This document shows positions 1 through 62,776 of a stretch of DNA of 62,776 bases, piece by piece. The position numbers and the translations under genes were made by a program. The notes under the pieces are model-generated. The model worked only from the letters and a program-made list of their open reading frames with translations. It made no database searches and was not told the origin of the DNA. Within the stretch, counting starts at the first letter, position 1. Each line of letters begins with the position of its first letter. The stretch lies in NCBI GenBank assembly GCA_964368095.1, contig CAYIZT010000001.1:1-62776 (forward strand). The letters are read 5' to 3'. Source of the DNA: an uncultured Methanosarcinales archaeon (lineage in GTDB: Archaea > Nanobdellota > Nanobdellia > Woesearchaeales > GW2011-AR9).

Positions 1-154
1 GATCGAACCTGCGTAGGCACTAAGCCAATAGATGACTTACATAGAGTTTAGTCATTGCACTCTTTGAGCACTCATCACTCAAATGCCTTGAGTTTGGATT
101 TGTTTAGCATCGCACTAAACAAGCTATCCCGTTTGACCGCTCCGGCACGCCCGC
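1..154 (-). tRNA. Partial tRNA gene (class-II-like, Leu/Ser type) with a large insertion; the 3' end is outside the window
   Basis: The minus strand reads GCGGGCG-TG-CCG-GAGCGGTCAAA-CGG ... GGC-TTAGT-GCC ... GCAGG-TTCGATC and runs off the window start. This gives a 3-bp D stem with a GG loop, a long variable-arm hairpin and the start of the T arm. About 90 extra nt lie in the anticodon region. The anticodon and acceptor pairing could not be resolved. Confidence 0.4.
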
Positions 155-251
155 ATAAACTAATAGAAAAAATCACGGCTTATTATATAAAAGTTGCTCT
201 AAAAAGAGCAACACAGAAAATCTTTGATTTTCTTAATTAACTATAAAAGAA

Positions 252-749
252 TCACATATGCTTCAATCTGCTTTCAATCTCCCTCAGCTGTTCCTCTAAA
301 TCGTCTAATTCACTGCTTTCTTCCTGCTGTGGTTGAGGTTTTGGCATCGGCATCATCTTAGGCTTTGGTTTAGGTTCAGGCATGGGCTCTTCTTCCTCTT
401 CCTTCTCCAATATTTCTACTCTTTCTGCAGGTCTACTTACCAGGCCGGCTAACTTCCCTTTCGGCAAGAGTCTTCGCAACTTAGTATCTACTAAATTATT
501 TAGAACTTTCAGGTCATCTCTCAACTGCGCAAACACTGCAATTTTTTCTTCTTGGATCTTGCGGAAAGATTCGTATCCCTGCATAAATATGATTATTTCC
601 CTCAATCCTTCCAACAAATCTTTACGCACATTTTTTGGATCACTTACCTGGACCATCAGGTTAAGCCCTTTATCTTTAGATTCAGCAATCACGGGCCGTC
701 GGCTAGCTCTGCTGCTAGTTCTTACATGCCGTGAATGTTTCTTCTTCAT
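252..749 (-). CDS. Hypothetical coiled-coil protein with a Pro/Lys/Glu-rich C-terminal region
   Basis: 165-aa ORF, last gene of a tightly packed three-gene minus-strand operon. I recognise no family. Confidence 0.5.
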   Translation of the reverse strand: MKKKHSRHVRTSSRASRRPVIAESKDKGLNLMVQVSDPKNVRKDLLEGLREIIIFMQGYESFRKIQEEKIAVFAQLRDDLKVLNNLVDTKLRRLLPKGKLAGLVSRPAERVEILEKEEEEEPMPEPKPKPKMMPMPKPQPQQEESSELDDLEEQLREIESRLKHM

Positions 750-752
750 ACC

Positions 753-989
753 TTAGAATTCCTCTGGTTCATTTAATGATTGATTGATGAAATCTATTTT
801 CTTCTCTACTTCGGCGAGTGCGTTATGCCACATCTCTAATTGGTGGTCTTCCTCATTTTTTAAGTCGTTGATTTTCATCACGGTAGCTTTGGCATCTTCC
901 AATTTCTTACGGATCATCTTTACCAATTCAAGGACTTGTTCGTATTCTTCTATCTTAATAAAAACAGGCATTTTATCTGTCATATTCAA
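753..989 (-). CDS. Hypothetical small coiled-coil protein
   Basis: 78-aa ORF that overlaps the upstream gene by 4 nt. It shares the motif FIKIEEYEQVLELV with the C-terminal part of the 986..1492 protein (YVKVEVYQRILGEI). Confidence 0.5.
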   Translation of the reverse strand: MNMTDKMPVFIKIEEYEQVLELVKMIRKKLEDAKATVMKINDLKNEEDHQLEMWHNALAEVEKKIDFINQSLNEPEEF

Positions 990-1492
990 TCACCTTGCGA
1001 TTTAAACAATATTTTATCAGCTTGAAGCAGACCGTCATGCAGGGATTTCATTCCCCGGCGCAGTTTATTGAAATTATTTTCTTCGTTATATTCAGATTCA
1101 TCGATAGTTTTGTTGATTTGGTTAATTTCTGTAAATCCGTGCCTTAATTCATCTATCTCTCCCAGTATGCGCTGGTAAACTTCAACTTTAACATATAATT
1201 CATGTTTTGGCATAATTCCGGCAGAAACTGATTCTGAAGTGGCATATCTCGAAGGAGAAGGAAAACTTGACATGGGCGTCTCAGTGACTCTTTCTTCCGT
1301 GTGCATACTTTCTTCTTCATCTGGAAAAGCCATGGGCTTGGAAAATCCAACTGCTTCTTTGACTTTTTCCGGCTCAATCACTCTGTCAGAAGAATCTAAA
1401 TTAGGGAATTGTAATGCTTTTTCATCTATAGGCCTGCCTTGCGGAAAGGGAACTTTAGGCACTACTTTCTTGCGACCGAATAACCATCCCAT
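986..1492 (-). CDS. Hypothetical protein with an N-terminal amphipathic MGWLFGRKK and a C-terminal coiled coil
   Basis: 168-aa ORF, first gene of the operon. Its C-terminal half is paralogous to 753..989. Confidence 0.5.
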   Translation of the reverse strand: MGWLFGRKKVVPKVPFPQGRPIDEKALQFPNLDSSDRVIEPEKVKEAVGFSKPMAFPDEEESMHTEERVTETPMSSFPSPSRYATSESVSAGIMPKHELYVKVEVYQRILGEIDELRHGFTEINQINKTIDESEYNEENNFNKLRRGMKSLHDGLLQADKILFKSQGD

Positions 1493-1607
1493 ACTGCTCC
1501 TAAGTGAGAGGGCGTTTAAAAAGTTTGTTTAGTATTGGCCAATAGTAACTACATCATATCCTTTTAAGTTTAAGAATCTATATAAGAGGAGGCAAGACGG
1601 GACTTTT

Positions 1608-2981
1608 ATGAAGAAATCGCTCCTGATCATATTTTTTCTTTGCCTCAGCAGCGCCTTTGTAGCAGCAGAAGACCAGGAAAATAAAACCATGTCGCTAAAC
1701 ATCTCTCCCCATCTGGGCAAAATACTCTATCTTAACACCGAATACACTTCTCTATTCAAGCTGGAAATCAAAGACAAGAAGCCGTGTACCCCCAAGGATA
1801 CGGCCGAAGTTTTCTATAATATTTCCAAAAATGATGTTGCGGTGAAAGAGGGCTCATTTAGCAAGGAGATCGGCTGCACCTCTTCAGCCAGCACCGGCGA
1901 ATTTACTCCCTCAGAAACAGGAAACTATACTTTATGCGGAATGATCATCAATTCCAGCGTTTTTTTCTCTCAAAATTTATCTTGCCAAGAATTTGAAGTT
2001 ATCGATACTTCTAACCTCATCTGTGACATACAATTACAGCTAAAAGCTAACCAAACGCTCTTTTATGAAAATGGCCAATCTTTGGAATTCAAGCCGGAAC
2101 TTAACAACAAATCTTTTCCTTTTGTCATAGAGTATTGGATCGAAGATCTCTTTGGAGGCATAGCCAAACCAAAGATTAATACTACTAATACCAATGAAAA
2201 ATCATGGAAAACAAACATACAAGAACAGGATAGGGTATTGCTTCTCAAGGCAATTGTATATCCTTCTTGTGATGATATCAATATTTCTGACAATGCCGCA
2301 GAAAAAATGTTTATAGTGACGAAGGATGAAATAGAAACCTCTCCCTCCCAAACTGAAGAAACGGCTGCGGCCGAATCAGCGATCAGCATACTTAAGATTT
2401 CGCCTGAACTGGTTTCTTTTGGCGAAATACTTGATGCAGAATTGGAGATATACAAAGGTGCAACTGACAAGTATTCGGTTTCGGTATGGGTTGAGAAAAA
2501 AGGAAAGACGATAAGTGAAAAAACAAAAGTGCACCTGAAAAATAAAAATACCTTGTACAAATTCACTATACCTATCCTCATCGATTCCAACTGCAACCAG
2601 AAAATCAAAGATGGAGATGCCCAGTTGATAGTAGAAGGATTAGGGTTGCAGGAAGAAAAAGAATTTTCACTTGAAGGCATCAATGAAAAACTCTGTCCGG
2701 ACACTGGCAGTCTTAAAACAGAAAAATCAACTGCCAAAGAAGATATTGAGCAGCAGACAGAAAAAACAAAGGCCGTCAATCAGAGCATATCTTTATTTTC
2801 CCGGTCAAATGATCTTCAGCCTTCCTTGGACACAGAGAAGGCTCATGAAAAAGAAGTTGCCGGCTATGAGGGGATAGTGGTGTATGAATCGGTCTCTGAA
2901 AGATCTAAAAATCTGATCTCCTGGGTGCTTTTCATCGCCTTCGGATTGCTAAGTCTGGTGCTAATAATTAAGATAGGTTAA
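1608..2981 (+). CDS. Secreted or surface protein with a signal peptide and a C-terminal TM anchor
   Basis: 457 aa. The N-terminus MKKSLLIIFFLCLSSAFVAA is signal-like, several N-x-S/T sites are present, and the C-terminus WVLFIAFGLLSLVLII is hydrophobic. Confidence 0.55.
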   Translation: MKKSLLIIFFLCLSSAFVAAEDQENKTMSLNISPHLGKILYLNTEYTSLFKLEIKDKKPCTPKDTAEVFYNISKNDVAVKEGSFSKEIGCTSSASTGEFTPSETGNYTLCGMIINSSVFFSQNLSCQEFEVIDTSNLICDIQLQLKANQTLFYENGQSLEFKPELNNKSFPFVIEYWIEDLFGGIAKPKINTTNTNEKSWKTNIQEQDRVLLLKAIVYPSCDDINISDNAAEKMFIVTKDEIETSPSQTEETAAAESAISILKISPELVSFGEILDAELEIYKGATDKYSVSVWVEKKGKTISEKTKVHLKNKNTLYKFTIPILIDSNCNQKIKDGDAQLIVEGLGLQEEKEFSLEGINEKLCPDTGSLKTEKSTAKEDIEQQTEKTKAVNQSISLFSRSNDLQPSLDTEKAHEKEVAGYEGIVVYESVSERSKNLISWVLFIAFGLLSLVLIIKIG

Positions 2982-3081
2982 ATCCTAATTTAGAGTGCGA
3001 CTATTGTCGCTAACTTTTGATCAAACTTTTGGTAAAAGTTTGATAGGAAACACTTAAAAACCAACAAACTTTCTACGCGTT

Positions 3082-3678
3082 ATGGCAAAAAAGATTCTTT
3101 TTAGGGCTGTGGTGGAAGTATTGGGGAAACCGAAAGAACACATAGACTCCACTCTAAAAGGCTATATCCAGAAGCTTAGGGAAAACAGCCGCTACGAAGT
3201 GATTAAAGAAGAAGTGGCCGAACTCAAGCAGTACGAAGAAAGTGAATTATGGATGGCTTTTGCGGAACTTGAGATAAAGACTTTCGGAATTGCTGAGATA
3301 ATCGATTTCTGTTTTGATTATATGCCTTCCATGATAGAGATACTTGAACCGGAAGAATTGCAATTAGACAGTTTGGCAGTCTCTTCTTTCCTGAATGATA
3401 TGCAGGCGAAACTGCACGGCGTCGACATGATCGCCAAGCAGATGAAGATGGAGAATCAGCTGACCAACAACAGTCTTGCCAAACTGCTTAACAATTTTAT
3501 AATCATCCTGTTGCATGATCATAATCTTAGTTCAGAACAATTGAGCAAATTAACAGGGATGAAAATTGATATACTGGAAGATTACCTTGACAAAATGATC
3601 GATGAGGGAAAAGTTGATCTTAAAGAAGGCATATACTTCATCAAAAAGATAGAGGTAGAAAATGGAAGATCATCTTAA
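3082..3678 (+). CDS. Hypothetical protein, possibly with a C-terminal winged helix
   Basis: 198-aa ORF that overlaps the scpB start. No ScpA signature seen. Confidence 0.45.
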   Translation: MAKKILFRAVVEVLGKPKEHIDSTLKGYIQKLRENSRYEVIKEEVAELKQYEESELWMAFAELEIKTFGIAEIIDFCFDYMPSMIEILEPEELQLDSLAVSSFLNDMQAKLHGVDMIAKQMKMENQLTNNSLAKLLNNFIIILLHDHNLSSEQLSKLTGMKIDILEDYLDKMIDEGKVDLKEGIYFIKKIEVENGRSS

Positions 3679-4285
3679 GGAAATCGAAGCGGTACTATTT
3701 GCAGTCGGGAAAGAAATAAGCTCTGAACGTATCGCCAGCCTTTGTTCGATGGAAGTCAAGCAAGTAGAAGAAGCGATCAATGCCTTATCAGATAAATACG
3801 CGCAGATGAATAATTCTTTGCATATCGTCAAAAAAGAAAACGGCTGGAAATTGACCGTCCGTGACCAATATGTTCCGTTAGTAAGCAGCCTGGTCTCCAA
3901 TACGGAATTGGAAAGGCCGTTGATGGAAACGCTGGCAGTGATCGCCTGGCGTTATCCCGTCGTACAATCAGAAGTGGTTAAGCTGCGTAATGCCAAAGCG
4001 TATGATCATATGAAGCAGCTGGAAGAAATGGGATTTGTGGCAAAAGAAAAACATGGCCGCACTTTCAAAGTTAAACTCACCAAAAAATTCTTTGAATATT
4101 TTGATCTGCCCAGCGAAGAAGCTAAACAGGCTTTCCTGAAACATGTCTCCTCTGAAGTTTTGAAAGAAGCAGAAGACGTAGATAAGGAAGCAGATGAAGT
4201 GGAACGCCTGAATGAGTTACAGGGAAAAGAATTAGAAGGCAAGGACGAGATCAGCAAGGCTATGGGCGAAGCGAAACAGAAGTGA
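3662..4285 (+). CDS. scpB: Segregation and condensation protein B (ScpB)
   Basis: IEAVLFAVGKEISSERIA...LHIVKKENGWKL...RPLMETLAVIAWRYPVVQSEV matches the tandem winged-helix pattern of ScpB. Confidence 0.7.
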   Translation: MEDHLKEIEAVLFAVGKEISSERIASLCSMEVKQVEEAINALSDKYAQMNNSLHIVKKENGWKLTVRDQYVPLVSSLVSNTELERPLMETLAVIAWRYPVVQSEVVKLRNAKAYDHMKQLEEMGFVAKEKHGRTFKVKLTKKFFEYFDLPSEEAKQAFLKHVSSEVLKEAEDVDKEADEVERLNELQGKELEGKDEISKAMGEAKQK

Positions 4286-4497
4286 TTTTGTATAACTCCT
4301 ATTTTGACACAGGTTTAAAATAATTTCTTGATTTCAAGCTAAAAGAGATGATTGATTATTTTTTGGACAGGGAAGAATAAAACTACTTTTTTACCACAAT
4401 ATTTATAAAGCCTCCTCCTCTCAAATTTCTATAGTTTTATCGACGATAAAATATATTTTCATCAATCCCAAAAAGAAGCCAAAAATCAGACTTAAAA

Positions 4498-6969
4498 ATG
4501 ACCCCTACCGAAGCAGAAAATCCGGCGGAAAACAGTTCTAAAATAGTCCACCGCCTGATTGAAGAGGAGATGAAGGAAGCGTATGTAAATTATGCCATGT
4601 CAGTCATCGTGGGCAGGGCTCTTCCTGACGTCCGCGACGGCCTTAAACCAGTGCATCGGCGTATCCTCTATGCCATGTACGACATGGGCATGTTTCATAA
4701 CAAACCTTTCAAAAAGTGCGCCAGGATCGTGGGAGAAGTGCTGGGTAAATACCACCCTCATGGCGATACTGCAGTCTACGATTCCTTGGTCCGTATGGCT
4801 CAAGACTTCTCGTTACGCTATACTCTTATCAAGGGTCAGGGTAACTTCGGAAGTATTGATGGTGATAATGCTGCAGCAATGAGGTATACCGAAGCCAAGC
4901 TCAATAAACTGGCCGAAGAGATGCTCAAGGACATCGAGAAAAATACAGTCGAATTCAAGGATAATTTTGACGGCTCATTGAAAGAGCCGCAGGTGCTGCC
5001 CAGCCGGATACCTAATCTTCTGGTGAATGGTTCATCTGGAATAGCAGTAGGTATGGCTACTAACGTGCCGCCACACAATCTAAAGGAAGTATGCAGTGCC
5101 CTGGTAGCTTTAATCGATAATCCCACTATAAATCTTCAGCAATTGATGGCCATCATCCCTGCTCCTGATTTTCCTACCGGGGGCGAGCTGTTATGCGGCG
5201 GGGAGCTTCTTCATGCTTATGAAAAGGGACGCGGTAAAGTCATAATCAAGGCGGTTACGGAAATCGAAGATGATAAGATCGTGGTTAAGGAAATACCTTA
5301 TCAGGTCAATAAATCAGAATTGATCGAACAGATCGCCGAACTGGTCCGCGATAAAAAAATTCTTGGGATCCGCGATATCAACGATGAATCAGACCGCGAC
5401 GGAATAAGGATCGTCATAAGCCTGAAGAAGGATGCTAACGCCAATGTTGTTCTAAATCAACTGCACCAATACAGCAGGCTGACTTCTTCGTTTGGCATCA
5501 ATCTTCTTGCCCTAGTCAATGGGGAACCTAAAACTCTAAGCTTGCGAGAGTTGCTGCAATATCATTTAAACCATCGTAAAGATGTCATCATCAAGCGCAC
5601 CCAATATGATCTGGAACAAGCACAGCAGCGTGTGCATATCTTGGAAGGATTGCTGGTCGCATTGGACAATGTAGATGAAGTAGTTGCCGGCATAAAGAGA
5701 TCTAGGACTATCGAAGATGCGCGGAAATTTTTGACTGCGACATATTCTTTGACCGCAGAACAAGCCAACGCCATCCTGGAACTGCGTCTGCAGAAATTAG
5801 CATCCTTAGAACAGGAAAAGATCCGCAGCGAACATACTGACCTATTGCAGAAAATTATTTTTTATCAGGAAATCCTCGGTTCTGAACAGAAAGTATTCGG
5901 CTTGATCAAAGAAGAATTAGAAGAAATAAAGGCCGCTTATGGGGACGAGCGTCGTTCTCAAGTCGTACAGGGAGAATACGCAGACGTTGATATGGAAGAG
6001 CTGATCAAGGAGGAAACTGTAGTTGTTACAATGACCAATTCCGGATATGTAAAACGTCTTCCTACTGATACTTACAAGACCCAGAAGCGCGGCGGCAAAG
6101 GTGTCATCGCAGCCGGCATGAAAGAAGAAGACTTTGTTGAAAATTTATACGTTACTTCCACGCACGCTTATATGTTATTCTTTACCGACAAAGGCCAGTT
6201 ATATTGGCTGAAAGTTTACCATATTCCTGAAGCCAGCCGTCAGGCCAAAGGTCAGCACATAGCTAACCTGATAGAGAAGTCGGGTGATGAAAAAGTGACT
6301 GCTATCATCCCTGTACTTGATTTTAAGGAAGGATACTTATTCATGGCTACTAAGAACGGAACGGTCAAGAAAACAGAGTTACAGGAATTCTCACGTCCGC
6401 GGAAAGGCGGCATCAGGGCAATAGGCATAGAGGAAGGAGATATGCTGGTAGGCGTGAAGTACACCACCGGCGATAAAGAGATGATTTTAGCCACCAAGGA
6501 AGGTTCTGCTAACCGTTTCAATGAAAAGGATGTCCGTTCCATGGGCCGTGCCGCTTCCGGTGTCAGAGGGATACGTCTTGATGAGAACGATGAAGTGATC
6601 GGCATGCTGGCAGCTGACGAGAACATGGACATTTTGACCATGACTGAAAAAGGATATGGAAAAAGAACACCCGTCTCAGAATATCGCCTTTGTAACAGGG
6701 GCGGCAAAGGAGTTACCAATATCAAGATCACGGATAAAAATGGGCCGGTCAAAGCGGTAATGCTGGTAGATGGCAAGGAAGAGATCATGCTGGTGTCAAA
6801 ACAAGGCAACGGTATACGTGTAAAATGTTCCGATATATCTGTCATCGGCAGGGCCACGCAAGGTGTACGAGTGATGCGCTTGGAAGAAGGAGATTCTTTA
6901 GCCGCCGCTGCGAAGATCGTGGTTGATGATGAGGAAGAAGTAAAATCTTCAGAGCAGATACAGCCATGA
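4498..6969 (+). CDS. gyrA: DNA gyrase subunit A
   Basis: 823 aa. Contains YAMSVIVGRALPDVRDGLKPVHRRILY, GKYHPHGD and the AAMRYTE active-site Tyr region. The C-terminal beta-pinwheel repeats include a QKRGGKG GyrA box. Confidence 0.95.
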   Translation: MTPTEAENPAENSSKIVHRLIEEEMKEAYVNYAMSVIVGRALPDVRDGLKPVHRRILYAMYDMGMFHNKPFKKCARIVGEVLGKYHPHGDTAVYDSLVRMAQDFSLRYTLIKGQGNFGSIDGDNAAAMRYTEAKLNKLAEEMLKDIEKNTVEFKDNFDGSLKEPQVLPSRIPNLLVNGSSGIAVGMATNVPPHNLKEVCSALVALIDNPTINLQQLMAIIPAPDFPTGGELLCGGELLHAYEKGRGKVIIKAVTEIEDDKIVVKEIPYQVNKSELIEQIAELVRDKKILGIRDINDESDRDGIRIVISLKKDANANVVLNQLHQYSRLTSSFGINLLALVNGEPKTLSLRELLQYHLNHRKDVIIKRTQYDLEQAQQRVHILEGLLVALDNVDEVVAGIKRSRTIEDARKFLTATYSLTAEQANAILELRLQKLASLEQEKIRSEHTDLLQKIIFYQEILGSEQKVFGLIKEELEEIKAAYGDERRSQVVQGEYADVDMEELIKEETVVVTMTNSGYVKRLPTDTYKTQKRGGKGVIAAGMKEEDFVENLYVTSTHAYMLFFTDKGQLYWLKVYHIPEASRQAKGQHIANLIEKSGDEKVTAIIPVLDFKEGYLFMATKNGTVKKTELQEFSRPRKGGIRAIGIEEGDMLVGVKYTTGDKEMILATKEGSANRFNEKDVRSMGRAASGVRGIRLDENDEVIGMLAADENMDILTMTEKGYGKRTPVSEYRLCNRGGKGVTNIKITDKNGPVKAVMLVDGKEEIMLVSKQGNGIRVKCSDISVIGRATQGVRVMRLEEGDSLAAAAKIVVDDEEEVKSSEQIQP

Positions 6970-8033
6970 AATTTGTTGCCATAGTCAACCCGGGAATGCA
7001 GGAACTTTGCCAGCAGGAAATAAAAGAGCTGATCGGAGTTTCCGGAAAAGCATTTCCTCATACAGTTGAATTTGATGCTTCTCTTGAACAGGGGCTGATT
7101 ATACTTTATCACGGCCAATCACCGCGCCGGCTTATCGTTTCTCTGGGAAAATACAAAAATATTGATGAGATAGATTTCAATTCTGTGGATTGGAAAAATT
7201 TCGTTTCTAATTCCTCTTTTAAGGTGGAAGTGGAAAATGTCAAGGGAATTGAGAATCGTTTAGCTTTTGCTAAAAAAGTGGCAGGTAAAGTATTTGCGTC
7301 AGTGGAAAAACAAAAGCTGGCTCTGAGTATCGACTTAAAAAAACCTGATTTTTTATTCCTGGTCTATTTTAATGGAAAAGAATATTATCTGGGCATAGAT
7401 GTAGCTGGACAGGAATTACATTCCCGCGCTTATCGGGTGTTTACCCACTCTGCTTCATGTAAAGGGGATCTAGGATATTACTTTGCCAGGAAAACCGGGT
7501 ATAAGGCAGGTAATAGTATGTTGATCGGATTTGTCAAAGATGGTGTCATCGCTATCGAAACAGCTTTATTTGCAAGCAGGATGCCCATCCAATCCAGCAG
7601 GAATACTTTTTCATATCAGAAGCTTCCCATGTTTGATTCTATCAAATATAAAGCTCTGGCTCCTGATACTTCAGTTTCCGTCGCTGCAATCGATGAAGGC
7701 ACCCAGAACATTACTGCCGCGAGGAAGAATGCACATATCGCCGGTGTACGTTCATTCATCAATATGCAAAAGATCATTTTGGACGAATTAAGCGGCGCTT
7801 TCCATGAACATGAGTTTGATCAGGTCATGTTTCAGGTAACTACAAAAGATGAAGACAAGCTCAACGAAATATATCATCAAGTAAAATATTTATTAAAACC
7901 AAAAGGAACATTGCTTTTGATAGGAAGAGAAAGTTGGACCATATCTGTCCCCAGTTTTTGCAAGCTGGTTTCCGAGGAAGTGCTGGAACGCGGGGAAAAT
8001 AAGTATAAGCTTTGGCTGATGCAGAAAAAGTGA
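6966..8033 (+). CDS. THUMP/RNA-methyltransferase-like protein with degenerate SAM-binding motifs
   Basis: 355 aa. The N-terminal region resembles Trm14/RlmL-type THUMP proteins, and AAIDEGTQNITAARKNAHIAGV resembles motif II/III. The expected GxGxG and NPPY-like motifs are not intact. Confidence 0.4.
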   Translation: MKFVAIVNPGMQELCQQEIKELIGVSGKAFPHTVEFDASLEQGLIILYHGQSPRRLIVSLGKYKNIDEIDFNSVDWKNFVSNSSFKVEVENVKGIENRLAFAKKVAGKVFASVEKQKLALSIDLKKPDFLFLVYFNGKEYYLGIDVAGQELHSRAYRVFTHSASCKGDLGYYFARKTGYKAGNSMLIGFVKDGVIAIETALFASRMPIQSSRNTFSYQKLPMFDSIKYKALAPDTSVSVAAIDEGTQNITAARKNAHIAGVRSFINMQKIILDELSGAFHEHEFDQVMFQVTTKDEDKLNEIYHQVKYLLKPKGTLLLIGRESWTISVPSFCKLVSEEVLERGENKYKLWLMQKK

Positions 8034-8119
8034 ATGTTTTAAATAGATAAGGAAAAAATAGTTTTTCTATCCATACTTCAAGCGCAGATTTTATATACCT
8101 CTTTAACTTAATCTCCATA

Positions 8120-8851
8120 ATGGTACGAGGCGAAGAATTACGCTCCAGGATTAAGGACTATTTCTCATTTGAAAAACAAGAATTATCTATTCTCATCCCT
8201 GCGATCTTTCTTACTGCTTTCATGTTTTCCTTCCGTGACTGGGGTGAAGAGAATTTCCAGTTTTGGCAGGGGTTAGGGAATTTGATCACTGTAAGCATCA
8301 TTGTTGCGATATCATTCTTTGTCCGCTTTTCCTGGCAGAAGATCTATGCTTTGAAAGAAGGTTATTTAGCGCAATTTAAAGGATGGTGGGCAGGGATCCT
8401 GATAGCTTTAGTACTCACTTTATTGACCAACGGCCGAGTTCCGCTTGTTTTGATCGGCGGGGTTGTCTCTTCTTTTATGATCAGGCAGCGCCTGGGAGAA
8501 TTCAGATACGGCCATTCTTACCTTGACAACGCTAGGATCTCTTACCATGGCATAATCGCAAATATTCATCTAGCACTCTTGTTTTCACTTGGCTTGTATT
8601 TTTTTCCTGACAGTTACTTTTTTACCCAAGGGATGATATTAAATTGGGTTATGGCGTTGTGTGCTTGTTTTCCTTTGCCGCAGTTAGATGGATTGAACAT
8701 TTATTTTGGATCCCGTGTCCTTTATTTCTTCACTCTGGCCATCGTCGCTGTTTTTGGAATATTGTTATTGACCCAAACTCAGATAGGCTTAATACTTGCT
8801 ATTTCCATCATTTCCATAGGAGATATAATTACAATGTTGATCGGAGCATAA
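8120..8851 (+). CDS. Polytopic membrane protein
   Basis: 243 aa with about 6 hydrophobic segments. No catalytic motif recognised. Confidence 0.5.
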   Translation: MVRGEELRSRIKDYFSFEKQELSILIPAIFLTAFMFSFRDWGEENFQFWQGLGNLITVSIIVAISFFVRFSWQKIYALKEGYLAQFKGWWAGILIALVLTLLTNGRVPLVLIGGVVSSFMIRQRLGEFRYGHSYLDNARISYHGIIANIHLALLFSLGLYFFPDSYFFTQGMILNWVMALCACFPLPQLDGLNIYFGSRVLYFFTLAIVAVFGILLLTQTQIGLILAISIISIGDIITMLIGA

Positions 8852-8852
8852 A

Positions 8853-9200
8853 ATGACAGAATTTAAATTACAATACCAATGGCCGGAACTTTTAGCTTTA
8901 TGCTTCACCTTGTTAGGTTTTTTTATTTCCATATTTATCTCTCAGCCAGGCTTAAGTTATTTTTCTGTCTTTGTTTCGGGCCTTCTTGCCGCAAGACTAT
9001 ATTTTAGCCAGCGGTATAAGCAGCCGATCCTCCCTTCAGTTTTGATAATTCTCGGGTTTCTGGTAGGTTATGTTGCCGGAAGCTTTTGGGTAAGCAGGTT
9101 CTGGACGGTTATATTTTTCTTATGCGGGTTTTTCTTATCTTACTATATGCATGTAAAAGGAATTATAGCAAGCTTTAAAAGTAAGGGCTTTATCAAATAA
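8853..9200 (+). CDS. Small membrane protein
   Basis: 115 aa with 3-4 hydrophobic helices. It starts 2 nt after the stop of the upstream gene. Confidence 0.5.
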   Translation: MTEFKLQYQWPELLALCFTLLGFFISIFISQPGLSYFSVFVSGLLAARLYFSQRYKQPILPSVLIILGFLVGYVAGSFWVSRFWTVIFFLCGFFLSYYMHVKGIIASFKSKGFIK

Positions 9201-9203
9201 CCT

Positions 9204-9515
9204 ATGAAAGGAAAGCTCCAAAAATATACTGCAAAAAGCGTAGTAGTGAGCAGGAAGCCTTCTCATAAAAATGAAGAAGACTGGCATGCCTTTATCGGTT
9301 TCTTTGAAGAAAATAATCCTCATCTGAAAGGCAAGGTGCCCCGGGAAGTGGTGGAAATTCCACACGTAGAAAAAGTAAGGATTCGCGACCTTCGAAATGT
9401 TTCCTATTATTTGATGGGCAACGATATTGTGATAAATAATCTGGAAGAAGTTACTATCGATTATGAAGGCGGAGTAGTTACCTTGACCGGAAAACAGAAT
9501 CTGCCTAAAAAGTAA
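9204..9515 (+). CDS. Hypothetical protein
   Basis: 103-aa ORF in the same operon-like string. Confidence 0.4.
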   Translation: MKGKLQKYTAKSVVVSRKPSHKNEEDWHAFIGFFEENNPHLKGKVPREVVEIPHVEKVRIRDLRNVSYYLMGNDIVINNLEEVTIDYEGGVVTLTGKQNLPKK

Positions 9516-9584
9516 ATCAATCTATACATTTAAAGGGCTGGATACTCCGCACTTTCATGACATTTCTGATCCGTCTCTTTGACT

Positions 9585-10853
9585 TTAAGAAAAATAAAAA
9601 TTGTTTGCCATGGTGGTGAAAGGTTCATATTTTGTAAGAGTTCTAATTCTGTTGGCAAAAGGAATCTTTCTATCTTCATCTAACAAGCGAGTTTCAGGGG
9701 TTTCACCTGATATAAATTGTGCTAATATCCTGCCGCAGTTAAAAGCATTAGGTAATCCTGGACTGTAAAGGCCTACATAATGATCAGGCTTATATTCTCC
9801 CGCAAATGGGATACTATCTATTGAAGCGGGAATGATTCCGCTCCAAACATGCGAGAACGGCACTTTACATAAATGAGGAAAGGTTTTCTCAAATAGTTTT
9901 CTGACATTTTGTGCATCTTTACCTGTTGGGATCGAAGGATTATTTCTTGCAGACCTTAGCGAAGTCAGCCTATCTGATCCTCCGATGAGTAAGCGGTTCT
10001 CGCCTACTGGCCTAAAATACATATAATCAACTTCTGGTGCATCCCATCCCATGTGTTCTCCGTTCTTGAAAGTTTGATGGTACTGTTCTGGGCTGAGTGG
10101 TTCCGTGACCGCTGCGACTGTGGATAAAAGTAAAGCTCTTCCGGTTAACATATTGTTTTCAAGCGACGGAGAACTGTTAGTCAAAACTAATTTTTGATAG
10201 TTGATATTTCCCCATAAAGTCAGGGCACTTTTTCTTTTTTCATCAAGACCAATAATTTTAGCCTGTTCATAGATCCGGACGCCTCTTTTTTCCAATATTT
10301 CTGCCATGGTTTGACAAAAGGCGACTGGATTTAAACAAAAACCTTCTCTATTTACCATAGCTCCATACGCAGTTATGGCATATTGTTCTTGTAATTGTTC
10401 CGGGCTTAACAATTCTACTTCAAAACCGGCTTCCTTTCTTGCTTCAAATTCACGTTTAACAGTACTAACTTGCTCTTTAAGGTCTGAGGCTAAATATAGG
10501 CTTGGCATTCTAGTAAGAGCGCAACTAAGGTTTTCTGTTTCAACAGCATCAACTATTCCTTTTATTCCTCTTCTGATCTGATTATATTCTTCTGGGCTAG
10601 TGTCGCTATAATCCTCCTCTACACTATCTACTAACAGTCCAGCTGATCGCCCAGTAGTTGAAAAACCCACTCTTCCAGAATCAACTACAGTTATGCAGGC
10701 GGGATCAATCTTTGTAGATAACGCGTAAGCGGTAGAAATACCGGTCATCCCTGCTCCCACGATAAGTATTCCTGCATCTATTGTTTGCTCTAGATTCTTC
10801 CTGCCAGGATATTCCTGCGCTTTATCTATAAAATAAGGGGTATTTTTAGCCAT
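9585..10853 (-). CDS. FAD-dependent oxidoreductase (DAO family)
   Basis: 422 aa with an N-terminal dinucleotide-binding motif ILIVGAGMTGISTAYAL. Confidence 0.7.
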   Translation of the reverse strand: MAKNTPYFIDKAQEYPGRKNLEQTIDAGILIVGAGMTGISTAYALSTKIDPACITVVDSGRVGFSTTGRSAGLLVDSVEEDYSDTSPEEYNQIRRGIKGIVDAVETENLSCALTRMPSLYLASDLKEQVSTVKREFEARKEAGFEVELLSPEQLQEQYAITAYGAMVNREGFCLNPVAFCQTMAEILEKRGVRIYEQAKIIGLDEKRKSALTLWGNINYQKLVLTNSSPSLENNMLTGRALLLSTVAAVTEPLSPEQYHQTFKNGEHMGWDAPEVDYMYFRPVGENRLLIGGSDRLTSLRSARNNPSIPTGKDAQNVRKLFEKTFPHLCKVPFSHVWSGIIPASIDSIPFAGEYKPDHYVGLYSPGLPNAFNCGRILAQFISGETPETRLLDEDRKIPFANRIRTLTKYEPFTTMANNFYFS

Positions 10854-11062
10854 CTTCTCTTTTGCTGCTTAAGCAGCTTATGCTCTTTAAAAGCTCCTAA
10901 GTATATAAACTTTACCGAATTAACTACTCTTAAGTGGCTACGCTTCTTTTTTGCCCTGAAAGTGTCATAAAAGCTTAATCTTAAATCACTTTTTTTATAG
11001 CAGGTATATTCATTATTATACTAAAAAATATATACTGGAGTTCATTATAGCTCTCTGTAGAG

Positions 11063-11362
11063 GTGGTAACTAGGATAAAACACGATATTTACTTACAAGA
11101 CCTCTGTGAAAAGGTCAAGAGTGATTACGATTCCTTATCTACCAATGTCCGTCTGTTTTCGAGAAAAGGCCGCGTTCTGGCCGAGATTGATCTTCTTGCC
11201 ATCCGCGAAAACTCCTGCCACGTATATGAAGTGAAATGCAGTTATCGCATCACCAAAGCCAGGAAACAATTACTGAGAATTAAACGCCTGATGCCCCAGG
11301 TTACGAACTTGTATTTCTTCTGCGGTGGATCAGGATTGCTGAAAGAAGTGGAAACGGAATGA
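11063..11362 (+). CDS. Small PD-(D/E)xK-like nuclease-fold protein (putative)
   Basis: 99 aa with a GTG start. The EIDLLA...YEVKC spacing resembles a D...E-x-K motif. Confidence 0.35.
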   Translation: MVTRIKHDIYLQDLCEKVKSDYDSLSTNVRLFSRKGRVLAEIDLLAIRENSCHVYEVKCSYRITKARKQLLRIKRLMPQVTNLYFFCGGSGLLKEVETE

Positions 11363-11406
11363 GTTTTTACGCAAAGCACATAAAAAGAAAAAAAATAAAT
11401 TATTGA

Positions 11407-11682
11407 TTATTTCTTTCCATGGTCAATCCAATTATGGATCAATGCATAGGTCCATCCAAAGACAAAACCAAAGACGGACGTCATCAGGACTAAATACAAG
11501 GCATGGAGCGGATTAAACTTGGTCAAAACAAAAACAGGGTTCAAGAAATGAACTTTGTATATCCAATCCAAGAAAGACTGCAGAGCATTTGGCATAACTG
11601 CAACAGTTAAGGCCCATACTAAATGAAGAACGGCCAAAAATCCGCCAAACGCCAATCCTATTTTATTTTTATTTAAGATCAC
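11407..11682 (-). CDS. Small membrane protein
   Basis: 91 aa with 3 hydrophobic helices. Confidence 0.45.
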   Translation of the reverse strand: MILNKNKIGLAFGGFLAVLHLVWALTVAVMPNALQSFLDWIYKVHFLNPVFVLTKFNPLHALYLVLMTSVFGFVFGWTYALIHNWIDHGKK

Positions 11683-11796
11683 TATTTCACCTCTTTTGAC
11701 TGATATTAAGAGAAATACTTTATTTAAATGTTAGCTTTTAATTACCGGCTAAAATAACATCACCACCTTTATAATAAATCTCTTCTTTTAACTCAT

Positions 11797-12894
11797 ATGG
11801 GTAAATTTTCCGATCTGGGTTTGAAAAAGGAAATAGTGGACGTTTTGTCTAGTTTGAATTTTAAGGAAGCCTTAGAAGTTCAAGACAAAATAATTCCCCT
11901 GGCCTTAAAAGGCAAAAATGTTGTTTTTACTTCCCGGACCGGCAGCGGGAAAACGTTAGCCTATCTTCTTGGATTTATCAGCAGGATCAATAAAAAATTA
12001 GGTATTCAGATGATAGTCTTGGTCCCAACCAGGGAATTATGTATCCAAGTCGGCAAAGAGATGACCAAAGTCTGCCAGCCTTTGGGGATAAAAGTGGGCA
12101 TGCTTTACGGCGGGCGGGAAATAGCTGGCGATTCTATCACTATCAACAAAAGAAACCATATCCTAGTGGGTACTCCGGGAAGATTGATCCAGCATGTCAA
12201 TGCTAAAAGGATTAAAGTTGGAGATGTTAAATATTTAGTATTTGATGAAAGTGACCAGATGTTTGACCATGGTTTTTTTGATGAATGCGTCTATCTTAAA
12301 AAAAGGGTAAGCAGCGATGCCCAGATCATCTTTTCTTCAGCTACCATCAATGAAAAAGTCAAGCACTTCATCGAGACAGAATTAACTGATTATGAACTGC
12401 TTAAAATTGGGGAATTAATACCTAAAAATATCGTCCAGGAAACATTCTTATGCACCATCGCCCAGAAAAAAGAGGTATTACTCCAATTTCTGCAAAAAAA
12501 TAAATTTAAACATATCATGATCTTTTGCAATAGGAAAGATAAGACCGTAGAAATCACCCGTTTTTTATCAGAGCATAACTATCGTGCCCGGGAACTAAAT
12601 AGCGATCTTACTCAAGACCAGCGTTTTAACACCTTAAATCTCTTCAAAGAAGGAAAGATACATATTTTAGTGACCAGCGATGTGGCTGCCAGAGGGATCC
12701 ATATCGAAAAAGTAGACGCGGTGTTAAATTATGATGTGCCTACAAAACCGGAATTTTACATCCACCGGATTGGCCGGACCGGCAGGCGGGATAAAGAGGG
12801 ATATTGTTTGACTTTGGTCTGTCCGGAGGATGAAGACCGCTTTAGGAACATTGAATATAATTATAGTTTAGATGTGAAGCAGAGGGCTGAGTGA
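11797..12894 (+). CDS. DEAD-box (DESD variant) RNA helicase
   Basis: Has a Q-motif region and the motifs SRTGSGKT, PTRELC, DESD, SAT, ARGIH and HRIGRTGR. Confidence 0.85.
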   Translation: MGKFSDLGLKKEIVDVLSSLNFKEALEVQDKIIPLALKGKNVVFTSRTGSGKTLAYLLGFISRINKKLGIQMIVLVPTRELCIQVGKEMTKVCQPLGIKVGMLYGGREIAGDSITINKRNHILVGTPGRLIQHVNAKRIKVGDVKYLVFDESDQMFDHGFFDECVYLKKRVSSDAQIIFSSATINEKVKHFIETELTDYELLKIGELIPKNIVQETFLCTIAQKKEVLLQFLQKNKFKHIMIFCNRKDKTVEITRFLSEHNYRARELNSDLTQDQRFNTLNLFKEGKIHILVTSDVAARGIHIEKVDAVLNYDVPTKPEFYIHRIGRTGRRDKEGYCLTLVCPEDEDRFRNIEYNYSLDVKQRAE

Positions 12895-13025
12895 GCTATT
12901 CTCTAAAACAACCATTCCAGAGGTACATTTTATAAAGAAAAACCCCTTTTATGTTGTTAAGTAGATCATTTAGAGCAGCGAATCTTCTTCGACGTTGATT
13001 AATGCACAGATATCAGGAGGAAATA

Positions 13026-13154
13026 ATGGATTATCAACTGGTCAAATATTGCCCTTTTTGCAAGGAAAGGTTTTTAGTGGATCGTAAAAAAACCAGAACG
13101 ACTTATTGTGAAAAATGTCAAAAGAAGTTCTTGGATAAGCCTATTGAGAAATAA
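13026..13154 (+). CDS. Small zinc-ribbon protein (42 aa, not in the ORF track)
   Basis: ATG preceded by AGGAGG. Translation is MDYQLVKYCPFCKERF...YCEKCQKKF, with two CxxC pairs. Confidence 0.4.
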   Translation: MDYQLVKYCPFCKERFLVDRKKTRTTYCEKCQKKFLDKPIEK

Positions 13155-13193
13155 AGATTTCTTATCAAGAATTGTGGATTAGATTTAATCGCT

Positions 13194-14077
13194 GTTATCT
13201 GTCCTGAGCCGAAGGCGAAAGTCTGCAAGACGTGGCGAGGAGCGGAACGAAGTGAGCACCGCAGAGTTAATTTGGAATTTGTGGGTGGTGGGAAGGGCGC
13301 AATTATTTAATACAGGTTAATAATGAAACATAATTATCATACGGTTTATTTTTAGATTTACTAACGGAAAAACTAATATCCTCTAGAATTTTGATAATTT
13401 CGGTCTCGGGAAGCCCATTTTCCATAATCATTTTTTCATTTTTTCTGCTAGTTCCCCATAGCTTTTCCCATTCTGTTTTGTATTCTGGCAACAATCCTTT
13501 AGATTCAGCTTCTCTTTCCAGATTCCCCATAACATAATCCATTACGCCTTGTATTGGTAATGGAATAGAAAGGGATAAGACTCCTCCTTTCTTCAAAACG
13601 CGATAATTTTCTGAAAGATAGCTTCTAATATTACAAACAAAGGGGATAACAAAAGATGAGGCAACACCATCAAAGTAGTTTTCAGAAAATGGCAATTTGT
13701 TTTCCAAATCAACTTCTTGAATTTGTAGTTGTTCTTTATATTCTTGGCATTTATTTCTTAATAAATCTAAAGCGTTTCTGTTATAATCAACTGCTACAAC
13801 TTTATGCCCATCTTCAAGAAGTTGCAATGTTAAGTTACCAGTTCCAGCACCACTATCTAAAACAGAATGGCATTCTCTTAATGTATTTCTATGAAAATCT
13901 AGCATGGCGCAATACTTGGAGTATGCCATCTGAAATGTGTCGTAAAAACGAAAATGGGCTTCCCAGTGTTCCATATAAAAAAGGAATATGTTGGTTTATT
14001 AAAAGTTATGGTTCGCGCCCTTCCGATTCTGGGGTGGGTGGTCGGGGGCTACAAATTCTAAATTAATTACAGATAAC
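13194..14077. repeat. Imperfect inverted repeats bracketing the methyltransferase gene
   Basis: Each left-hand segment matches the reverse complement of a right-hand one: GTTATCTGT (13194-13202) with 14069-14077, AGTTAATTTGGAATTTGT (13265-13282) with 14051-14068 (2 mismatches), and GGAAGGGCGC (13291-13300) with 14015-14024. G-rich tracts lie on the + strand of both flanks. Confidence 0.5.
13303..13974 (-). CDS. Class I SAM-dependent methyltransferase
   Basis: 223 aa. Motif I is VLDSGAGTGNLT, and an acidic residue ends beta-2 (VVAVDYN). Confidence 0.7.
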   Translation of the reverse strand: MEHWEAHFRFYDTFQMAYSKYCAMLDFHRNTLRECHSVLDSGAGTGNLTLQLLEDGHKVVAVDYNRNALDLLRNKCQEYKEQLQIQEVDLENKLPFSENYFDGVASSFVIPFVCNIRSYLSENYRVLKKGGVLSLSIPLPIQGVMDYVMGNLEREAESKGLLPEYKTEWEKLWGTSRKNEKMIMENGLPETEIIKILEDISFSVSKSKNKPYDNYVSLLTCIK

Positions 14078-14326
14078 TCATTATAACCAAGATTGCCTAA
14101 TTTTGGTCTTATAATGGTTATAGGGCTCATTTTTATTGTTCATAACTCTGAGCTGATTATTGTGTAGTAAAAAATAAACTACTTTCATACCACTGGACAT
14201 CCACTAGACAAGATCAAAAAGGCTTGGTTCTTGAAAATTCTCTACCTTTAGACAATTCATGCCTCCCTTTTCATGCACTGGACAGGTGCGGCTTACATTT
14301 TTAAACCAAACTCATTCTCAACAATC

Positions 14327-16564
14327 ATGCTCCGCAATTTCACTCCCCGTCTCTACCAGCAGACCATCCTCGGAACTGCCGCCAGGCATAATACCCTAGT
14401 GGTCCTTCCGACCGGCTTAGGAAAGACTGCCATCGCTTTTCTCTTGACTGTCCAAAGATTGTATAATTATCCTAACTCTAAAATCCTCATGTTAGCTCCC
14501 ACTAAACCGTTATGCGAACAGCACGTGGAAAGTTTCCGTGAACACTTAGATATTCTCCCAGAAAAAATAGTCCTTTTTACCGGCAGTGTCGCTCCCGAGA
14601 AGCGTGCTCAATTGTGGAAAGAAGCGCAGATTATCATCTCCACGCCGCAAGGCTTGGAAAATGACATTATCAACAACCGCATCAATCTGAAAGAGGTTTC
14701 TCTATTGATTTTTGACGAAGCGCATCATGCTACAGGAGAATACGCTTACGTCTGGATTGCAAGCCAATATGACAAGACTTCTTCCGCCGCCAGGATTTTG
14801 GCTTTGACTGCCTCTCCCGGCAGTGATTTAGAAACAGTGAAAGAAGTCACCACTAACCTTAAAATAGAAAAAGTAGAAGTGAGAACAGAAAAAGATGCCG
14901 ATGTCAAACCGTACATACAAAAGACTCACAAAAAATGGGTAGAAGTAGAATTTCCGGCTGAATTTAAGAAAATCCAGACGCTCCTCAAAGACTGCCGCAG
15001 ATCGAAGCTGATCGAAGCACAGCATTTAGGTTACTGTAGTGATGTAGAGATGTCCAAAGGTTCTTTGTTAGCGCTGCAGTTAGAGATACAAAAGAAATTA
15101 TCTTCTGGATTCAGAGACTTTGAACTTATGCGTTCCATATCCTTGATCGCGGAAGCGATGAAAGTCGATCACGCTCTCGAATTATTAGAAACACAGGGCA
15201 TAAAGCAATTACACTTATATTTCAAAAAAATGCAGCAGGAAGCGTTAACTTCCAAGGTTAAAGCGGTGCAAAACCTGATGCAGGATGAGCTGTTCAAATC
15301 CTCGATCTATTTCATAGAAGAATTAGTCAACCAAAATGTTGTCCACCCTAAGCTGCTTAAACTGAAAGATATCCTGCAGGAAACTATCAGTAAAGATAAG
15401 AAAGCAAAGATGATCATCTTCACCCAATTCCGTGACTCTGCGGAAGAGATTGTAAAAAGTATTGACGAATTAAACATACCAAACCATATCTTTGTGGGCC
15501 AGGCCAAGAAGAACGGTTTAGGATTTTCACAAAAACAGCAAAAGGAAATTCTGGATAAATTCAGCGCTGGGGAATTTAATATTTTGATCGCGACCTCAGT
15601 AGCAGAAGAAGGATTAGATATCCCAAAAGTTGAAAAAGTAATTTTTTATGAGCCTATTCCGAGCGCTATCCGCTCCATTCAGCGCCGGGGGAGAACAGGC
15701 AGATTGGAAGAAGGGGAAGTTACTATTCTTTTTACTAAAGGGACCAGGGACGAAATCTACAGATGGAGCGCGCACCATAAAGAAAAAAGGATGTATCGCA
15801 ATCTGGACCAATTAAAGAAAGAATTTTCCTTGCATAAGGCCGAACAGGATTCAACAGCTAACAATGCATACGATAATCACAGCAACAACACTCTTACAAA
15901 ATTCATAGCCCAGGAACAGGTAGTCGCGGTCCTTGCCGATCATCGTGAGAAAAACAACCGCGTGGTGAAAGAACTTATCGATGCCGGCGTTTCCGTAAAG
16001 ACGGCGCAACTAACTACTGCGGATTATGTTGTTTCAGGCAAAGTAGGAGTGGAATTGAAAAAGGTGCCCGATTTTGTCGCATCCATAATTGACGGCAGAA
16101 TTCTCGACCAGATGCGGGACCTAAAAAATTCTTTCCAGAAAGCAGTATTGATCATTGAAGGGGAAGAGGATATTTATTCAGTCAGGAATGTCCACCCCAA
16201 TGCTATCCGCGGGATGTTGGCTTCGGTCGTATTGGATTTCCACGTTCCGGTGTTGTATACTAAAAATCCGCAGGATACTGCTGCCTTATTAGCAGTGATG
16301 GCTAAACGTGAGCAAGGCAAAGAGATTGATTTTACACTTCATCCGCTCAAACCAAAATCCATATGTGAGCAGCAGGAATTCATTGTTTCTGCATTTCCAA
16401 ATATCGGAGTGCAGACCGCCCGTGTGTTGTTGGAACATTTTGGCAGCATTAAAAATTTGGTGAATGCGCCAGAAGAGCAATTGACGGAACTAAAAGGTAT
16501 TGGTGATAAGACCGCTAAACAGTTAATTAAGATGTTTGAAGAGGAGTATAAGAAGAAAGAATAA
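14327..16564 (+). CDS. hef: Hef helicase/ERCC4 nuclease (archaeal XPF/FANCM homologue)
   Basis: SF2 helicase motifs (PTGLGKT, DEAH, TASPG, QRRGRTGR), a C-terminal ERCC4 nuclease region (ADYVVS...GVELKK) and an HhH2 tail (LKGIGDKTAKQL). The track ORF starts at 14273. The ATG at 14327 (MLRNFTPRLYQ) fits the family N-terminus. Confidence 0.85.
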   Translation: MLRNFTPRLYQQTILGTAARHNTLVVLPTGLGKTAIAFLLTVQRLYNYPNSKILMLAPTKPLCEQHVESFREHLDILPEKIVLFTGSVAPEKRAQLWKEAQIIISTPQGLENDIINNRINLKEVSLLIFDEAHHATGEYAYVWIASQYDKTSSAARILALTASPGSDLETVKEVTTNLKIEKVEVRTEKDADVKPYIQKTHKKWVEVEFPAEFKKIQTLLKDCRRSKLIEAQHLGYCSDVEMSKGSLLALQLEIQKKLSSGFRDFELMRSISLIAEAMKVDHALELLETQGIKQLHLYFKKMQQEALTSKVKAVQNLMQDELFKSSIYFIEELVNQNVVHPKLLKLKDILQETISKDKKAKMIIFTQFRDSAEEIVKSIDELNIPNHIFVGQAKKNGLGFSQKQQKEILDKFSAGEFNILIATSVAEEGLDIPKVEKVIFYEPIPSAIRSIQRRGRTGRLEEGEVTILFTKGTRDEIYRWSAHHKEKRMYRNLDQLKKEFSLHKAEQDSTANNAYDNHSNNTLTKFIAQEQVVAVLADHREKNNRVVKELIDAGVSVKTAQLTTADYVVSGKVGVELKKVPDFVASIIDGRILDQMRDLKNSFQKAVLIIEGEEDIYSVRNVHPNAIRGMLASVVLDFHVPVLYTKNPQDTAALLAVMAKREQGKEIDFTLHPLKPKSICEQQEFIVSAFPNIGVQTARVLLEHFGSIKNLVNAPEEQLTELKGIGDKTAKQLIKMFEEEYKKKE

Positions 16565-16622
16565 ATGTTTTTAAAATAAGCTGGATAGGATTTGTATAGA
16601 TTAGTATACATTAAATAACTTA

Positions 16623-17537
16623 TCATAATTGCAATTCCCCATAATTTTTCATAAATGGATCTTTATAGCATAATTTTCCATTCCCTACGTCCATTATAAT
16701 CTGCAGGATAGATCCAAAACCAATCTCTTGTTGATAAAAAATAGGAACATTAATGTGGCTATCTTGTAAAATAAAATCCAAGTTTTTAGACTTTTTTAAC
16801 AAGCTTACTGCTCTTTTTAATCTTGAACAAGAGTTATCACTTAAGAAATCCGGATGGACCAGATGATTGGTGTGAGCACAATATTTTATTCCATTTTTGT
16901 TTTCAACAGAGCCGTAAACATTGACATTAGAAGTAGTAACCTCCGCATCTACTACATTTCTGCCGTCGCTTATAAGGAAGTTTACTGAAGTCGCTCTCTC
17001 TATACTTTTTAAATAGTCTAAAGTTTCATTTAAGCTCTTGCATCGTAATAAATCTCTTCTCATATGAGAAACAGGTATTCCACCCTGAACCGGTCCAGCT
17101 ACTACATTTGTGCAAAAAGAAATATGTTTATTCATTCCCATTAACGTTAAATACGGCGGCATAGTCACATATAATGCATCTTGTTCTTTAACTAGAGAAA
17201 GATCGACTGTAAACAAGTCCAAGGTTTGTGCGATGACACCATCAAGACTTACAGATGTACAACCAAACCCCTCGGGCAGTCCTTGAGAATGCAATATTTC
17301 ATCTCCAAGATTTATCCCTTCTACTAATTCTAAGGGCAGTCTGGTAATTTGGCTTATTTCTCGAATTATTTTTACATTATCTTCTCCTGATACCTTGAAT
17401 TTAGGGTTCTTTTTCCTGAATCCCTCTGGGGAAAAATGAAATATTTTATTAAACAGATCAGCATTAGAACGTGCTTTAGATATGTAAAGATCCAGCCCTT
17501 CTTTAGTGCAAAAATCAAAATAAGATATCTGCTGCAT
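16623..17537 (-). CDS. Peptidase C45 / acyl-CoA:6-APA acyltransferase-like Ntn hydrolase (putative)
   Basis: 304 aa. GFGCTSV is a Gly-Cys nucleophile site and AHTNH is a family-like motif. Confidence 0.45.
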   Translation of the reverse strand: MQQISYFDFCTKEGLDLYISKARSNADLFNKIFHFSPEGFRKKNPKFKVSGEDNVKIIREISQITRLPLELVEGINLGDEILHSQGLPEGFGCTSVSLDGVIAQTLDLFTVDLSLVKEQDALYVTMPPYLTLMGMNKHISFCTNVVAGPVQGGIPVSHMRRDLLRCKSLNETLDYLKSIERATSVNFLISDGRNVVDAEVTTSNVNVYGSVENKNGIKYCAHTNHLVHPDFLSDNSCSRLKRAVSLLKKSKNLDFILQDSHINVPIFYQQEIGFGSILQIIMDVGNGKLCYKDPFMKNYGELQL

Positions 17538-17653
17538 CAGTAAAATGATAATTTAGCAGTTTAAAAAACTATATGTCCAAGTTTTTCTAGATCTTTACGC
17601 AAAGGAAAAGCAGAAAAAGACGCTTTACAACGCTTTCCTGACAAGACTTCCTT

Positions 17654-18382
17654 TCATTTAATACTTCCTTCCTGCCACTTTTTTAAGAACAATCTCGCTG
17701 CCGCATCTAAATCCAATTCTTTGCCCTTCTTCACTTTCTTGAAGATGACTGCTATTTTATCCAGAATCTCTTCGGTATCATCTTCTTCTATGCCAAAATG
17801 TTTCTTTATGCGTTCTTTCTCTTCTTCAATAATGCGCATCGCCACATATTCCGGATCTTTTATCTTGCCTGAAGAAATAGCGCTGGTCTTCCCAAATTTA
17901 GCGATATCTTTTTCTTCTTTTGGAAATACTCCCGGCGTATCGATTAGCATTATTTTGCTATCCACTCTCACTTTTTGCAATCCTTTGGTAAACCCGCTTT
18001 CCGAAGAAGTACGGGCTGATCCTCGTCCTGATAAAGCATTGATCAAGGAAGATTTTCCTACGTTAGGATAACCTAAAACACCTACGGTAACTCTTTCTCC
18101 GTGGGACAGCTCCAGGATTTTTTTCTTAAGTATGGTTGTTCCTAAACGTTCCTTGCTGGATATGAACACGGACGGTTGTAACTCTTTGCTTTTTTCTTTC
18201 AATTCATCAATATTGGTCAAGTCACATTTATTCAGCACATACAATATCTTCTTGCCGGAAGAATGCACTTTATATTCAATTTCCCGGTTTCTGGTCTCTT
18301 CTATGAACCGTGCATCCAGTACTTCGATGATGATATCTGCTTCCCTGAGCACTTCATTGACATGCTTCCAGAATGTTGGCAT
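17654..18382 (-). CDS. Circularly permuted GTPase (YlqF/MJ1464-like)
   Basis: Motif order is G4 NKCD, then G1 GYPNVGKSS, then G3 DTPG. Confidence 0.75.
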   Translation of the reverse strand: MPTFWKHVNEVLREADIIIEVLDARFIEETRNREIEYKVHSSGKKILYVLNKCDLTNIDELKEKSKELQPSVFISSKERLGTTILKKKILELSHGERVTVGVLGYPNVGKSSLINALSGRGSARTSSESGFTKGLQKVRVDSKIMLIDTPGVFPKEEKDIAKFGKTSAISSGKIKDPEYVAMRIIEEEKERIKKHFGIEEDDTEEILDKIAVIFKKVKKGKELDLDAAARLFLKKWQEGSIK

Positions 18383-18434
18383 ATATCGATGCCGGTACGC
18401 AAATTTATAAATATTCCTGACAAATGAGCAGATT

Positions 18435-18617
18435 ATGTCTTCTGAAGAACAGCAACAGCAGCTCCGTCAACAGCACCTCCAGCTCATGGATGAGTGCGTG
18501 CAGGATGCGAAATATATCGCTATAAAACACGGCATAAATCAAGAAGATGTTGTCGCTACTCTTGCAGCTGCATTGTTCAAAGAAAGGGTAATAAAAGAAG
18601 AAATTTTAAAAGACTAA
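18435..18617 (+). CDS. Hypothetical small protein
   Basis: 60-aa ORF with a Gln-rich N-terminus. Confidence 0.3.
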   Translation: MSSEEQQQQLRQQHLQLMDECVQDAKYIAIKHGINQEDVVATLAAALFKERVIKEEILKD

Positions 18618-18621
18618 ACTT

Positions 18622-19065
18622 TCAATTCTTCATATGTTTCTTCAAGAAGCTCTCAAACTTCTCAACTTCGTCTTTAGTATTAAAGAACAATAAATGTTTC
18701 TTTCCCTTGCGAGTCAATAAGTAACCCCCCAAGAATGTCTTATCCAACTTGTGATGGGCAATCTCTTTCAAGGGAGCTTTCTCTTTTTTTGTCCCACTTC
18801 GCTTCTTGCGCACCACTTCCAGATGCTTCTTGGTGAGCTTGTAATGTTCTTCCACCCGTCTCCATCGCTGTATACCATAAGAAGTAAGAAAGTAAAGCGC
18901 TAAAAATAAAATGGTAAACAAAGTACTTAACTGCCAGGAACCTTTGGATTGCAAGTAAGCAAATAAGTATACTGACAGAGCCAGAAAAGCTACCAGCACT
19001 ATTTCTAAACGCATCACTAAAAATTCCTTTTTAGGAAATTTCCAAGTTAAAGTAGTTGATTTCAT
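18622..19065 (-). CDS. Membrane protein
   Basis: 147 aa with two hydrophobic helices followed by a basic tail. Confidence 0.45.
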   Translation of the reverse strand: MKSTTLTWKFPKKEFLVMRLEIVLVAFLALSVYLFAYLQSKGSWQLSTLFTILFLALYFLTSYGIQRWRRVEEHYKLTKKHLEVVRKKRSGTKKEKAPLKEIAHHKLDKTFLGGYLLTRKGKKHLLFFNTKDEVEKFESFLKKHMKN

Positions 19066-19066
19066 T

Positions 19067-19288
19067 CTATAGGGAAGGCGCTTTGGTCATGCTTACCATG
19101 GAAGCGATGAACATGGCGATAAATACGGTCATAAAGGCAAATTTGTAGTTAGTATCATTAATCAGATACGCCGTGATAAGAAAACCAATTATAGATAAGA
19201 CCATGAAACTCCCTTTTAAAGGGACAGCATGCCATCTTGGCGGAGTTTGTTTCACAGAACTTTTGCGGCGTACGTTCTTCCTAACCAT
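19067..19288 (-). CDS. Small membrane protein
   Basis: 73 aa with two hydrophobic helices. It lies adjacent to 18622..19065. Confidence 0.45.
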   Translation of the reverse strand: MVRKNVRRKSSVKQTPPRWHAVPLKGSFMVLSIIGFLITAYLINDTNYKFAFMTVFIAMFIASMVSMTKAPSL

Positions 19289-19346
19289 ATTCCTATAACC
19301 TCTTTATTAGAAAGAATATTTTGTGGTATTTAAAGTTTTGGGAAAC

Positions 19347-19589
19347 CTACCTGCTCTTAAAAATAAACTTATCTACTTCTTTCCTGGCTTTTTCCCTTTG
19401 TTTCTGATGCTCGGCCAAGAATCCATTGATCTTCTCAATAAGGATAGCTTTCAATTCTCCAGAAAGCAGCTTTCCAGACTTATAATCATCATAAACTTTT
19501 TTCAGCTTCTTGTCATCAAACTCAAAGTAGCGCAGCCATTGATAGGCGATATCAATATCTGGGTTTCCTCCTTTCTTGCGATTTTTAGG
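19347..19589 (-). pseudogene. Relic of a TrpRS C-terminal domain (no start codon)
   Basis: The minus-strand frame reads PKNRKKGGNPDIDIAYQWLRYFEFDDKKLKKVYDDYKSGKLLSGELKAILIEKINGFLAEHQKQREKARKEVDKFIFKSR*. It aligns with the last ~77 aa of the trpS product (RKKGGNPDIDVAFQMLRYGLEPDDKKLEKIYDDYKKGKLLSGELKQITIEKITAFLKEHQQKRKEAEKVVQKF). An in-frame stop lies upstream with no ATG. Confidence 0.6.
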
Positions 19590-19640
19590 AAAAATAAGGA
19601 AATAAATAAACTATTTAAATGAGTGCACTATCAAAAGTGT

Positions 19641-20261
19641 ATGAAAAAAGAAAAAGTAAGTGCTCATAAAGTGGAAAAATTGCTTAAAGATATCAAAATT
19701 TATCTAGCCAAAATTCTTAAGGTAAATACGGAACAACAGAAAAACTCCATGAGTAAAGGATGGCAATTTTTCTTTAGTTGGACTATGTTAATCATAACAG
19801 TGTTAACATTACTTACTGCATCAGGAATTTATGTAGTTTTAAGTTCCTCACCTTCTTTAGAAAAACCAATCTATGATATTTCTGTATTAGTATCGCCTAC
19901 GGAAATTAAACTCAACGAAGAAGGAAATATTCCCCTTACATTTACTTTTAGGAATACTGGAAAAGAGAATATATCCGACTTTGATGTTTCTGAAATAAAT
20001 TTATATAGGTTAGAAAAAGGAAAACCAGTCCAACTTTACCAAATGTACTACCCTGGGAACAAAAATGAGTTATTTTGTAGCAACTCTTACTCTTACGGTA
20101 GACAAAGTAATTTTGTTGTAGATGATGTATGCACCATAAAAACAAAAATATATGCTTGTAAAAGTTGTTTTGATGATAAAGATAAAGTCCCACAAATATA
20201 TGTTTACTTCAAATCAGTTCCTCCTTTAGAGAATAAAGTAATTAACCTGTCCATTTACTGA
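19641..20261 (+). CDS. Membrane-anchored extracytoplasmic protein
   Basis: Single N-terminal TM (WQFFFSWTMLIITVLTLLTASGIYVVL) followed by a Cys-containing soluble domain. The track ORF starts at a GTG at 19623. Confidence 0.45.
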   Translation: MKKEKVSAHKVEKLLKDIKIYLAKILKVNTEQQKNSMSKGWQFFFSWTMLIITVLTLLTASGIYVVLSSSPSLEKPIYDISVLVSPTEIKLNEEGNIPLTFTFRNTGKENISDFDVSEINLYRLEKGKPVQLYQMYYPGNKNELFCSNSYSYGRQSNFVVDDVCTIKTKIYACKSCFDDKDKVPQIYVYFKSVPPLENKVINLSIY

Positions 20262-20300
20262 ATTTTCACAAGACAATTCCAAGATAATTTATAAACAATA

Positions 20301-21983
20301 ATGAAATTGAATAATAAGATGAATAATAGAAGATACTTGATAGCATTCTTGTTTATAGTAATACTAATTTCTTCTGTAACTTCTGCTTATGCCGTTGATA
20401 ATCCAGATGGTGAAACATATGTTGTTGCCATTCAAAATGGTAAATTTAATCTTTCAAACATAGAGGTAGGGGTAGGCGATACAGTAGAATGGATAAATAA
20501 AGATCCAATCAGTCATGATTTTTATTTATTCGGGCGATATGAACCTGATTTAAAGGGAGGATTAGTACTCCATCATGCAGATTTACCTACTGGTATCCTC
20601 ATAAAGTACCTCTTTGATTATGAGGGTATAACGAGAGCTTTTGGTTCAGAAACTTTAACAGGAGTAAGATATTGTTTATCACAAGAATGCTCTGGAACAA
20701 TTAATCTAAAAATAGAAGCATTCAAGGAACTTGAACAAGCGCTTGAGATCTCCAGCAATGAACCGGAAACAACCGTTGAAGAAACCCCGCTCCCGCCTTC
20801 TCCCACTGAAGAAGTAAAATTCTCAACACCAACAAACAATGAACAGTTAACAGCTATAGAAGAACAAGCTCCGATTTTTCCTTCCAAAAGCAAAACTTAT
20901 TTTCTAATAGGATTAGCTATATTAATTGCTTTAGTAGCCAGTGGATATGGGTTATGGGCAATTTATGGTTTAAGAACTATTACAAAAAGATTGGAAAAAG
21001 AAGTTAAAACTGAAACAAAAGAAGTTGAAGTAGAAGAAAAGAAAAAAGTTAATTTTGATATTAAAGAAGTAATTTCCGTTTCCAATTTTACCTTAAAATA
21101 TGGCCAAAAAACAATCTTAGAAAATGTTAGTTTTGAAATTAATAAAGGAGAAATGGTTTGTTTGCTTGGGCCTTCTGGGACCGGCAAGTCAACTATAATA
21201 GAAGCTTTGGTGGGTAGAAAAACACCCACAAAAGGAATATTAAAAATCTTAGGTAGAGATATATCAAAAGATAGGAATATTTTTGATTATGTCGGTTTTG
21301 TTCCTCAACATGCAGAGTTGTACATGAATCAAACAGTAGAACAGAACTTATTGAGCAGCGCAACTAAATGGGGGATTAAAAACGCAAAAGAAAAAGCAGA
21401 AAAGATATTGTTGAAGATTGATTTATCACATAGGAAAGACCTAAAAGCAAGTAAGCTGTCGGGTGGACAACAAAAGCTTCTTTCTTTAGGGATGGAGCTT
21501 ATTAGGGATATCGAAGTATGTATCTTAGATGAGCCAACAACCGGACTTGATCCAAATACAAGAAATAATATAATCACTATTTTAAGTCATATTTCCTCAC
21601 AAATGCATAAAACAATATTTTTCACTACACATTTTATGGATGACGCAGAAGAATGCGATAACGTAATAATTCTAGCAGATAAAAGGATTGTTGCCCAAGG
21701 GCCCCCATCAAAATTAGAGAGAATGCTTCCGGGCGGCGGAAGAGTTGTTAGTATCGTTTTAGATAATGTAACGGAAGATTTGATCGAAAAGATTGAGAAT
21801 TTAGAAGGAGTCAAGAAAGTGATTAGGGAAGGTAGAACTTTAAAAATTATTAGCAATGAACCAAATGCTGTACAGATGGGACATAAAATAGATGGAATTG
21901 GTGGAAGCGTAAACGAAGTAAAAATAGAAAGAGCAACAATAATGGAAGTTTTTGTTTATCATACCGGAAAGAAACCTGAATAA
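20301..21983 (+). CDS. ABC transporter ATPase fused to an N-terminal extracytoplasmic cupredoxin-like domain and a TM helix
   Basis: Signal/TM segment, then a GDTVEWINKDPISHDF cupredoxin-like strand pattern, then a TM (YFLIGLAILIALVASGYGLWAIYGL). The ABC motifs follow: Walker A GPSGTGKST, signature LSGGQQK and Walker B ILDEPTTGLD. Confidence 0.8.
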   Translation: MKLNNKMNNRRYLIAFLFIVILISSVTSAYAVDNPDGETYVVAIQNGKFNLSNIEVGVGDTVEWINKDPISHDFYLFGRYEPDLKGGLVLHHADLPTGILIKYLFDYEGITRAFGSETLTGVRYCLSQECSGTINLKIEAFKELEQALEISSNEPETTVEETPLPPSPTEEVKFSTPTNNEQLTAIEEQAPIFPSKSKTYFLIGLAILIALVASGYGLWAIYGLRTITKRLEKEVKTETKEVEVEEKKKVNFDIKEVISVSNFTLKYGQKTILENVSFEINKGEMVCLLGPSGTGKSTIIEALVGRKTPTKGILKILGRDISKDRNIFDYVGFVPQHAELYMNQTVEQNLLSSATKWGIKNAKEKAEKILLKIDLSHRKDLKASKLSGGQQKLLSLGMELIRDIEVCILDEPTTGLDPNTRNNIITILSHISSQMHKTIFFTTHFMDDAEECDNVIILADKRIVAQGPPSKLERMLPGGGRVVSIVLDNVTEDLIEKIENLEGVKKVIREGRTLKIISNEPNAVQMGHKIDGIGGSVNEVKIERATIMEVFVYHTGKKPE

Positions 21984-21984
21984 A

Positions 21985-22752
21985 ATGGTAAAAGGACTAA
22001 CTAAAGCCATAAAACTTGAATTTACGTACCTTAAAGAAAGATGGTTAAGCACTTTAATATTTATATTAGCTTCTGCTTTAGTTGTTATTCTCTTCTTCTA
22101 TGTAGCAAAGATACCTGTTGGTTGGGGCGGATTAGGTGAGATAGGTTATACTTATTATGATCTCTTGGCTCCAATGATTTTTTCTTTGCTTATCTTGTTT
22201 GTAACCGTTCAGATGACTGTATTAAGGATTGTTGGAGAACGAGCTCCTTACGGGACATTAGATAGAGAATTGATAGCTATTTCAAGAACTGGGATGTATT
22301 TTGGTAAACTAATTGTACATTCAATTGTTGCTTTTTTACAATGCCTTTGTATCTACCTTGTCGGCTTCATTTTGTTTCCAGTTAAAAGTTATGCCTTGTC
22401 TCCCATACCGATACTGATTTTATTATTTTTACTGGCGTTATTCGGCTTATCTCTTGGATTAGCTGTTTCCATATTCTCAAAACACAAAGAAACAGCAGTA
22501 CAAATCGCTCCTTATTTAATATTAGGTTTGTTTGTTACATCTTTAATTCTAATTTTCCCCGGTATATCAATCAGTCAAAATACTAAAATTTTTATAATAA
22601 ATAATCCCGTAGCATTAATCTCTCAATCGCTGAACGAAATTATGTTAAATGGTGTAGGTTTTGAAGACATAATTTTAAGTATCCTTAAGATAATGGTTTG
22701 GATAGGGGGGCTGATAGCGCTAAGTTCCTTAAAATTTGGGCTAGAAAAATGA
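21985..22752 (+). CDS. ABC-2 type permease
   Basis: About 6 TM helices. The ATG lies 1 nt after the ATPase stop. The track ORF begins at 21952. Confidence 0.65.
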   Translation: MVKGLTKAIKLEFTYLKERWLSTLIFILASALVVILFFYVAKIPVGWGGLGEIGYTYYDLLAPMIFSLLILFVTVQMTVLRIVGERAPYGTLDRELIAISRTGMYFGKLIVHSIVAFLQCLCIYLVGFILFPVKSYALSPIPILILLFLLALFGLSLGLAVSIFSKHKETAVQIAPYLILGLFVTSLILIFPGISISQNTKIFIINNPVALISQSLNEIMLNGVGFEDIILSILKIMVWIGGLIALSSLKFGLEK

Positions 22753-23207
22753 CATTAATTACCAAATATTTACTAATTTTTTTACTTTTGTCAGTTATTT
22801 TTATTAGTGGTTGCATACCAGATTGTGGAAATGATTTAGAATGTTTTAAGGAAAGTGCTAAAAATTGTTCAAAATCAAAGGTGAATGTTGCTGACCAAGA
22901 TGGAAATAATATTAGGGTTACGATTAGGGGAGCAAATGAAGACTCTTGTAAAATTTCATTTAAAATAGAAAGTCTTGGCGAAAATTTTAAATCTATATAT
23001 CCTCAGGAATCAAAGATTGCAGTAGGTAAAACATTAAATTGCGAAATAAATAAAAAATATTTTGACCTTAAAAAATTCGATTACATCTCAGAAATTTTTA
23101 ATCTTCCAGATGAGTTCGATAAGTCTTGTTCTGGACCAATTAAAGAGTTGTTAGAAGGGCCGTTAAAACCAGTGATAGTAAATGAATTTCGGAAAATAAT
23201 CATTTAA
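22749..23207 (+). CDS. Putative lipoprotein
   Basis: MTLITKYLLIFLLLSVIFISGC carries a lipobox-like ISGC. ATGA overlap with the permease stop. The track ORF begins at 22698. Confidence 0.55.
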   Translation: MTLITKYLLIFLLLSVIFISGCIPDCGNDLECFKESAKNCSKSKVNVADQDGNNIRVTIRGANEDSCKISFKIESLGENFKSIYPQESKIAVGKTLNCEINKKYFDLKKFDYISEIFNLPDEFDKSCSGPIKELLEGPLKPVIVNEFRKIII

Positions 23208-23354
23208 GCTTTATCCACTCCCGCACTGGACAACCTTGGCTTAAGTATATAAACCAGTTGTGTTGCATTTTTCTTAAAACGCCATTCAGCTACTAAATTA
23301 TAATTTTTGTTAGTAACTGAAAATCATTTATGTAGCATCAGGTTCAGAATAATT

Positions 23355-24545
23355 ATGAAAAATACAACTCCACCGAAGCTTGTCCTTAGCGAGTTAGTTT
23401 TACCTACTAAATTAAGAGATTTAAAAGATCATTTTGCCGTTACAGTTTACAAGGATGTACGGAAAAAGTTAGCCATTTCAAAGGGAACTTTACTTCTCTT
23501 GAATGTGGATGGATATGAGCTAATCCGACAAGTATATCCTGATTTTCACATTACCTTGCCAAAGAGGCTTCTCAACTATCAGAAATATGGTGATGAAATT
23601 GTCTTACCTATCCTGAAAATAATAAAGCCTGAAGAATGTGAAAGAAGACCAATGAATGCTTTTTTAGAAAATAAACTAGATATTCGTTACTTTATTCCAA
23701 CAAAAACAGTAAATAGTATTCCGCTTCATATTATTGAAAGGAATCACGCGACTTCCTCCATCTGGTACTCAGTAGCCGGAGGCGTGCAACACGTAACCTT
23801 ACAACATTTTGCTGACATAGTCAAAGTTGCTGAGTTCTTAGGCTTCTATTTTGGCGATGGAACTACTTGTGATGGAATTCAAAGTTTCATATTAACAAAC
23901 TGCGAATCTTCAATACTAAATCACTGCATCGACTTCTGTGAAGAAGTAGGTATTAAAAGAACGCTTTGGAAAGTACAGGTCATTTACAGCACTAACAATG
24001 AGCTAACTCCAGAAATAAAGCAACGTTGCACAGAATACTGGAGCAAAGTTCTCAAACTTGAAGAAGAGAAAATTGTTTCAGTAACTAAATCCAAGAGCCA
24101 AAATGAAAGTTACCCTCATGGTTCAGCAAGAATTTTCATTGATAACACCATTTTAGTTGAAATATTCCTTCGTGGTCTTCTCAAGGGCGTAATCCAGCAT
24201 ATTTTCAATCCGCAAGAAACTGAAGATTATCAACTTATGGAAGGTTTTATGAGAGGCTTGCTCGCAGCGGAAGGCTGTGTTCTCTTAAATAAAAATGGAA
24301 GCGTGGTTAGAGTAAGTATTGCCTTCGATCCGCATTCTTCGGAGTTAGAGTTTTACAAGGTTCTGCTTCAAAATCTTGGAATAAGATATCATGCTGTAAG
24401 GAATAATGAATTGATTATTCAAAAGTATGAAAATATGCAGAAATTATATCGAATGGAAGCTTTCAAGCTACACTCAGAGCGACATAAAAAATTTATAACT
24501 GGGTTCAAAAACCATAAATTCTTCAAATATTGTGAGCTTGTATAA
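23355..24545 (+). CDS. Free-standing double-motif LAGLIDADG homing endonuclease
   Basis: Two LAGLIDADG-type helices: FLGFYFGDGT and FMRGLLAAEGC. The track ORF starts at a TTG at 23307; the first ATG is at 23355. Confidence 0.75.
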   Translation: MKNTTPPKLVLSELVLPTKLRDLKDHFAVTVYKDVRKKLAISKGTLLLLNVDGYELIRQVYPDFHITLPKRLLNYQKYGDEIVLPILKIIKPEECERRPMNAFLENKLDIRYFIPTKTVNSIPLHIIERNHATSSIWYSVAGGVQHVTLQHFADIVKVAEFLGFYFGDGTTCDGIQSFILTNCESSILNHCIDFCEEVGIKRTLWKVQVIYSTNNELTPEIKQRCTEYWSKVLKLEEEKIVSVTKSKSQNESYPHGSARIFIDNTILVEIFLRGLLKGVIQHIFNPQETEDYQLMEGFMRGLLAAEGCVLLNKNGSVVRVSIAFDPHSSELEFYKVLLQNLGIRYHAVRNNELIIQKYENMQKLYRMEAFKLHSERHKKFITGFKNHKFFKYCELV

Positions 24546-25641
24546 ACTTCTGTACCACTTTTTCTGCTTCCTTTCTTTTTTGTTGGTGTTCTTTCAAAAA
24601 AGCAGTAATTTTCTCAATAGTAATCTGTTTCAATTCACCGGACAGAAGTTTTCCTTTCTTATAATCATCGTAAATCTTTTCTAATTTTTTGTCATCAGGT
24701 TCTAAACCATATCTCAACATCTGAAAAGCGACATCAATATCTGGATTCCCACCTTTCTTTCTATGTTCTTCGAGGGTTGCCTGACCGCCAGAAAAAGCAT
24801 ATTTTTTAATTTTCGTGGCTGCTTCTTCAGGAGTATCTGTTAATGCTATGTATGAAGCAGGGTCGGATGAAGACATCTTCCCTCCTTTTAATCCGGGCAA
24901 GAACTTATGATAAGTTGAACTTAACTGTATAAATGGAAATTCTTTAATTCTTTGTGACAAGTCCCTTGCCAATCTGAGATGAGCATCTTGGTCACTTCCA
25001 ACAGGTACAACTACTGGCAATGGTTTGCCTTCAAATTCTGGCAGTTGTGGATGCAACATATCTGCGGCTTGGAGTAATGCAGAAGCCATTTTTCCAGGAG
25101 ATAGTTCTCCATAAATCGCATTGACTTCATTAAAAGTAACATGACGGGCTAGCATGCTAGCTAAGCTATAGTATGCACTAGCTTTTTTACCATCTGTAGA
25201 TCTTTTAGATTGAAAATAAAAATCACATTTTTTCAGATCTAATCCTAGCGCAACATAGTTAGTTAAATATTCTTGTATTGCTGTAGCTCGCAATTCTTTC
25301 ATATTTGGATTTCTAGAATTATACGCTTCAATGTCAGCAACAGTTAGGTATATCTTAGCTCCAAGCTTTTGATAGTGAATCATCTGATCAGCTACCATTT
25401 TATGACCAAAATGAAACTTTCCTGAAGGCATAAGCCCGGTCATCATTACAAACGGTTTCTTGTTTTCAATAGCTTCAGTAATTCTGCCAAAATCACGTTG
25501 GGCAAACACTAATCCGCGGCGAAATAATGGCTGCTCAAGAAATCTTTTGGGTAAATTGGTAAATGGCTGTAACCCAAATTCCCGCATAAGTTTACTATAA
25601 TCTACCTCTCCTTGGACTTCCCACGGTGTTACTTTAGCCAT
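24523..25641 (-). CDS. trpS: Tryptophanyl-tRNA synthetase (archaeal/eukaryotic type)
   Basis: VTPWEVQGEVDYSKLMREFG at the N-terminus, HIGH-type motif FHFGH, KMSKS-type motif KMSSS, and GGNPDIDV in the C-terminal region. The ATG at 25641 is preferred over the TTG at 25680. Confidence 0.9.
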   Translation of the reverse strand: MAKVTPWEVQGEVDYSKLMREFGLQPFTNLPKRFLEQPLFRRGLVFAQRDFGRITEAIENKKPFVMMTGLMPSGKFHFGHKMVADQMIHYQKLGAKIYLTVADIEAYNSRNPNMKELRATAIQEYLTNYVALGLDLKKCDFYFQSKRSTDGKKASAYYSLASMLARHVTFNEVNAIYGELSPGKMASALLQAADMLHPQLPEFEGKPLPVVVPVGSDQDAHLRLARDLSQRIKEFPFIQLSSTYHKFLPGLKGGKMSSSDPASYIALTDTPEEAATKIKKYAFSGGQATLEEHRKKGGNPDIDVAFQMLRYGLEPDDKKLEKIYDDYKKGKLLSGELKQITIEKITAFLKEHQQKRKEAEKVVQKFIQAHNI

Positions 25642-25698
25642 GGTCTTATGCTTGCGCGGGAAGTTTATATACTTTTTCAATATATGTTGTCACCCCAT

Positions 25699-26406
25699 CT
25701 ACCATATCTTTCTTGCTTTTAGACAGAGAATATCTGGATATGTTCCCTCTCCATAAAGGATGGGAATAAAAAATTCTCTATTCAATTGCGTTTCTACAAA
25801 GTTTTCCAACGTTATGTTTTTATTGCCCGGAGATTTTTTTAGGACATCGTACACAACATACTTCTCTTGTTGCACAAAGTTTGGAGAACCTGCCAATACA
25901 CCTAGGTTTACTAAGCCTTGCCGTAATTGTCCAATTACTCTTTCTACCGGTGTAGTGTGAGCATATTCTATAGATACCCCGAGCGGTACATTCTCAATTA
26001 ATGATACTCCTCTCGCAAAACCGGACATATCTACCACGCGGCGTAACGGAAAATATTTTGCCAATTCACTTTCTCCCACAGTTATGATAAAATTATCTGT
26101 TTTGACGATAGTTGAATGTATATCAAAAACATAATCAACTCCCTCCAGTTCTTTAAGTATTGTGTAGGCTAGCCGTTCCTCATACTTCCCTTTTTTGTTT
26201 CCTGGAAATGATCGGTTTAAATCCACTTTTACAAATCGTTGCTGCAGTTGCAATGCCTTCTCATTAGCGACAATGAATTTCATTGAACCTTTTATATCCA
26301 AATGCTTTAGTTTCCTAATAGCCTTTACGCCAATAGGTTCATTTCCATGTACTCCGCCAACTATGGCTATGGTCGGCGATTTAAATCCGTGTCTTGTAAC
26401 TTCCAT
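25699..26406 (-). CDS. Succinylglutamate desuccinylase/aspartoacylase-family zinc hydrolase
   Basis: IVGGVHGNEPIG and FDIHS motifs. The ATG at 26406 is preceded by GGAGGG. The track ORF extends to 26553 across the tRNA-like repeat. Confidence 0.65.
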   Translation of the reverse strand: MEVTRHGFKSPTIAIVGGVHGNEPIGVKAIRKLKHLDIKGSMKFIVANEKALQLQQRFVKVDLNRSFPGNKKGKYEERLAYTILKELEGVDYVFDIHSTIVKTDNFIITVGESELAKYFPLRRVVDMSGFARGVSLIENVPLGVSIEYAHTTPVERVIGQLRQGLVNLGVLAGSPNFVQQEKYVVYDVLKKSPGNKNITLENFVETQLNREFFIPILYGEGTYPDILCLKARKIW

Positions 26407-26421
26407 TTTTCCTTTCCCTCC

Positions 26422-26472
26422 ATTGTTTATTGAATGGAGACACTGAGAATTGAACTCAGAACTTTTGGTTTG
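26422..26472 (-). other. tRNA-Trp 3'-half-like remnant (a direct-repeat copy of part of the gene at 28223..28293)
   Basis: The minus strand reads CAAACCAAAAGTT-CTGAG-TTCAATT-CTCAG-TGTCTCC-A, so the T arm and 3' acceptor strand are intact. No matching 5' half is present. A 12/13-bp hairpin (26473-26503) lies directly upstream. Confidence 0.55.
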
Positions 26473-26549
26473 TACGGAAAACAAAGGCTGTTTTCGGTAC
26501 ATCCAAAAACAGAAAATTTCTGTTGATATAAAAAACTTTCTTCTGTAAT

Positions 26550-27269
26550 TCACGACTTATTTCTCATTCCCAATACTTTTTCTCTGGTAAGCATTTCTTT
26601 TCTGCATCTTTCAACAACACAATCTACAAGCACATCAATGGTATTCAATTTCGGTATTGGCGTATCTTCCAGCATCACCGCAAATTCAGTACAACCAAGC
26701 AATATCATCTGAGATCCCTGAGAGAGATATTTTTTTGCTATTCTTTCAGCCTTTTCTCTCTGGATATTTTTATCAGCGCCTTTATTAAAATTAAATACGG
26801 CCTCGCTCAATTCTTTGATCTCTTTTTCGTTAGGGTTAAGGTAATTAATCTCTTCAAAGGCATACAAACCTGATGAAATGGTACTTGGCGTGGCTACAAT
26901 CGTTACTTTGTTTATACCCCTGTTTTTTATTTTTTTACTCACCTCTTCCCGTAGATTGATGAGTTCTGTCGCGATTCCTGACTGCAGATAGACGTAATAA
27001 AGGTGGATAGTATTACAAACCATCACTATAAAATCAAGATTCATCTTATCCAGCTCTTGAAGTCCTTTTTTGTACATCTCTAAATCAGTATTTTCAACTT
27101 TATCAAAAATCAATTCAGGAGCAGGAATGCTGTTGATAATAATTTGAGGAAAATCCTGATTACTATTGATCAAGCCGGAATTCTGCAGTCTCTCAATTAA
27201 TTTCAAATAAAAAAATCCTGTCGCTTCAGGACCAATTCCGCCTAGTACTCCTATTCTTATCTGTTTCAT
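26550..27269 (-). CDS. Aspartate/glutamate racemase family protein
   Basis: IGVLGGIGPEAT at the N-terminus and a second catalytic-Cys motif LLGCTEF. Confidence 0.75.
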   Translation of the reverse strand: MKQIRIGVLGGIGPEATGFFYLKLIERLQNSGLINSNQDFPQIIINSIPAPELIFDKVENTDLEMYKKGLQELDKMNLDFIVMVCNTIHLYYVYLQSGIATELINLREEVSKKIKNRGINKVTIVATPSTISSGLYAFEEINYLNPNEKEIKELSEAVFNFNKGADKNIQREKAERIAKKYLSQGSQMILLGCTEFAVMLEDTPIPKLNTIDVLVDCVVERCRKEMLTREKVLGMRNKS

Positions 27270-27270
27270 T

Positions 27271-28196
27271 TTATGCCTCCTTATATAGTTTTATGATATT
27301 GTCTAGAACAAGAGCGATAGCTTTGCGTTTCAGCTTTTTCCCATACAAAGAATTGATCTCATCCTCTTCACAGCAATCTAATCCCAAAATGTGCCCACTC
27401 ACTGAAGCAATTTTACAAAAATACCGCAAGGCTTCATCACAACTTTGCTCCAGTTTTTGTCGAACTTTTCTTTCATCATCCTCTAAGAAAATTCTTTGTC
27501 CGTTATTTGGTCCACGAGAACTAGGAACATAATGAACAACAACATCTGCAGTTTTAGTTCCTAAAGCGTAGGCATCAAGAAGATAGCCAAATGAGATGCT
27601 CGAATTAAGTGCTTGCATAATCCTATCGTACTGTCTCTCCTTGGTCGGACCTACTTTCAACGAAAAACTACGGGAAGCCAGAAATTGAATACATGATAAT
27701 TCATGCATGGGATAATCTCTTGCTCCACTAAGCTGTCTTTTATTTTCAGGAACAGTTTCTATCAGTTTTTCAGTTAAATTTGAACTTCTAATTCTTTCCG
27801 TAGTTTCCTGAAAAATAGAACTATATCCTTCAGAACTCATAAACTCAGAACAGAACAAAATATTGGTCTTAAAACCATACACTGCGGTAAATTTTTCCAG
27901 TGCTTGTACCAGTCTGTCTCTTCCGCTCTCAATCAAACTGTCATCTTTACCATTTATTTTTAAAAATTCGTCTACAACTAACAAGCTAAAATCATCTAGG
28001 AAGGAGTATAACAAATAAATGGGCAATATATCTATAGGGGTTCCGGCGGCATCAAATCCAAGACCAAAAAATGCTTTTTGTGTTTTATCTTCTAAGCTTG
28101 GTGCTAAAACGCCACCGACAGTAATTCTTATTTATTTCTATTTTTCGTATACTTTCACTATTCTGTTCTGATCCATGCTTATTTTCTGTTTTCATT
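27271..28196 (-). pseudogene. TyrRS-like class Ic synthetase homologue with degenerate HIGH/KMSKS motifs and an apparent N-terminal frameshift
   Basis: The frame is open over 27271-28131 with no ATG before the TTG at 28026. It aligns by eye to archaeal TyrRS: GFDAAGTPIDILPIY against GFEPSGKIHLGHYL, YPMHELSCIQFL against YPIMQVNDIHYL, and VPSSRG...IFLEDDERKVRQKL against KMSSSKG..IAVDDSPEEIRAKI. An ATG at 28196 with an SD-like GTGAGG lies in a different frame (ORF 28196-28092). The total span is about 308 codons, the size of a TyrRS. Confidence 0.5.
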
Positions 28197-28222
28197 TTTC
28201 TTTTCCTCACTTGTTTATTGAA

Positions 28223-28293
28223 TGGAGACGCTGAGGATTGAACTCAGAACTTTCTGGTTGGAGCAGAATATTTTAGCGTTAAACTACGCCTCC
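28223..28293 (-). tRNA. tRNA-Trp (anticodon CCA)
   Basis: The minus strand reads GGAGGCG-TA-GTTT-AACGCTA-AAAT-A-TTCTG-CTCCAAC-CAGAA-AGTT-CTGAG-TTCAATC-CTCAG-CGTCTCC-A. This is a 7-bp acceptor stem with one G:U and 71 nt in total. The D loop lacks GG and no CCA is encoded. Confidence 0.6.
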
Positions 28294-28458
28294 GCAGTAT
28301 GAAATGGAGACTTCAGTTCCAACGCCAAGTAAAGAAAGTAGAACTATCTCTAGAAGATAAAATCAACACGTCTGAATCAAAAAGATTTGCAACTAATAAA
28401 AAGAATTTAGTAAGATTGCCAACGACAATCACCACTGGTATTAGTTGCCATAATTTTA

Positions 28459-29211
28459 TTAAGAGGGCTGCTGATATAAATACTTTTCTAGTATTTTATC
28501 CCTCATCTTTCTATACACAACATCCATGACCCCTTTCAGATTTTCAATATCTTCCTTATTGTAATCAACTAACAATTCCAGATATTCCCGGTCTCCGGAA
28601 GCATGGAATGCTTTCCATAATTCCACCGGATTTCCGTAAAGGTGTGAAGGCCGTTTCAGGTTCAACATTTTCTCTACTTCTTTTAATCCCCCTTTCAGAT
28701 TCAATTTCACACACAAAGGTTTCAGGTCAATATGCGGCATCTTTACTTCCAATCGCAGTTGCTTCTTCAGTTTGGGCAGGTCAAATGCTCCTCCGTTAAA
28801 AGTTATCAGCAGCTTATACTTTCTCAACTCTCTCTCCAACAAATTCCTTTCCAGATTAAATCCTTTCACAAAGGTATTGGTATTGTAATAATTAGAAATT
28901 CCCGCCACCACAACATTCCCATATGAATCAGTTTCAATATCCAGAAAACAACAATCTTCCTTAAAATACTGATACAATCTCCACATCTCTTTTGCCGGAA
29001 GCTTTCCTACAAAATAAGCGGCATTTTCTTCCGACAATGCCTGTTGCGCTTCCCTGATTTTTCGGTTATAAAATTCTTTTTTGGCCGCCGCGATTCCTGT
29101 TACTTTGTCCCGTGCTAAGAATTCCCGCCAGTCTTTAATTCCCTGCTTCCAGAAAGAATTTTCTCTCGCAATACTGCACTTTTCCAAAAATACAAACGAT
29201 TCCTGAATCAT
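28459..29211 (-). CDS. RNase H-like 3'-5' exonuclease (YprB/COG3359-like)
   Basis: The FLDIET, ITFNGGAFDLP and YNKEDIENL motifs follow a DEDD-type exonuclease order. Confidence 0.6.
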   Translation of the reverse strand: MIQESFVFLEKCSIARENSFWKQGIKDWREFLARDKVTGIAAAKKEFYNRKIREAQQALSEENAAYFVGKLPAKEMWRLYQYFKEDCCFLDIETDSYGNVVVAGISNYYNTNTFVKGFNLERNLLERELRKYKLLITFNGGAFDLPKLKKQLRLEVKMPHIDLKPLCVKLNLKGGLKEVEKMLNLKRPSHLYGNPVELWKAFHASGDREYLELLVDYNKEDIENLKGVMDVVYRKMRDKILEKYLYQQPS

Positions 29212-29217
29212 GGATAA

Positions 29218-30303
29218 CTATAGATCAATAGTAATAATTTTCTTTTCTAAATTGATCTTGCTTATTTTTTTCTCTTTCTTCAATTCCTTGGCAATCTCAG
29301 CCCAATTTTTACTTTTCCGCAATTGTTCTACGATCTCCCGCAGCTTTTGTAAGGCAGTATATTTCTCGTAGATCAGTTCTCCTTTCTGAGAACCAATACT
29401 TATCTTTTCTTCTTGATTCTTGATTGCTTCTTCCTGTTCGGCGATGGTCCGTTGTAAAGTTTTTATCTTGTTCTGATACGGAGACAGTTTCTCGGATAAC
29501 TTCAGCGTATCAATCGCTTCATTGTAAGTTTCCTTCTCTAGCAGCGGCTTTTTCTCCAGCAGCGGGAAAGGAGTGATTTCATTTTCGTAGATATATCCTT
29601 TTGGCGTGCTTATCGCAAGTACAAAATTCTTTAGCGTACCTATCAGCCTTTCTATTTCTTTTGCGGTTACCTTGCTGGGGGTTTCATTTAGATCAACTTC
29701 CGCTTGCCGGCAGAGCTCTTCTGCATACAAGCCGCCTAAACCTATCTCTGTTGCCAATGAGGTAGCCAAATTCCGTTTCTCGCTTTTCTTCAGGATCTCC
29801 TGCAGTTTTTTGGCCGCCAATTCTTTCCAATTTATCTCTAACGGCGGGAAGGCATATTTTTCCTTTGGTTTGACAGTCCTGTCTTTCCATTCCTGGCTTT
29901 CTAAGACAGTAATGATGATATTTTTTGCATCAGTAAGAATGATGTTCCCTTTGGAAAAAAGTTCAATAATCAAAAAATACTTCTCCGTTTTCTCAAGTTC
30001 AAAAATTACTGCTCTCTCAGATCCTTGCTGATACAAATCTTTAATGATTGCATTATCAATATATTTCCGCAGCTGCATGCAGAATCCAGATGGTTTTAAG
30101 GCGCTTTCTTTTTGCTTAGTGAGACAAAGCCATTTTCCTGAAATAATCTTCAGCAGCTGTTTCCCTTTTCCAGGAGCATGCAGCTGCAATAGCAATACGT
30201 TGGTTTCCGGGTGATAAATCTGAGATAATTTTCCATTTACCAAAAATTGCAGCTCATTGACCAATGCAGTAAGTTCCAAGGAAGAGATGGATTTTTTTGA
30301 CAT
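29218..30303 (-). CDS. NFACT-N (Rqc2/RqcH/FbpA-like) protein, short form
   Basis: LELTALVNELQFLVNGKLSQIYHPETNVLLLQLH matches the NFACT-N start, followed by a coiled-coil region. At 361 aa it lacks the C-terminal NFACT-R/C part. Confidence 0.55.
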   Translation of the reverse strand: MSKKSISSLELTALVNELQFLVNGKLSQIYHPETNVLLLQLHAPGKGKQLLKIISGKWLCLTKQKESALKPSGFCMQLRKYIDNAIIKDLYQQGSERAVIFELEKTEKYFLIIELFSKGNIILTDAKNIIITVLESQEWKDRTVKPKEKYAFPPLEINWKELAAKKLQEILKKSEKRNLATSLATEIGLGGLYAEELCRQAEVDLNETPSKVTAKEIERLIGTLKNFVLAISTPKGYIYENEITPFPLLEKKPLLEKETYNEAIDTLKLSEKLSPYQNKIKTLQRTIAEQEEAIKNQEEKISIGSQKGELIYEKYTALQKLREIVEQLRKSKNWAEIAKELKKEKKISKINLEKKIITIDL

Positions 30304-30427
30304 GAAGAATAAATAATCTCTGGCCTTAAAAATCTTGCTTTAAATGAAAAGAGCAGAAATCCCTGTCATTCCCTAAAAAATGCCCATGCATTTTTGTGGC
30401 CCCGGAAGCTCACACCCGTGTATATGG

Positions 30428-32122
30428 TTAGAAATAGCCGCTTTTAAGGATTTTCCTTATATTCGGCTGGCGCAGCTCTTCTGGCCTGGTGGTGTGGACA
30501 TGAAGGTCTTTCACTATTCCGCTCTGGCAAGTAATACCTGCCCTTACCCACCGCCAGCTGGTTTCGTTTTCATCACAGGTGCCGCATTCATGAGCGACGT
30601 ACTCTGCCGGTCCGCCCATAGATACTATATTGTTCAGGAATGTATGTAAATCAGTTCTGGTATCCATAAATCTTGCGGGATACATCTTTCCATCAGCGGT
30701 AACCACATATGGGAAATCAGGGTTAGCTTCTATAATCCCATCTCCAGGCGTGCAGGCAGCACTGCTGGAATGCGGAAGCAAAATCCCTTGCTCAATTTTA
30801 TTATCTTGTAAATATTTAACAAATTGCCGGAACATCTCTCTCTTAGTCTTTGTCGTAGATGAAGTGTATTCAATTTCCAGATTAGAAATTCTTGGTTGAG
30901 AGACCGGATCATTACCGTCGCGGGGATATCCAATCCTGGCATCTCCGGGCATGATTTTCGTTCCCGTCAATCTGCTTAAATGATAAGCACCATTCCTATC
31001 GGTCAAGTATCCGCGTATTATCCCATTTTCTACCAGCAATCTTCGTTTCGCGGGAACTCCTTCATGATCAAATTTCATGCTTCCCCATTTTCCTTCCAAC
31101 CCCGGATTAGAATAAACCTGCAGATTAGGATTAGTACACATCTTTCCGTAATTTTCCCAACCTAAACTGGTAGAATCAAAATTCAGTATTTCATCGGAAG
31201 CAAGGAAATGTGCAAAACATTCATGCAGATGTGTCTCCATCGCTCCCTGATATAGCAACGCCGGATAAAGGCCGTTTGTCACTTCCACGGTATTTCTCTT
31301 TCGTTTGTTGACTTCTGTTGACATCCATCTCGCTAACCCTAACATCCTTTTTTCGATAGTTTCAGTATTTTCATTGGTAAAATACATATATTGAGAAAAT
31401 TTCATGGGTGCATCTTTCTTGCTGCCGCCGCGGGTTTCAACTTCGAATGTTACTGCATAGCCAAAAAATCCTTCCCGGATGACTGTCCCTTCTGAAGTAG
31501 CAAGGCGGCGCGTTTCATCATGAACCTGCATGGAAACTCTTCCGTCGTTGCCGTTTCTGCTTAAGATTTCTGAACAGGTTTTAGTTATATCTGCTAATCG
31601 TCTAGTGGGGATCAATTTTTTTACTAAAGGAGTTATCTCTTCCAAATACCTGGCTGGTTGGATTGGACTTAAGTTGGGTACGATTACCGAATTATCCCAT
31701 TTTGAAGAGCTTACAAACCCATCATAACTATCAGAAGCTTCCCTAAAAACGCCGTTGCCTAAGGGACCGTCAATCATAAGGTCTATCCTTTCACCAAGAG
31801 CGCCGACACTTCCCTTGAGAGGGGCTGAGTGCATATCATAGCCGATTCCTTGACCCCGCTCATTACCAAATCGCACTTCCCCGTATAAAACATTATCTTT
31901 GATGCGGGGATTCATCAATGTGTCATCGATTATTACTCCCAATTCTGCCTTTACTTCTGCAGTAGTATACTGTACATGGGTTAAAGCGACGTAATACAGG
32001 GATGTAGGATCTTTATAAGAATTAAACGGACTGATAATAACTCCCCGCCCCATATGTCTTTGGATACCATTCACTAAGGTATCCAATGTAGAATCATTTG
32101 TTTTTGTTAAATCTTGATTCAT
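30428..32122 (-). CDS. TldD/PmbA-family metallopeptidase-like protein
   Basis: 564 aa with HECFAH (an HExxxH-type site) and a Gly/Cys-rich C-terminal region similar to TldD. Confidence 0.5.
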   Translation of the reverse strand: MNQDLTKTNDSTLDTLVNGIQRHMGRGVIISPFNSYKDPTSLYYVALTHVQYTTAEVKAELGVIIDDTLMNPRIKDNVLYGEVRFGNERGQGIGYDMHSAPLKGSVGALGERIDLMIDGPLGNGVFREASDSYDGFVSSSKWDNSVIVPNLSPIQPARYLEEITPLVKKLIPTRRLADITKTCSEILSRNGNDGRVSMQVHDETRRLATSEGTVIREGFFGYAVTFEVETRGGSKKDAPMKFSQYMYFTNENTETIEKRMLGLARWMSTEVNKRKRNTVEVTNGLYPALLYQGAMETHLHECFAHFLASDEILNFDSTSLGWENYGKMCTNPNLQVYSNPGLEGKWGSMKFDHEGVPAKRRLLVENGIIRGYLTDRNGAYHLSRLTGTKIMPGDARIGYPRDGNDPVSQPRISNLEIEYTSSTTKTKREMFRQFVKYLQDNKIEQGILLPHSSSAACTPGDGIIEANPDFPYVVTADGKMYPARFMDTRTDLHTFLNNIVSMGGPAEYVAHECGTCDENETSWRWVRAGITCQSGIVKDLHVHTTRPEELRQPNIRKILKSGYF

Positions 32123-32178
32123 TTTACTTTTTTTTTGCTAAAATGTTAGTATTTAAACTTTATGTGCTTACAGTAAAT

Positions 32179-32789
32179 AAAAGAATTGCTTAAATTTCAG
32201 GCACAAGAAATGTGAAAATATCAACATTTCTGTGCAGAAAGACCTTGTCTTTCTTGCATCCCAGCAATTCTTAATTTCAATTTTTGGGCCGTAGCAAGCT
32301 ACGGGGTACAAGAAAAGAAGAAACTACTTCTTTTCTGTACAGAAGGCTACGCTTTCTTGTATTAGACCCAAAATTGAAATAAAAATAAGCGCCCGGAGGG
32401 AAAGTCGAAGCTCCGCTTCTAGTTTTGTTCCACGGAAACTTACTCGAACCCTCGATCTGTTCCTCTGCAGGGAACCGCTTTAGCCGCTTAGCCACGGACG
32501 CATATTAAAGCCAGAATAAAGATTATTTATATAGTTTTGGGCATAAAGCATATTTATTGTTCAATCATCTATTGTTTAATCTCCTTATTTATTCCAGAAT
32601 ACTCCTTTGCTTGTTATGGTTGGGATTTTTATTTCAATTTTGGGTATAATACCCCGTAGCTTGCTACGACCCAAAAATTGAAATTAAGAATTGCTGGTCA
32701 CGAAGTGAAAATTTCAGGCAATACCCCACAGCTTGCTGTGAAGTGAGCGAAGCGAACGATGGGATGCCTGAAATTTAAGCAATTCTTTT
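32179..32789. repeat. Three nested inverted-repeat pairs enclosing tRNA-Cys
   Basis: Pair A: 32179-32203 and 32765-32789, 25 nt, perfect. Pair B: 32261-32308 and 32650-32697, 48 nt, 1 mismatch. Pair C: 32366-32386 and 32625-32645, 21 nt, perfect. Perfect local hairpins occur at 32236-32254 and 32311-32336. Confidence 0.85.
32388..32501 (-). tRNA. tRNA-Cys (anticodon GCA) with a ~41-nt insertion in the T arm
   Basis: The minus strand reads GCGTCCG-TG-GCTA-AGCGGCTA-AAGC-G-GTTCC-CTGCAGA-GGAAC-AGATC-GAGGG-TTCGA[insert]..CCCTC-CGGGCGC-T. The discriminator is U73, as expected for Cys. The exact insert boundaries are ambiguous because TTCGA is repeated. Confidence 0.65.
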
Positions 32790-33564
32790 ATTTGTTACTC
32801 AGCCACTTTACATAGGAGTATAATATCACCGAAAGATTAACCATCCTCATATTGGCGTTATAAGCGGCGTCCACGCCTTTCTTGATCTTCAGAATATTCT
32901 GCTCAATCGCTTCGACTCGCTGTAATTCCTCTGTCGGGAGTCTTCGTTTGATGGTATTAAAATCAACCTTATTATACTCTTCTTCTAAAGAGACATGGAA
33001 AAAGAATCCTTTTTGCATACTTTCCAATAAACCATTGACTTGAGCGACAGGACCTTCATGTACCATATCCGGAGCATGGAACACAAACCCTTGATTGCGC
33101 AGTAAAAACTGGAATAAGCCTTTCACTTCTTCATTTACCCGCAACTTTTCTTCTTGAGTGCGCAATTTAGGGATCTGATTCAGCAACTCCGCTAAGGCTG
33201 AGGAGGAAGTAGCCTGCCACACCTGCACTTGTTGCAAATAGGATAAATTACTCTCCAATGCCGCAGTGATCGGAGCTAAGGCTTGGGTGGCTCGCTGCAG
33301 ACTGACTGCTTCGTATAGCTCTGATCCTAATTGCGCTAATGATTTAATAGACTCAATAGTGGGCTCAACCAAGGCTGCTGTTTCTTCGATAACCTGTAGT
33401 TCGCTGGAAGAGACAAAAAATTCGCAGAACGCTTCTTCCATCACCTCTTCTTTGAGCGGAAGCTTTACTTTTTCTCTTAAATCTCGGACAAGATACACGC
33501 TTTCCAAATCAGCCATCTTGGCCGAGAGATGAGTAAGCTGATGAATGTATAACATGGTTTTCAC
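32788..33564 (-). CDS. Hypothetical helical protein
   Basis: 258-aa ORF that overlaps the stop of the upstream zinc-ribbon gene by 4 nt. Confidence 0.45.
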   Translation of the reverse strand: MKTMLYIHQLTHLSAKMADLESVYLVRDLREKVKLPLKEEVMEEAFCEFFVSSSELQVIEETAALVEPTIESIKSLAQLGSELYEAVSLQRATQALAPITAALESNLSYLQQVQVWQATSSSALAELLNQIPKLRTQEEKLRVNEEVKGLFQFLLRNQGFVFHAPDMVHEGPVAQVNGLLESMQKGFFFHVSLEEEYNKVDFNTIKRRLPTEELQRVEAIEQNILKIKKGVDAAYNANMRMVNLSVILYSYVKWLSNK

Positions 33565-33923
33565 ACCCTTGCGCCAGGAGCTCCCGGTCCTTTGCTCAGT
33601 ACTTTTTGTAAGCGGTCAGTTTTTCCGCAATAAGGGCACTGCAGGTTGTAGGTCAAACCGGCTCTGGAATTATCAGCTCTGAAATTATAATTACAGCGGG
33701 TGCAGTTATATTTGACTAAGGCAGAAGGTATCAGATTCTTTGCCTTCAAGTCAGTAGTGGGGATATTCCCTGCGCTTGCTTTCTTAAGTTCCTCACAGCA
33801 ATTCATGCAGACTAAGAAATTCTTATTATCACTTTTAGGATATAATCGTACTTGATCAAGAAGAACAACTCCTTTGCATCGTTCGCATGTTCTTGTTTTG
33901 CGAATATCCATCATCTCACCCAA
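33561..33923 (-). CDS. Double zinc-ribbon protein
   Basis: CERCKG...CMNCC and CTRCNY...CPYCG form four CxxC pairs. Confidence 0.5.
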   Translation of the reverse strand: MGEMMDIRKTRTCERCKGVVLLDQVRLYPKSDNKNFLVCMNCCEELKKASAGNIPTTDLKAKNLIPSALVKYNCTRCNYNFRADNSRAGLTYNLQCPYCGKTDRLQKVLSKGPGAPGARV

Positions 33924-34085
33924 AGTTGCTTACGGACAGGATATATTTAAAGATATCTACGGTTGAGAATAATTGTGAGATCCAAAAATTATTTCGTGCT
34001 GAGGATTCTGTCCTGAATGAGGTTAACATCTATTTTGACAAATGCAAAAGTATTATATATCTATTAAAAATATTAGACTAATATA

Positions 34086-34718
34086 ATGGTCAGCCTTTTG
34101 AACATTATTGAAAACCAGTTGGAAACAAATCTAAATGTTACTATCATCCGTAAAGAAGAAGAACTAAACTTTCAAAGGCAGATTACTTTAAGTGCGCCGA
34201 AGCCACTAAAACAAGATTCTCATCGAGTTTGGTACCATATCGCTCCAACCATCGGATTATACACTGCAGATGAATTAGATATATTCATGAAGATGCTTGT
34301 TCCAAATTTAAAGCCTGATCATTACCTCTCTCCTTATGAAGATAAAAGTAAATTAGCCATCCAGTGGCAATACTTTACTGAAAATATCGGAATTGAAAAA
34401 ATAACCGTGGCAGAAGAATTAGAACTCTTTGATATAGAGATGGCTAGCGAAGGCAGTATAATGGGGCTTGAAGATGGTAAGAGGAAGACGGTAAATACGT
34501 ACGAACTAATCCATCAAAGAAAAATATTTATCAAGACCTATCCGGACGCTGTCCTAGCAAAAGATATGCTTGAAGGAAAATTCGGGGCCAATAAAGATTC
34601 AGGCACCAGGTACCAACGAGACATTCCCAAAGAAGCGCTTTACAACACTTATCTCCCTGATAACCATTGTCTAAAACCAAAAAAGAAACAAGGCCTGCTA
34701 GCAAGGTTATTTTCTTAG
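34086..34718 (+). CDS. Hypothetical protein
   Basis: 210-aa ORF with no recognised motif. Confidence 0.45.
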   Translation: MVSLLNIIENQLETNLNVTIIRKEEELNFQRQITLSAPKPLKQDSHRVWYHIAPTIGLYTADELDIFMKMLVPNLKPDHYLSPYEDKSKLAIQWQYFTENIGIEKITVAEELELFDIEMASEGSIMGLEDGKRKTVNTYELIHQRKIFIKTYPDAVLAKDMLEGKFGANKDSGTRYQRDIPKEALYNTYLPDNHCLKPKKKQGLLARLFS

Positions 34719-34909
34719 ACTTTTCTTAGAAGGAAGTGTTATATCTAAAATCTTATTGAAACCTATTTCTTCAACCATATAAATGTTTATAAACTTTTTA
34801 CCCACGTTCCTGAACATAGAAAAAGTGAGGGTGATATTACCTGGTGACAAAAAAACCAAGGATTTTTTTGAAACCCTCAAAAAAAACAGAAAACAAGGGG
34901 TGTTTTTTG

Positions 34910-36169
34910 ATGGAACAAAAACAATTAGATGAACTTGAAGATTCTTTTTTTGGAGAGGAATTTATTGAGGATCTTGAAGATCTTCCTCCAGCAACTGCCT
35001 CCAAGAGCCAGGATATAAAAATTGAGCCTCGCGAACATGCTCCGGAACTGCGTCTGCATAAAACGCAGAAGAAAGCAAGTTCTCTCTTGGTTAAGAAGAG
35101 TTTGGCAAAGAAAAGTGAAAAAAGCGCTGTGGTCAAGCTTAAACCGATGGTAATGGAAGAAAAACTTGCTGCAGTTGAAAAAGCTGATGAAGCAAAAGAA
35201 TCGCTTAAGGATAAAAAAGGCTTTGAAGCTTCCCCTAAGAAGGAAACGATGCCTAAAAAAGAAACAGTGACGATTAACATCAAGCCAGCAAAAGAATCTT
35301 TAAAGGAAACAACAAAAGAGACTAAACCGATGGTGGAAACTTCCTCACCGATCAATCCGTGGGAGGACGATCATAAGAGTTCAGGCTTATTTAAGGAAGC
35401 ATCTACCTGGAAAGCATTGACCGGACTAGCTTTGGTTTTATTGGTCTTGTCCTTATTTACTCAGGGATTTAATTTTTCTGAAAAGGGTGCGGTAACCGGC
35501 GCAGCAACAGTAAGCCTTCCGGAAGCCGAACAAAAAGTATTGGAATATGTAAATACCCAACTGCTTCAGTTTCCTTTTCAAGCTGAAGTGCAGTCTTCTG
35601 AAGAATTAGATTCATTATATAAAGTGACCTTGGCCGTGGCCGGGCAAACAGTTGATTCTTACCTTACCAAGGATGGCAAATTGTTTTTCCCACAGGGATT
35701 GGATACGGATAAAGATGTTCTTGATACTAAAGTTGAAGAGAATACAGCCAAACCTAAAGAAGTCAATCCTAAAGAAGCCGATTCTAAACAATTAGATGTG
35801 GAAGTAGATGTCGAAACCGAACCAGCCGTCAGTGATCCAGATCTTGCTACAGGAACTCCTGAAGAAAAGGGGGAATCATCGAGCGACTCTGCAACCGAGG
35901 GAACAACCAAATTAACTCTTAACGCTAAGAAATGGGTTTTCCAGCCAAATGTGCTGAGAGTCAAGAAGGGAAGTAAGGTAGCTCTTACTGTAGTTCCTTC
36001 AGGATTAGATTTCACCTTTGCGGTTCCCTCTCTGGGAGTTGAGAAAAAAGTAGTCGGGACTACCGAAGTGGTTTTCACCGCAGATAAAGCAGGAACATAC
36101 GATTTTACCTGCGGCAGCTGTGAAGATTGGCGCGGGATGAGAGGAAACCTGGTAGTTGAATCAAAATAG
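34910..36169 (+). CDS. Membrane-anchored protein with a C-terminal cupredoxin-like domain
   Basis: Charged low-complexity N-terminus, a TM (LTGLALVLLVLSLFT), and a C-terminal LRVKKGSKVALTVV...TYDFTCGSCEDWRGMRGNLVV cupredoxin-like pattern. The track ORF starts at 34844. Confidence 0.6.
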   Translation: MEQKQLDELEDSFFGEEFIEDLEDLPPATASKSQDIKIEPREHAPELRLHKTQKKASSLLVKKSLAKKSEKSAVVKLKPMVMEEKLAAVEKADEAKESLKDKKGFEASPKKETMPKKETVTINIKPAKESLKETTKETKPMVETSSPINPWEDDHKSSGLFKEASTWKALTGLALVLLVLSLFTQGFNFSEKGAVTGAATVSLPEAEQKVLEYVNTQLLQFPFQAEVQSSEELDSLYKVTLAVAGQTVDSYLTKDGKLFFPQGLDTDKDVLDTKVEENTAKPKEVNPKEADSKQLDVEVDVETEPAVSDPDLATGTPEEKGESSSDSATEGTTKLTLNAKKWVFQPNVLRVKKGSKVALTVVPSGLDFTFAVPSLGVEKKVVGTTEVVFTADKAGTYDFTCGSCEDWRGMRGNLVVESK

Positions 36170-36228
36170 AAATATTTAATTATTTCTTTTATTTATTTTC
36201 TTAATTAAATGAATCAAGGGGTTGTTTA

Positions 36229-36768
36229 GTGGCAAAGACCGAAAAATTGTTTAGTAAAGTGATGATAGCGGTATTTTTAGTGATGCTGGTGTTAGGGTTT
36301 GTGGTGCCGGGCATACTTAACAGTTCTTCTGATTCTGCTGCAACAGAACCAAGAATCTGTAACACCGATGCGGATTGCTATCTGCTTTGTGAAGACAAAC
36401 CAGTAAACGTGTTATGCCTGCAGAATCTTTGTTTGGTAAATTCTTGCGAAGAAAAGAATTATTATGAATATGTTCAAAGTCCCGTTTCATTTACTGTACA
36501 GATCGAAAATGTTACTTTAGAAGAGCGAAGCAGTGAAAGGGACATATTTGTCAAATTTGCCGGAAATAAAGCCCAAGCGTTCACTTCTAAGCTGCCTCTA
36601 TATTATATATTGGAGAAAGCGGCCCTCGTCTTGGATACACAATGCCTGACTTTTGATAAGAAACAGTACTGTAGCAGTGACCTGCATATGAAAGTGAACG
36701 GAAACGAATCTACTGCCTTTGGCAATTACATCCCGCAGGAAGGAGATTTGATTGAGATAGATTACTAA
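36229..36768 (+). CDS. Membrane-anchored Cys-rich protein
   Basis: 179 aa with a GTG start, an N-terminal TM and the cluster CNTDADCYLLCEDKPVNVLCLQNLCLVNSC. Confidence 0.45.
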   Translation: MAKTEKLFSKVMIAVFLVMLVLGFVVPGILNSSSDSAATEPRICNTDADCYLLCEDKPVNVLCLQNLCLVNSCEEKNYYEYVQSPVSFTVQIENVTLEERSSERDIFVKFAGNKAQAFTSKLPLYYILEKAALVLDTQCLTFDKKQYCSSDLHMKVNGNESTAFGNYIPQEGDLIEIDY

Positions 36769-36857
36769 AATAATTTTTAATAAACTCTTCAAATAATGGC
36801 AAAGTATAGCTAAACTAGAGCTAAACAAGATAAGACGGGGCTAAAAAGCTAAAAAAT

Positions 36858-37388
36858 ATGGCTAAAAAATATGTTTTGACCGGGTCGGCGTATTCTGGAA
36901 AAACTTCCACTCTTAATGAGCTAGCTAGGCATGGATTTTCAATCGTGCCTGAAGCCGCAACGCTAGTAATTTCAGAACAGCTTGCCGTTGGTGGAGATAT
37001 TCTTCCTTGGGCTAAATTAGATGCTTTCTTAGAAGCATTGATTGAAAAGCAATTGGAATTAGAGGCAAAGATTCCTGCTGACAGCGAAATTGCTTTTCTT
37101 GATCGCGGAATACCTGATGAACTTGCCTATTTCAGATATTATGGGACTAGGACTAAAGTTCCGGTAGCCTATGTAAAAGCTTTCCAAGAGCATAGATATG
37201 ATGGGGTATTTGTATTTGACCTTATTCCTGGCTACCAACAAGATAAGATTCGTAGAGAGCCTCTAGAGATGGTGCGACAATTAAGAATTTTACATGAAGA
37301 AACGTATAGGGAACTAGGGTATGATGTGGCTGTCGTTCCTTTTATGTCTATAAGAGAAAGGGTGAACTTTGTAATTGACAGAATATAA
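36858..37388 (+). CDS. P-loop ATPase/kinase (AAA_28/NadR-like)
   Basis: LTGSAYSGKTST Walker A at the N-terminus. Size and layout match small AAA_28 proteins. Confidence 0.6.
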   Translation: MAKKYVLTGSAYSGKTSTLNELARHGFSIVPEAATLVISEQLAVGGDILPWAKLDAFLEALIEKQLELEAKIPADSEIAFLDRGIPDELAYFRYYGTRTKVPVAYVKAFQEHRYDGVFVFDLIPGYQQDKIRREPLEMVRQLRILHEETYRELGYDVAVVPFMSIRERVNFVIDRI

Positions 37389-37776
37389 ATTATCAAAATT
37401 GGAAGAAGCTCTTAGTAAATCTTGGGCCAAAGAGACTAGTTCTGATCCGGAAAGATGGAACCGTGATAATCCTGCTTGGGGCCAATGTGCAGTTACTGCG
37501 CTTATTGTCAATGATTATCTAGGCGGGGGAATTGTCTGGGCAGAAGCTAAGCATCCTGATGGAAAAGTTATTTCTCATTACTTTAACCGGATAGGAGAGC
37601 AAGAGATAGATTTGACCAGAAGACAATTTCCGGAAGGAACAATCATTCCTGCCGGCGTTGAGAAAAAGAAAACATATGCGTCAACCAGAGATTATGTCTT
37701 ATCCTTCCCAGCAACCAAACAACGTTATGAAATTTTGAAACAGAAGGTAGGAGAATATCTTATCCCTCATATTTAA
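37375..37776 (+). CDS. YunG-like hypothetical protein
   Basis: 133 aa with a TTG start. Contains NPAWGQCAVTALIVNDYLGG. Confidence 0.4.
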   Translation: MTEYKLSKLEEALSKSWAKETSSDPERWNRDNPAWGQCAVTALIVNDYLGGGIVWAEAKHPDGKVISHYFNRIGEQEIDLTRRQFPEGTIIPAGVEKKKTYASTRDYVLSFPATKQRYEILKQKVGEYLIPHI

Positions 37777-37822
37777 AATAAAATCCATAAGATTTAAAAT
37801 CTCATTGGCTTCTGGAAACAGC

Positions 37823-39049
37823 ATGTCATTTACAAGTGTGATCAAATTCCTAGAAAAAATAGCCCCTTTAGCTAATCTTAGTGATAAGGAAATAAAATTA
37901 TTACAAACGCCTAATAATATTCTCAAAGCGGAATTAGCTGTAAATGGAAAAAATTATCCTGCCTATCGGGTGCAATTCAATAATGCTAGAGGGCCATACA
38001 AAGGAGGTATCCGTTATCATCCGGAAGTTTCTGAAGATGAAGTGACATCGCTGGCGTTCTGGATGACCATCAAGACCGCAGTCACCGATCTTCCTTTCGG
38101 CGGCGGAAAGGGCGGAGTCACCGTTAATCCTAAACAATTGAGCAAAAAGGAATTAGAGGAACTCAGTAGGGCGTATGTCCGTGCTTTTTACAAGTATCTT
38201 GGTCCGGACACCGACGTTCCTGCTCCGGACGTGTATACCACTCCCGAGATAATGGGATGGATGCTGGACGAATATCAAAAATTGACCGGTAAAAAAGCTC
38301 CCGCTTTTATCACCGGAAAACCATTGGAATTGGGCGGATCTAAAGTTAGGGATATCGCTACTGCGCTTGGCGGAGTTTACGTCTTAGAAGAGGCAGTAAA
38401 AAAAGTTGGTTTGAAAGAGAAGAAAGTTGCCATCCAAGGTTTTGGAAATGCCGGCATGAATATGGCAAAGTTGTTGGCCGAGCGAGGATATATCATCGTT
38501 GCCGTTTCCGATTCCAAAGGCGGAATTTACGACCAGAAAGGACTCGATATAGATGAGCTAATCAAAGTAAAAGAAACAAAAGGCGCAGTATCAGAATATG
38601 CAAAAGGAGTAAAAATCAGCAACCAAGAGCTCTTAGAATGCAATACTTCAATATTGGTCCCTTCTGCCTTAAGCGGAGTGATCACAGAAAAAAACGCCAA
38701 GAACATCAAAGCAAAAATTGTCTTAGAGCTGGCCAACGGCCCGACCACACCGGAAGCCGATGAGATTTTATCGACGAGAAAAGTGTTGGTCCTTCCGGAT
38801 ATCCTTGCCAATGCCGGCGGAGTCACGGTCTCTTACTTTGAATGGGTGCAAAACAAGAAAAACCAATCATGGAGCGAGCAGGATGTCAAGAAAAAGCTGC
38901 AGGAAAAGATGATTTCTGCCTTCCAGCAGATTTGGAAGGAATTCTCCGACGACAAAAAAAGTTTCCGGACTGCCGCGTATGTCCTAGCGTTGAAAAAAAT
39001 CGTTGCCGCAGAAAAAATAAAAAATTCAGATAAAGTTGAATTTAAGTAA
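37823..39049 (+). CDS. gdhA: Glutamate dehydrogenase
   Basis: GPYKGGIRYHP, LPFGGGKGG and the dinucleotide fold GFGNAG. The track ORF starts at a TTG at 37805; the first ATG is at 37823. Confidence 0.9.
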   Translation: MSFTSVIKFLEKIAPLANLSDKEIKLLQTPNNILKAELAVNGKNYPAYRVQFNNARGPYKGGIRYHPEVSEDEVTSLAFWMTIKTAVTDLPFGGGKGGVTVNPKQLSKKELEELSRAYVRAFYKYLGPDTDVPAPDVYTTPEIMGWMLDEYQKLTGKKAPAFITGKPLELGGSKVRDIATALGGVYVLEEAVKKVGLKEKKVAIQGFGNAGMNMAKLLAERGYIIVAVSDSKGGIYDQKGLDIDELIKVKETKGAVSEYAKGVKISNQELLECNTSILVPSALSGVITEKNAKNIKAKIVLELANGPTTPEADEILSTRKVLVLPDILANAGGVTVSYFEWVQNKKNQSWSEQDVKKKLQEKMISAFQQIWKEFSDDKKSFRTAAYVLALKKIVAAEKIKNSDKVEFK

Positions 39050-39273
39050 CATTTAAATAGGTAAAAGTATTTACTTCTTTCAACAATCATTAATTAAAGA
39101 GGTGTGATGATAGATGGCTAAGAAAAAAGCAGCAGCAAAGAAAAAACGAAGATAAACTTTTAATTTTTTTATTTTCTTTTTTCTTTCTTCTTTTTTAGGT
39201 TTTTTCCAAATTTTTCTAAAATTATAAATTTTATATAGAAAATAATAAAAAGGGGACCTTTATTTGTGATTTC

Positions 39274-40581
39274 ATGAAAAGAATCTTAATTAATCAGCTT
39301 CCGGAGCATCTGGATAAAGACGTTCTGCTCAAAGGATGGGTGCAGGACCTAAGGAACTTAAGCAAGATCAAATTTCTGATTCTTCGTGATAGAAGCGGGG
39401 ATATGCAGACCATTGCACTGAAAGGTAAGACGGAAGAGGATTCTTTTACTGCCATGGGCAGTATAACTAACGAATCGGTAGTAGAAATAGTAGGAACTCC
39501 CGCCAAAAACAAAGAATCTCGCTGGGGAATCGAAGTGCTGATCAAGAAAATAAAGGTTCTTTCTTCCTCCGCCACGCCGTTGCCGATCGATAACTCTGAT
39601 AAAGGGCTGACTCATATTGACAAGCGGATCGACCATCGCTTTTTAGATACCAGAAACTTGAAAAAGCAGGCTATCTTCAAAATAAGAGGTAAGATCACTA
39701 AAGTCCTGACTAATTTCTTTGATAATAATGGATTCACTAATATCAATACTCCCAAGATAACCACCATCGGGGTAGAATCGGGAGCGGAGTTGTTTATTGT
39801 TGATTATTTTGGGAAACCCGCATATCTGGCACAATCTCCTCAAATTTACAAGCAGATGTTCGTGGCCGGCGGTTTTGAACGGGTGTATGAGTTCGGACCG
39901 GTATTTAGAGCGGAAAAATCACATACTGCCCGGCATCTGACCGAATTCACCGGCGTAGACTTTGAGATGGGATTTATCGAAGATTATGATGATGTTATGG
40001 ATTTCATCGAAGAGATGTTTATCGATCTGATGAGCCAGCTGCCCAAAGAAGCGGCAGAAGAGCTGAAGCAATTAGGGGTAACACTGGAAACTCCTACCAA
40101 AATTCCCCGCATCACCATGGAAGAAGCTAAGAAAATGCTTGCTAAGAAAGGAAAGAAGTACAAAGACGATGAAGATCTTGATGCAGAAGGTGAACGTATG
40201 TTGGGCGAGCTGGTGAAAGAGAAATACGGGTGTGAATTTGTATTTTTGACTTTATTTCCTTCGGCGGTCAGGCCGTTTTATCATATGAAGCCAGAAGGCA
40301 GAGCAGATGTGACTAAATCATTTGATTTATTATTCAATGGAGTAGAGATATGTTCCGGCGCGCAACGGGAACATAGGTACGAAATTCTGAAAAAGCAAGC
40401 AAAAGCCAAAGGTATTGACTTAGATCAGATGGCCGAGTATGCAGAAATCTTCCAATACGGAGTCCCTCCGCATGGCGGAGCAGGATTTGGTTTGGATAGG
40501 ATCACCCAGAGACTTTTGAAGCTGGATAACGTCCGGGAAGCAGTATTGCTGCCCAGAGATCCGGAGAGGACTAGGCCTTGA
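39274..40581 (+). CDS. aspS: Aspartyl-tRNA synthetase (archaeal type)
   Basis: N-terminal OB fold (GWVQDLRNLSKIKFLILRDRSG). Class II motifs are FRAE (motif 2 region) and GGAGFGLDR (motif 3). Confidence 0.9.
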   Translation: MKRILINQLPEHLDKDVLLKGWVQDLRNLSKIKFLILRDRSGDMQTIALKGKTEEDSFTAMGSITNESVVEIVGTPAKNKESRWGIEVLIKKIKVLSSSATPLPIDNSDKGLTHIDKRIDHRFLDTRNLKKQAIFKIRGKITKVLTNFFDNNGFTNINTPKITTIGVESGAELFIVDYFGKPAYLAQSPQIYKQMFVAGGFERVYEFGPVFRAEKSHTARHLTEFTGVDFEMGFIEDYDDVMDFIEEMFIDLMSQLPKEAAEELKQLGVTLETPTKIPRITMEEAKKMLAKKGKKYKDDEDLDAEGERMLGELVKEKYGCEFVFLTLFPSAVRPFYHMKPEGRADVTKSFDLLFNGVEICSGAQREHRYEILKKQAKAKGIDLDQMAEYAEIFQYGVPPHGGAGFGLDRITQRLLKLDNVREAVLLPRDPERTRP

Positions 40582-40725
40582 GAAAATCTGCCAAAATAAT
40601 AAAAAATAGGCTTCTAATATTCTTACTTTAATATTCTTTAACTTCAATCCATTTCAAAGTCTTTAAAGCATTTATATATTACTTTTGTTTTCTATAACTA
40701 AGATAGCTAAATGGAGGTATAAACC

Positions 40726-41637
40726 ATGACTATTAGAGAACAATTTCAAAAGATAAAAGAGAACTGGCTTATTGTGCTGCTGTTGGCAGCAGTGTTAATA
40801 TTGTTTATGGGTTTGCCGGCAGTGGAAACTGTGCAACAGGATCTGCTTCAAGCCGGATTTGGGGAAAGAGCGTACGGCGGGATTGTCGCAGATTCCAAAG
40901 CGGGGATAGGTATGCCATCGCCGAGCTATTATGACCAAGGATTTGCTCCGGAAGAAAGCGCCCGAATGATAACAAAAACTGCTTCTCTTTCCGCAGAAGT
41001 AGAACGCGGAACATTTAAGGAAGCAGAAAGCAAGCTCAAAAGCATCATAAAGACTGCCGATGCATTGTTGTTGAACGAGAATGCACAAAAGTATGATTAT
41101 GGTGATGGGCGAAGATCATACTATTCAGGAACTTATACTGTTAAGGTAGAAGAAGGAAAGTACGAAGCTTTTGTCAGCCAATTGAAAGATATCGGCGAAG
41201 TAACTTCCTTTAGTGAAAGTGCAGACGACATTACCGAACAGGCTGTAAACTTGGAAAGCGAACTGGCTTCAGAAAAAGAAAGGTTAGCCCGCTATAAGCA
41301 GATGCTGTCCGAAGCTACTACCGTTGAAGACAAGATCCAGCTGAGCGACCGTATCTTCAACCAGGAAAGAACTATCAAGTTTCTGGAAGAACAGCTTAAG
41401 ACGACTGGAGAGCGAGTATCATACTCTACTGTCTATGTGACTGTAACTGAAAAGCAGTCTGAGTATGTGGATGCGGTGTTAGTCAAGTTTTCCGAACTGG
41501 TTACTAAGTTTTTGAACAGCCTGAACAATTTGCTAAAACTGATGGTAGGATTGATTCCATACGCAGTTGTGGCAGTCCTGGCCTGGCTGTGCTCGAAGAA
41601 CTTCGGCAGAAGTAAACAGCAGGATAAAAAAAAGTAA
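40726..41637 (+). CDS. DUF4349-like membrane-anchored protein
   Basis: N-terminal TM, a central coiled coil (LESELASEKERLARYKQML) and a C-terminal TM. This layout is typical of DUF4349. Confidence 0.55.
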   Translation: MTIREQFQKIKENWLIVLLLAAVLILFMGLPAVETVQQDLLQAGFGERAYGGIVADSKAGIGMPSPSYYDQGFAPEESARMITKTASLSAEVERGTFKEAESKLKSIIKTADALLLNENAQKYDYGDGRRSYYSGTYTVKVEEGKYEAFVSQLKDIGEVTSFSESADDITEQAVNLESELASEKERLARYKQMLSEATTVEDKIQLSDRIFNQERTIKFLEEQLKTTGERVSYSTVYVTVTEKQSEYVDAVLVKFSELVTKFLNSLNNLLKLMVGLIPYAVVAVLAWLCSKNFGRSKQQDKKK

Positions 41638-41755
41638 ATTTTTTATTTTTTATTTTTATTGATTTTTTAGTAACTATTTATTTTCTTAGCAGAAATTCAG
41701 CGCGAGAAATGTTATTTCACAGAGACCATGTTTTTATGTTGTAAATTGGTAGGTA

Positions 41756-42430
41756 TTAGCATTTCCGACGTACCCCACGGACGCGGTTGAGATTATTGAA
41801 ATCACGATCACTGGCGTCGAAACTGGAATAGTTATAGAAATTGTAAAGCCAAGAGGCCCGCGCAACTGTACCTTCTTCTGCATGTTGTCTAACATAATCT
41901 GGATTCAAAACATAAATTTTAGTTTCACCAATCTTAGCCTCTTTGAGCATTTTCATATTTTGAGCAAAGTCATCTCCTTGGCCGTACACACGTTCAGCAA
42001 GCTTTCGCTCTTCATCGTTAAGTTTGCCATACTTTGCAGGAGTTGTGTTTATTGCTAAATATCTCCATTCTGCTTCGTTTCCGCGCAAACGTAAATTAGG
42101 CAAAGCTATAAGCACAGTCTCAGGTGCGACAAGAGCTTGCTGAATATCGGTTTGACTAGGGTGGTAATTTTGCTTCTTAGCCAATTGTTCAAACGCATCA
42201 TCAATATTTTGCAAAATAGGATTGTGAGCTTCTCGAGTTATTGCCAGAGCAGGAGTTTTAAGAGCGCCATCAAGCAAATATACTTCACCATCAGCAGTAT
42301 AGAACCACTGATTACATAAATCGGCATTACTTCTACGTTCGTTCATCAATTGATCAACGTGCAGCATAGTGCCTGGCTGAAGTTGCTTGTATCCTTCTTT
42401 TAGATGTCCAACAACGTTTTCTAATGTCAT
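41756..42430 (-). CDS. Paralogue of the DGR target protein, with a VR-like C-terminus
   Basis: The C-terminus ARASWLYNFYNYSSFDASDRDFNNLNRVRGVRRKC* parallels ERAVLLYRLNYSSRAYGSYHLGNNTRFVGVRRGS in 58876..59643. Upstream blocks also align (KIYVLNPDYV with MGIFVPEDEV). Confidence 0.55.
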   Translation of the reverse strand: MTLENVVGHLKEGYKQLQPGTMLHVDQLMNERRSNADLCNQWFYTADGEVYLLDGALKTPALAITREAHNPILQNIDDAFEQLAKKQNYHPSQTDIQQALVAPETVLIALPNLRLRGNEAEWRYLAINTTPAKYGKLNDEERKLAERVYGQGDDFAQNMKMLKEAKIGETKIYVLNPDYVRQHAEEGTVARASWLYNFYNYSSFDASDRDFNNLNRVRGVRRKC

Positions 42431-42495
42431 GTAAATAGGCCTAGAATAAGCTTATTTTATCTGTTATTTTTAAAACTTAGCTCGGCGATGGAGAA

Positions 42496-43092
42496 TTATC
42501 TCTTTACTTTCTCTCTTATCAATTCTACTACCACATAAATTACCAAAGCGACGATACTTCCTACCAAGAACCATAAGGCGATATCTGGCTGTGATTGGAC
42601 TGCAGGAGTTATAGGAACAGCTGTCTTAAACGCTGCCTCCTGGGCCAAAGAAGCTGAATCAGCAACTAAAGATTCTACGGTCTGAACTTGAGGGACTTTA
42701 GAACTTGTTTGGATCAGTTTTATAACTGCACTGATGCTTAAAGCAGCTAACGCAGCAGGCAAGATACCTTTCAACTTCTCCTTTAACCCGGAAACAGCTT
42801 TAGGCGCGATGATAATGTACTTGTTCGCTAATTTGTAATGCAGAACTTCCCGCCCTTTCTGGCTGTAATGGAATTCTTCTGCAGTGATAAGGCTAGCTTC
42901 ATGTAGTTTTTGTAAGTGGTAGTGGACAGTAGAGATGGGCAGGTTGAGCAATTTAGCGATATTTGTTTCAGTATCTTCCTTTTCAGCTAACTGGTTAAGA
43001 ATTTTCCTGCTGGTTTCACTAGTGATGGTTTCTGCCAGTTTCTTAGTCTTTGGCTCATTTAGATCGACTAAAAGGAAATTTGATTTTGCCAT
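42496..43092 (-). CDS. ArsR-type winged-helix regulator with a C-terminal membrane anchor
   Basis: SRKILNQLAEKEDTETNIAKLLNLPISTVHYHLQKL is an HTH, and a C-terminal TM (LWFLVGSIVALVIYVVV) is present. Confidence 0.6.
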   Translation of the reverse strand: MAKSNFLLVDLNEPKTKKLAETITSETSRKILNQLAEKEDTETNIAKLLNLPISTVHYHLQKLHEASLITAEEFHYSQKGREVLHYKLANKYIIIAPKAVSGLKEKLKGILPAALAALSISAVIKLIQTSSKVPQVQTVESLVADSASLAQEAAFKTAVPITPAVQSQPDIALWFLVGSIVALVIYVVVELIREKVKR

Positions 43093-43186
43093 GGCTGACT
43101 GATCTTGAATTTACTTTAAATATATTTTGATGAGTTTAAATGAAGTTGAAGTTACCTTTAAATAGATTATTTTCTTTCTGGCTGCA

Positions 43187-44032
43187 GTGGGAGAACGCGC
43201 CTTCACCAAAGAAGAAGAAGAGAGGATCATTATTCCGATAGCTGGGAGATTGCAGCAGATCTGTGCTAAAGGCACAAAAGGCACGATCATCGTGGGCATC
43301 CAAGGCGGCCAGGGAACTGGTAAGACTACCCTCGCAACATTTCTTGAAAAACAGCTGAAGAAGAAAGGTTTTCTGGTGCAGTCTTTTTCCATAGATGATT
43401 TCTACAAGAGCTGGAAGGAAAGAAAGGAATTGCAACAGAAATATCCTTCCAATCCCTTTTATCAGATTTCACGCGGTTTGCCGGGAACACATCGCGTAAA
43501 GTTATTATTTGAGACCTTGAAAAAAGCGAAAGCCGGAAAGGATTTTGAAATCCCTATTTTTGACAAATCGCTGCATGATGGAAAAGGAGATGTCCTCAAG
43601 AGAACAAGAACAGTAAAGGGAAGGCAGAATTTTGTGATATTGGAAGGATGGTGTGTAGGCATACCTGAAGTATCTTCCCAAAGATTTTTGGAGATCTCTA
43701 AGAAAAACAACTTAGGCATAGGAAAACTTGATCCGCAAAGACGGCATCATAAAGTAGTCCTGGCTTTCATCAAAGAATATCAGCCGATATGGAAGTTATT
43801 AGACTATCAGATCATGCTGAAAGCAGATTCTTCTGAAGTTCATAAGAGATGGAGATCATTGCAGGAAAAGAAATTGAAAGAAGATAAAGGCCAAGGTATG
43901 AGCAGACAGGAAGTACATGCTTTTGTGGAGCCATTCCTACCCTTTACCTATGTCTGTTATGATCTGCTTAGGCCTGATGCCAAAGTATTGATTGATGAGA
44001 AACATAATTTTTATAGGATAGATTTTAGTTAA
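43187..44032 (+). CDS. P-loop kinase (glycerate 3-kinase/uridine kinase-like)
   Basis: GIQGGQGTGKTT Walker A followed by SIDDFY. GTG start. Confidence 0.5.
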   Translation: MGERAFTKEEEERIIIPIAGRLQQICAKGTKGTIIVGIQGGQGTGKTTLATFLEKQLKKKGFLVQSFSIDDFYKSWKERKELQQKYPSNPFYQISRGLPGTHRVKLLFETLKKAKAGKDFEIPIFDKSLHDGKGDVLKRTRTVKGRQNFVILEGWCVGIPEVSSQRFLEISKKNNLGIGKLDPQRRHHKVVLAFIKEYQPIWKLLDYQIMLKADSSEVHKRWRSLQEKKLKEDKGQGMSRQEVHAFVEPFLPFTYVCYDLLRPDAKVLIDEKHNFYRIDFS

Positions 44033-44165
44033 CTTTTAAGAAATATAGTTTAAAACTCTTACTTTCAACCACCTTCATCTTTAAAAACAAGTGCTTTTCT
44101 TACTTTAAAGTACTAATAAACCTATTTAAACAAATAATACTCATAAGAGATAAGAAGAGGTAGAG

Positions 44166-44303
44166 ATGATGACGGAAGAATTAAGGCCAACTCCAGTACT
44201 TAAAGGTAGAGCTGCTAAGGTTTTTTATCGGGAGATAAATAATAAAACTTTGTCATCAGAGCAAGAGAAATTCCTAGACGAATGCGTTGCTCTTTTAGAC
44301 TAA
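44166..44303 (+). CDS. Small protein (45 aa, not in the ORF track), candidate antitoxin
   Basis: ATG preceded by AAGAGGT. Translation is MMTEELRPTPVLKGRAAKVFYREINNKTLSSEQEKFLDECVALLD. It ends 11 nt before the GNAT gene. Confidence 0.4.
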   Translation: MMTEELRPTPVLKGRAAKVFYREINNKTLSSEQEKFLDECVALLD

Positions 44304-44314
44304 AATGAAGCCTA

Positions 44315-44863
44315 ATGACCTCTTTATCTTATGCAAAGTTAGATAGTTCTTCTAATGTTGAGTCATTTAGTTGTGGCAATGAAGAGCATCATTTTAAATT
44401 AAATCGTTTTCTTAAAGAGAAAGCACTAAATCATCACAGTGACTTTATTGGAACAACTTTATTAGCCTCAAAAGATGAAATAACAGTAGGATATATTACG
44501 CTATTGACCGATAGCATAATTGTCAGAAAGGAAGAAAAGGAATTGAGAGAGAATTTTTTTTCTAAAGTTTTTCTAAGGAATAAGTACGAAACGTTTCCTT
44601 CTCTTAAAATAGGAAGGATCGCTGTCCATGAGGATTATCAACATCAAGGAAAGAGCAATGGCTTAAAAGTTGGGACATATTTGTTTAAACTATCCGTAGC
44701 AATTGCAACAAAATCTAATGATTTTATGGGAGTTAGATTTCTTACAGTAGACGCAAAGGATAATGCAAGAGATTGGTATATTAATAAGTTAAATTTTCGA
44801 GTTTTAGATCAAACAAAACCTAATTTTCTTTTTTATGATCTTTTAGGCTGGAAAAATGAGTGA
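44315..44863 (+). CDS. GNAT acetyltransferase of the TacT/AtaT toxin-like type
   Basis: The FSCGNEEHHFKLNRFLKEKA N-terminal pattern, VGYITLLTDSI, and RIAVHEDYQHQG in the acetyl-CoA region. Confidence 0.55.
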   Translation: MTSLSYAKLDSSSNVESFSCGNEEHHFKLNRFLKEKALNHHSDFIGTTLLASKDEITVGYITLLTDSIIVRKEEKELRENFFSKVFLRNKYETFPSLKIGRIAVHEDYQHQGKSNGLKVGTYLFKLSVAIATKSNDFMGVRFLTVDAKDNARDWYINKLNFRVLDQTKPNFLFYDLLGWKNE

Positions 44864-45371
44864 AACAACTAAGACTGACCTATTTGAAATTTACTTCTCT
44901 AAAGATAAAAAGGGTAAGGACAATAAATTTAGAACTGAGGAGAAGAAGAATATATTGGAAGCAGTAAGAAAAATAGAACAAACTTTGCTAAATGTAAGTT
45001 CTTTTAGTAGAACAGCTGCTATAAATGAAATCTATCGAATTCCAGTTATTTTTGAGAAAGTTAGTAAAGAAACATTTCTTGCTAAACACACGAACCATCA
45101 AGCGATGACAAGTTATCCACCTATTGGAAGTATCTGGAATAAAACCATCCTTTACAAAGGAATTGAAGTTAAATCAAAAACGGCAGTTATTTCATTATGT
45201 CCAATAAAAACAGAAGAAATAGGAGAGACCGTTATTCATGAGCTAATTCATGCATACTCAAACTCTTTTTTAGATGATGATGGAGTTAATCATAATAACA
45301 AAACATACTTTTTAGAGGTTATAGCAGAGTTTTTTACTAAAATTGCTTCTCGAGAAAGGAAAATTTCTTGA
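44856..45371 (+). CDS. HExxH zinc-metallopeptidase-like protein
   Basis: 171 aa with VIHELIHAY. Overlaps the GNAT gene by 8 nt. Confidence 0.5.
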   Translation: MSETTKTDLFEIYFSKDKKGKDNKFRTEEKKNILEAVRKIEQTLLNVSSFSRTAAINEIYRIPVIFEKVSKETFLAKHTNHQAMTSYPPIGSIWNKTILYKGIEVKSKTAVISLCPIKTEEIGETVIHELIHAYSNSFLDDDGVNHNNKTYFLEVIAEFFTKIASRERKIS

Positions 45372-45420
45372 CCCTAGTTTTCCAAAAACCATTTAAACCC
45401 CAATTCCCTCCTTTCCCTAT

Positions 45421-45798
45421 ATGGGCATCTTAAATAAATTACTCTTCTGGCGCAGGGACGATGAGCTGGACTTTGATAAATTAGCAGATCAACAGCTCAA
45501 GACCGGCATCAAAGATGATCCTTTCAGCATGAATCAGGATATTGAAGAGCGAAGCCCTTTCCCTGAAGAGCCAGTCAGGCCGACAACAGCAAGAGGTTCA
45601 CCATACAGGCAGACCACTTTCCAGCCCTCGGCACCAGCGACTTTTACTCAACCTGCTGAAAACATACAAAAAGACCTGGAATTGATCAGCAGCAAGTTAG
45701 ATACGATCAAAGCGATGTTAAGTTCTTTGGATCAGCGGACGGCAAATCTGGAACGGGCAGCCGGCGTGCAGCAGCAGCGGCGCGAGCGATTATGGTGA
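45421..45798 (+). CDS. Hypothetical protein with an N-terminal amphipathic MGILNKLLFWRR and a C-terminal coiled coil
   Basis: 125-aa ORF that overlaps the lspA start. Confidence 0.4.
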   Translation: MGILNKLLFWRRDDELDFDKLADQQLKTGIKDDPFSMNQDIEERSPFPEEPVRPTTARGSPYRQTTFQPSAPATFTQPAENIQKDLELISSKLDTIKAMLSSLDQRTANLERAAGVQQQRRERLW

Positions 45799-46232
45799 AT
45801 CTAAAAAAAAAATATCTTAACCTCTTTATCGCTGTCGTATTAACCACTATTGTTCTTGACCAGCTTACTAAATATTTTACCGTAGCGATAAAGCCGGAAT
45901 GGAATCTCAGTTTCCTTTCAATTCATTTTGTGCAGAATACCGGCGCAGGATTCGGTATACTGAAAGGGCAGATGGTCATATTAGCGATAATTTCTGCCGT
46001 GGTGGTCATGGGGATCATCTATTATTACAACAAGATACCAACAGAAAAATGGGCGCAGATTTTGTTTGGGTTATTTTTAGGCGGAGTGGTGGGAAATTTA
46101 ATAGACCGGATCTTAAGACAGTACGTGGTTGATTTTATCGATGTAGGTTTCTGGCCGGTGTTTAATATTGCCGATGCAGCTATCTCGGTGTCGGTAGTTG
46201 GATTGGTATTGTATTTTTGGAAGGAGAAATAG
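45792..46232 (+). CDS. lspA: Signal peptidase II (lipoprotein signal peptidase)
   Basis: DQLTK, NTGAGFG, GNLIDR and FNIADAAI, in the canonical LspA order with both catalytic Asp contexts. Confidence 0.85.
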   Translation: MVNLKKKYLNLFIAVVLTTIVLDQLTKYFTVAIKPEWNLSFLSIHFVQNTGAGFGILKGQMVILAIISAVVVMGIIYYYNKIPTEKWAQILFGLFLGGVVGNLIDRILRQYVVDFIDVGFWPVFNIADAAISVSVVGLVLYFWKEK

Positions 46233-46278
46233 ATTACAAGGATAGATTTTATAAAAATAGTCTTCTCTTGATAGAAAT

Positions 46279-47181
46279 ATGAACAAACCTAGTGAAAAAC
46301 ACCATTATCTTTCTCAAAAATATCTTCAGGGATTCGTAAATAAAGAAGGAAAGTTTTTTTGTTATGACAAGCAGGATGATAAGTTTTTCGAGAGTACGCC
46401 TAAAACTACTTTTTTTCAAAAAAAACTTAATACTATTACATTTAAGGATGGACATAGCTCAGATTTTATGGAAGGTATGTATGCTTATATTGAAAACATA
46501 TCATGGCCTGCATTCGATAATATAAGAGCATCTTCCAGTACCACTATCATTGCCATCTCAGATAAACTGGATCTTTCTCTTTTTTTATTTTTTTTACATT
46601 GGAGACTTCCAACTAATATCAGTATTGTAGAGAATCTTTCAAATACTGTCTTTGAAGATAAAGAAATTAACTTTTTTTCACTAGTTCAAAAAAATGGTCA
46701 AAAAGTATCAAAAGAGGTCTTAGATATAATAAAAAATGACCCCGCCTTCAAAAAATCATTAAAATTATTATTACCATTTGCGCCATTCCACAAAAAAGAT
46801 AAAGATTGGCAAAATGACATACTAAGGTGGCGCTTTCTCTATCCAGCTGATAATAAGAATTGGTATATAGTTGGCGATAATCCGATCATTACAGATGGTA
46901 CCAATGACCAAAACCCAGCAAAATGTTTAAAGGAATTTGTTTTCCCTATTTCTGGTAAGATATTACTTGTTAATACAAATCCTCCGCCTAACCAAGTATT
47001 TCCGCCCGAACTAATAATCCAATACAATCTTGCTCTTATTCATCGGGCTAATAGATTTGTTGCTAGCTCAGATAAAAATTTACTGGAGACTTCGGTTAAA
47101 CTCTATAAATTTTACAAGGAATATGGCAAAACGGAAGAAATAATACCAAGATTCTTTGAAGGAATCAAATTGAAAAAATAA
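46279..47181 (+). CDS. DUF4238-like protein
   Basis: N-terminal HHYLSQKYLQGF (the family pattern is HyvPqfyLk.F); 300 aa. Confidence 0.5.
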   Translation: MNKPSEKHHYLSQKYLQGFVNKEGKFFCYDKQDDKFFESTPKTTFFQKKLNTITFKDGHSSDFMEGMYAYIENISWPAFDNIRASSSTTIIAISDKLDLSLFLFFLHWRLPTNISIVENLSNTVFEDKEINFFSLVQKNGQKVSKEVLDIIKNDPAFKKSLKLLLPFAPFHKKDKDWQNDILRWRFLYPADNKNWYIVGDNPIITDGTNDQNPAKCLKEFVFPISGKILLVNTNPPPNQVFPPELIIQYNLALIHRANRFVASSDKNLLETSVKLYKFYKEYGKTEEIIPRFFEGIKLKK

Positions 47182-47182
47182 T

Positions 47183-47842
47183 TCACTTCACACAATCGTG
47201 CTTCTTATATCCTTTGTTCAAGGCTTCTTCTCTGGACACAAACCAGACTCGGCGGTCTTTCTTGATCTTCTTAGCCCAATCGCATCTTGGTTCGTGATAT
47301 ACATTACTGCGCTTGCTGGCGACATATTTGCCAGGGGTGAATGTCGCTTTGACGGATTGTGTTGAGGTATTTGAAGGAGTCTTTCCTGCATGTTCTTTAG
47401 GTTCTGCGCGTTCTTTGGCTTCAACAGCAGCTTCCACCACTTTGCCATCCACAACTTTCTGCGGAGGAGGCGTTGATACTGTAGGAGCCATCGATTCGCA
47501 AGTGCAGTCATCACATACTTTCACTTTTCTGCTGCAGTTAGGCCTGCTTATCAATAAGCCCAGCAAGCTGACTAACAGCAGCACTATGTAGAATGAATCG
47601 TAGAGGAACCATAATACTAAAACATTAAGTGTGTGAAGTAAAAAAGCGGTAAATAATAATCTGTCCCCGCCTTTCTTGTAGGTCGCCAATCCTATGGTAG
47701 AAAGCAAAAGCAGGACCACTAAGACCGGCAGTGCAAACATCAAAATATTATTTTTGATAACTACTAAGTGGGCTAAGGCAAATAAAAGTATTAAAGATAA
47801 AAATGCCTGACCAAATAATCTTCCAGCTGTTTTTTGCATCAT
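47183..47842 (-). CDS. Membrane protein with a C-terminal Cys/His metal-binding motif
   Basis: 4 TM helices, then SNVYHEPRCDWAKKI...FVSREEALNKGYKKHDC. Confidence 0.5.
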   Translation of the reverse strand: MMQKTAGRLFGQAFLSLILLFALAHLVVIKNNILMFALPVLVVLLLLSTIGLATYKKGGDRLLFTAFLLHTLNVLVLWFLYDSFYIVLLLVSLLGLLISRPNCSRKVKVCDDCTCESMAPTVSTPPPQKVVDGKVVEAAVEAKERAEPKEHAGKTPSNTSTQSVKATFTPGKYVASKRSNVYHEPRCDWAKKIKKDRRVWFVSREEALNKGYKKHDCVK

Positions 47843-47940
47843 AAAAGCTATTTAGTCTACAGCTTTAAATAATTTTCTATTTGGGAGTAGTGATAGGGGC
47901 GTTTATTCTTTGCTGGGTAGGCGATTTTAGGATTTTCATT

Positions 47941-48528
47941 TTATTTCTTTAACCGGCAGACCACCATGCTGATGGCCGCACCGGTGATCCCGAACATAAT
48001 ATCCTTCTGGGCATCCCATTGGTCACCCTGCATGCCTAAGAAACTTGTACCGATAATTGAGCTGTGTGTAACGATGACCGCAAGATATTCAACGATTTCA
48101 TACAGGGCCTTAAAGGAAATTATCACCAGAAAAGGAAGGAGGTAACTTCCCCAACCTTTCAATTTTAGTTTTCTTGTACCAAATTCGTATACAGGGAAAT
48201 AAAAAGACAGTCCAAAGAAAAAGTGGACTAATCGGTCGTAGTGGTTTCTGCTTAAGTCAAACATGTTCTGTAACAAGTTGAAGAGAGGCATATTGGTATA
48301 GGTGTAATAGCTTCCGATAGTATGGAATACTAAAAAAGAAAACAAAAGAACATAGGAGGTGTTGGAAAAACGGAATTTGCGATAAGTTGTGATTAGAAAA
48401 ATGATGAAAAGGATGGTTAAAGTATTTTCTGCGACCCAAACCGCCCTATTGTAAGGATTGATGGCAACTAAAACCCAGAATACAGCAAATATCGCGAGCA
48501 GGATAGCCGGAAGTCGATCCTTTCCCAT
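47941..48528 (-). CDS. DUF2238 (YjdF-like) membrane protein
   Basis: 195 aa, polytopic, with a FHTIGSYYTY motif region. Confidence 0.5.
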   Translation of the reverse strand: MGKDRLPAILLAIFAVFWVLVAINPYNRAVWVAENTLTILFIIFLITTYRKFRFSNTSYVLLFSFLVFHTIGSYYTYTNMPLFNLLQNMFDLSRNHYDRLVHFFFGLSFYFPVYEFGTRKLKLKGWGSYLLPFLVIISFKALYEIVEYLAVIVTHSSIIGTSFLGMQGDQWDAQKDIMFGITGAAISMVVCRLKK

Positions 48529-48531
48529 AGT

Positions 48532-49341
48532 TTACAATTTTCCTCTTTCAATTAACCGTTTCATACGCTGTATAAATTCATCTGCGTCTTTGTAGTACTG
48601 GTCATAGGCTGGGCCTTTGACTTCCTTGACCTCGCGGTGGACGATCATCTTACTTAGGTGATAGAATTTACGCATGGTCTCCACATATTTTTTTTCCAGC
48701 AGGCCGTGTTTTACATAGACTTTATCCAGCATGTCAGCAACATGTTCCGGCGTGGGCGGAACTTCCTTAGCCCGCATCAGAGCGGCATGGGCTGCATCGA
48801 TGACTGCCCAATAAAGGTCAAGAGTGGCCTGAAGAACATGCCATTTGGAGTTTAGCAGAGTCTGAGGAGCACGGCCGAAGTACCGCCAGATGCTCTCTTC
48901 AGTAGGCCTGATCCTGCCGTTTTTCAGGAGGATCTGCAGTGGTTCAAAGAAACCGGTGTCCATCAAAGCTACTCCTTCGCGCAGTATGTTTACTACTACT
49001 GGATCTCCTGCTTTTGCATATTCCCAAAAAGAAGTGAAAGTCATGGAAGTGATATGTAATTTAGGAGAAGTCCTGATGACCAGTTTCTCAACGATGAGCC
49101 GGTATCCTTCAATTAAGGCTTCACTCAACTGGAACCTGGTATCATCAGTGATGACAAGGACATCGATGTCACTTTCAGGAGTGGCCTCTCTTCTGGCAGA
49201 ACTGCCAAAAACAACCACGCTAAGAAGAAAATCACCCAATTCATTCTTCAATTCCTGGGCAAATTTCTGCGCTATCTTCAGATCATCGGTAGGATAGCGA
49301 TGTATATTCTCATTCTCTTTTTTATAAATTTTAAACTCCAT
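48532..49341 (-). CDS. Nucleotidyltransferase domain fused to a HEPN-like helical domain
   Basis: GSSARREATPESDIDVLVI is a minimal NTase GS...D.D motif. The C-terminal half is helical. Confidence 0.6.
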   Translation of the reverse strand: MEFKIYKKENENIHRYPTDDLKIAQKFAQELKNELGDFLLSVVVFGSSARREATPESDIDVLVITDDTRFQLSEALIEGYRLIVEKLVIRTSPKLHITSMTFTSFWEYAKAGDPVVVNILREGVALMDTGFFEPLQILLKNGRIRPTEESIWRYFGRAPQTLLNSKWHVLQATLDLYWAVIDAAHAALMRAKEVPPTPEHVADMLDKVYVKHGLLEKKYVETMRKFYHLSKMIVHREVKEVKGPAYDQYYKDADEFIQRMKRLIERGKL

Positions 49342-49427
49342 CCTACACTACTAAATAGTTTGGCTTTATTAAGATTTTGTCAGGGATTCTCTGTAGAAAA
49401 GAGAGATTAAGACATTTAGTTCGAATT

Positions 49428-49841
49428 TCAACATATTTTAGATAAATCTCCATCAATAATAACTGGCTTTACTGCCTCAATTTCCGTTTTGTAATAAGAA
49501 ATATCGGGAATTGGATTCCAAAGGAATATTTTCTGATTTAATACATGAGCAAAGCCTATCTCTAAAAAAGTATTCCCACCGATGTAGTTTTTAATTCCGT
49601 GTTTATCTAGATTTAGCACTAAAACAGCATCAGCACCCTGCATTAGCCTCCAAAATTCCCGTATAGCATCCAAATTATTCTTTTGATAAAGTTTTATTTT
49701 CTCTTTTTCCTGGTCAGATTTACCAATGAAGGGACTGGCTAGGTCAGTTAAAAAAGCATCATGGCCTTTAGTTCGTAATTGATCACGGACTTCTAGCATT
49801 CTTTCTGTAAATTGCATACTAGCGATAATTCCTATTCTCAT
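49428..49841 (-). CDS. Nucleoside 2-deoxyribosyltransferase-like protein
   Basis: 137-aa flavodoxin-like pattern: MRIGIIASMQF...ADAVLVLN...GGNTFLEIGFA. Confidence 0.4.
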   Translation of the reverse strand: MRIGIIASMQFTERMLEVRDQLRTKGHDAFLTDLASPFIGKSDQEKEKIKLYQKNNLDAIREFWRLMQGADAVLVLNLDKHGIKNYIGGNTFLEIGFAHVLNQKIFLWNPIPDISYYKTEIEAVKPVIIDGDLSKIC

Positions 49842-49860
49842 AATCCACCAAATTAAAAAG

Positions 49861-49980
49861 CGGACCCGAGGGGATTTGAACCCCCGACCTACAGCTTAGA
49901 AGGCTGTCGCCCTATTTGGCTAACGCCCAATCCCCCCTTTCCTGAGGGAACTGCGGGTATCCAGTCTAGGCTACGGGTCC
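49861..49980 (-). tRNA. tRNA-Arg (anticodon TCT) with a 45-nt insertion at the D-loop/D-stem junction
   Basis: The minus strand reads GGACCCG-TA-GCCT-AGACTGGATA-[CCCGCAG...GCCAAATA]-GGGC-G-ACAGC-CTTCTAA-GCTGT-AGGTC-GGGGG-TTCAAAT-CCCCT-CGGGTCC-G. The acceptor stem is perfect. The gene is 75 nt mature plus a 45-nt insert. Confidence 0.7.
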
Positions 49981-50035
49981 TTGTATATACAAAACAGGAG
50001 ACAACTTTTAAATATTTCTTCGAAAGCAGCCTTGC

Positions 50036-50662
50036 ATGGGCTTCTTGATAAGTTATGAGGAAAGGCTGGTGAAAGCCAAAGGCCTGAATAAATTAGCCAA
50101 ACCAAAAGAAGAAAAAGTCAGGCAATATCTTTTTCCCGATGAATATCAGAACCTTTCTCTGCTTGCAGAGGTCCAAAAGATGAAATGTCCTGAAAATCCT
50201 GTCTTCTTTTATCCTGCCTGCGGCGCAGATGTGCTTATGCCCTTGAAATATATGGAAATACTCTTTCCCCGGCTTCGAGGTGCTACTTTTATCTTCAATG
50301 ACATCGACAATAATTTTGGTCTGATCAAAACTATTTTAGATGAAGTAGGGGTTTCTTTCAGACAAAAAAATAATTTTCTCCAGTTCTATTGGGGCGGAAT
50401 CTTGGTTGATCTGCAATACTTACGCGGAAACATCTTTCAGATCTTAGGCCAGATCCCTGCGTTTGACATTTACTTTGAACGCGCTTTCCGGATCATGAAA
50501 GGAGATCATCCAGCATACGAGGACCGCATTTTCCGGAAGCTGAAACCGCAAGGGATTGTCATCAGTGATTCTGGATTTCAGCAATTACCCTTAGAAAAAG
50601 TAGAAGTCTCTCAGGAATTGAGCGCGTATAGAGAGATGATCATCGGAATTAAAAAAAAATAA
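50036..50662 (+). CDS. Hypothetical protein
   Basis: 208-aa ORF with no recognised motif. Confidence 0.4.
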   Translation: MGFLISYEERLVKAKGLNKLAKPKEEKVRQYLFPDEYQNLSLLAEVQKMKCPENPVFFYPACGADVLMPLKYMEILFPRLRGATFIFNDIDNNFGLIKTILDEVGVSFRQKNNFLQFYWGGILVDLQYLRGNIFQILGQIPAFDIYFERAFRIMKGDHPAYEDRIFRKLKPQGIVISDSGFQQLPLEKVEVSQELSAYREMIIGIKKK

Positions 50663-51220
50663 TCATTCAATAGTTATTTTCTTAACAACTACATCTTCTG
50701 CCGGCTTATCCTGCCCGTCAGTCTTTACCGCAACAATCTCATCAACGATATCCATGCCTTCTGTCACTTTGCCAAAAACTGGATGTTTGCTGTCCAGGAA
50801 ATTATTATTCACCACATTTACAAAAAATTGGCTGCCTCCGGTGTTTGGCCCGGAATTGGCCATGGCGATCGTTCCTCTTACATTGCTCAATCCTTTTGCG
50901 AACTCGTCTTTGATCTTGTATCCTGGTCCGCCAGTGCCCCAGCGTGATTTCATAGAATCATCTTTTGACAAAGGATCTCCTCCCTGGATCATGAAATTTT
51001 CAATGACCCGGTGAAATTTAGTCTGGTCATAGAATCCTTTCTCTGCCAAGTCGATAAAATTCTTGGTAGTCAAGGGCATCTGATCTTCAAACAATTCAAT
51101 CTTGAATGTTCCCATAGTGGTCTCAAAGACCGCAGTTCTGTTTTTCATGGCTGTACCTCCGCATGATGTTAAAAATAAAAGTAGTGTTAACAACGCTCCT
51201 AATTTGAGTATCTTTTTCAT
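50663..51220 (-). CDS. Cyclophilin-type peptidyl-prolyl isomerase with a lipoprotein-like signal
   Basis: FHRVIENFMIQGGDP, MANSGPNTGGSQFF and the lipobox-like LLFLTSCGG. Confidence 0.85.
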   Translation of the reverse strand: MKKILKLGALLTLLLFLTSCGGTAMKNRTAVFETTMGTFKIELFEDQMPLTTKNFIDLAEKGFYDQTKFHRVIENFMIQGGDPLSKDDSMKSRWGTGGPGYKIKDEFAKGLSNVRGTIAMANSGPNTGGSQFFVNVVNNNFLDSKHPVFGKVTEGMDIVDEIVAVKTDGQDKPAEDVVVKKITIE

Positions 51221-51233
51221 TTTAAGTAGGCTC

Positions 51234-52343
51234 TTAAGGCAGCCAGGTCTTATTATTTTTCAGCTTGTCGGGCAGATATTTATCAATAACATAGTTCAGC
51301 CCATGCTTCGCTAACGCCTGCTGTTCCGCCCTGACTTTCATCTTGGCCATCTGTTCCAGTGCTTTTTGCCATTGCTTGTGGTGGATGACAAACGGATCAT
51401 TCTTGATCAAATCTTTGATCTTCTTGACGTCAATCTCTTTTAGGGGATGAGTGGGCAGCTTGTAATCGATGATATCTTGCGGAGTTATGCCGATAAATTG
51501 TGCTTGCGGCACACAGAAATATTCGTTGATGTGCGCAGCGTTGCCGGAACCAACTTTCAAAGTACGATAGATATTTCCAAATCCATAAGGATCACCATCA
51601 GTAAAGACATACACAGGCAGTTTTTGCTCATCCGCCAGCTTCCTGATAAATCGCCGACAGGCCCTGGTAGGGACTCCGCCCATGGAAATTAGGATGCAAT
51701 TTGCTTTCTTCCAGTACTTATGCTTGTTCAGCCGCTCAAACATACCGCTGGTCTCGATCGCCAAAATGAATTTTGCTTTTGTCTTGAACTGCAGATGCTC
51801 TCCAGAACTGGGAACGGAATATGATCCGGAACCAAATTTGGTGCAGTCGATCTCCAATTCCTTGTCGGTATCCGGATCTTTATCTATGACAATAAGTTCT
51901 CCTGCCACATCTCCGCCTTTTTCTTCAGGGATGAATCCTATCTGTTCCCTGTTCATGGTCATCATCGCTTCGATATCATCCATGACATTGTCCGATTCAG
52001 GCTGTTCCAAGAATCTTGCCTCGCCCCAGTTTTTACTGACATAGTAGGCTTCCCTCTTGGTAGCGATATCATCAGTTTCCACTAATTGTTTTGACAAGGC
52101 CATCATGCGCAGTGTCTGCGCAAAAGTCTTGATGGTGGAAGCGGTAAGCGTCCTCTCCTTCACGCCCGGCAATAGCTTGAAGTATCCTTCCTTTTCGTCG
52201 TACTCAACGTTGCTTAAGGCGCGCAAAGGGATTTTTATCTGCGGCTGCTTTAATTTCTTGATATCCTGCTGCATGCCGCCTGCCACGCCTACTATTTTCT
52301 GTACAACTTCTTTTCCTTCCGTCCCTTCTTTCTTTTTTGCCAT
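51234..52343 (-). CDS. top6A: DNA topoisomerase VI subunit A (Spo11-like)
   Basis: The catalytic Tyr region REAYYVSKNW and the Toprim region ILAIETSGMF...VFTDGDPYG. Confidence 0.9.
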   Translation of the reverse strand: MAKKKEGTEGKEVVQKIVGVAGGMQQDIKKLKQPQIKIPLRALSNVEYDEKEGYFKLLPGVKERTLTASTIKTFAQTLRMMALSKQLVETDDIATKREAYYVSKNWGEARFLEQPESDNVMDDIEAMMTMNREQIGFIPEEKGGDVAGELIVIDKDPDTDKELEIDCTKFGSGSYSVPSSGEHLQFKTKAKFILAIETSGMFERLNKHKYWKKANCILISMGGVPTRACRRFIRKLADEQKLPVYVFTDGDPYGFGNIYRTLKVGSGNAAHINEYFCVPQAQFIGITPQDIIDYKLPTHPLKEIDVKKIKDLIKNDPFVIHHKQWQKALEQMAKMKVRAEQQALAKHGLNYVIDKYLPDKLKNNKTWLP

Positions 52344-52368
52344 GATAGATATTTAGTTTAATTTGATT

Positions 52369-52959
52369 TTAGTTTACTTTTACTGGTTTTTGATATGGTG
52401 CTAATATTTGGTCAAGATAATAGGTGAGTATAGTTCTTGCCGTTTCTTTCTGTCCAGTAAAAGCCGGCAAAGTCGCTGCCATGAAATCTGCGAGAGAGCT
52501 GCTTATATTGGAATAAGCAGTGACTTGAGCATGGTCTATGCCTTGACGCAGGTTTTTGTCTGAGCAATTTGAAAGATGCACAATATAATAAGGAGTAAGC
52601 AAGCCGATGTTGACATCATTTTCTTGCACCTGGGAGATAGGATTTTCATGCTCCCAAAAGTTGTTTATGGGATGAAGTCCGAACCGTTTGGCAGTTACTT
52701 TTTTTCCTAGCGCAACAATCCTCCATGGTTGAAATCCGGCGACTCTATCTTCGGGCAGACGTTGGTAATATCTTGCCTCGTCGAATAATTTTTTAATCAA
52801 GGGTAAGCCCTGCTCTAATGTAATATCTACATCCCATTGCAGATGGTGCCTTGGTTCTTCCCTAACCTTGCTGTAATCGGCAACTTGAACCACTTTTTTA
52901 TTTCCTACTGAGATGTACTTGACCAGCGGTTCATTGCCATTGACTATCGAGATTTTCAT
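52369..52959 (-). CDS. Hypothetical protein inserted between top6B and top6A
   Basis: 196-aa ORF that starts 3 nt after the top6B stop. No family recognised. Confidence 0.5.
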   Translation of the reverse strand: MKISIVNGNEPLVKYISVGNKKVVQVADYSKVREEPRHHLQWDVDITLEQGLPLIKKLFDEARYYQRLPEDRVAGFQPWRIVALGKKVTAKRFGLHPINNFWEHENPISQVQENDVNIGLLTPYYIVHLSNCSDKNLRQGIDHAQVTAYSNISSSLADFMAATLPAFTGQKETARTILTYYLDQILAPYQKPVKVN

Positions 52960-52962
52960 ATT

Positions 52963-54711
52963 TCAAAACAAAGTGCTTTGTTCCTCCTCAGTATCAAAAT
53001 CATCATCCTCATCATCATCACCGCCAAACGCGTCTTTCATTTTTCCTTTCTTCATTTTCTTTGGCTCCTCCTCAACTTCTTCCGGCACCTCTTCATCCTG
53101 GCCGATCTTGGCCAATTCAGGATCATAATCAGGATTATCCACCCCTATCTCCTCCAATTCGCCCCTGACTTGTTCAAGCATAGTATATAAATTATCCTCA
53201 ATCTCCTTCTTGTCCTGCTCACCAAAGCCGACTATCTCTTTGAGCGCATCAGCGACGTGAGGGATATATTTTTGGATATAACCGCGTTTCTTTGCCTCTT
53301 CACCGATACGCTTTTTTTTATTTACGAATGATGCAAGCTTCCTGCCGCAGTCCTGCAGCGCCAATTTTATCTCCTTGATGATTTCTTCATAATGCGCCAA
53401 AGCTTCTTTTGATTCGGAAGTGAAGGGGACCCATACTGAAGTCATGTGCACTACTACTGAACACGGTCCTACCGGCAGTGAATTCCTACTTTGCTGTAAT
53501 CCATAAGTCTTCCAGCTGGTGTTTTGGATGGCATTTGTTATTCCGCATGCCCCCTGTTGGTACAGCAAAGGCACCCTGTTGGCAAAGCGCATGATCCTTA
53601 CCGATGATTCGGCATCTTGTTCGCCACCAAAAGCAAGGGCAGCTTCGATCACAAAAGGGTTGCCTCTGTACACCGATGCCGGCCTGGTGGCAGAACAATA
53701 AAATTCAGCATTGATCTCTTTACGCAATCCTCTTTCCAATTCTTCCGCGCCGATCGGAGAGATACAATCAGTTGGTGGCGCGATGATCTTGGTTTTTTGT
53801 ATACCTTCATACAGCTTCTCGGCCATCTCCCGCGTTATCTGTTCTGGTTTTGTTCTCGGCAATAAATAAGAGTTCTCACAGATCTCTTTTGCCGTGTTTG
53901 GGCCGACCCTGACAAATTCTTCCGTAAGAAATTGCTGTAAGGTCTTGGTCTGGGTGATCTCCAGCATCTTAATCAATCTTCCTAATTCCACTCCATAAGG
54001 GTGTGGCTTGATTTCTTTCGGCTCAGGAGGAAGGTCATTGGTCGACCTGGCAAAAATAATCTGCTGCGCTTCAGGCGTAACATAGATGATAGTGCAATGC
54101 GGGTTGACGATAGCGGTCTCTTTCAGATATTCATCTACCGACTGCCGTCCTTTGATGTAGCTGCCGTCTAGATCCACTTCGACTTTGGTCCCATGCTCTT
54201 TTCCTTCCCACTCCGTCTCTTGCTCTTCCATGATCTGCGGCAGGTTAGTTTGGGTGTCAATCTTAAGCTTCATCTGGACCGCTTTTTTGCCCGCACCAGT
54301 CTTTGAGATGACCGTAGCTGGCTTCCCAGTAGTCAGCTGGCCGTATAAGACCGTAGCAGAAATACCAATTCCTTGCTGTCCTCTGGTCGCAGCTAACTTA
54401 TGGAATTTAGAACCATACAACAATCGTGCGAAAATGTTTGGGATCTGCTTCTTGATGATTCCCGGCCCGTTATCTTCAACTATCATGCGGAAGCGGGTTT
54501 CACTCAGCGAAATTAATTCTACGCTGATTTCCGGCAGGATCCTTGCTTCTTCACAGGCATCCAGCGCGTTATCTACTGCTTCCTTTACTGCAGTAAGTAA
54601 AGCTCTTCGCGGGTTATCAAAACCTAGTAAATGCCTGTTTTTCTCAAAAAATTCAGCGATAGAAATCTCTCGCTGCTTCTTTGCCAGTTCTTCAGCGCTC
54701 TTTTCAGCCAT
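52963..54711 (-). CDS. top6B: DNA topoisomerase VI subunit B
   Basis: Bergerat/GHKL motifs ([21 protein letters not shown]), a transducer domain and an acidic C-terminal tail. The ATG at 54711 is preferred over the TTG at 54729. Confidence 0.9.
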
Positions 54712-54772
54712 TAAGCGGTGAGAGGGCAAATTATTTTTAAAAGTTTCTGAAAACTAAGGGTTTTTGAGAACC

Positions 54773-55129
54773 TCAAAGCTTACTAGTAAGATCGTCGCAA
54801 GTACCTTTAGTTGTATCAACAATTTCCGTGTCGTGACCATATTTTCGCATGGTTTCTGCGTAAGCAATTGCATAATCTTTTGCAAGGCGATAAGTTTTAT
54901 CTGATAATTCTTCTTTAGAATGCGCTATCCCGAGTAAGCCAATAGTTCGTCCAGAAACAGCTCCCTCTGTATAATTACTCTCTAAACATATAGCATAGTG
55001 ACCCTCAGCTGGACCTAGAACTCTTGTCCACCCTAACTCTTTTTCATAATCTTCTCCCTGATGCCTAATGGTATAAGAAAAATTAGAATCGCCTAAGCTT
55101 TTATTTTTAGTTATAATAATTTTTTGCAT
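54773..55129 (-). CDS. Hypothetical protein
   Basis: 118-aa ORF. Confidence 0.45.
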   Translation of the reverse strand: MQKIIITKNKSLGDSNFSYTIRHQGEDYEKELGWTRVLGPAEGHYAICLESNYTEGAVSGRTIGLLGIAHSKEELSDKTYRLAKDYAIAYAETMRKYGHDTEIVDTTKGTCDDLTSKL

Positions 55130-55184
55130 AATCCTTATTTTGGGAGATTAATTTATATTATTTTATGTTTTGTAACCTATATAC

Positions 55185-55775
55185 CTACCCAAACAAAATC
55201 TCTTTCTTTTTCTTCTCTAAGAATTGATATACCGTCTTATGCATGGAGCCTTGCAGCAACATCGCTACTGCCTGCCGGGCTAAAGAGACAGCCCCCATCT
55301 CTCCTAAAATTCCGATGGTCTTTCCGTAGATGGAGATATGTGTGTCGGTCAAGCGTTCAATCTCTGCGCGCGACTTTCCGCCGCTGCCGATGACTCTGCC
55401 TTTCAGCCGTTCCATGGTATTCTTGCTTTTCCCGGCAATGTCTTTCATGTCGATCATTTCCAGAATATGGTCCTGCTTCAATAACAGCATCGCTAATTTT
55501 GGATTAAAACCGCGGGCGATGGCACGGATGATTTCCTTTGCGGTAAACAGCATCAAGCCGTCTTCGCCGGTGATAACTACGTCACCTTCTTTAGAGATAT
55601 CCAGATGGCATTTAGTCTCTTGCTCGATCTCTTTTTTAGTCTCTCCGTTTGCGCCTATCAGCACCGCAACACGTTCTTCCGGAATTTTTAATTCATAAGA
55701 AATATCCCCATAATCATTGCTATTGCTACTATTGTTCTCTTCATAGTCCATTTCTTCTTCCTTTTGCTTGACCAT
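55185..55775 (-). CDS. KH-domain RNA-binding protein (archaeal Dim2/Pno1-like)
   Basis: Two KH-like GxxG segments (VLIGANGETKKEI and VIGSGGKSRAEI). It lies downstream of the RIO kinase gene, a pairing conserved in archaea. Confidence 0.75.
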   Translation of the reverse strand: MVKQKEEEMDYEENNSSNSNDYGDISYELKIPEERVAVLIGANGETKKEIEQETKCHLDISKEGDVVITGEDGLMLFTAKEIIRAIARGFNPKLAMLLLKQDHILEMIDMKDIAGKSKNTMERLKGRVIGSGGKSRAEIERLTDTHISIYGKTIGILGEMGAVSLARQAVAMLLQGSMHKTVYQFLEKKKKEILFG

Positions 55776-55793
55776 GGTTAATATTTACCCTGA

Positions 55794-56504
55794 TTAATCT
55801 TTTTTAGTGATCTTATATAAGATTTCCGTTTCATTTTCCTTAACTCCAAGCTTTGAAAAGAATTGCACGATATTTTTAACATCCCGCTGCAATAACTCTT
55901 CTGAATTTGGCGTCTTCACTAACGTGGCTTGAGAAAAATCTATAAAATATGGTTTTTCCTGATGATTTAGGATATTGAACGGCGACAGGTCGCCATGGAT
56001 CAGTCCTCTCTCATACAGCTTTTTCATATCTTCAATGATCAAAGCAAAGAATTTTTTTGCATCTTTTGGTTTGGCATTTTTTAACATCGGCGCAGGTTCA
56101 TCGTCACCGATCATCTCTTCAACTAAAATATGATTCATGAAGACCATCGCTTCCGGTACACGGATCTTAGCCTCTTGCGCTCTTACCAGATTTTTATATT
56201 CCCGCTGGGTCCAGGCCAGGATGATCTGCCGGCGATGCTTCTGCAGAAAATCATAGCGCGGATCTTTCTTGATGTACTCAAACATGCGGTTGAAATCAGC
56301 GTTTTGGATACGATAGATCTTGACGATCACTTTATCTTTACCGCTGCTGGCCAGGAAGACATTGCTTTCCTTCCCCACCAAGACTGGACTGATCAGTTCA
56401 TCGAAATGCCCCCTGCTCTGTAGCTCAAATAAAGTCCGGTTGGTGAACTCATCAAAGACACCTTTCAGCGTTTTGAAGCGTTCTTGGTAGGTAAATTGGG
56501 TCAT
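55794..56504 (-). CDS. RIO-type serine protein kinase
   Basis: LVGKESNVF is the P-loop-like segment, VIVKIYR holds the Lys, LIHGDLSPFNIL is the catalytic loop and IDFSQA is the metal-binding segment. Confidence 0.8.
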   Translation of the reverse strand: MTQFTYQERFKTLKGVFDEFTNRTLFELQSRGHFDELISPVLVGKESNVFLASSGKDKVIVKIYRIQNADFNRMFEYIKKDPRYDFLQKHRRQIILAWTQREYKNLVRAQEAKIRVPEAMVFMNHILVEEMIGDDEPAPMLKNAKPKDAKKFFALIIEDMKKLYERGLIHGDLSPFNILNHQEKPYFIDFSQATLVKTPNSEELLQRDVKNIVQFFSKLGVKENETEILYKITKKD

Positions 56505-56717
56505 GATATCCTAAAAGGGCTCTTTCTTTAAAAAAGCTCCATTAACTACCCCGTAGTAATAATCCTCCGTAAAATTTATAAATAAACACTACTCTGCAGT
56601 TACATTAACACCTCTAAACCACCTCTTTCCTCAGCAGATCTAAAGCTTCGGTTTTAGGTTTGCTGGGGTTTTTTTAAATAGAAAGATTTTAAATATAACC
56701 CGGGTTGTCAAAATAAA

Positions 56718-57158
56718 ATGAATAAAACTAGTATTTTTACCGGAATCTTAGGAGGGATAATCGGAGCAGTTGGGATGTATTCTTATCAAACACAAATAAC
56801 TCCTTCAAGTCCCGCCCCTCAAGAACAAAATCAAGAATGCAATGATTGGCGTTCTAAGGCAATAAAAGATTGTATTGAAGTGATAATGGAGCAAAACCTG
56901 TATCTGGTACGCCGTGATTATCCCGCTTGGGAGAAATGTTATGATAAAAGAGATCGGGAACACTGTATGTTCAGCGATCCCGAAATGAGCATGTACGGAG
57001 AATTGACAAACGCTTATATTTCGGGCCAAGTTCCTGAAAAGTACAATCTAACATCTAACGAAAGAATAGAAAATGCGGCAAAATTAGGACAGTTTACTAG
57101 AAAAGACGCAGAAAATCACTGTTCAGAAAACCCCGTTATCTACGTCCCAACTAGGTAA
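56718..57158 (+). CDS. Membrane-anchored Cys-containing hypothetical protein
   Basis: 146 aa with an N-terminal TM. Confidence 0.45.
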   Translation: MNKTSIFTGILGGIIGAVGMYSYQTQITPSSPAPQEQNQECNDWRSKAIKDCIEVIMEQNLYLVRRDYPAWEKCYDKRDREHCMFSDPEMSMYGELTNAYISGQVPEKYNLTSNERIENAAKLGQFTRKDAENHCSENPVIYVPTR

Positions 57159-57218
57159 CTCTTATTCCCTAACTTTCTACCAAAGGATTTATATACTATA
57201 CCCTATAAAAGAAAATTA

Positions 57219-57292
57219 GCCCGCCACAGAGAGTACCTGTGGGAGCACACGGCTTAAGCCAAGCTGTGAACTCAGGCGTTAGTGACGCGGGC
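57219..57292. ncRNA. Candidate structured RNA (GC-rich island in an AT-rich spacer); identity unknown
   Basis: GCCCGC (57219-57224) pairs with GCGGGC (57287-57292). An internal hairpin CACAG-AGAGTAC-CTGTG is present. The segment is visibly GC-richer than its flanks. I could not fit a tRNA cloverleaf on either strand. Confidence 0.25.
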
Positions 57293-57506
57293 CTCATTAT
57301 CAATAGAAAATAGATATTCACTATCATCAATCATCACCAGATTACAAGTAAATTAGGATGAGTTAATAGTGTTCTATTTTCTATAAAAATCAAAATAATC
57401 AGTTAGGGGGAGTTTGACTATCACTATCAACAATCATATGTACGGTACCTTTCCGGGCACTATACGTACGTAAGTCAGCTCTTTCTAATATAACGGAGGA
57501 AATAAA

Positions 57507-58859
57507 ATGGCAAAAATAAGCCCAGTAGCGGCTAAATATATCATACATTCAACTATTTTCATTGACGGAGTTGTTGATAAACCGGACGTCATCGGGGCAA
57601 TTTTCGGGCAGACCGAAGGATTGTTAGGCAACGACTTAGAATTGCGTGAACTGCAAAGAAGCGGTAAAATTGGGCGTATCGAAGTAAATGTAAATATCAG
57701 TGCCGGTAAGACTAAGGGAGAAATAATCATCCCCAGTTCTTTGGACAAGACTGAGACCGCAATCATCGCCGCAGCGATGGAAATCATCCAGCGCATCGGT
57801 CCCTGTAATGCCAAGATTGAAGTACAAAAAATTGAAGATATTAGGATCAGTAAAAGACAGTTTGTAATTGAACGTGCTAAAGTTTTATTGAAAGAGCTTA
57901 CTCAGGAAACTTTGCCGGATTCGCAGGAATTATCGGATGAAGTAGCACAATCCGTACGTATGATGGAAGTGCTTGAATATGGTAAAGATAAACTTCCTGC
58001 CGGACCGGACATAGATTCAAGTGATGAGATCATAGTAGTAGAAGGCCGGGCTGACGTCCTGGTCTTGCTAAAGCATGGATTCAAGAACGCAATTTCCATG
58101 AACGGGACTTCTTGTCCGCAGACAATCAAGGATCTTAGCAAAGTCAAGTCTATCACTGTATTCGTCGACGGCGACCGTGGCGGAGATTTAATCATACGTG
58201 AGCTCTTAGGAGTAGCTGACGTTGATTTCGTAACTAGAGCGCCTGACGGCAAAGAAGTTGAAGAACTTGCTAAAAAAGAGATCCATCAGGCTATCCGAGG
58301 CAGGATCACCGCTGAACAAGCTAAACTTGATCTTGGAGTCAATAGCGATGGTACACTTAAAGAGCAATCAGATCGCATGGTCGAGCGAAAATCATTCTCT
58401 ACCAATAGAGATAACGGCCGAGAGCAGAATGGCTACCGGCGCGAATCTCGGACAGATTCCAGAGATATGCGCAGCGATCGAGATGTCCGGAATGATCCTA
58501 GAAGCAGCAGGTATCCTTCCAGAACAGCAGCACCTCCTCAAGCTCCAGTCTCAAGAGAAAAGCGCTTGACTCCGGCGGAAAAGAAGATTTTCAAAGAAAC
58601 CTTAGAAGCTCTTTTTGGGACTAAAGGAGCCTGTATCTTCGACCAGAAGCTGAACATCTTGGGTAAAGTTCCTTTGAGTGAACTTAGTTCAACCGTCAAG
58701 AGTTTGAACGGCGGAATTTACGCCATCGCTCTAGATGGAGAAGTTGATACTGAACTGGTCAATCTTGCTGAAAGATATGGTATAAATCATATCGTAGGAA
58801 CAACTTCCAAAGCAGCTGAAACACAAAAAGTAAGTGTGTTGGTTGAAGCGGAACTGTAA
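57507..58859 (+). CDS. dnaG: Archaeal-type DnaG primase (Toprim)
   Basis: N-terminal KYIIHSTIFIDGVVDKPDVIGAIFGQTEGLLG, Toprim motifs VVEGRADV and VDGDRGGDLI, and an Arg/Ser/Asp-rich linker before the C-terminal domain. Confidence 0.9.
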   Translation: MAKISPVAAKYIIHSTIFIDGVVDKPDVIGAIFGQTEGLLGNDLELRELQRSGKIGRIEVNVNISAGKTKGEIIIPSSLDKTETAIIAAAMEIIQRIGPCNAKIEVQKIEDIRISKRQFVIERAKVLLKELTQETLPDSQELSDEVAQSVRMMEVLEYGKDKLPAGPDIDSSDEIIVVEGRADVLVLLKHGFKNAISMNGTSCPQTIKDLSKVKSITVFVDGDRGGDLIIRELLGVADVDFVTRAPDGKEVEELAKKEIHQAIRGRITAEQAKLDLGVNSDGTLKEQSDRMVERKSFSTNRDNGREQNGYRRESRTDSRDMRSDRDVRNDPRSSRYPSRTAAPPQAPVSREKRLTPAEKKIFKETLEALFGTKGACIFDQKLNILGKVPLSELSSTVKSLNGGIYAIALDGEVDTELVNLAERYGINHIVGTTSKAAETQKVSVLVEAEL

Positions 58860-58875
58860 GATTAGTGGAACAAAC

Positions 58876-59643
58876 ATGAATGCACTACAATTAGCATTGA
58901 AGCCAGGACAAGAATTGTTTGAAGGAGAGTATCGTACTAAAATGGCTGAATTGCGTCAAGCAGGATACACTCCTTGGAGTACAGAAGATTGGATGGATGC
59001 CCGTAATGGTGTTGATTCTGATAATCCTTTATGGAACAATTATGGCGATACTGATTTCGGCATTGCCGGAAGCAAACAGAAAATCTATCTGATGCCTCAT
59101 TCTGAGAGATTACGAGCAGTTACGCCACAAACAAGATTAATCAAAGGCGGTCTTTCATTTACTCAAGATGGAGCAGTATCGACATACAATCGGGGCGATC
59201 TTATTCTCGGCAGAGATTTGACTGAAGAGCAGGCAAGAACAAGTCCGGTTTGGCTGGATTTCGCGGCCGGCGATCAGAAGCAATTAGACAGGTATGTTGA
59301 AAAAACATTCCGTTTTGGAAAAGACAAGTTTAACTATGATACTATGATGGGCATTTTTGTGCCTGAGGATGAAGTTGAACGGGCGGTATTGCTCTATAGA
59401 CTTAACTATAGTTCTCGTGCCTATGGCAGCTACCATCTTGGCAACAACACCCGTTTCGTTGGGGTACGTCGTGGGAGCGAAGCGACCAAGGTGCCCGCAG
59501 GGCGCGACGCGCAAACAGTAAGTCCTTATCGGAAAGATCCACGCTCTGATCTAGAAATTTTTCTGAGTGAACATAGTCTATCCAAAAATGAGTTATACAA
59601 AGCGGTAGAACTATATAAAACCGTGAAAGAACTAAAAGTTTAA
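58876..59643 (+). CDS. DGR target (variable) protein, likely C-type-lectin/FGE-like fold
   Basis: Contains the VR at 59380-59466 in frame. The VR-encoded segment ends in NNTRFVGVRR, resembling the N-x-G-F-R-V-x-R ending of CLec-fold DGR variable regions. The track ORF starts at a GTG at 58834; the first ATG is at 58876. Confidence 0.8.
   Translation: MNALQLALKPGQELFEGEYRTKMAELRQAGYTPWSTEDWMDARNGVDSDNPLWNNYGDTDFGIAGSKQKIYLMPHSERLRAVTPQTRLIKGGLSFTQDGAVSTYNRGDLILGRDLTEEQARTSPVWLDFAAGDQKQLDRYVEKTFRFGKDKFNYDTMMGIFVPEDEVERAVLLYRLNYSSRAYGSYHLGNNTRFVGVRRGSEATKVPAGRDAQTVSPYRKDPRSDLEIFLSEHSLSKNELYKAVELYKTVKELKV
59380..59466 (+). repeat. DGR variable repeat (VR)
   Basis: Matches 59843-59929 over 87 nt with 12 mismatches. 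At 11 of them the TR has A and the VR has T or G. Confidence 0.85.
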
Positions 59644-59842
59644 GAACTTCTTCTTTTTCTCTTGTTTTGTCCAATACGGCGCTATCAAAGCGCTCAGCTC
59701 GGACTACATGCTCTTGTGCTAGGGCTTAAGGCGACTTAGCTATGGAAATTTCAGCATAGACATGTTCTATCGCTGATAAGACAGCTGCGACTACCAGAAG
59801 GATGAAGCAGCAGTGCGGTAATGGTATAAGGGCTACAGACGG

Positions 59843-59929
59843 CGGGCGGTATTGCTCAATAGACTTAACAATAGGTCTCAAGCCAATGGCAACAACCATC
59901 TTAACAACAACACCCGTTTCGTTGGAATA
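59843..59929 (+). repeat. DGR template repeat (TR)
   Basis: An intergenic copy rich in AAY triplets (it would read NRLNNRSQANGNNHLNNNTRFVG), located 27 nt upstream of the RT start codon. Confidence 0.85.
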
Positions 59930-59955
59930 GCCTGGGCTGGTATTGGTATTGTAAA

Positions 59956-61098
59956 ATGGGGAACTTTTCTTCTCAAGATACTTATTCTCTTTATGATCAA
60001 GTTTGTTCTCTTCAAAATCTTCAAGCAGCGTTCAGCAAGGCGCGTAAAGGAAAAACAAAGAGGTCCGACGTTCTAGAATTTGAATCTAACTTGAAGAACA
60101 ATTTACTGCAGCTGCGTGCTGACTTGCTCTTGCATTCGTACCGCCCACAGCCGCTGACTACGTTCATCATTCGCGACCCAAAGACCAGAAAAATTAACAA
60201 ATCAGCATTTCGTGATAGAATAGTACATCATGCTCTCTGCAATATTCTTGAGCCCATCTATGAAAAGATATTCATTTACGATAGTTATGCCAATCGCAAA
60301 GGCAAAGGAACTCTCAAAGCACTGGAACGATTCGATTATTTCAAAAAAGAAGTTGCGATTCCCTATAAAGGCTATATTACTGGCTATTGTTTTAAAGCTG
60401 ATGTCAAACATTATTTTGAGACTGTTGATCATGATATCCTGCTTAATATCATCCAACGCAGGATTAAAGACAAAAGTATTCTATTCTTACTCAAGAATAT
60501 TCTCTCAAATTACAGCAATAGCGGGCAGGGAAAAGGCATGCCTCTCGGCAATCTTACCTCACAATTTCTCGCCAATGTCTATCTGAATGAGTTGGATCAA
60601 TTTGCGAAGCATACTCTTAAAGTGAAACTCTATATCCGCTATGTTGATGATTTTGTAATCTTACATAAAAAGAAAGAGGTCTTAGAATTCTACAAACGGG
60701 AAATTGATTCATTTTTACAGCAGAAGCTTAGGTTAGAGCTTCATCCTCTAAAATCCAAAATAATTCCCTTACGTAAAGGAATTACCTTTCTCGGCTTTCG
60801 TGTTTTCTATTATCATAAATTACTTCGAGAATCTAATTGGCAAGCGGCTAAAAGAAAAATAGTTTCTTTAAAGAATGACTTTGACAAAGGAGTGATTGAT
60901 TATGATGTCGTGTTCGATAGCATGATGGGCTGGTTTGCCTACGCCAAACAGGCGAATACTTTTAGAATTAGGGAAATCATTGGCAGAAAATTAGAAGAAT
61001 CTTTTCCTAACCAGCTATCAAGTATTGAATTAAGAAAAATAATAAAAATTTCCGTTAAACTGCCGAGACTAAATAATCCCTCTGCCTTTAAAGCGTAA
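59956..61098 (+). CDS. DGR-type reverse transcriptase
   Basis: 380 aa. RT motifs are IRDPKTRKI, FKADVKHYFETVDH, GMPLGNLTSQFLANVYL (the DGR-typical I/LGxxxSQ) and RYVDDFV. No maturase X, endonuclease domain or intron RNA domains are seen. Confidence 0.9.
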   Translation: MGNFSSQDTYSLYDQVCSLQNLQAAFSKARKGKTKRSDVLEFESNLKNNLLQLRADLLLHSYRPQPLTTFIIRDPKTRKINKSAFRDRIVHHALCNILEPIYEKIFIYDSYANRKGKGTLKALERFDYFKKEVAIPYKGYITGYCFKADVKHYFETVDHDILLNIIQRRIKDKSILFLLKNILSNYSNSGQGKGMPLGNLTSQFLANVYLNELDQFAKHTLKVKLYIRYVDDFVILHKKKEVLEFYKREIDSFLQQKLRLELHPLKSKIIPLRKGITFLGFRVFYYHKLLRESNWQAAKRKIVSLKNDFDKGVIDYDVVFDSMMGWFAYAKQANTFRIREIIGRKLEESFPNQLSSIELRKIIKISVKLPRLNNPSAFKA

Positions 61099-61147
61099 TC
61101 AATCTCCCACCACAACCTTTTTATCTTCCTTTCTCTTTTATTCTATA

Positions 61148-62494
61148 ATGGTGTTTGATGTCATAATCGGCCGTTCCAAGAAAGATGTAGAGAAATACGG
61201 CAAGCAGGGAACAGCTTTTATTGGAAAACAATACGTCCAGATGGGACAGACCACTTCTTTATCGAATCTGGTCTATCTAGATATCGCCAGCGCGCATGTC
61301 GCGTTTATCGTCGGTAAGCGTGGCTCGGGAAAATCCTACTCCCTTGGCATGATTGCTGAAGGTTTGTCCGATCTGCCTTTGGAAGTTAAACAAAACCTTT
61401 CTATCGTCTTGCTTGATACCATGGGAATTTACTGGACCATGAAATATCCTAATTTTCAGGAAGCGGAACTGCTTCGTGATTGGAAGATAGATTCACGAGG
61501 ATTGGATGTCAAAATTTATACTCCTACCGGATTCTTCTATGGATACAAAAATGAAGGGATCCCTACTGATTTTCCTTTCTCAATCCGGCCGTTAGATGTC
61601 GGCCCTCACGACTGGTGCACTGCATTTAATCTTGATCCTAACTCAGCAGAAGGAGTGCTTATCACCAAGATAGTGCAGGATTTAAATCAAAAGAAAGAAA
61701 GCTATGATCTGGATTATCTCATAGAACTAGTAAAGAAAGATGCAGAAAGCGATCGGGTAGTAAAAAGTGTTGTTATCAATCAATTCGAGAAAGCCAAAGG
61801 CTGGGAAATTTTTTCCAAAGAGGGGACGCCTTTGAAAGATATCATCGCCCCTGGGCAAGTAACAGTATTAGATGTCAGTCCGTATGCAACCATGGCTTCA
61901 GGGTGGGAAATCAAGGCTTTAGTAGTAGGTTTGATCTGCCGAAACTTATTCAATCAGCGTATGCTGGCCAGAAAGACGGAAGAATTCAAAAGTGTTGACG
62001 CGGCCATGCATTATTTCACAAAAAGAGTAGAAGAGAAGATGGAAGAGCCGTTAGTATGGATAGCGCTCGATGAAGCGCATGAATTGCTTCCTAAAGAAGG
62101 TAAGACTGCTGCCACGGAAGCGTTGATCACTATCTTGCGTGAAGGGCGCCAGCCGGGAATCTCTTTGATATTAGCTTCACAGCAGCCGGGAAAGATCCAT
62201 ACTGATGTGATGACCCAGTCTGACATAGTCATCGCTCATCGTCTTACTGCCAGATTAGATGTAGAAGCATTAGCACAATTGACCCAAAGCTATATGCGCC
62301 AGGGATTGGAACAGGAAATAGATCATCTGCCTCGGGTAAAAGGATCGGCAGTTATTTTTGATGACGCCAATGAGCGGATTTTTCCGGTGCAATTGCGTCC
62401 AAGATTTACTTGGCACGGCGGCGGAAGTCCGATAGCAATTTCTGAGAAAAAAGAATATTTCTCTAAAAGTTTGGAAGAGCTCAAAAAATTGTGA
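61148..62494 (+). CDS. HerA/DUF87-like P-loop ATPase
   Basis: Walker A GKRGSGKS, Walker B WIALDEAHELLP and an N-terminal barrel-like segment; 448 aa. Confidence 0.7.
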   Translation: MVFDVIIGRSKKDVEKYGKQGTAFIGKQYVQMGQTTSLSNLVYLDIASAHVAFIVGKRGSGKSYSLGMIAEGLSDLPLEVKQNLSIVLLDTMGIYWTMKYPNFQEAELLRDWKIDSRGLDVKIYTPTGFFYGYKNEGIPTDFPFSIRPLDVGPHDWCTAFNLDPNSAEGVLITKIVQDLNQKKESYDLDYLIELVKKDAESDRVVKSVVINQFEKAKGWEIFSKEGTPLKDIIAPGQVTVLDVSPYATMASGWEIKALVVGLICRNLFNQRMLARKTEEFKSVDAAMHYFTKRVEEKMEEPLVWIALDEAHELLPKEGKTAATEALITILREGRQPGISLILASQQPGKIHTDVMTQSDIVIAHRLTARLDVEALAQLTQSYMRQGLEQEIDHLPRVKGSAVIFDDANERIFPVQLRPRFTWHGGGSPIAISEKKEYFSKSLEELKKL

Positions 62495-62729
62495 TATAGT
62501 TTTATATTATCTCCTGCTCCTATTCATAACTTCTTATGGTTGCGCAAGAGGTAATCCAACATTCCAACTACTTTTTCATCAAGATGTCTGGCATCAATAG
62601 AAACTATAAGATCGTCTCGGGATAATACCATAACCCTATCGCTATGCAAATCGCAGTCTTTGTCTTCGATGAATAGATATTCCCCATTCTCCGCAGGTTT
62701 TGTAAAATAACAATATTTTCTCTTTAACT

Positions 62730-62757
62730 AGGCAATTCCCCACAGCTTGCTGTGGGG
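62730..62757. repeat. Copy of the hairpin repeat AGGCAAT(T/A)CCCCACAGCTTGCTGTG
   Basis: 62730-62754 matches 32716-32740 with 1 mismatch. Here the hairpin extends to CCCCACAGC-TT-GCTGTGGGG (62738-62757). Confidence 0.8.
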
Positions 62758-62776
62758 TAAAACACTTATAGCCCAC

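Follow-up and report, generated by a model that had tools for sequence, protein, structure and literature searches.

Two inverted copies of a composite element, most likely IS200/IS605-derived, flank a tRNA-Cys gene in a Woesearchaeales archaeon

Results

The tRNA-Cys Gene and the Inverted Repeats Around It

We analyzed a window of 62,776 nucleotides (62.8 kb; contig CAYIZT010000001.1 of GenBank assembly GCA_964368095.1) from an uncultured archaeon that GTDB places in the Woesearchaeales. A tRNA-Cys(GCA) gene of 114 nt lies on its minus strand (32388..32501), with the acceptor strands GCGUCCG/CGGGCGC, discriminator U, the anticodon loop CUGCAGA, an interrupted T-loop and an oligo-T tract directly 3' of the gene. 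An ORF of 258 aa lies upstream of it and a gene for a PmbA/TldD-like protein on the other side.

A repeat search of the window gave three inverted pairs around the tRNA. The outer pair (32175-32203 and 32765-32793) spans 29 nt with 100% identity, the middle pair (32261-32308 and 32650-32697) 48 nt with one mismatch, and the inner pair (32359-32386 and 32625-32652) 28 nt with one mismatch and a perfect core of 20 nt. Dinucleotide shuffling of the window produced the 23-nt and 28-nt arm patterns in 0 of 100 cases, and neither recurs elsewhere within its 62.8 kb; the inverted repeats around tRNA-Cys were confirmed as real and far above chance. An earlier note on this DNA had given the pairs as 25, 48 and 21 nt, which is correct as minimum values, and its local hairpins at 32236-32254 (8 bp) and 32311-32336 (10 bp) are exact. 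The recurrence of the submotif AAGAATTGCT in the outer and middle pairs, read from the sequence, is likewise as described there, as is the start of the inner arm 1 nt from the discriminator base of tRNA-Cys. The 72-aa ORF at 32277..32495 had rightly been set aside as an artefact; it overlaps the tRNA and the repeat copy X1 (see below) on the same strand. When six-frame peptides of X1 and of its counterpart X2 were compared with a collection of 5.8 billion proteins, nothing was found at E <= 10, the tRNA part of the 72-aa ORF lying outside this query.

The T-Loop Insert and the Putative Promoter of tRNA-Cys

The tRNA-Cys gene had been recognized correctly, but the insert in its T-loop, and hence its length of 114 nt, had been missed. 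The gene was not called by ARAGORN or by Rfam at the gathering threshold because of this insert; its Rfam tRNA score was 21 bits at the E-value threshold, and ARAGORN called tRNA-Cys(gca) once 32403-32441 was removed. A BHB scan of the 39-nt insert (32403..32441, minus strand) found an hBHBh' motif with a central helix UCGA/UCGA, bulges GUA and CUU and an inner helix of 6 bp, the outer helix being the T-stem after one U-U. Canonical BHB cleavage cuts after the second base of each bulge. Splicing by this rule would leave a T-loop of 9 nt, UUCGAGUUU, and not one of 7, where the orthologs have UUCGAGU. From these features the insert is probably a non-canonical BHB intron. Orthologs at three comparison loci (L002, L004 and L142) have the same tRNA-Cys exons without the insert, and a relic 3' half of tRNA-Cys in L002 carries a homologous insert with compensatory stem changes. 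Across the loci the insert is present here, missing in three close relatives and present as a displaced relic in a fourth. A tRNA-Arg(UCU) gene elsewhere in the window, at about 49862-49978, likewise holds a non-canonical insert, and the organism therefore carries such introns.

A TATA box, TATATAAATA (32524..32533, minus strand), is centred about 28 nt upstream of the mature tRNA-Cys 5' end and lies inside all three pairs. It is the putative promoter of tRNA-Cys, and both L002 and L004 retain the promoter block CCCAAAAC(T)TATATAAATAATCTTTATTCTGGCT. With this TATA box inside the arms and the oligo-T tract after the tRNA, the tRNA's own transcript, as predicted from these signals, could not contain the arms.

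Orthologous Loci Without the Arms

The flanking PmbA/TldD-like protein has an identical copy on a Hainich groundwater contig, and proteins related to it carry annotations as Nanoarchaeota or Woesearchaeota MAG proteins. For comparison we took loci whose encoded relatives are 66-73% identical. Gene order in L004, L002/L003 and L142/L143 is a small ORF, a 255-aa ORF, tRNA-Cys, PmbA and NFACT. All of these loci share the tRNA exons and none has the arms. The intergenic gap of 665 nt in the window compares with 198 nt in L004 and 295 nt in L002. At the site of X1, L002 reads GGGCGCT-TATTTCTATTT-ACTGTAAGCACATAAAG, while the window reads GGGCGCT-TATTTTTATTT-[X1, 212 nt]-ACTGTAAGCACATAAAG; an empty site for X1 is seen in L002, L003 and L142.

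Partial tRNA-Cys copies of att type were found in L002 and L006, a phenomenon separate from the arms. An origin of the arms themselves as integrase att sites was rejected, as att duplications are direct repeats and the arms are inverted. An invertible-segment switch was also rejected: the surroundings contain no recombinase gene, the promoter moves together with the gene, and the orientation in L001 is the same.

Two Inverted Copies of a Composite Element

The two sides of the locus were compared by aligning 32165-32400 with the reverse complement of 32615-32803. The first side, X1 (32175..32386, top strand on minus), and the reverse complement of the second, X2 (32625..32793, top strand on plus; delimited by repeat search, alignment and folding as single-stranded DNA), are colinear. 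Three modules are conserved, which in X1 are A (32175-32203), B (32261-32308) and C (32359-32386); they match at 29/29, 47/48 and, in the core, 20/20 positions. The copies differ by three indels only, two inserts in X1 (S1 and S2) and a core, H, in X2. The concentric picture arises because two copies of one composite element, X, are inverted and have kept three modules. The three pairs of the earlier note thus stand as pairs, but they are not separately nested.

X1 lies between the T-rich trailer of tRNA-Cys and the PmbA/TldD promoter, while the final bases of X2 overlap the last codon and stop codon of the 258-aa ORF. The element is roughly 170 nt long and has no terminal inverted repeats, its top-strand ends reading CAATTTTGGG... 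and ...GCAATTCTTTTATTT. Folded as single-stranded DNA, X2 forms a pair of long hairpins (z = -7.6), one left-end-like (32631-32684) and one right-end-like (32686-32787). A left-end-like sub-terminal hairpin, GGGTATAATA-CCCCGTAGCTTGCTACG, lies at 32640..32668 on the plus strand, with its X1 counterpart at 32308-32289 on the minus strand. The 65-nt core H (32698..32762, plus strand) is bounded by TGG direct repeats and missing from X1. Within H is the second hairpin of X2, AGGCAATA-CCCCACAGCTTGCTGTG (32716-32740, plus strand; profile E = 1e-4), the 3' stem of which is degenerate. Both copies are bracketed by the same 8-nt direct repeat, TTTTATTT in top-strand sense, and on the left-end side their flanking 10 nt do not differ. 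The copies stand 240 nt apart, with 99% identity across modules A, B and C.

No other copy of X was found in the 62.8-kb window. A 21-mer from the B arm had 0 matches in GTDB species representatives and JGI metagenomes, collections from both of which this genome is absent, and Rfam held no family for the arms. When X1, X2, S1, S2, H and the intron were searched by blastn-short against all fetched loci, only the hairpin core was matched. A scan of viral contigs gave 10 single matches and was uninformative, and an 11-nt match, GAGCGAAGCGA, the only link between H and the DGR, was treated as chance.

Small Palindromic Inserts in X1

S1 (32204..32256, plus strand) is a palindromic insert of 53 nt flanked by CA/CA, and S2 (32309..32359, plus strand) is a relative of 51 nt flanked by TA/TA; both are found in X1 only. 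A 7-nt terminal inverted repeat, CAAGAAA/TTTCTTG, and the central TTTCTGTRCAGAA are common to both, and both fold as a tandem of two hairpins. The insertion point of S2 falls precisely between GGGTCTAATA and the CCCCGTAGC hairpin in X1, and that of S1 at the foot of the right-hand module. X2 is unbroken to the base at both points, reading GGCA|TCCCA at that of S1 and GGGGTA|TTATACCC at that of S2. The S-element pattern occurred in no other fetched locus.

Hairpins of X Are Homologous to IS200-Type Ends

The hairpin core of X, ATA/ATT-CCCC-RY-AGCTTGCT-RY-G, is that found at both ends, left and right, of IS200-type elements with a gene for a Y1 (HUH) transposase, and the hairpins of module B (CCCCGTAGCTTGCTACG) and of H (CCCCACAGCTTGCTGTG) are alike. 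Among the matches listed, the hairpin CCCCRYAGCTTGCTRYGGGG was found at more than 120 metagenome loci, on contigs of 30-68% G+C, with conserved flanks and with many at contig ends. ORF clustering of these loci, again among the matches listed, gave an ORF family at a median of 29 nt from the hairpin that corresponds to Pfam Y1_Tnp (E = 1e-35); at 7 of the listed loci the hairpin stands 6-60 nt 3' of a Y1_Tnp gene of roughly 148 aa. The left ends of those Y1_Tnp elements carry GGGTnTAATT-CCCCGnAGCTTGCTnCG, and the left-module layout of X2, with GGGTATAATA-CCCCGTAGCTTGCTACG inside an outer stem, equals that of the metagenomic left ends. Fusions of a left and a right end that lack a transposase, about 100 nt long, also exist in metagenomes, for example twice in L056. 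Rfam assigned no family to 20 hairpin-bearing metagenome loci except an unrelated group II intron.

The hairpin core with which the metagenome loci were fetched was taken from the window, and therefore only the flanks and the transposase linkage count as independent evidence. For nhmmer profiles of the metagenomic IS200-like ends, the window was excluded from building. These profiles matched only four sites in the window (32640-32668, 32308-32289, 32719-32738 and 62733-62759), with best-profile E values from 4e-6 to 2e-3 (X2 left, 4e-6; X1, 1e-4; H, 1e-4). The hairpins of X are homologous to IS200-type ends.

An IS200-Like Left End at the Window End

The fourth of these sites belongs to an IS200-like left end, TTTAACTAGGCAATT-CCCCACAGCTTGCTGTGGGG-TAAAACACTTATAG, at 62716..62776 on the plus strand, where the contig ends; the transposase gene would lie beyond. 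Here the H hairpin and its AGGCAAT flank recur (62730-62754), this window-specific flank being common to the second X2 hairpin and the window-end left end. A 24-mer from the window-end hairpin was found at 8 GTDB loci, 7 of them from four Woesearchaeota MAGs and mostly 50-80 nt from contig ends. One Woesearchaeota locus, L154, holds a whole element, with a left-end hairpin, a tnpA gene with an HVH motif and a right-end hairpin. A Y1-transposase gene follows the same motif in L154 and two further Woesearchaeota loci, L149 and L152, and in L111; in the last three, MVRKAAHSAYDIHYHLVIV, an N-terminus typical of Y1 transposases, comes after the hairpin. L019, which is from another assembly, stops at the last base of the window, and the end of L020 falls 25 nt before this, within the hairpin. 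No Y1 transposase gene (tnpA) was found within the window itself. We also considered that the 62730 hairpin belongs to a conserved protein N-terminus (TPQQAVGN), and rejected this: copies of the GTAG type have an in-frame stop, and the start of tnpA lies on the other strand.

Discussion

Origin of the Inverted Repeats

The note that described the arms had proposed that they resemble rRNA processing stems cut at bulge-helix-bulge motifs, a reading that was not supported. On such a reading, a read-through transcript from the upstream ORF would fold into a long helix around the tRNA, and the tRNA would be processed or regulated through this helix. The 258-aa ORF, the tRNA and PmbA share the minus strand, so that the geometry allows read-through; a fold of -253 kcal/mol (z = -22) was obtained for the 631-nt RNA, and the sole mismatch of the B arm is a G-U in the minus-strand RNA. 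However, a strong fold follows trivially from inverted repeats, and the mismatch of the inner arm is a U-C, which is not wobble-compatible. A BHB scan gave 16 and 21 motifs vs 12.7 and 14.8 in shuffles, so that on either strand they are at the level of shuffles; none is at an arm junction, and the sole motif between the arms comes from a register shift within a perfect duplex. The arms are also missing from all four orthologous loci, the tRNA's own conserved TATA box is inside them and its oligo-T tract directly 3', and a T5 run in X2 would stop archaeal RNA polymerase. We therefore consider a functional RNA extremely improbable, and the arms would have no role at the RNA level.

Nested MITEs had been offered as the alternative to such a stem. 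That suggestion was essentially right but for two points: the three pairs are modules of one composite element in two inverted copies with secondary indels, and X has the look of an IS200/IS605-type, palindrome-associated element and not of a classical MITE with terminal inverted repeats. If X were nevertheless a classical MITE moved by a DDE transposase, TTTTATTT would be its 8-bp target duplication, S1 and S2 would be MITEs with 2-bp duplications, and the likeness to IS200 would be convergent or secondary. The same 8-nt direct repeat around both copies fits this, as do the 7-nt terminal inverted repeats of S1 and S2 with their CA/CA and TA/TA flanks. We find it unlikely all the same: the X termini CAATTTTGGG... 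and ...GCAATTCTTTTATTT are not inverted repeats, it would take unusual target specificity to hit an identical 8-10-mer twice independently, the window ORFs scanned included no DDE transposase with matching ends, and the homology of hairpin and flank to IS200-type ends is specific. Alternatively, X may have been inserted once and its inverted copy made on the spot, through microhomology-mediated templated repair or a template switch involving the naturally inverted 10-mers AAATAAAAAT (ORF stop region) and ATTTTTATTT (tRNA trailer). Identical 10-nt flanks, 99% module identity, a distance of 240 nt and the lack of a third copy in 62 kb are all in keeping with such an event. Against it, the boundaries coincide exactly with the element and the 8-nt repeat, as expected for transposition, the copies have come to differ by three indels, and direct evidence for a repair event is absent; we judge it distinctly unlikely.

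The reading that we prefer, and hold to be likely, is that an ordinary tRNA-Cys in its ancestral place is surrounded by a small nest of mobile, non-autonomous DNA, with X a palindrome-associated transposable element (PATE) present in two inverted copies. X is most likely an IS200/IS605-derived non-autonomous element of this kind, because its hairpin modules share the core of IS200-type left and right ends. It would have moved as single-stranded DNA with a Y1 transposase supplied in trans, and of its two oppositely oriented copies one would have entered the T-rich trailer of the tRNA, the other landing at the stop codon of the upstream ORF. After both copies existed, X1 may have lost the 65-nt core H between the TGG repeats, and later it would have taken two insertions of the 51-53-nt double-hairpin element, S1 and S2, at the feet of hairpins. 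IS200/IS605 elements normally cause no target duplication, and their targets are 4-6 nt. The 8-nt repeat and the identical 10-nt flank resemble a target duplication or a very long target, both atypical of such elements, and count against a PATE. So do the presence of X at only this locus of the 62.8-kb window, the lack of matches to its B-arm 21-mer and its peptides, the lack of a Y1 transposase gene in the window and the degenerate 3' stem of the second X2 hairpin. The TTTTATTT flanks may be a target together with a look-alike right-end terminus, a true duplication made by another enzyme, or the result of microhomology-templated repair of the second copy.

A conceivable but, we think, very unlikely reading of the T-loop insert is that it is an intron which mimics BHB and was gained recently, having spread, itself a small mobile element, together with X, S1 and S2 in one burst. 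Were this so, the locus would be a snapshot of the gain and loss of a non-canonical tRNA intron in a DPANN archaeon.

Implications for Annotation

For annotation, the locus illustrates that long concentric inverted repeats around a gene can amount to a single decayed mobile element present as two inverted copies, and comparison of orthologous loci settles such cases quickly. IS200-type elements and their transposase-less derivatives appear to be active in small Woesearchaeota genomes, where they break assemblies at tRNA-proximal sites; their hairpin-bearing ends are common to Woesearchaeota and many bacterial metagenome contigs. The T-loop insert hides the window's only tRNA-Cys gene from standard finders, which would give the false impression of a missing tRNA when genome completeness is assessed.

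Comparison With Known Systems

At this locus, only the T-loop insert of tRNA-Cys itself resembles archaeal BHB systems, in its good hBHBh' motif. Unlike archaeal rRNA processing stems, the long arms are without BHB, unconserved and outside the tRNA transcription unit. The REP/REPIN and RAYT systems of bacteria (Nunvar et al., 2010; PMC2817692) resemble X in having G+C-rich extragenic hairpins, a link to a Y1 relative and inverted pairs that form longer hairpins. However, no single-copy gene of RAYT type flanked by repeats was seen, and the genes found here resemble ordinary IS200 tnpA between its ends.

With the IS200 group itself (Y1/HUH TnpA, PF01797), X shares a left end of the form GGGTnTAAT(T/A)-CCCCG.AGCTTGCT.CG and a right end of the form (G/A)ATA-CCCC..AGCTTGCT..GGGG. 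It differs in being without tnpA, in its partly degenerate right-end hairpin and in its terminus, TTTTATTT vs AGnTTCATT of the bacterial copies.

S1 and S2 resemble SMR-A of Haloquadratum (PMC3119063) in being small, in having terminal inverted repeats and in lying inside another element beside near-terminal palindromes. They are 51-53 nt vs about 110 nt long, however, have 2-nt flanking repeats, share no sequence similarity with SMR-A and are known from two copies.

The PATEs of Haloquadratum walsbyi derive from IS200/IS605-type transposons and, by their description, insert without duplicating the target (Dyall-Smith et al., 2011; PMC3119063). In Haloquadratum there is also precedent for loss of the core by repeat-mediated deletion and for small mobile repeats inserting into the near-terminal palindromes of a PATE (PMC3119063). 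X differs from these PATEs in that its host is a DPANN archaeon and not a haloarchaeon, that two copies are seen, that it has an 8-nt flanking repeat and that no cognate transposase lies within the window. Like them, it is too short for a transposase, has no terminal inverted repeats and carries IS200/IS605-like near-terminal palindromes; a core deletion between short direct repeats sets its two copies apart, and it has been targeted by small mobile repeats. X would thus be a known kind of element, a PATE with nested small repeats, here in a DPANN archaeon.

Rearrangement at tRNA-Cys in related genomes

In relatives, tRNA-Cys is a recombination hot spot, and the rearranged region was located at 5769-5945 of L002 and 5765-5945 of L006, two loci compared as relatives of the window. 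In L002, an intact tRNA-Cys lacking the intron is followed, after 13 nt, by the 3' half of a tRNA-Cys, which starts at the anticodon loop and includes the T-loop insert known from the window gene. In L006, the tRNA-Cys is a different one, whose insert lies in the anticodon region, and the locus also has an EamA gene and a LAGLIDADG-like ORF; 3' of this different tRNA-Cys, the old gene remains as a decayed 3' fragment. The contigs of several relatives break 70-150 nt upstream of the PmbA gene (PmbA/TldD-like), which adjoins tRNA-Cys in the window. In another relative (L145 1-60), a 13-bp inverted repeat upstream of PmbA, located at a contig break, has the arms CCAAATGCACTAA...TTAGTGCATTTGG and encloses the T-loop-like sequence GGTTCGAAT.

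Other tRNA genes and mobile elements of the window

The tRNA-Trp gene (28223-28293, minus strand) is partly duplicated. The copies, at 26407-26472 and 28195-28260, are 86% identical and lie 1.8 kb apart, each comprising the 3' 38 nt of the gene and 28 nt of trailer. The interval between them holds a gene for an Asp/Glu racemase and an ORF of 251 aa. The pair resembles the attL and attR sites of a small element integrated here, or of what is left of it. For tRNA-Arg(UCU) (approximately 49862-49978, minus strand), Rfam matched model positions 8-63 only and an insert of approximately 50 nt was seen near the D-arm; ARAGORN did not call this gene, and a strict bulge-helix-bulge scan of it found no splice pair giving back a standard tRNA.

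An ORF of 412 aa (23307-24545) matches LAGLIDADG_3 weakly (E = 4e-5); its neighbour is a gene for a class I tRNA synthetase of the Trp/Tyr type. Positions 59380-61098 are a diversity-generating retroelement. Its 83-nt repeat is present as a variable copy (59380-59462) and a template copy (59843-59925) with 10 mismatches between them, 9 of which have A in the template. A 380-aa reverse transcriptase with a YVDD motif lies 3' of the repeats; its Pfam RVT_1 match was obtained on the identical contig of another assembly (L019).

Hairpin elements in other loci

One sub-class of the hairpin elements, found in metagenome loci (e.g., L048, L058, L059, L104, and L131), has the arrangement GAAyCnnnAGCGAGCGCATT-hairpin-TTAGCGAGCGAAT...GGATCGAAGA-second hairpin. 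Among the matches listed, 10 loci have hybrid histidine-kinase genes (HisKA_7TM, HATPase_c, Response_reg, and Hpt domains) approximately 500 nt from an element of this form. A solitary nested palindrome was found in a Woesearchaeota MAG (L152 1795-1885), reading AATTCC...GAAAAATCGCC-GTAATG-CCCCGCAGCTTGCTGCG-...GGCGATTTTT...GGAATT. It shares its hairpin-within-hairpin design with the left module of X, the composite element present as two inverted copies around the window tRNA-Cys.

Follow-up and report, generated by a model that had tools for sequence, protein, structure and literature searches.

We conclude that the locus described here is very likely a complete diversity-generating retroelement (DGR): a chromosomal, Avd-less element of the Nanoarchaeota DUSEL4/AvpA type, with the mechanism proposed below. 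It lies in the genome of a DPANN groundwater nanoarchaeon, within the 62 776-nt (62.8-kb) stretch of DNA that we analysed as a whole and refer to as the window. The initial annotation had taken the locus for a complete DGR of a class already known in DPANN-type archaea, and we came to the same view on both points. Every defining feature that could be tested was found (RT type, adenine pattern, IMH/IMH* pair with hairpin, and AvpA fold), and the boundary motifs match those of published Nanoarchaeota DGRs (PMC4372165). The window DGR is a further example of an archaeal type already described and not a new kind of system.

A single cassette was observed in the 62.8-kb window. Its order on the + strand is target, structured RNA, TR and RT, and the 312-nt intergenic region between the target and RT genes holds the TR. 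The cassette is flanked by a DnaG primase gene on one side and a HerA-like ATPase gene on the other (DnaG-target-RT-HerA), and this chromosomal site is conserved. As in other DGRs, the VR falls within the 3′ part of a coding target, while the TR is non-coding and close to the RT gene, which starts 24 nt downstream of it. The NCBI names of the two proteins, 'hypothetical protein' for the target and 'reverse transcriptase/maturase family protein' for the RT, could both be bettered. The main parts of the cassette are as follows.

58876..59643, + strand: target gene, 255 aa, with a predicted AvpA-like C-type-lectin fold (ORF, ortholog starts, AF2 model)
59380..59466, + strand: VR, target codons 169-197 (exact comparison with TR)
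59843..59929, + strand: TR, non-coding (exact comparison with VR; conserved in orthologs)
59956..61098, + strand: DGR RT, 380 aa, with LGNLTSQ and YVDD, pI 9.8 (Pfam RVT_1, PDB search)

The exact comparison of VR and TR, at an offset of 463, gave 87 ungapped positions with 12 mismatches, in agreement with the initial annotation. At 11 of these 12 positions the TR base is A and the VR base is T or G (hypergeometric P = 1.2e-5 for at least 11, with 29 A among the 87 nt of TR). The coordinates given earlier for them (59858, 59870, 59880, 59881, 59885, 59892, 59894, 59903, 59904, 59926 and 59927) are exact, but the last two do not belong with the others: the mismatches at 59926 and 59927 (TR TGGAAT versus VR TGGGGT) are the same in every orthologous cassette, and so reflect the fixed difference between IMH and IMH*, not mutagenesis. 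When they are set aside, the mutable part contains nine adenine substitutions and one non-adenine difference. The latter, TR G59875 against VR T59412, is present as described; the VR of the ortholog L011 has the same T at the homologous position, and homing alone does not account for it. The codon changes reported earlier were likewise recovered in frame 0 of the target ORF (AAT to TAT three times, AAC to AGC, TAC and GGC, and CAA to CGT). Homology between VR and TR ends abruptly on both sides, and the pair (repeat family D2) is the only repeat of such kind within the window. The TR has 26 mutable adenines up to 59912 and nine AAY codons, from which a repertoire of ∼4.6e13 peptides is possible; 13 residues of the target are variable.

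The adenine-specific TR/VR pattern recurs in six orthologous cassettes. The fractions of mismatches located at TR adenines were 14/14 in L013, 18/19 in L018, 9/11 in L011, 13/13 in L034 and 9/10 in L032. The VRs of the orthologs differ from each other, while the TRs stay 94% identical (mean pairwise identity, seven orthologs) against a synonymous divergence of 0.6-0.66 in the flanking genes. Among the orthologous VRs pN/pS is 1.29 with a very low pS (0.195), which marks sequences that a conserved template has overwritten repeatedly. In the family alignment the hypervariable columns coincide with the codons containing TR adenines.

We also observed a remote VR (L026, 1599-1681) in the same Hainich H51 samples, at a coverage (∼4x) like that of the window locus. 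Against the window TR it has 14 mismatches, all at adenines (14/14), whereas 3-5 non-adenine mismatches were found against the other three TR types. The window TR very probably also feeds this remote paralogous target, whose placement in the same genome is deduced from TR specificity, samples and coverage, the contigs being separate.

The same repeats could belong to a fossil DGR, once active, in which diversification has ended and the VR differences are frozen. We looked for within-population VR variation in replicate assemblies and in the proteins clustered with the remote target at 90%, and observed differences only outside the VR. The MAG and two replicate assemblies from the same aquifer well agree in the VR consensus, and two replicates likewise agree in the remote VR; these assemblies are consensus sequences at 4x coverage, in which minority variants could not show. 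One non-adenine mismatch has accumulated in the window VR. In several relatives the RNA-TR-RT module is lost at the DnaG/HerA site, and the VRs of close relatives without it have drifted, with 6-8 non-adenine differences. In the window, however, the RT has an uninterrupted ORF in which no catalytic or motif residue is missing, and a pN/pS of 0.19 among orthologs indicates purifying selection on it. The TR (94%) and the non-coding RNA domain (82%) are conserved against a synonymous divergence of ∼0.66, with compensatory changes, and the remote VR has zero non-adenine differences from the TR. We consider a fossil rather unlikely and favour a DGR that may still be active.

The boundaries of the repeats carry the following elements.

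59450-59462, + strand: adenine-free stretch CCCGTTTCGTTGG, with a 3-nt overlap with the IMH core; codes for the invariant RFVG strand
59460..59465, + strand: IMH core TGGGGT, identical in all VRs including the remote VR
59492..59504, + strand: GC-rich hairpin TGCCC-GCA-GGGCG (DNA folds of window, L013 and L018)
59923..59928, + strand: IMH* core TGGAAT, 3′ end of the TR; invariant among the orthologous TRs

An IMH that differs from IMH* (TGGGGT versus TGGAAT) and an inverted repeat 3′ of the VR, both expected of a DGR, are present. The hairpin begins 25 nt 3′ of the VR, inside the coding region, where it codes for the residues PAG of a disordered linker. A stem-loop of this form, with GCA as its triloop, folds in the window, in L013 and in L018, and its stem shows compensatory changes (GCCC/GGGC versus CGCC/GGCG); L011 has a weak version of it and the remote target none. 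Fold z-scores of the whole post-VR segment were not significant; the support for the hairpin comes entirely from conservation and compensatory changes. DUSEL4 Nanoarchaeota DGRs have the same TGGGGT and TGGAAT motifs, and the published archaeal DGR hairpins lie within the target gene and have trinucleotide loops (PMC4372165).

The initial annotation had suggested a C-type-lectin fold for the target from a VR peptide ending in NNTRFVGVRR, which is indeed present in the ORF. We modelled the structure with AF2 (mean pLDDT 69; 53-58 in the VR region, below 50 at residues 200-219). In a Foldseek search of the PDB with this model, AvpA (5ioo_A) was the sole match with E < 1e-3 (E 2e-5, prob 1.0, TM 0.57 over 216 columns). 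By sequence the match to AvpA was weak with phmmer (E 0.029) and weaker still with the family profile (E 0.95), the aligned stretch being the VR region with its RFVGV motif; the link to AvpA therefore rests on the fold search. Pfam and NCBIfam gave no match for the target, and neither did a fold search of the viral predicted structures in BFVD give a significant one, so that no Mtd-like relation is visible. The target has other traits of the AvpA type: TRFVGVRR, and a VR that is internal, with 58 aa after it in which two helices are predicted; in AvpA the helical tail downstream of the VR has 46 aa (PMC5006420). [quoted passage not shown] The earlier suggestion that the target family needs characterisation does not hold, as AvpA is already known structurally (PDB 5ioo).

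No signal peptide or hydrophobic segment was detected in the target (maximum KD(19) = 0.56). Its N-terminal domain has a pN/pS of 0.33. The two-helix C-terminal tail has the following position.

59533..59640, + strand: C-terminal tail of the target, aa 220-255 (model helices 225-232 and 237-252)

In this tail pS is 0.68 and pN/pS 0.36, which indicates conservation at the protein level and not at the DNA level. We rejected the idea that the tail is a DNA-level cis element, as its synonymous sites vary freely, and also that a conserved promoter of TATA type for the TR RNA lies within it, as the string CTATATAAA is not conserved. All orthologs have a T-rich tract after the target stop codon.

The ∼200-nt interval between target and TR is a covarying structured RNA, composed of the following elements.

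59671..59833, + strand: 5′ domain of the DGR RNA, RT-11-like, four hairpins (Rfam RT-11, RNAalifold, pair counts)
59678-59695, 59723-59741, 59751-59776 and 59784-59811, + strand: hairpins H1, H2, H3 and H4 of the 5′ domain
59710-59716 with 59827-59833, + strand: helix Pc, which encloses H2-H4
59928..59946, + strand: 3′ strands of the long-range helices Pb and Pa (pair counts, single-sequence folds)
59928-59937 with 59697-59706, + strand: helix Pb, which ties the TR 3′ end to the 5′ domain
59940-59946 with 59671-59677, + strand: helix Pa, which ties the sequence after TR to the 5′ domain

In the alignment of seven sequences, 55 pairs in seven helices are paired in 97.9% of the cells, compared to 28-40% when the partners were slid, and 13 compensatory pairs were observed compared to 0-3 with slid partners. 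All seven helices have at least one compensatory pair (H1-H4, 1-3 each). The long-range helices (helices 1 and 3 of the alignment) are 100% and 96.8% paired, with one compensatory pair each, and both Pa and Pb were reproduced in the single-sequence MFE and centroid folds. Their strands finish 10 nt 5′ of the RT start codon.

In Rfam, RT-11 matches 59675-59815 over the full model length (101.5 bits, E 1e-22), and H1-H4 align with the helices of the model. The match recurs in six of six orthologs with RT and in none without RT; for window and orthologs the E-values range from 1e-22 to 9e-7, and every match spans the whole model. The scores (101.5 bits in the window, 47-99 in the orthologs) stay below the gathering score of 143.5 bits; at gathering thresholds the Rfam scan returned only tRNAs, and RT-11 appeared with E-value thresholds only. 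By Rfam's rule the window RNA is therefore a divergent relative of RT-11 and not a member. It has in common with RT-11 (RF03106; Weinberg et al. 2017, PMC5737381) the same four hairpins, the conserved GGACUACAYGCUCU linker and an adjoining RT gene. RT-16 (RF03019; PMC5737381) gave a weaker match, with the enclosing helix common to both, and lies directly 5′ of the TR in the related DGRs L037 and L038. In the original description only RT-10 was tied to a DGR, with speculation for the other motifs (PMC5737381). Compared with RT-11 as published, the window RNA lies directly 5′ of a TR and is extended by helices to the TR 3′ side.

That the 200 nt upstream of the TR might instead be protein-coding, or a promoter or terminator acting at the DNA level, is suggested by the T-rich tract and by small possible ORFs (42 aa on the + strand, 57 aa on the − strand). 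We consider this very unlikely. It does not explain the compensatory pairs in all seven helices, lost when the partners were slid, or the full-length match to the RT-11 covariance model. The region is present only with RT, and its many G-U pairs could form only in RNA of the + strand. These observations argue for a structured RNA belonging to the DGR.

DGR-clade RTs have (I/L/V)GxxxSQ in place of the QGxxxSP of other RTs. Both LGNLTSQ and YVDD, as first annotated, are present in the 380-aa ORF. Among PDB sequences the best match of this RT is the Bordetella phage bRT (8ub7; 152 bits, E 1.5e-43); group II and retron-type RTs reach at most 97 bits (E no better than 1e-26). Catalytic and fidelity residues are kept, among them K29, F66, R74 and I76 of bRT, and the (I/L)GxxxSQ motif is also conserved. 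PDB ranking, motif and residues all indicate an RT of the DGR type. The nearest viral relatives of the RT, in IMG/VR, all have adenine-biased TR/VR pairs. An RT of another class (group II intron, retron or defence) placed by chance beside a diverged duplication of the neighbouring gene's 3′ end, as the NCBI name and the best NCBIfam model (group II RT/maturase, 160 bits, far under the cut-off of 300) might suggest, is refuted as far as sequence analysis reaches and is left with a negligible probability, given the PDB ranking, a one-directional adenine-only pattern in six orthologs and a second VR, IMH/IMH* motifs equal to those of published archaeal DGRs, and the absence of maturase or endonuclease domains and of intron RNA (the initial annotation had likewise seen no intron or maturase features).

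Avd is found in about 74% of DGRs and is not strictly defining, while the best-studied DGR mechanism requires it. Pfam searches detected no Avd homologue among the cassette proteins and the ten small ORFs of the window, and no ORF between target and RT has Avd character. Of the catalogued DGRs 29% have no accessory genes, and in the CPR/DPANN set 90% have architecture B3, TR-(avd)-RT (PMC5758913). The window cassette is of the rarer, accessory-free form in this set, and resembles Architecture A1 (Wu et al. 2018, PMC5758913) in its order target-TR-RT without avd, HRDC, MSL or CH1. The initial annotation had called the architecture minimal. This is not so: the RT-11-like structured RNA and the hairpin also belong to it, and a second target elsewhere very probably does.

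The closest known systems are the DUSEL4/AvpA DGRs (Paul et al. 2015, PMC4372165; Handa et al. 2016, PMC5006420; PDB 5ioo). The window cassette has in common with them the order target-TR-RT, the IMH/IMH* motifs, an in-gene hairpin with trinucleotide loop, an internal VR followed by a helical tail of ∼50 aa, an RFxGV strand encoded by the IMH region, the AvpA-subclass CLec fold, about 1e13 possible variants, target-only 'partial DGRs' elsewhere in the genome, and groundwater or subsurface DPANN hosts. Unlike them, its target is only ∼18% identical to AvpA, its hairpin loop is GCA instead of the reported GRA, and it lacks an Avd-like ORF between target and RT. For DUSEL4 at least four scattered DGRs per genome have been reported, whereas we observed one cassette per 62.8 kb, at a fixed DnaG/HerA site.

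With the BPP-1 DGR (mtd-avd-TR-brt; Handa et al. 2018, PMC6182149; bioRxiv 10.1101/2023.10.23.563531; PDB 8ub7) the window cassette shares the RT family and key residues, the adenine-specific TR-to-VR transfer and the IMH/IMH* directionality. Both have a GC-rich hairpin 3′ of the VR, and in both the TR is held in a structured RNA with pairing of sequences upstream and downstream of it. Each TR also has at its 3′ end a stretch free of adenine, which in BPP-1 is the starting point of the cDNA. In BPP-1, however, the structured RNA is a 140-nt spacer 3′ of the TR (RT-10), whereas in the window it is almost wholly 5′ (RT-11-like). The window cassette also differs in the lack of Avd, a TR-RT gap of only 24 nt, a hairpin within coding sequence and with a triloop, and a target that is a cellular soluble protein instead of a phage tail fibre.

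From these comparisons we propose the following mechanism, in which the cis-priming, the homing of the cDNA, the part played by the hairpin and present-day activity are taken over by analogy from the Bordetella phage DGR. A transcript of ∼285 nt (about 59665-59950) would carry the TR as a ∼95-nt segment, held between the RT-11-like multi-hairpin 5′ domain and the two long-range helices. The 380-aa RT would bind this RNA and copy the TR to cDNA from the adenine-free CCCGUUUCGUUGG stretch, with misincorporation opposite adenines, probably primed in cis by the RNA. The cDNA would then home to and replace the VR of the adjacent AvpA-like gene. Its direction would be set by TGGGGT (IMH) in the recipient and TGGAAT (IMH*) in the donor, with possible help from the target's hairpin with its GCA triloop. 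The same TR would very probably supply the remote paralogous target. The outcome would be up to ∼5e13 variants of a lectin-fold binding pocket on a soluble protein.

We tentatively suggest, with somewhat more doubt than belief, that the RT-11-like RNA 5′ of the TR and the Pa/Pb clamp replace the Avd and the 3′ spacer of the Bordetella phage. They would position the template, may give the cis-primer (A59706, which pairs with U59928 beside the adenine-free start region, is a candidate), and would let an RT-only, Avd-independent RNP diversify the adjacent and the remote targets.

Thousands of DGRs have been catalogued in DPANN and CPR genomes. As a DGR the window cassette adds little to these, the class being widely catalogued and the target fold having a crystal structure. 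Its interest lies elsewhere. It is a clean natural case of a single TR that supplies the target next to it and, very probably, a second one at a distance, and the precise loss of the module in related genomes provides a series showing the fate of the variable protein after diversification stops. The cassette is also a compact two-component system (RT and ∼290-nt RNA) for testing Avd-less DGRs, and possibly for engineering. The orphan motifs RT-11 and RT-16 receive a concrete genomic role as a scaffold on the 5′ side of the template RNA in archaeal DGRs that lack accessory genes. If the RNA does stand in for Avd, these two motifs would be the missing RNA half of accessory-free DGRs.

Exact alignment of the variable repeat (VR, 59380-59466) with the template repeat (TR, 59843-59929) gave an 87-nt ungapped match at a constant offset of 463 nt, with 12 mismatches and a sharp drop in homology at both ends. 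At 11 of these, exactly the positions listed in the initial annotation, an A in TR faces T or G in VR; the sole non-adenine mismatch, TR G59875 against VR T59412, was also confirmed. As 29 of the 87 nt of TR are A, the probability of at least 11 of 12 mismatches falling on A is 1.2e-5. A repeat search of the whole window found no other repeat of this kind. VR is read in frame 0 of the 255-aa target ORF (58876-59643), where the changes affect positions 1 and 2 of AAY-type codons, in line with the initial annotation. The 26 mutable adenines and 9 AAY codons of TR could encode about 4.6e13 peptides, the same order as the variant number reported for AvpA (PDB 5ioo), the variable protein of the DUSEL4 Nanoarchaeota DGRs.

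Not all of the 11 adenine mismatches, however, could be kept as products of mutagenesis. VR ends in ...CGTTTCGTTGGGGTACG and TR in ...CGTTTCGTTGGAATAGCC in all the orthologous cassettes, so the A to G pair at 59926-59927 is fixed and marks the boundary motifs IMH (VR) versus IMH* (TR). TGGGGT and TGGAAT agree exactly with the motifs published for the DUSEL4 DGRs (PMC4372165). With this pair set aside, 9 true adenine substitutions are left in the window VR. A T at the VR position homologous to 59412 is also present in the orthologous cassette L011, and the G59875/T59412 difference may therefore have arisen as a point mutation under selection or as a rare error at a non-adenine. Consensus sequences (the only level compared) were unchanged between replicate assemblies for both this VR and that of a remote target gene described below. 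A hairpin, TGCCC-GCA-GGGCG (59492-59504), lies 25 nt 3' of VR. Published archaeal DGR hairpins, located within the target gene, have GRA triloops (PMC4372165), and the window hairpin is thus a minor variant; its GCA triloop is kept in the orthologous cassettes L013 and L018 on stems with compensatory changes.

Both LGNLTSQ and YVDD, as annotated, were found in the 380-aa RT ORF (59956-61098), of which RVT_1 is the only Pfam match. The best solved-structure match in the PDB is bRT, the RT of the Bordetella phage BPP-1 DGR (8ub7, E 1.5e-43, 152 bits); no RT of the group II intron or retron type exceeds 97 bits. In bRT, residues K29, F66, R74 and I76 and the IGxxxSQ motif make contact with both template and incoming nucleotide (bioRxiv 10.1101/2023.10.23.563531); the four residues are conserved here, and the motif reads LGNLTSQ. 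More than 7,000 database proteins match the RT at E < 1e-20, the named ones being mostly from Nanoarchaeota or Woesearchaeota, and an adenine-biased TR/VR pair stands beside every one of the closest IMG/VR relatives (38-53% identity). Across seven orthologs, pN/pS of the RT is 0.19 at pS 0.66.

The target protein matched no Pfam or NCBIfam family, and no signal peptide or hydrophobic segment was found in it. Its only notable PDB sequence match is AvpA (E 0.029), aligned via VR and the RFVGV strand. An AlphaFold model built with 18 homologues as input (mean pLDDT 69, pTM 0.57) had AvpA as its single significant match in a PDB fold search (E 2e-5, probability 1.0, TM 0.57, 216 columns), which supports the C-type-lectin fold predicted earlier; mammalian C-type lectins came far lower in the list (E > 3). 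Three peculiarities known from publications on AvpA recur here: an internal VR followed by a tail (58 aa, with helices 225-232 and 237-252 in the model), an IMH encoding an RFxGV strand, and a hairpin in a disordered coding linker (pLDDT < 50 at residues 200-219). Nei-Gojobori counts were obtained from eight family members:

N-terminal domain: pN/pS 0.33, pS 0.61
VR: pN/pS 1.29, pS 0.195
C-terminal tail: pN/pS 0.36, pS 0.68

The values for the tail indicate that it is conserved as protein and not as a DNA signal. Judged from these counts, recopying from TR holds the silent sites of VR similar.

Under the name 'Nanoarchaeota archaeon', an NCBI MAG contains the target as MEK6809387.1 (locus tag AABY40_01815) and the RT as MEK6809389.1. 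ENA assemblies of 0.1-µm filtrates, whose record names have the well label 'Hain_H51', also contain this locus; we take the label to mean Hainich groundwater well H51. The neighbours of the cassette are housekeeping genes, and the element is chromosomal, not carried on a virus or plasmid:

55794-56504, minus strand: RIO kinase
57507-58859: archaeal DnaG-type Toprim protein
61148-62494: HerA/DUF87 ATPase

Genome and metagenome searches recovered the order DnaG-target-TR-RT-HerA also in L011, L013, L018, L031, L032 and L034, with RTs 75-84% identical. Each of these cassettes has its own adenine-biased VR, with mismatches at TR adenines in 14/14 cases in L013, 18/19 in L018, 13/13 in L034, 9/10 in L032 and 9/11 in L011. 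The TR of L031 (927-1010) reads TAC CTC ATC where all other TRs read AAC AAC AAC, and some sites of the altered codons are A in the corresponding VR; this template may be eroded or overwritten.

In L003-L010, L019 and L020 the order is DnaG-target-HerA, with nothing between target and HerA. In L003, the one examined at the nucleotide level, divergence starts directly past the target stop codon, and VR has drifted to 6-8 non-adenine differences from any TR. Among the RT-less relatives VR is decayed or the target gene truncated. Since the most divergent and some close genomes retain the RNA-TR-RT module, it is more likely to have been lost repeatedly than gained repeatedly.

Other features of the region were also observed. 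The HerA/DUF87 gene is interrupted by an intein in L003-L005 (7176-9023) and L018 (8250-10700), as called by Pfam Intein_splicing and a split tblastn match; the window gene has no intein. Elsewhere in the window, a 48-nt inverted repeat (32261-32308 / 32650-32697, 98% complementary) encloses 341 nt with a weak minus-strand tRNA-like match (32433-32496, Rfam tRNA 21 bits, E 0.086). A palindrome of the form CCCCGTAGCTTGCTACGG terminates each arm, and similar palindromes (CCCCACAGCTTGCTGTGGGG) occur at 32724-32743 and at the window end (62738-62757), where chance would predict none; a small repeated element, palindromic or MITE-like, is possible. The second copy of a 66-nt direct repeat (26407-26472 and 28195-28260, 86% identity) overlaps the 3' portion of the minus-strand tRNA-Trp (28223-28293). 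Duplication of a tRNA end at a distance of about 1.8 kb points to a small integrated element with these copies as its attachment sites. A minus-strand Rfam tRNA match at 49869-49922 (41 bits, model positions 8-63 only, no ARAGORN call) could represent a tRNA that is truncated, split or interrupted by an intron.

Searching by DNA pattern for the IMH region turned up a further target gene in L026, a locus identical to L029 (Hain_H51_01um_R1_29422, 1095-1892), with replicate L030, from the same H51 samples. The encoded protein, P0003 (265 aa), shares 84% identity with the window target across residues 1-212 and carries another tail. Between its VR and the window TR there are 14 differences, every one at an adenine, and none elsewhere; with the three other TR types, this VR has 3-5 non-adenine mismatches. 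The gene has the same IMH as the window VR and no GCA hairpin, and a 545-aa gene encoded on the other strand overlaps the 3' end of the P0003 gene. From the TR specificity, the shared samples and the equal coverage (about 4x), the best interpretation of P0003 is that of a second, remote target of the window TR. The locus L017 relates likewise to the L013-type TR (15/15 mismatches at adenines). Target-only 'partial DGRs' have been described already (Paul et al. 2015, PMC4372165).

Conservation of the 312 nt from target to RT far exceeds that of neutral sites (5' domain 82% identical, TR 94% identical, against pS about 0.66). RNAalifold on seven orthologs predicted the following elements:

59678-59695: hairpin H1
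59723-59741: hairpin H2
59751-59776: hairpin H3
59784-59811: hairpin H4
59710-16 with 59827-33: enclosing helix Pc
59671-77 with 59940-46: long-range helix Pa
59697-706 with 59928-37: long-range helix Pb

Through Pa and Pb, the 5' domain is predicted to base-pair with the IMH*-bearing end of TR and the adjoining 3' sequence. Outside TR there are 55 pairs, with 97.9% of cells paired, compared to 28-40% when partners were slid by 1-3 columns; compensatory changes support 13 pairs, against 0-3 in the slid controls. In 500 shuffles, neither the pairing nor the covariation score of the real alignment was reached. Each helix contains one or more compensatory pairs (Pa and Pb one each only), and Pa, Pb and Pc were recovered by single-sequence MFE and centroid.

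The Rfam motif RT-11 spans 59675-59815 at full model length (101.5 bits, E 1e-22), and RT-16 gives a weak match; both were obtained under E-value thresholds, the RT-11 score being below its gathering score of 143.5. RT-11 matches in 6/6 RT-bearing orthologs, and no match was found in the RT-less L003 or the remote target. RT-1 to RT-19 were found beside RT genes (Weinberg et al. 2017, PMC5737381), where RT-10 was tied to the BPP-1 spacer and a DGR role of the other motifs was speculation only. In the IMG/VR loci L037 (2235-2464) and L038 (2251-2464), RT-16 scores above its gathering score and abuts the TR 5' end, and in L040/L041 (2219-2470) RT-14 lies directly 3' of TR. Several orphan 'RT-n' motifs therefore appear to be TR-flanking parts of DGR RNAs.

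In BPP-1, structured RNA must surround TR, and an upstream-downstream duplex together with a TR:spacer duplex places Sp A56 to prime at TR G117, within an adenine-free stretch (PMC6182149; bioRxiv 10.1101/2023.10.23.563531). The window RNA has the same logic in another layout. Unlike in BPP-1, the scaffold lies on the 5' side of TR, the distance from TR to RT is only 24 nt, and there is neither a stem-loop binding the accessory protein Avd nor an Avd gene, none having been found among the cassette proteins and ten small window ORFs. A59706, paired with U59928, would be a candidate priming nucleotide. Like this cassette, DGRs of architecture A1, 29% of those catalogued, lack accessory genes (PMC5758913).

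The initial reading of a complete DGR was thus supported, by the adenine-biased TR/VR pair, the DGR-type RT, IMH/IMH*, the hairpin and the AvpA fold, and by the fit of the element to the DUSEL4/AvpA-type nanoarchaeal DGRs, with which it belongs. The novelty is modest: RT-11/RT-16-like RNAs that probably act as 5' scaffold in the template RNAs of DGRs lacking Avd, a remote target with good support, and a fixed chromosomal site from which the RNA-TR-RT module has probably been lost, cleanly and more than once.
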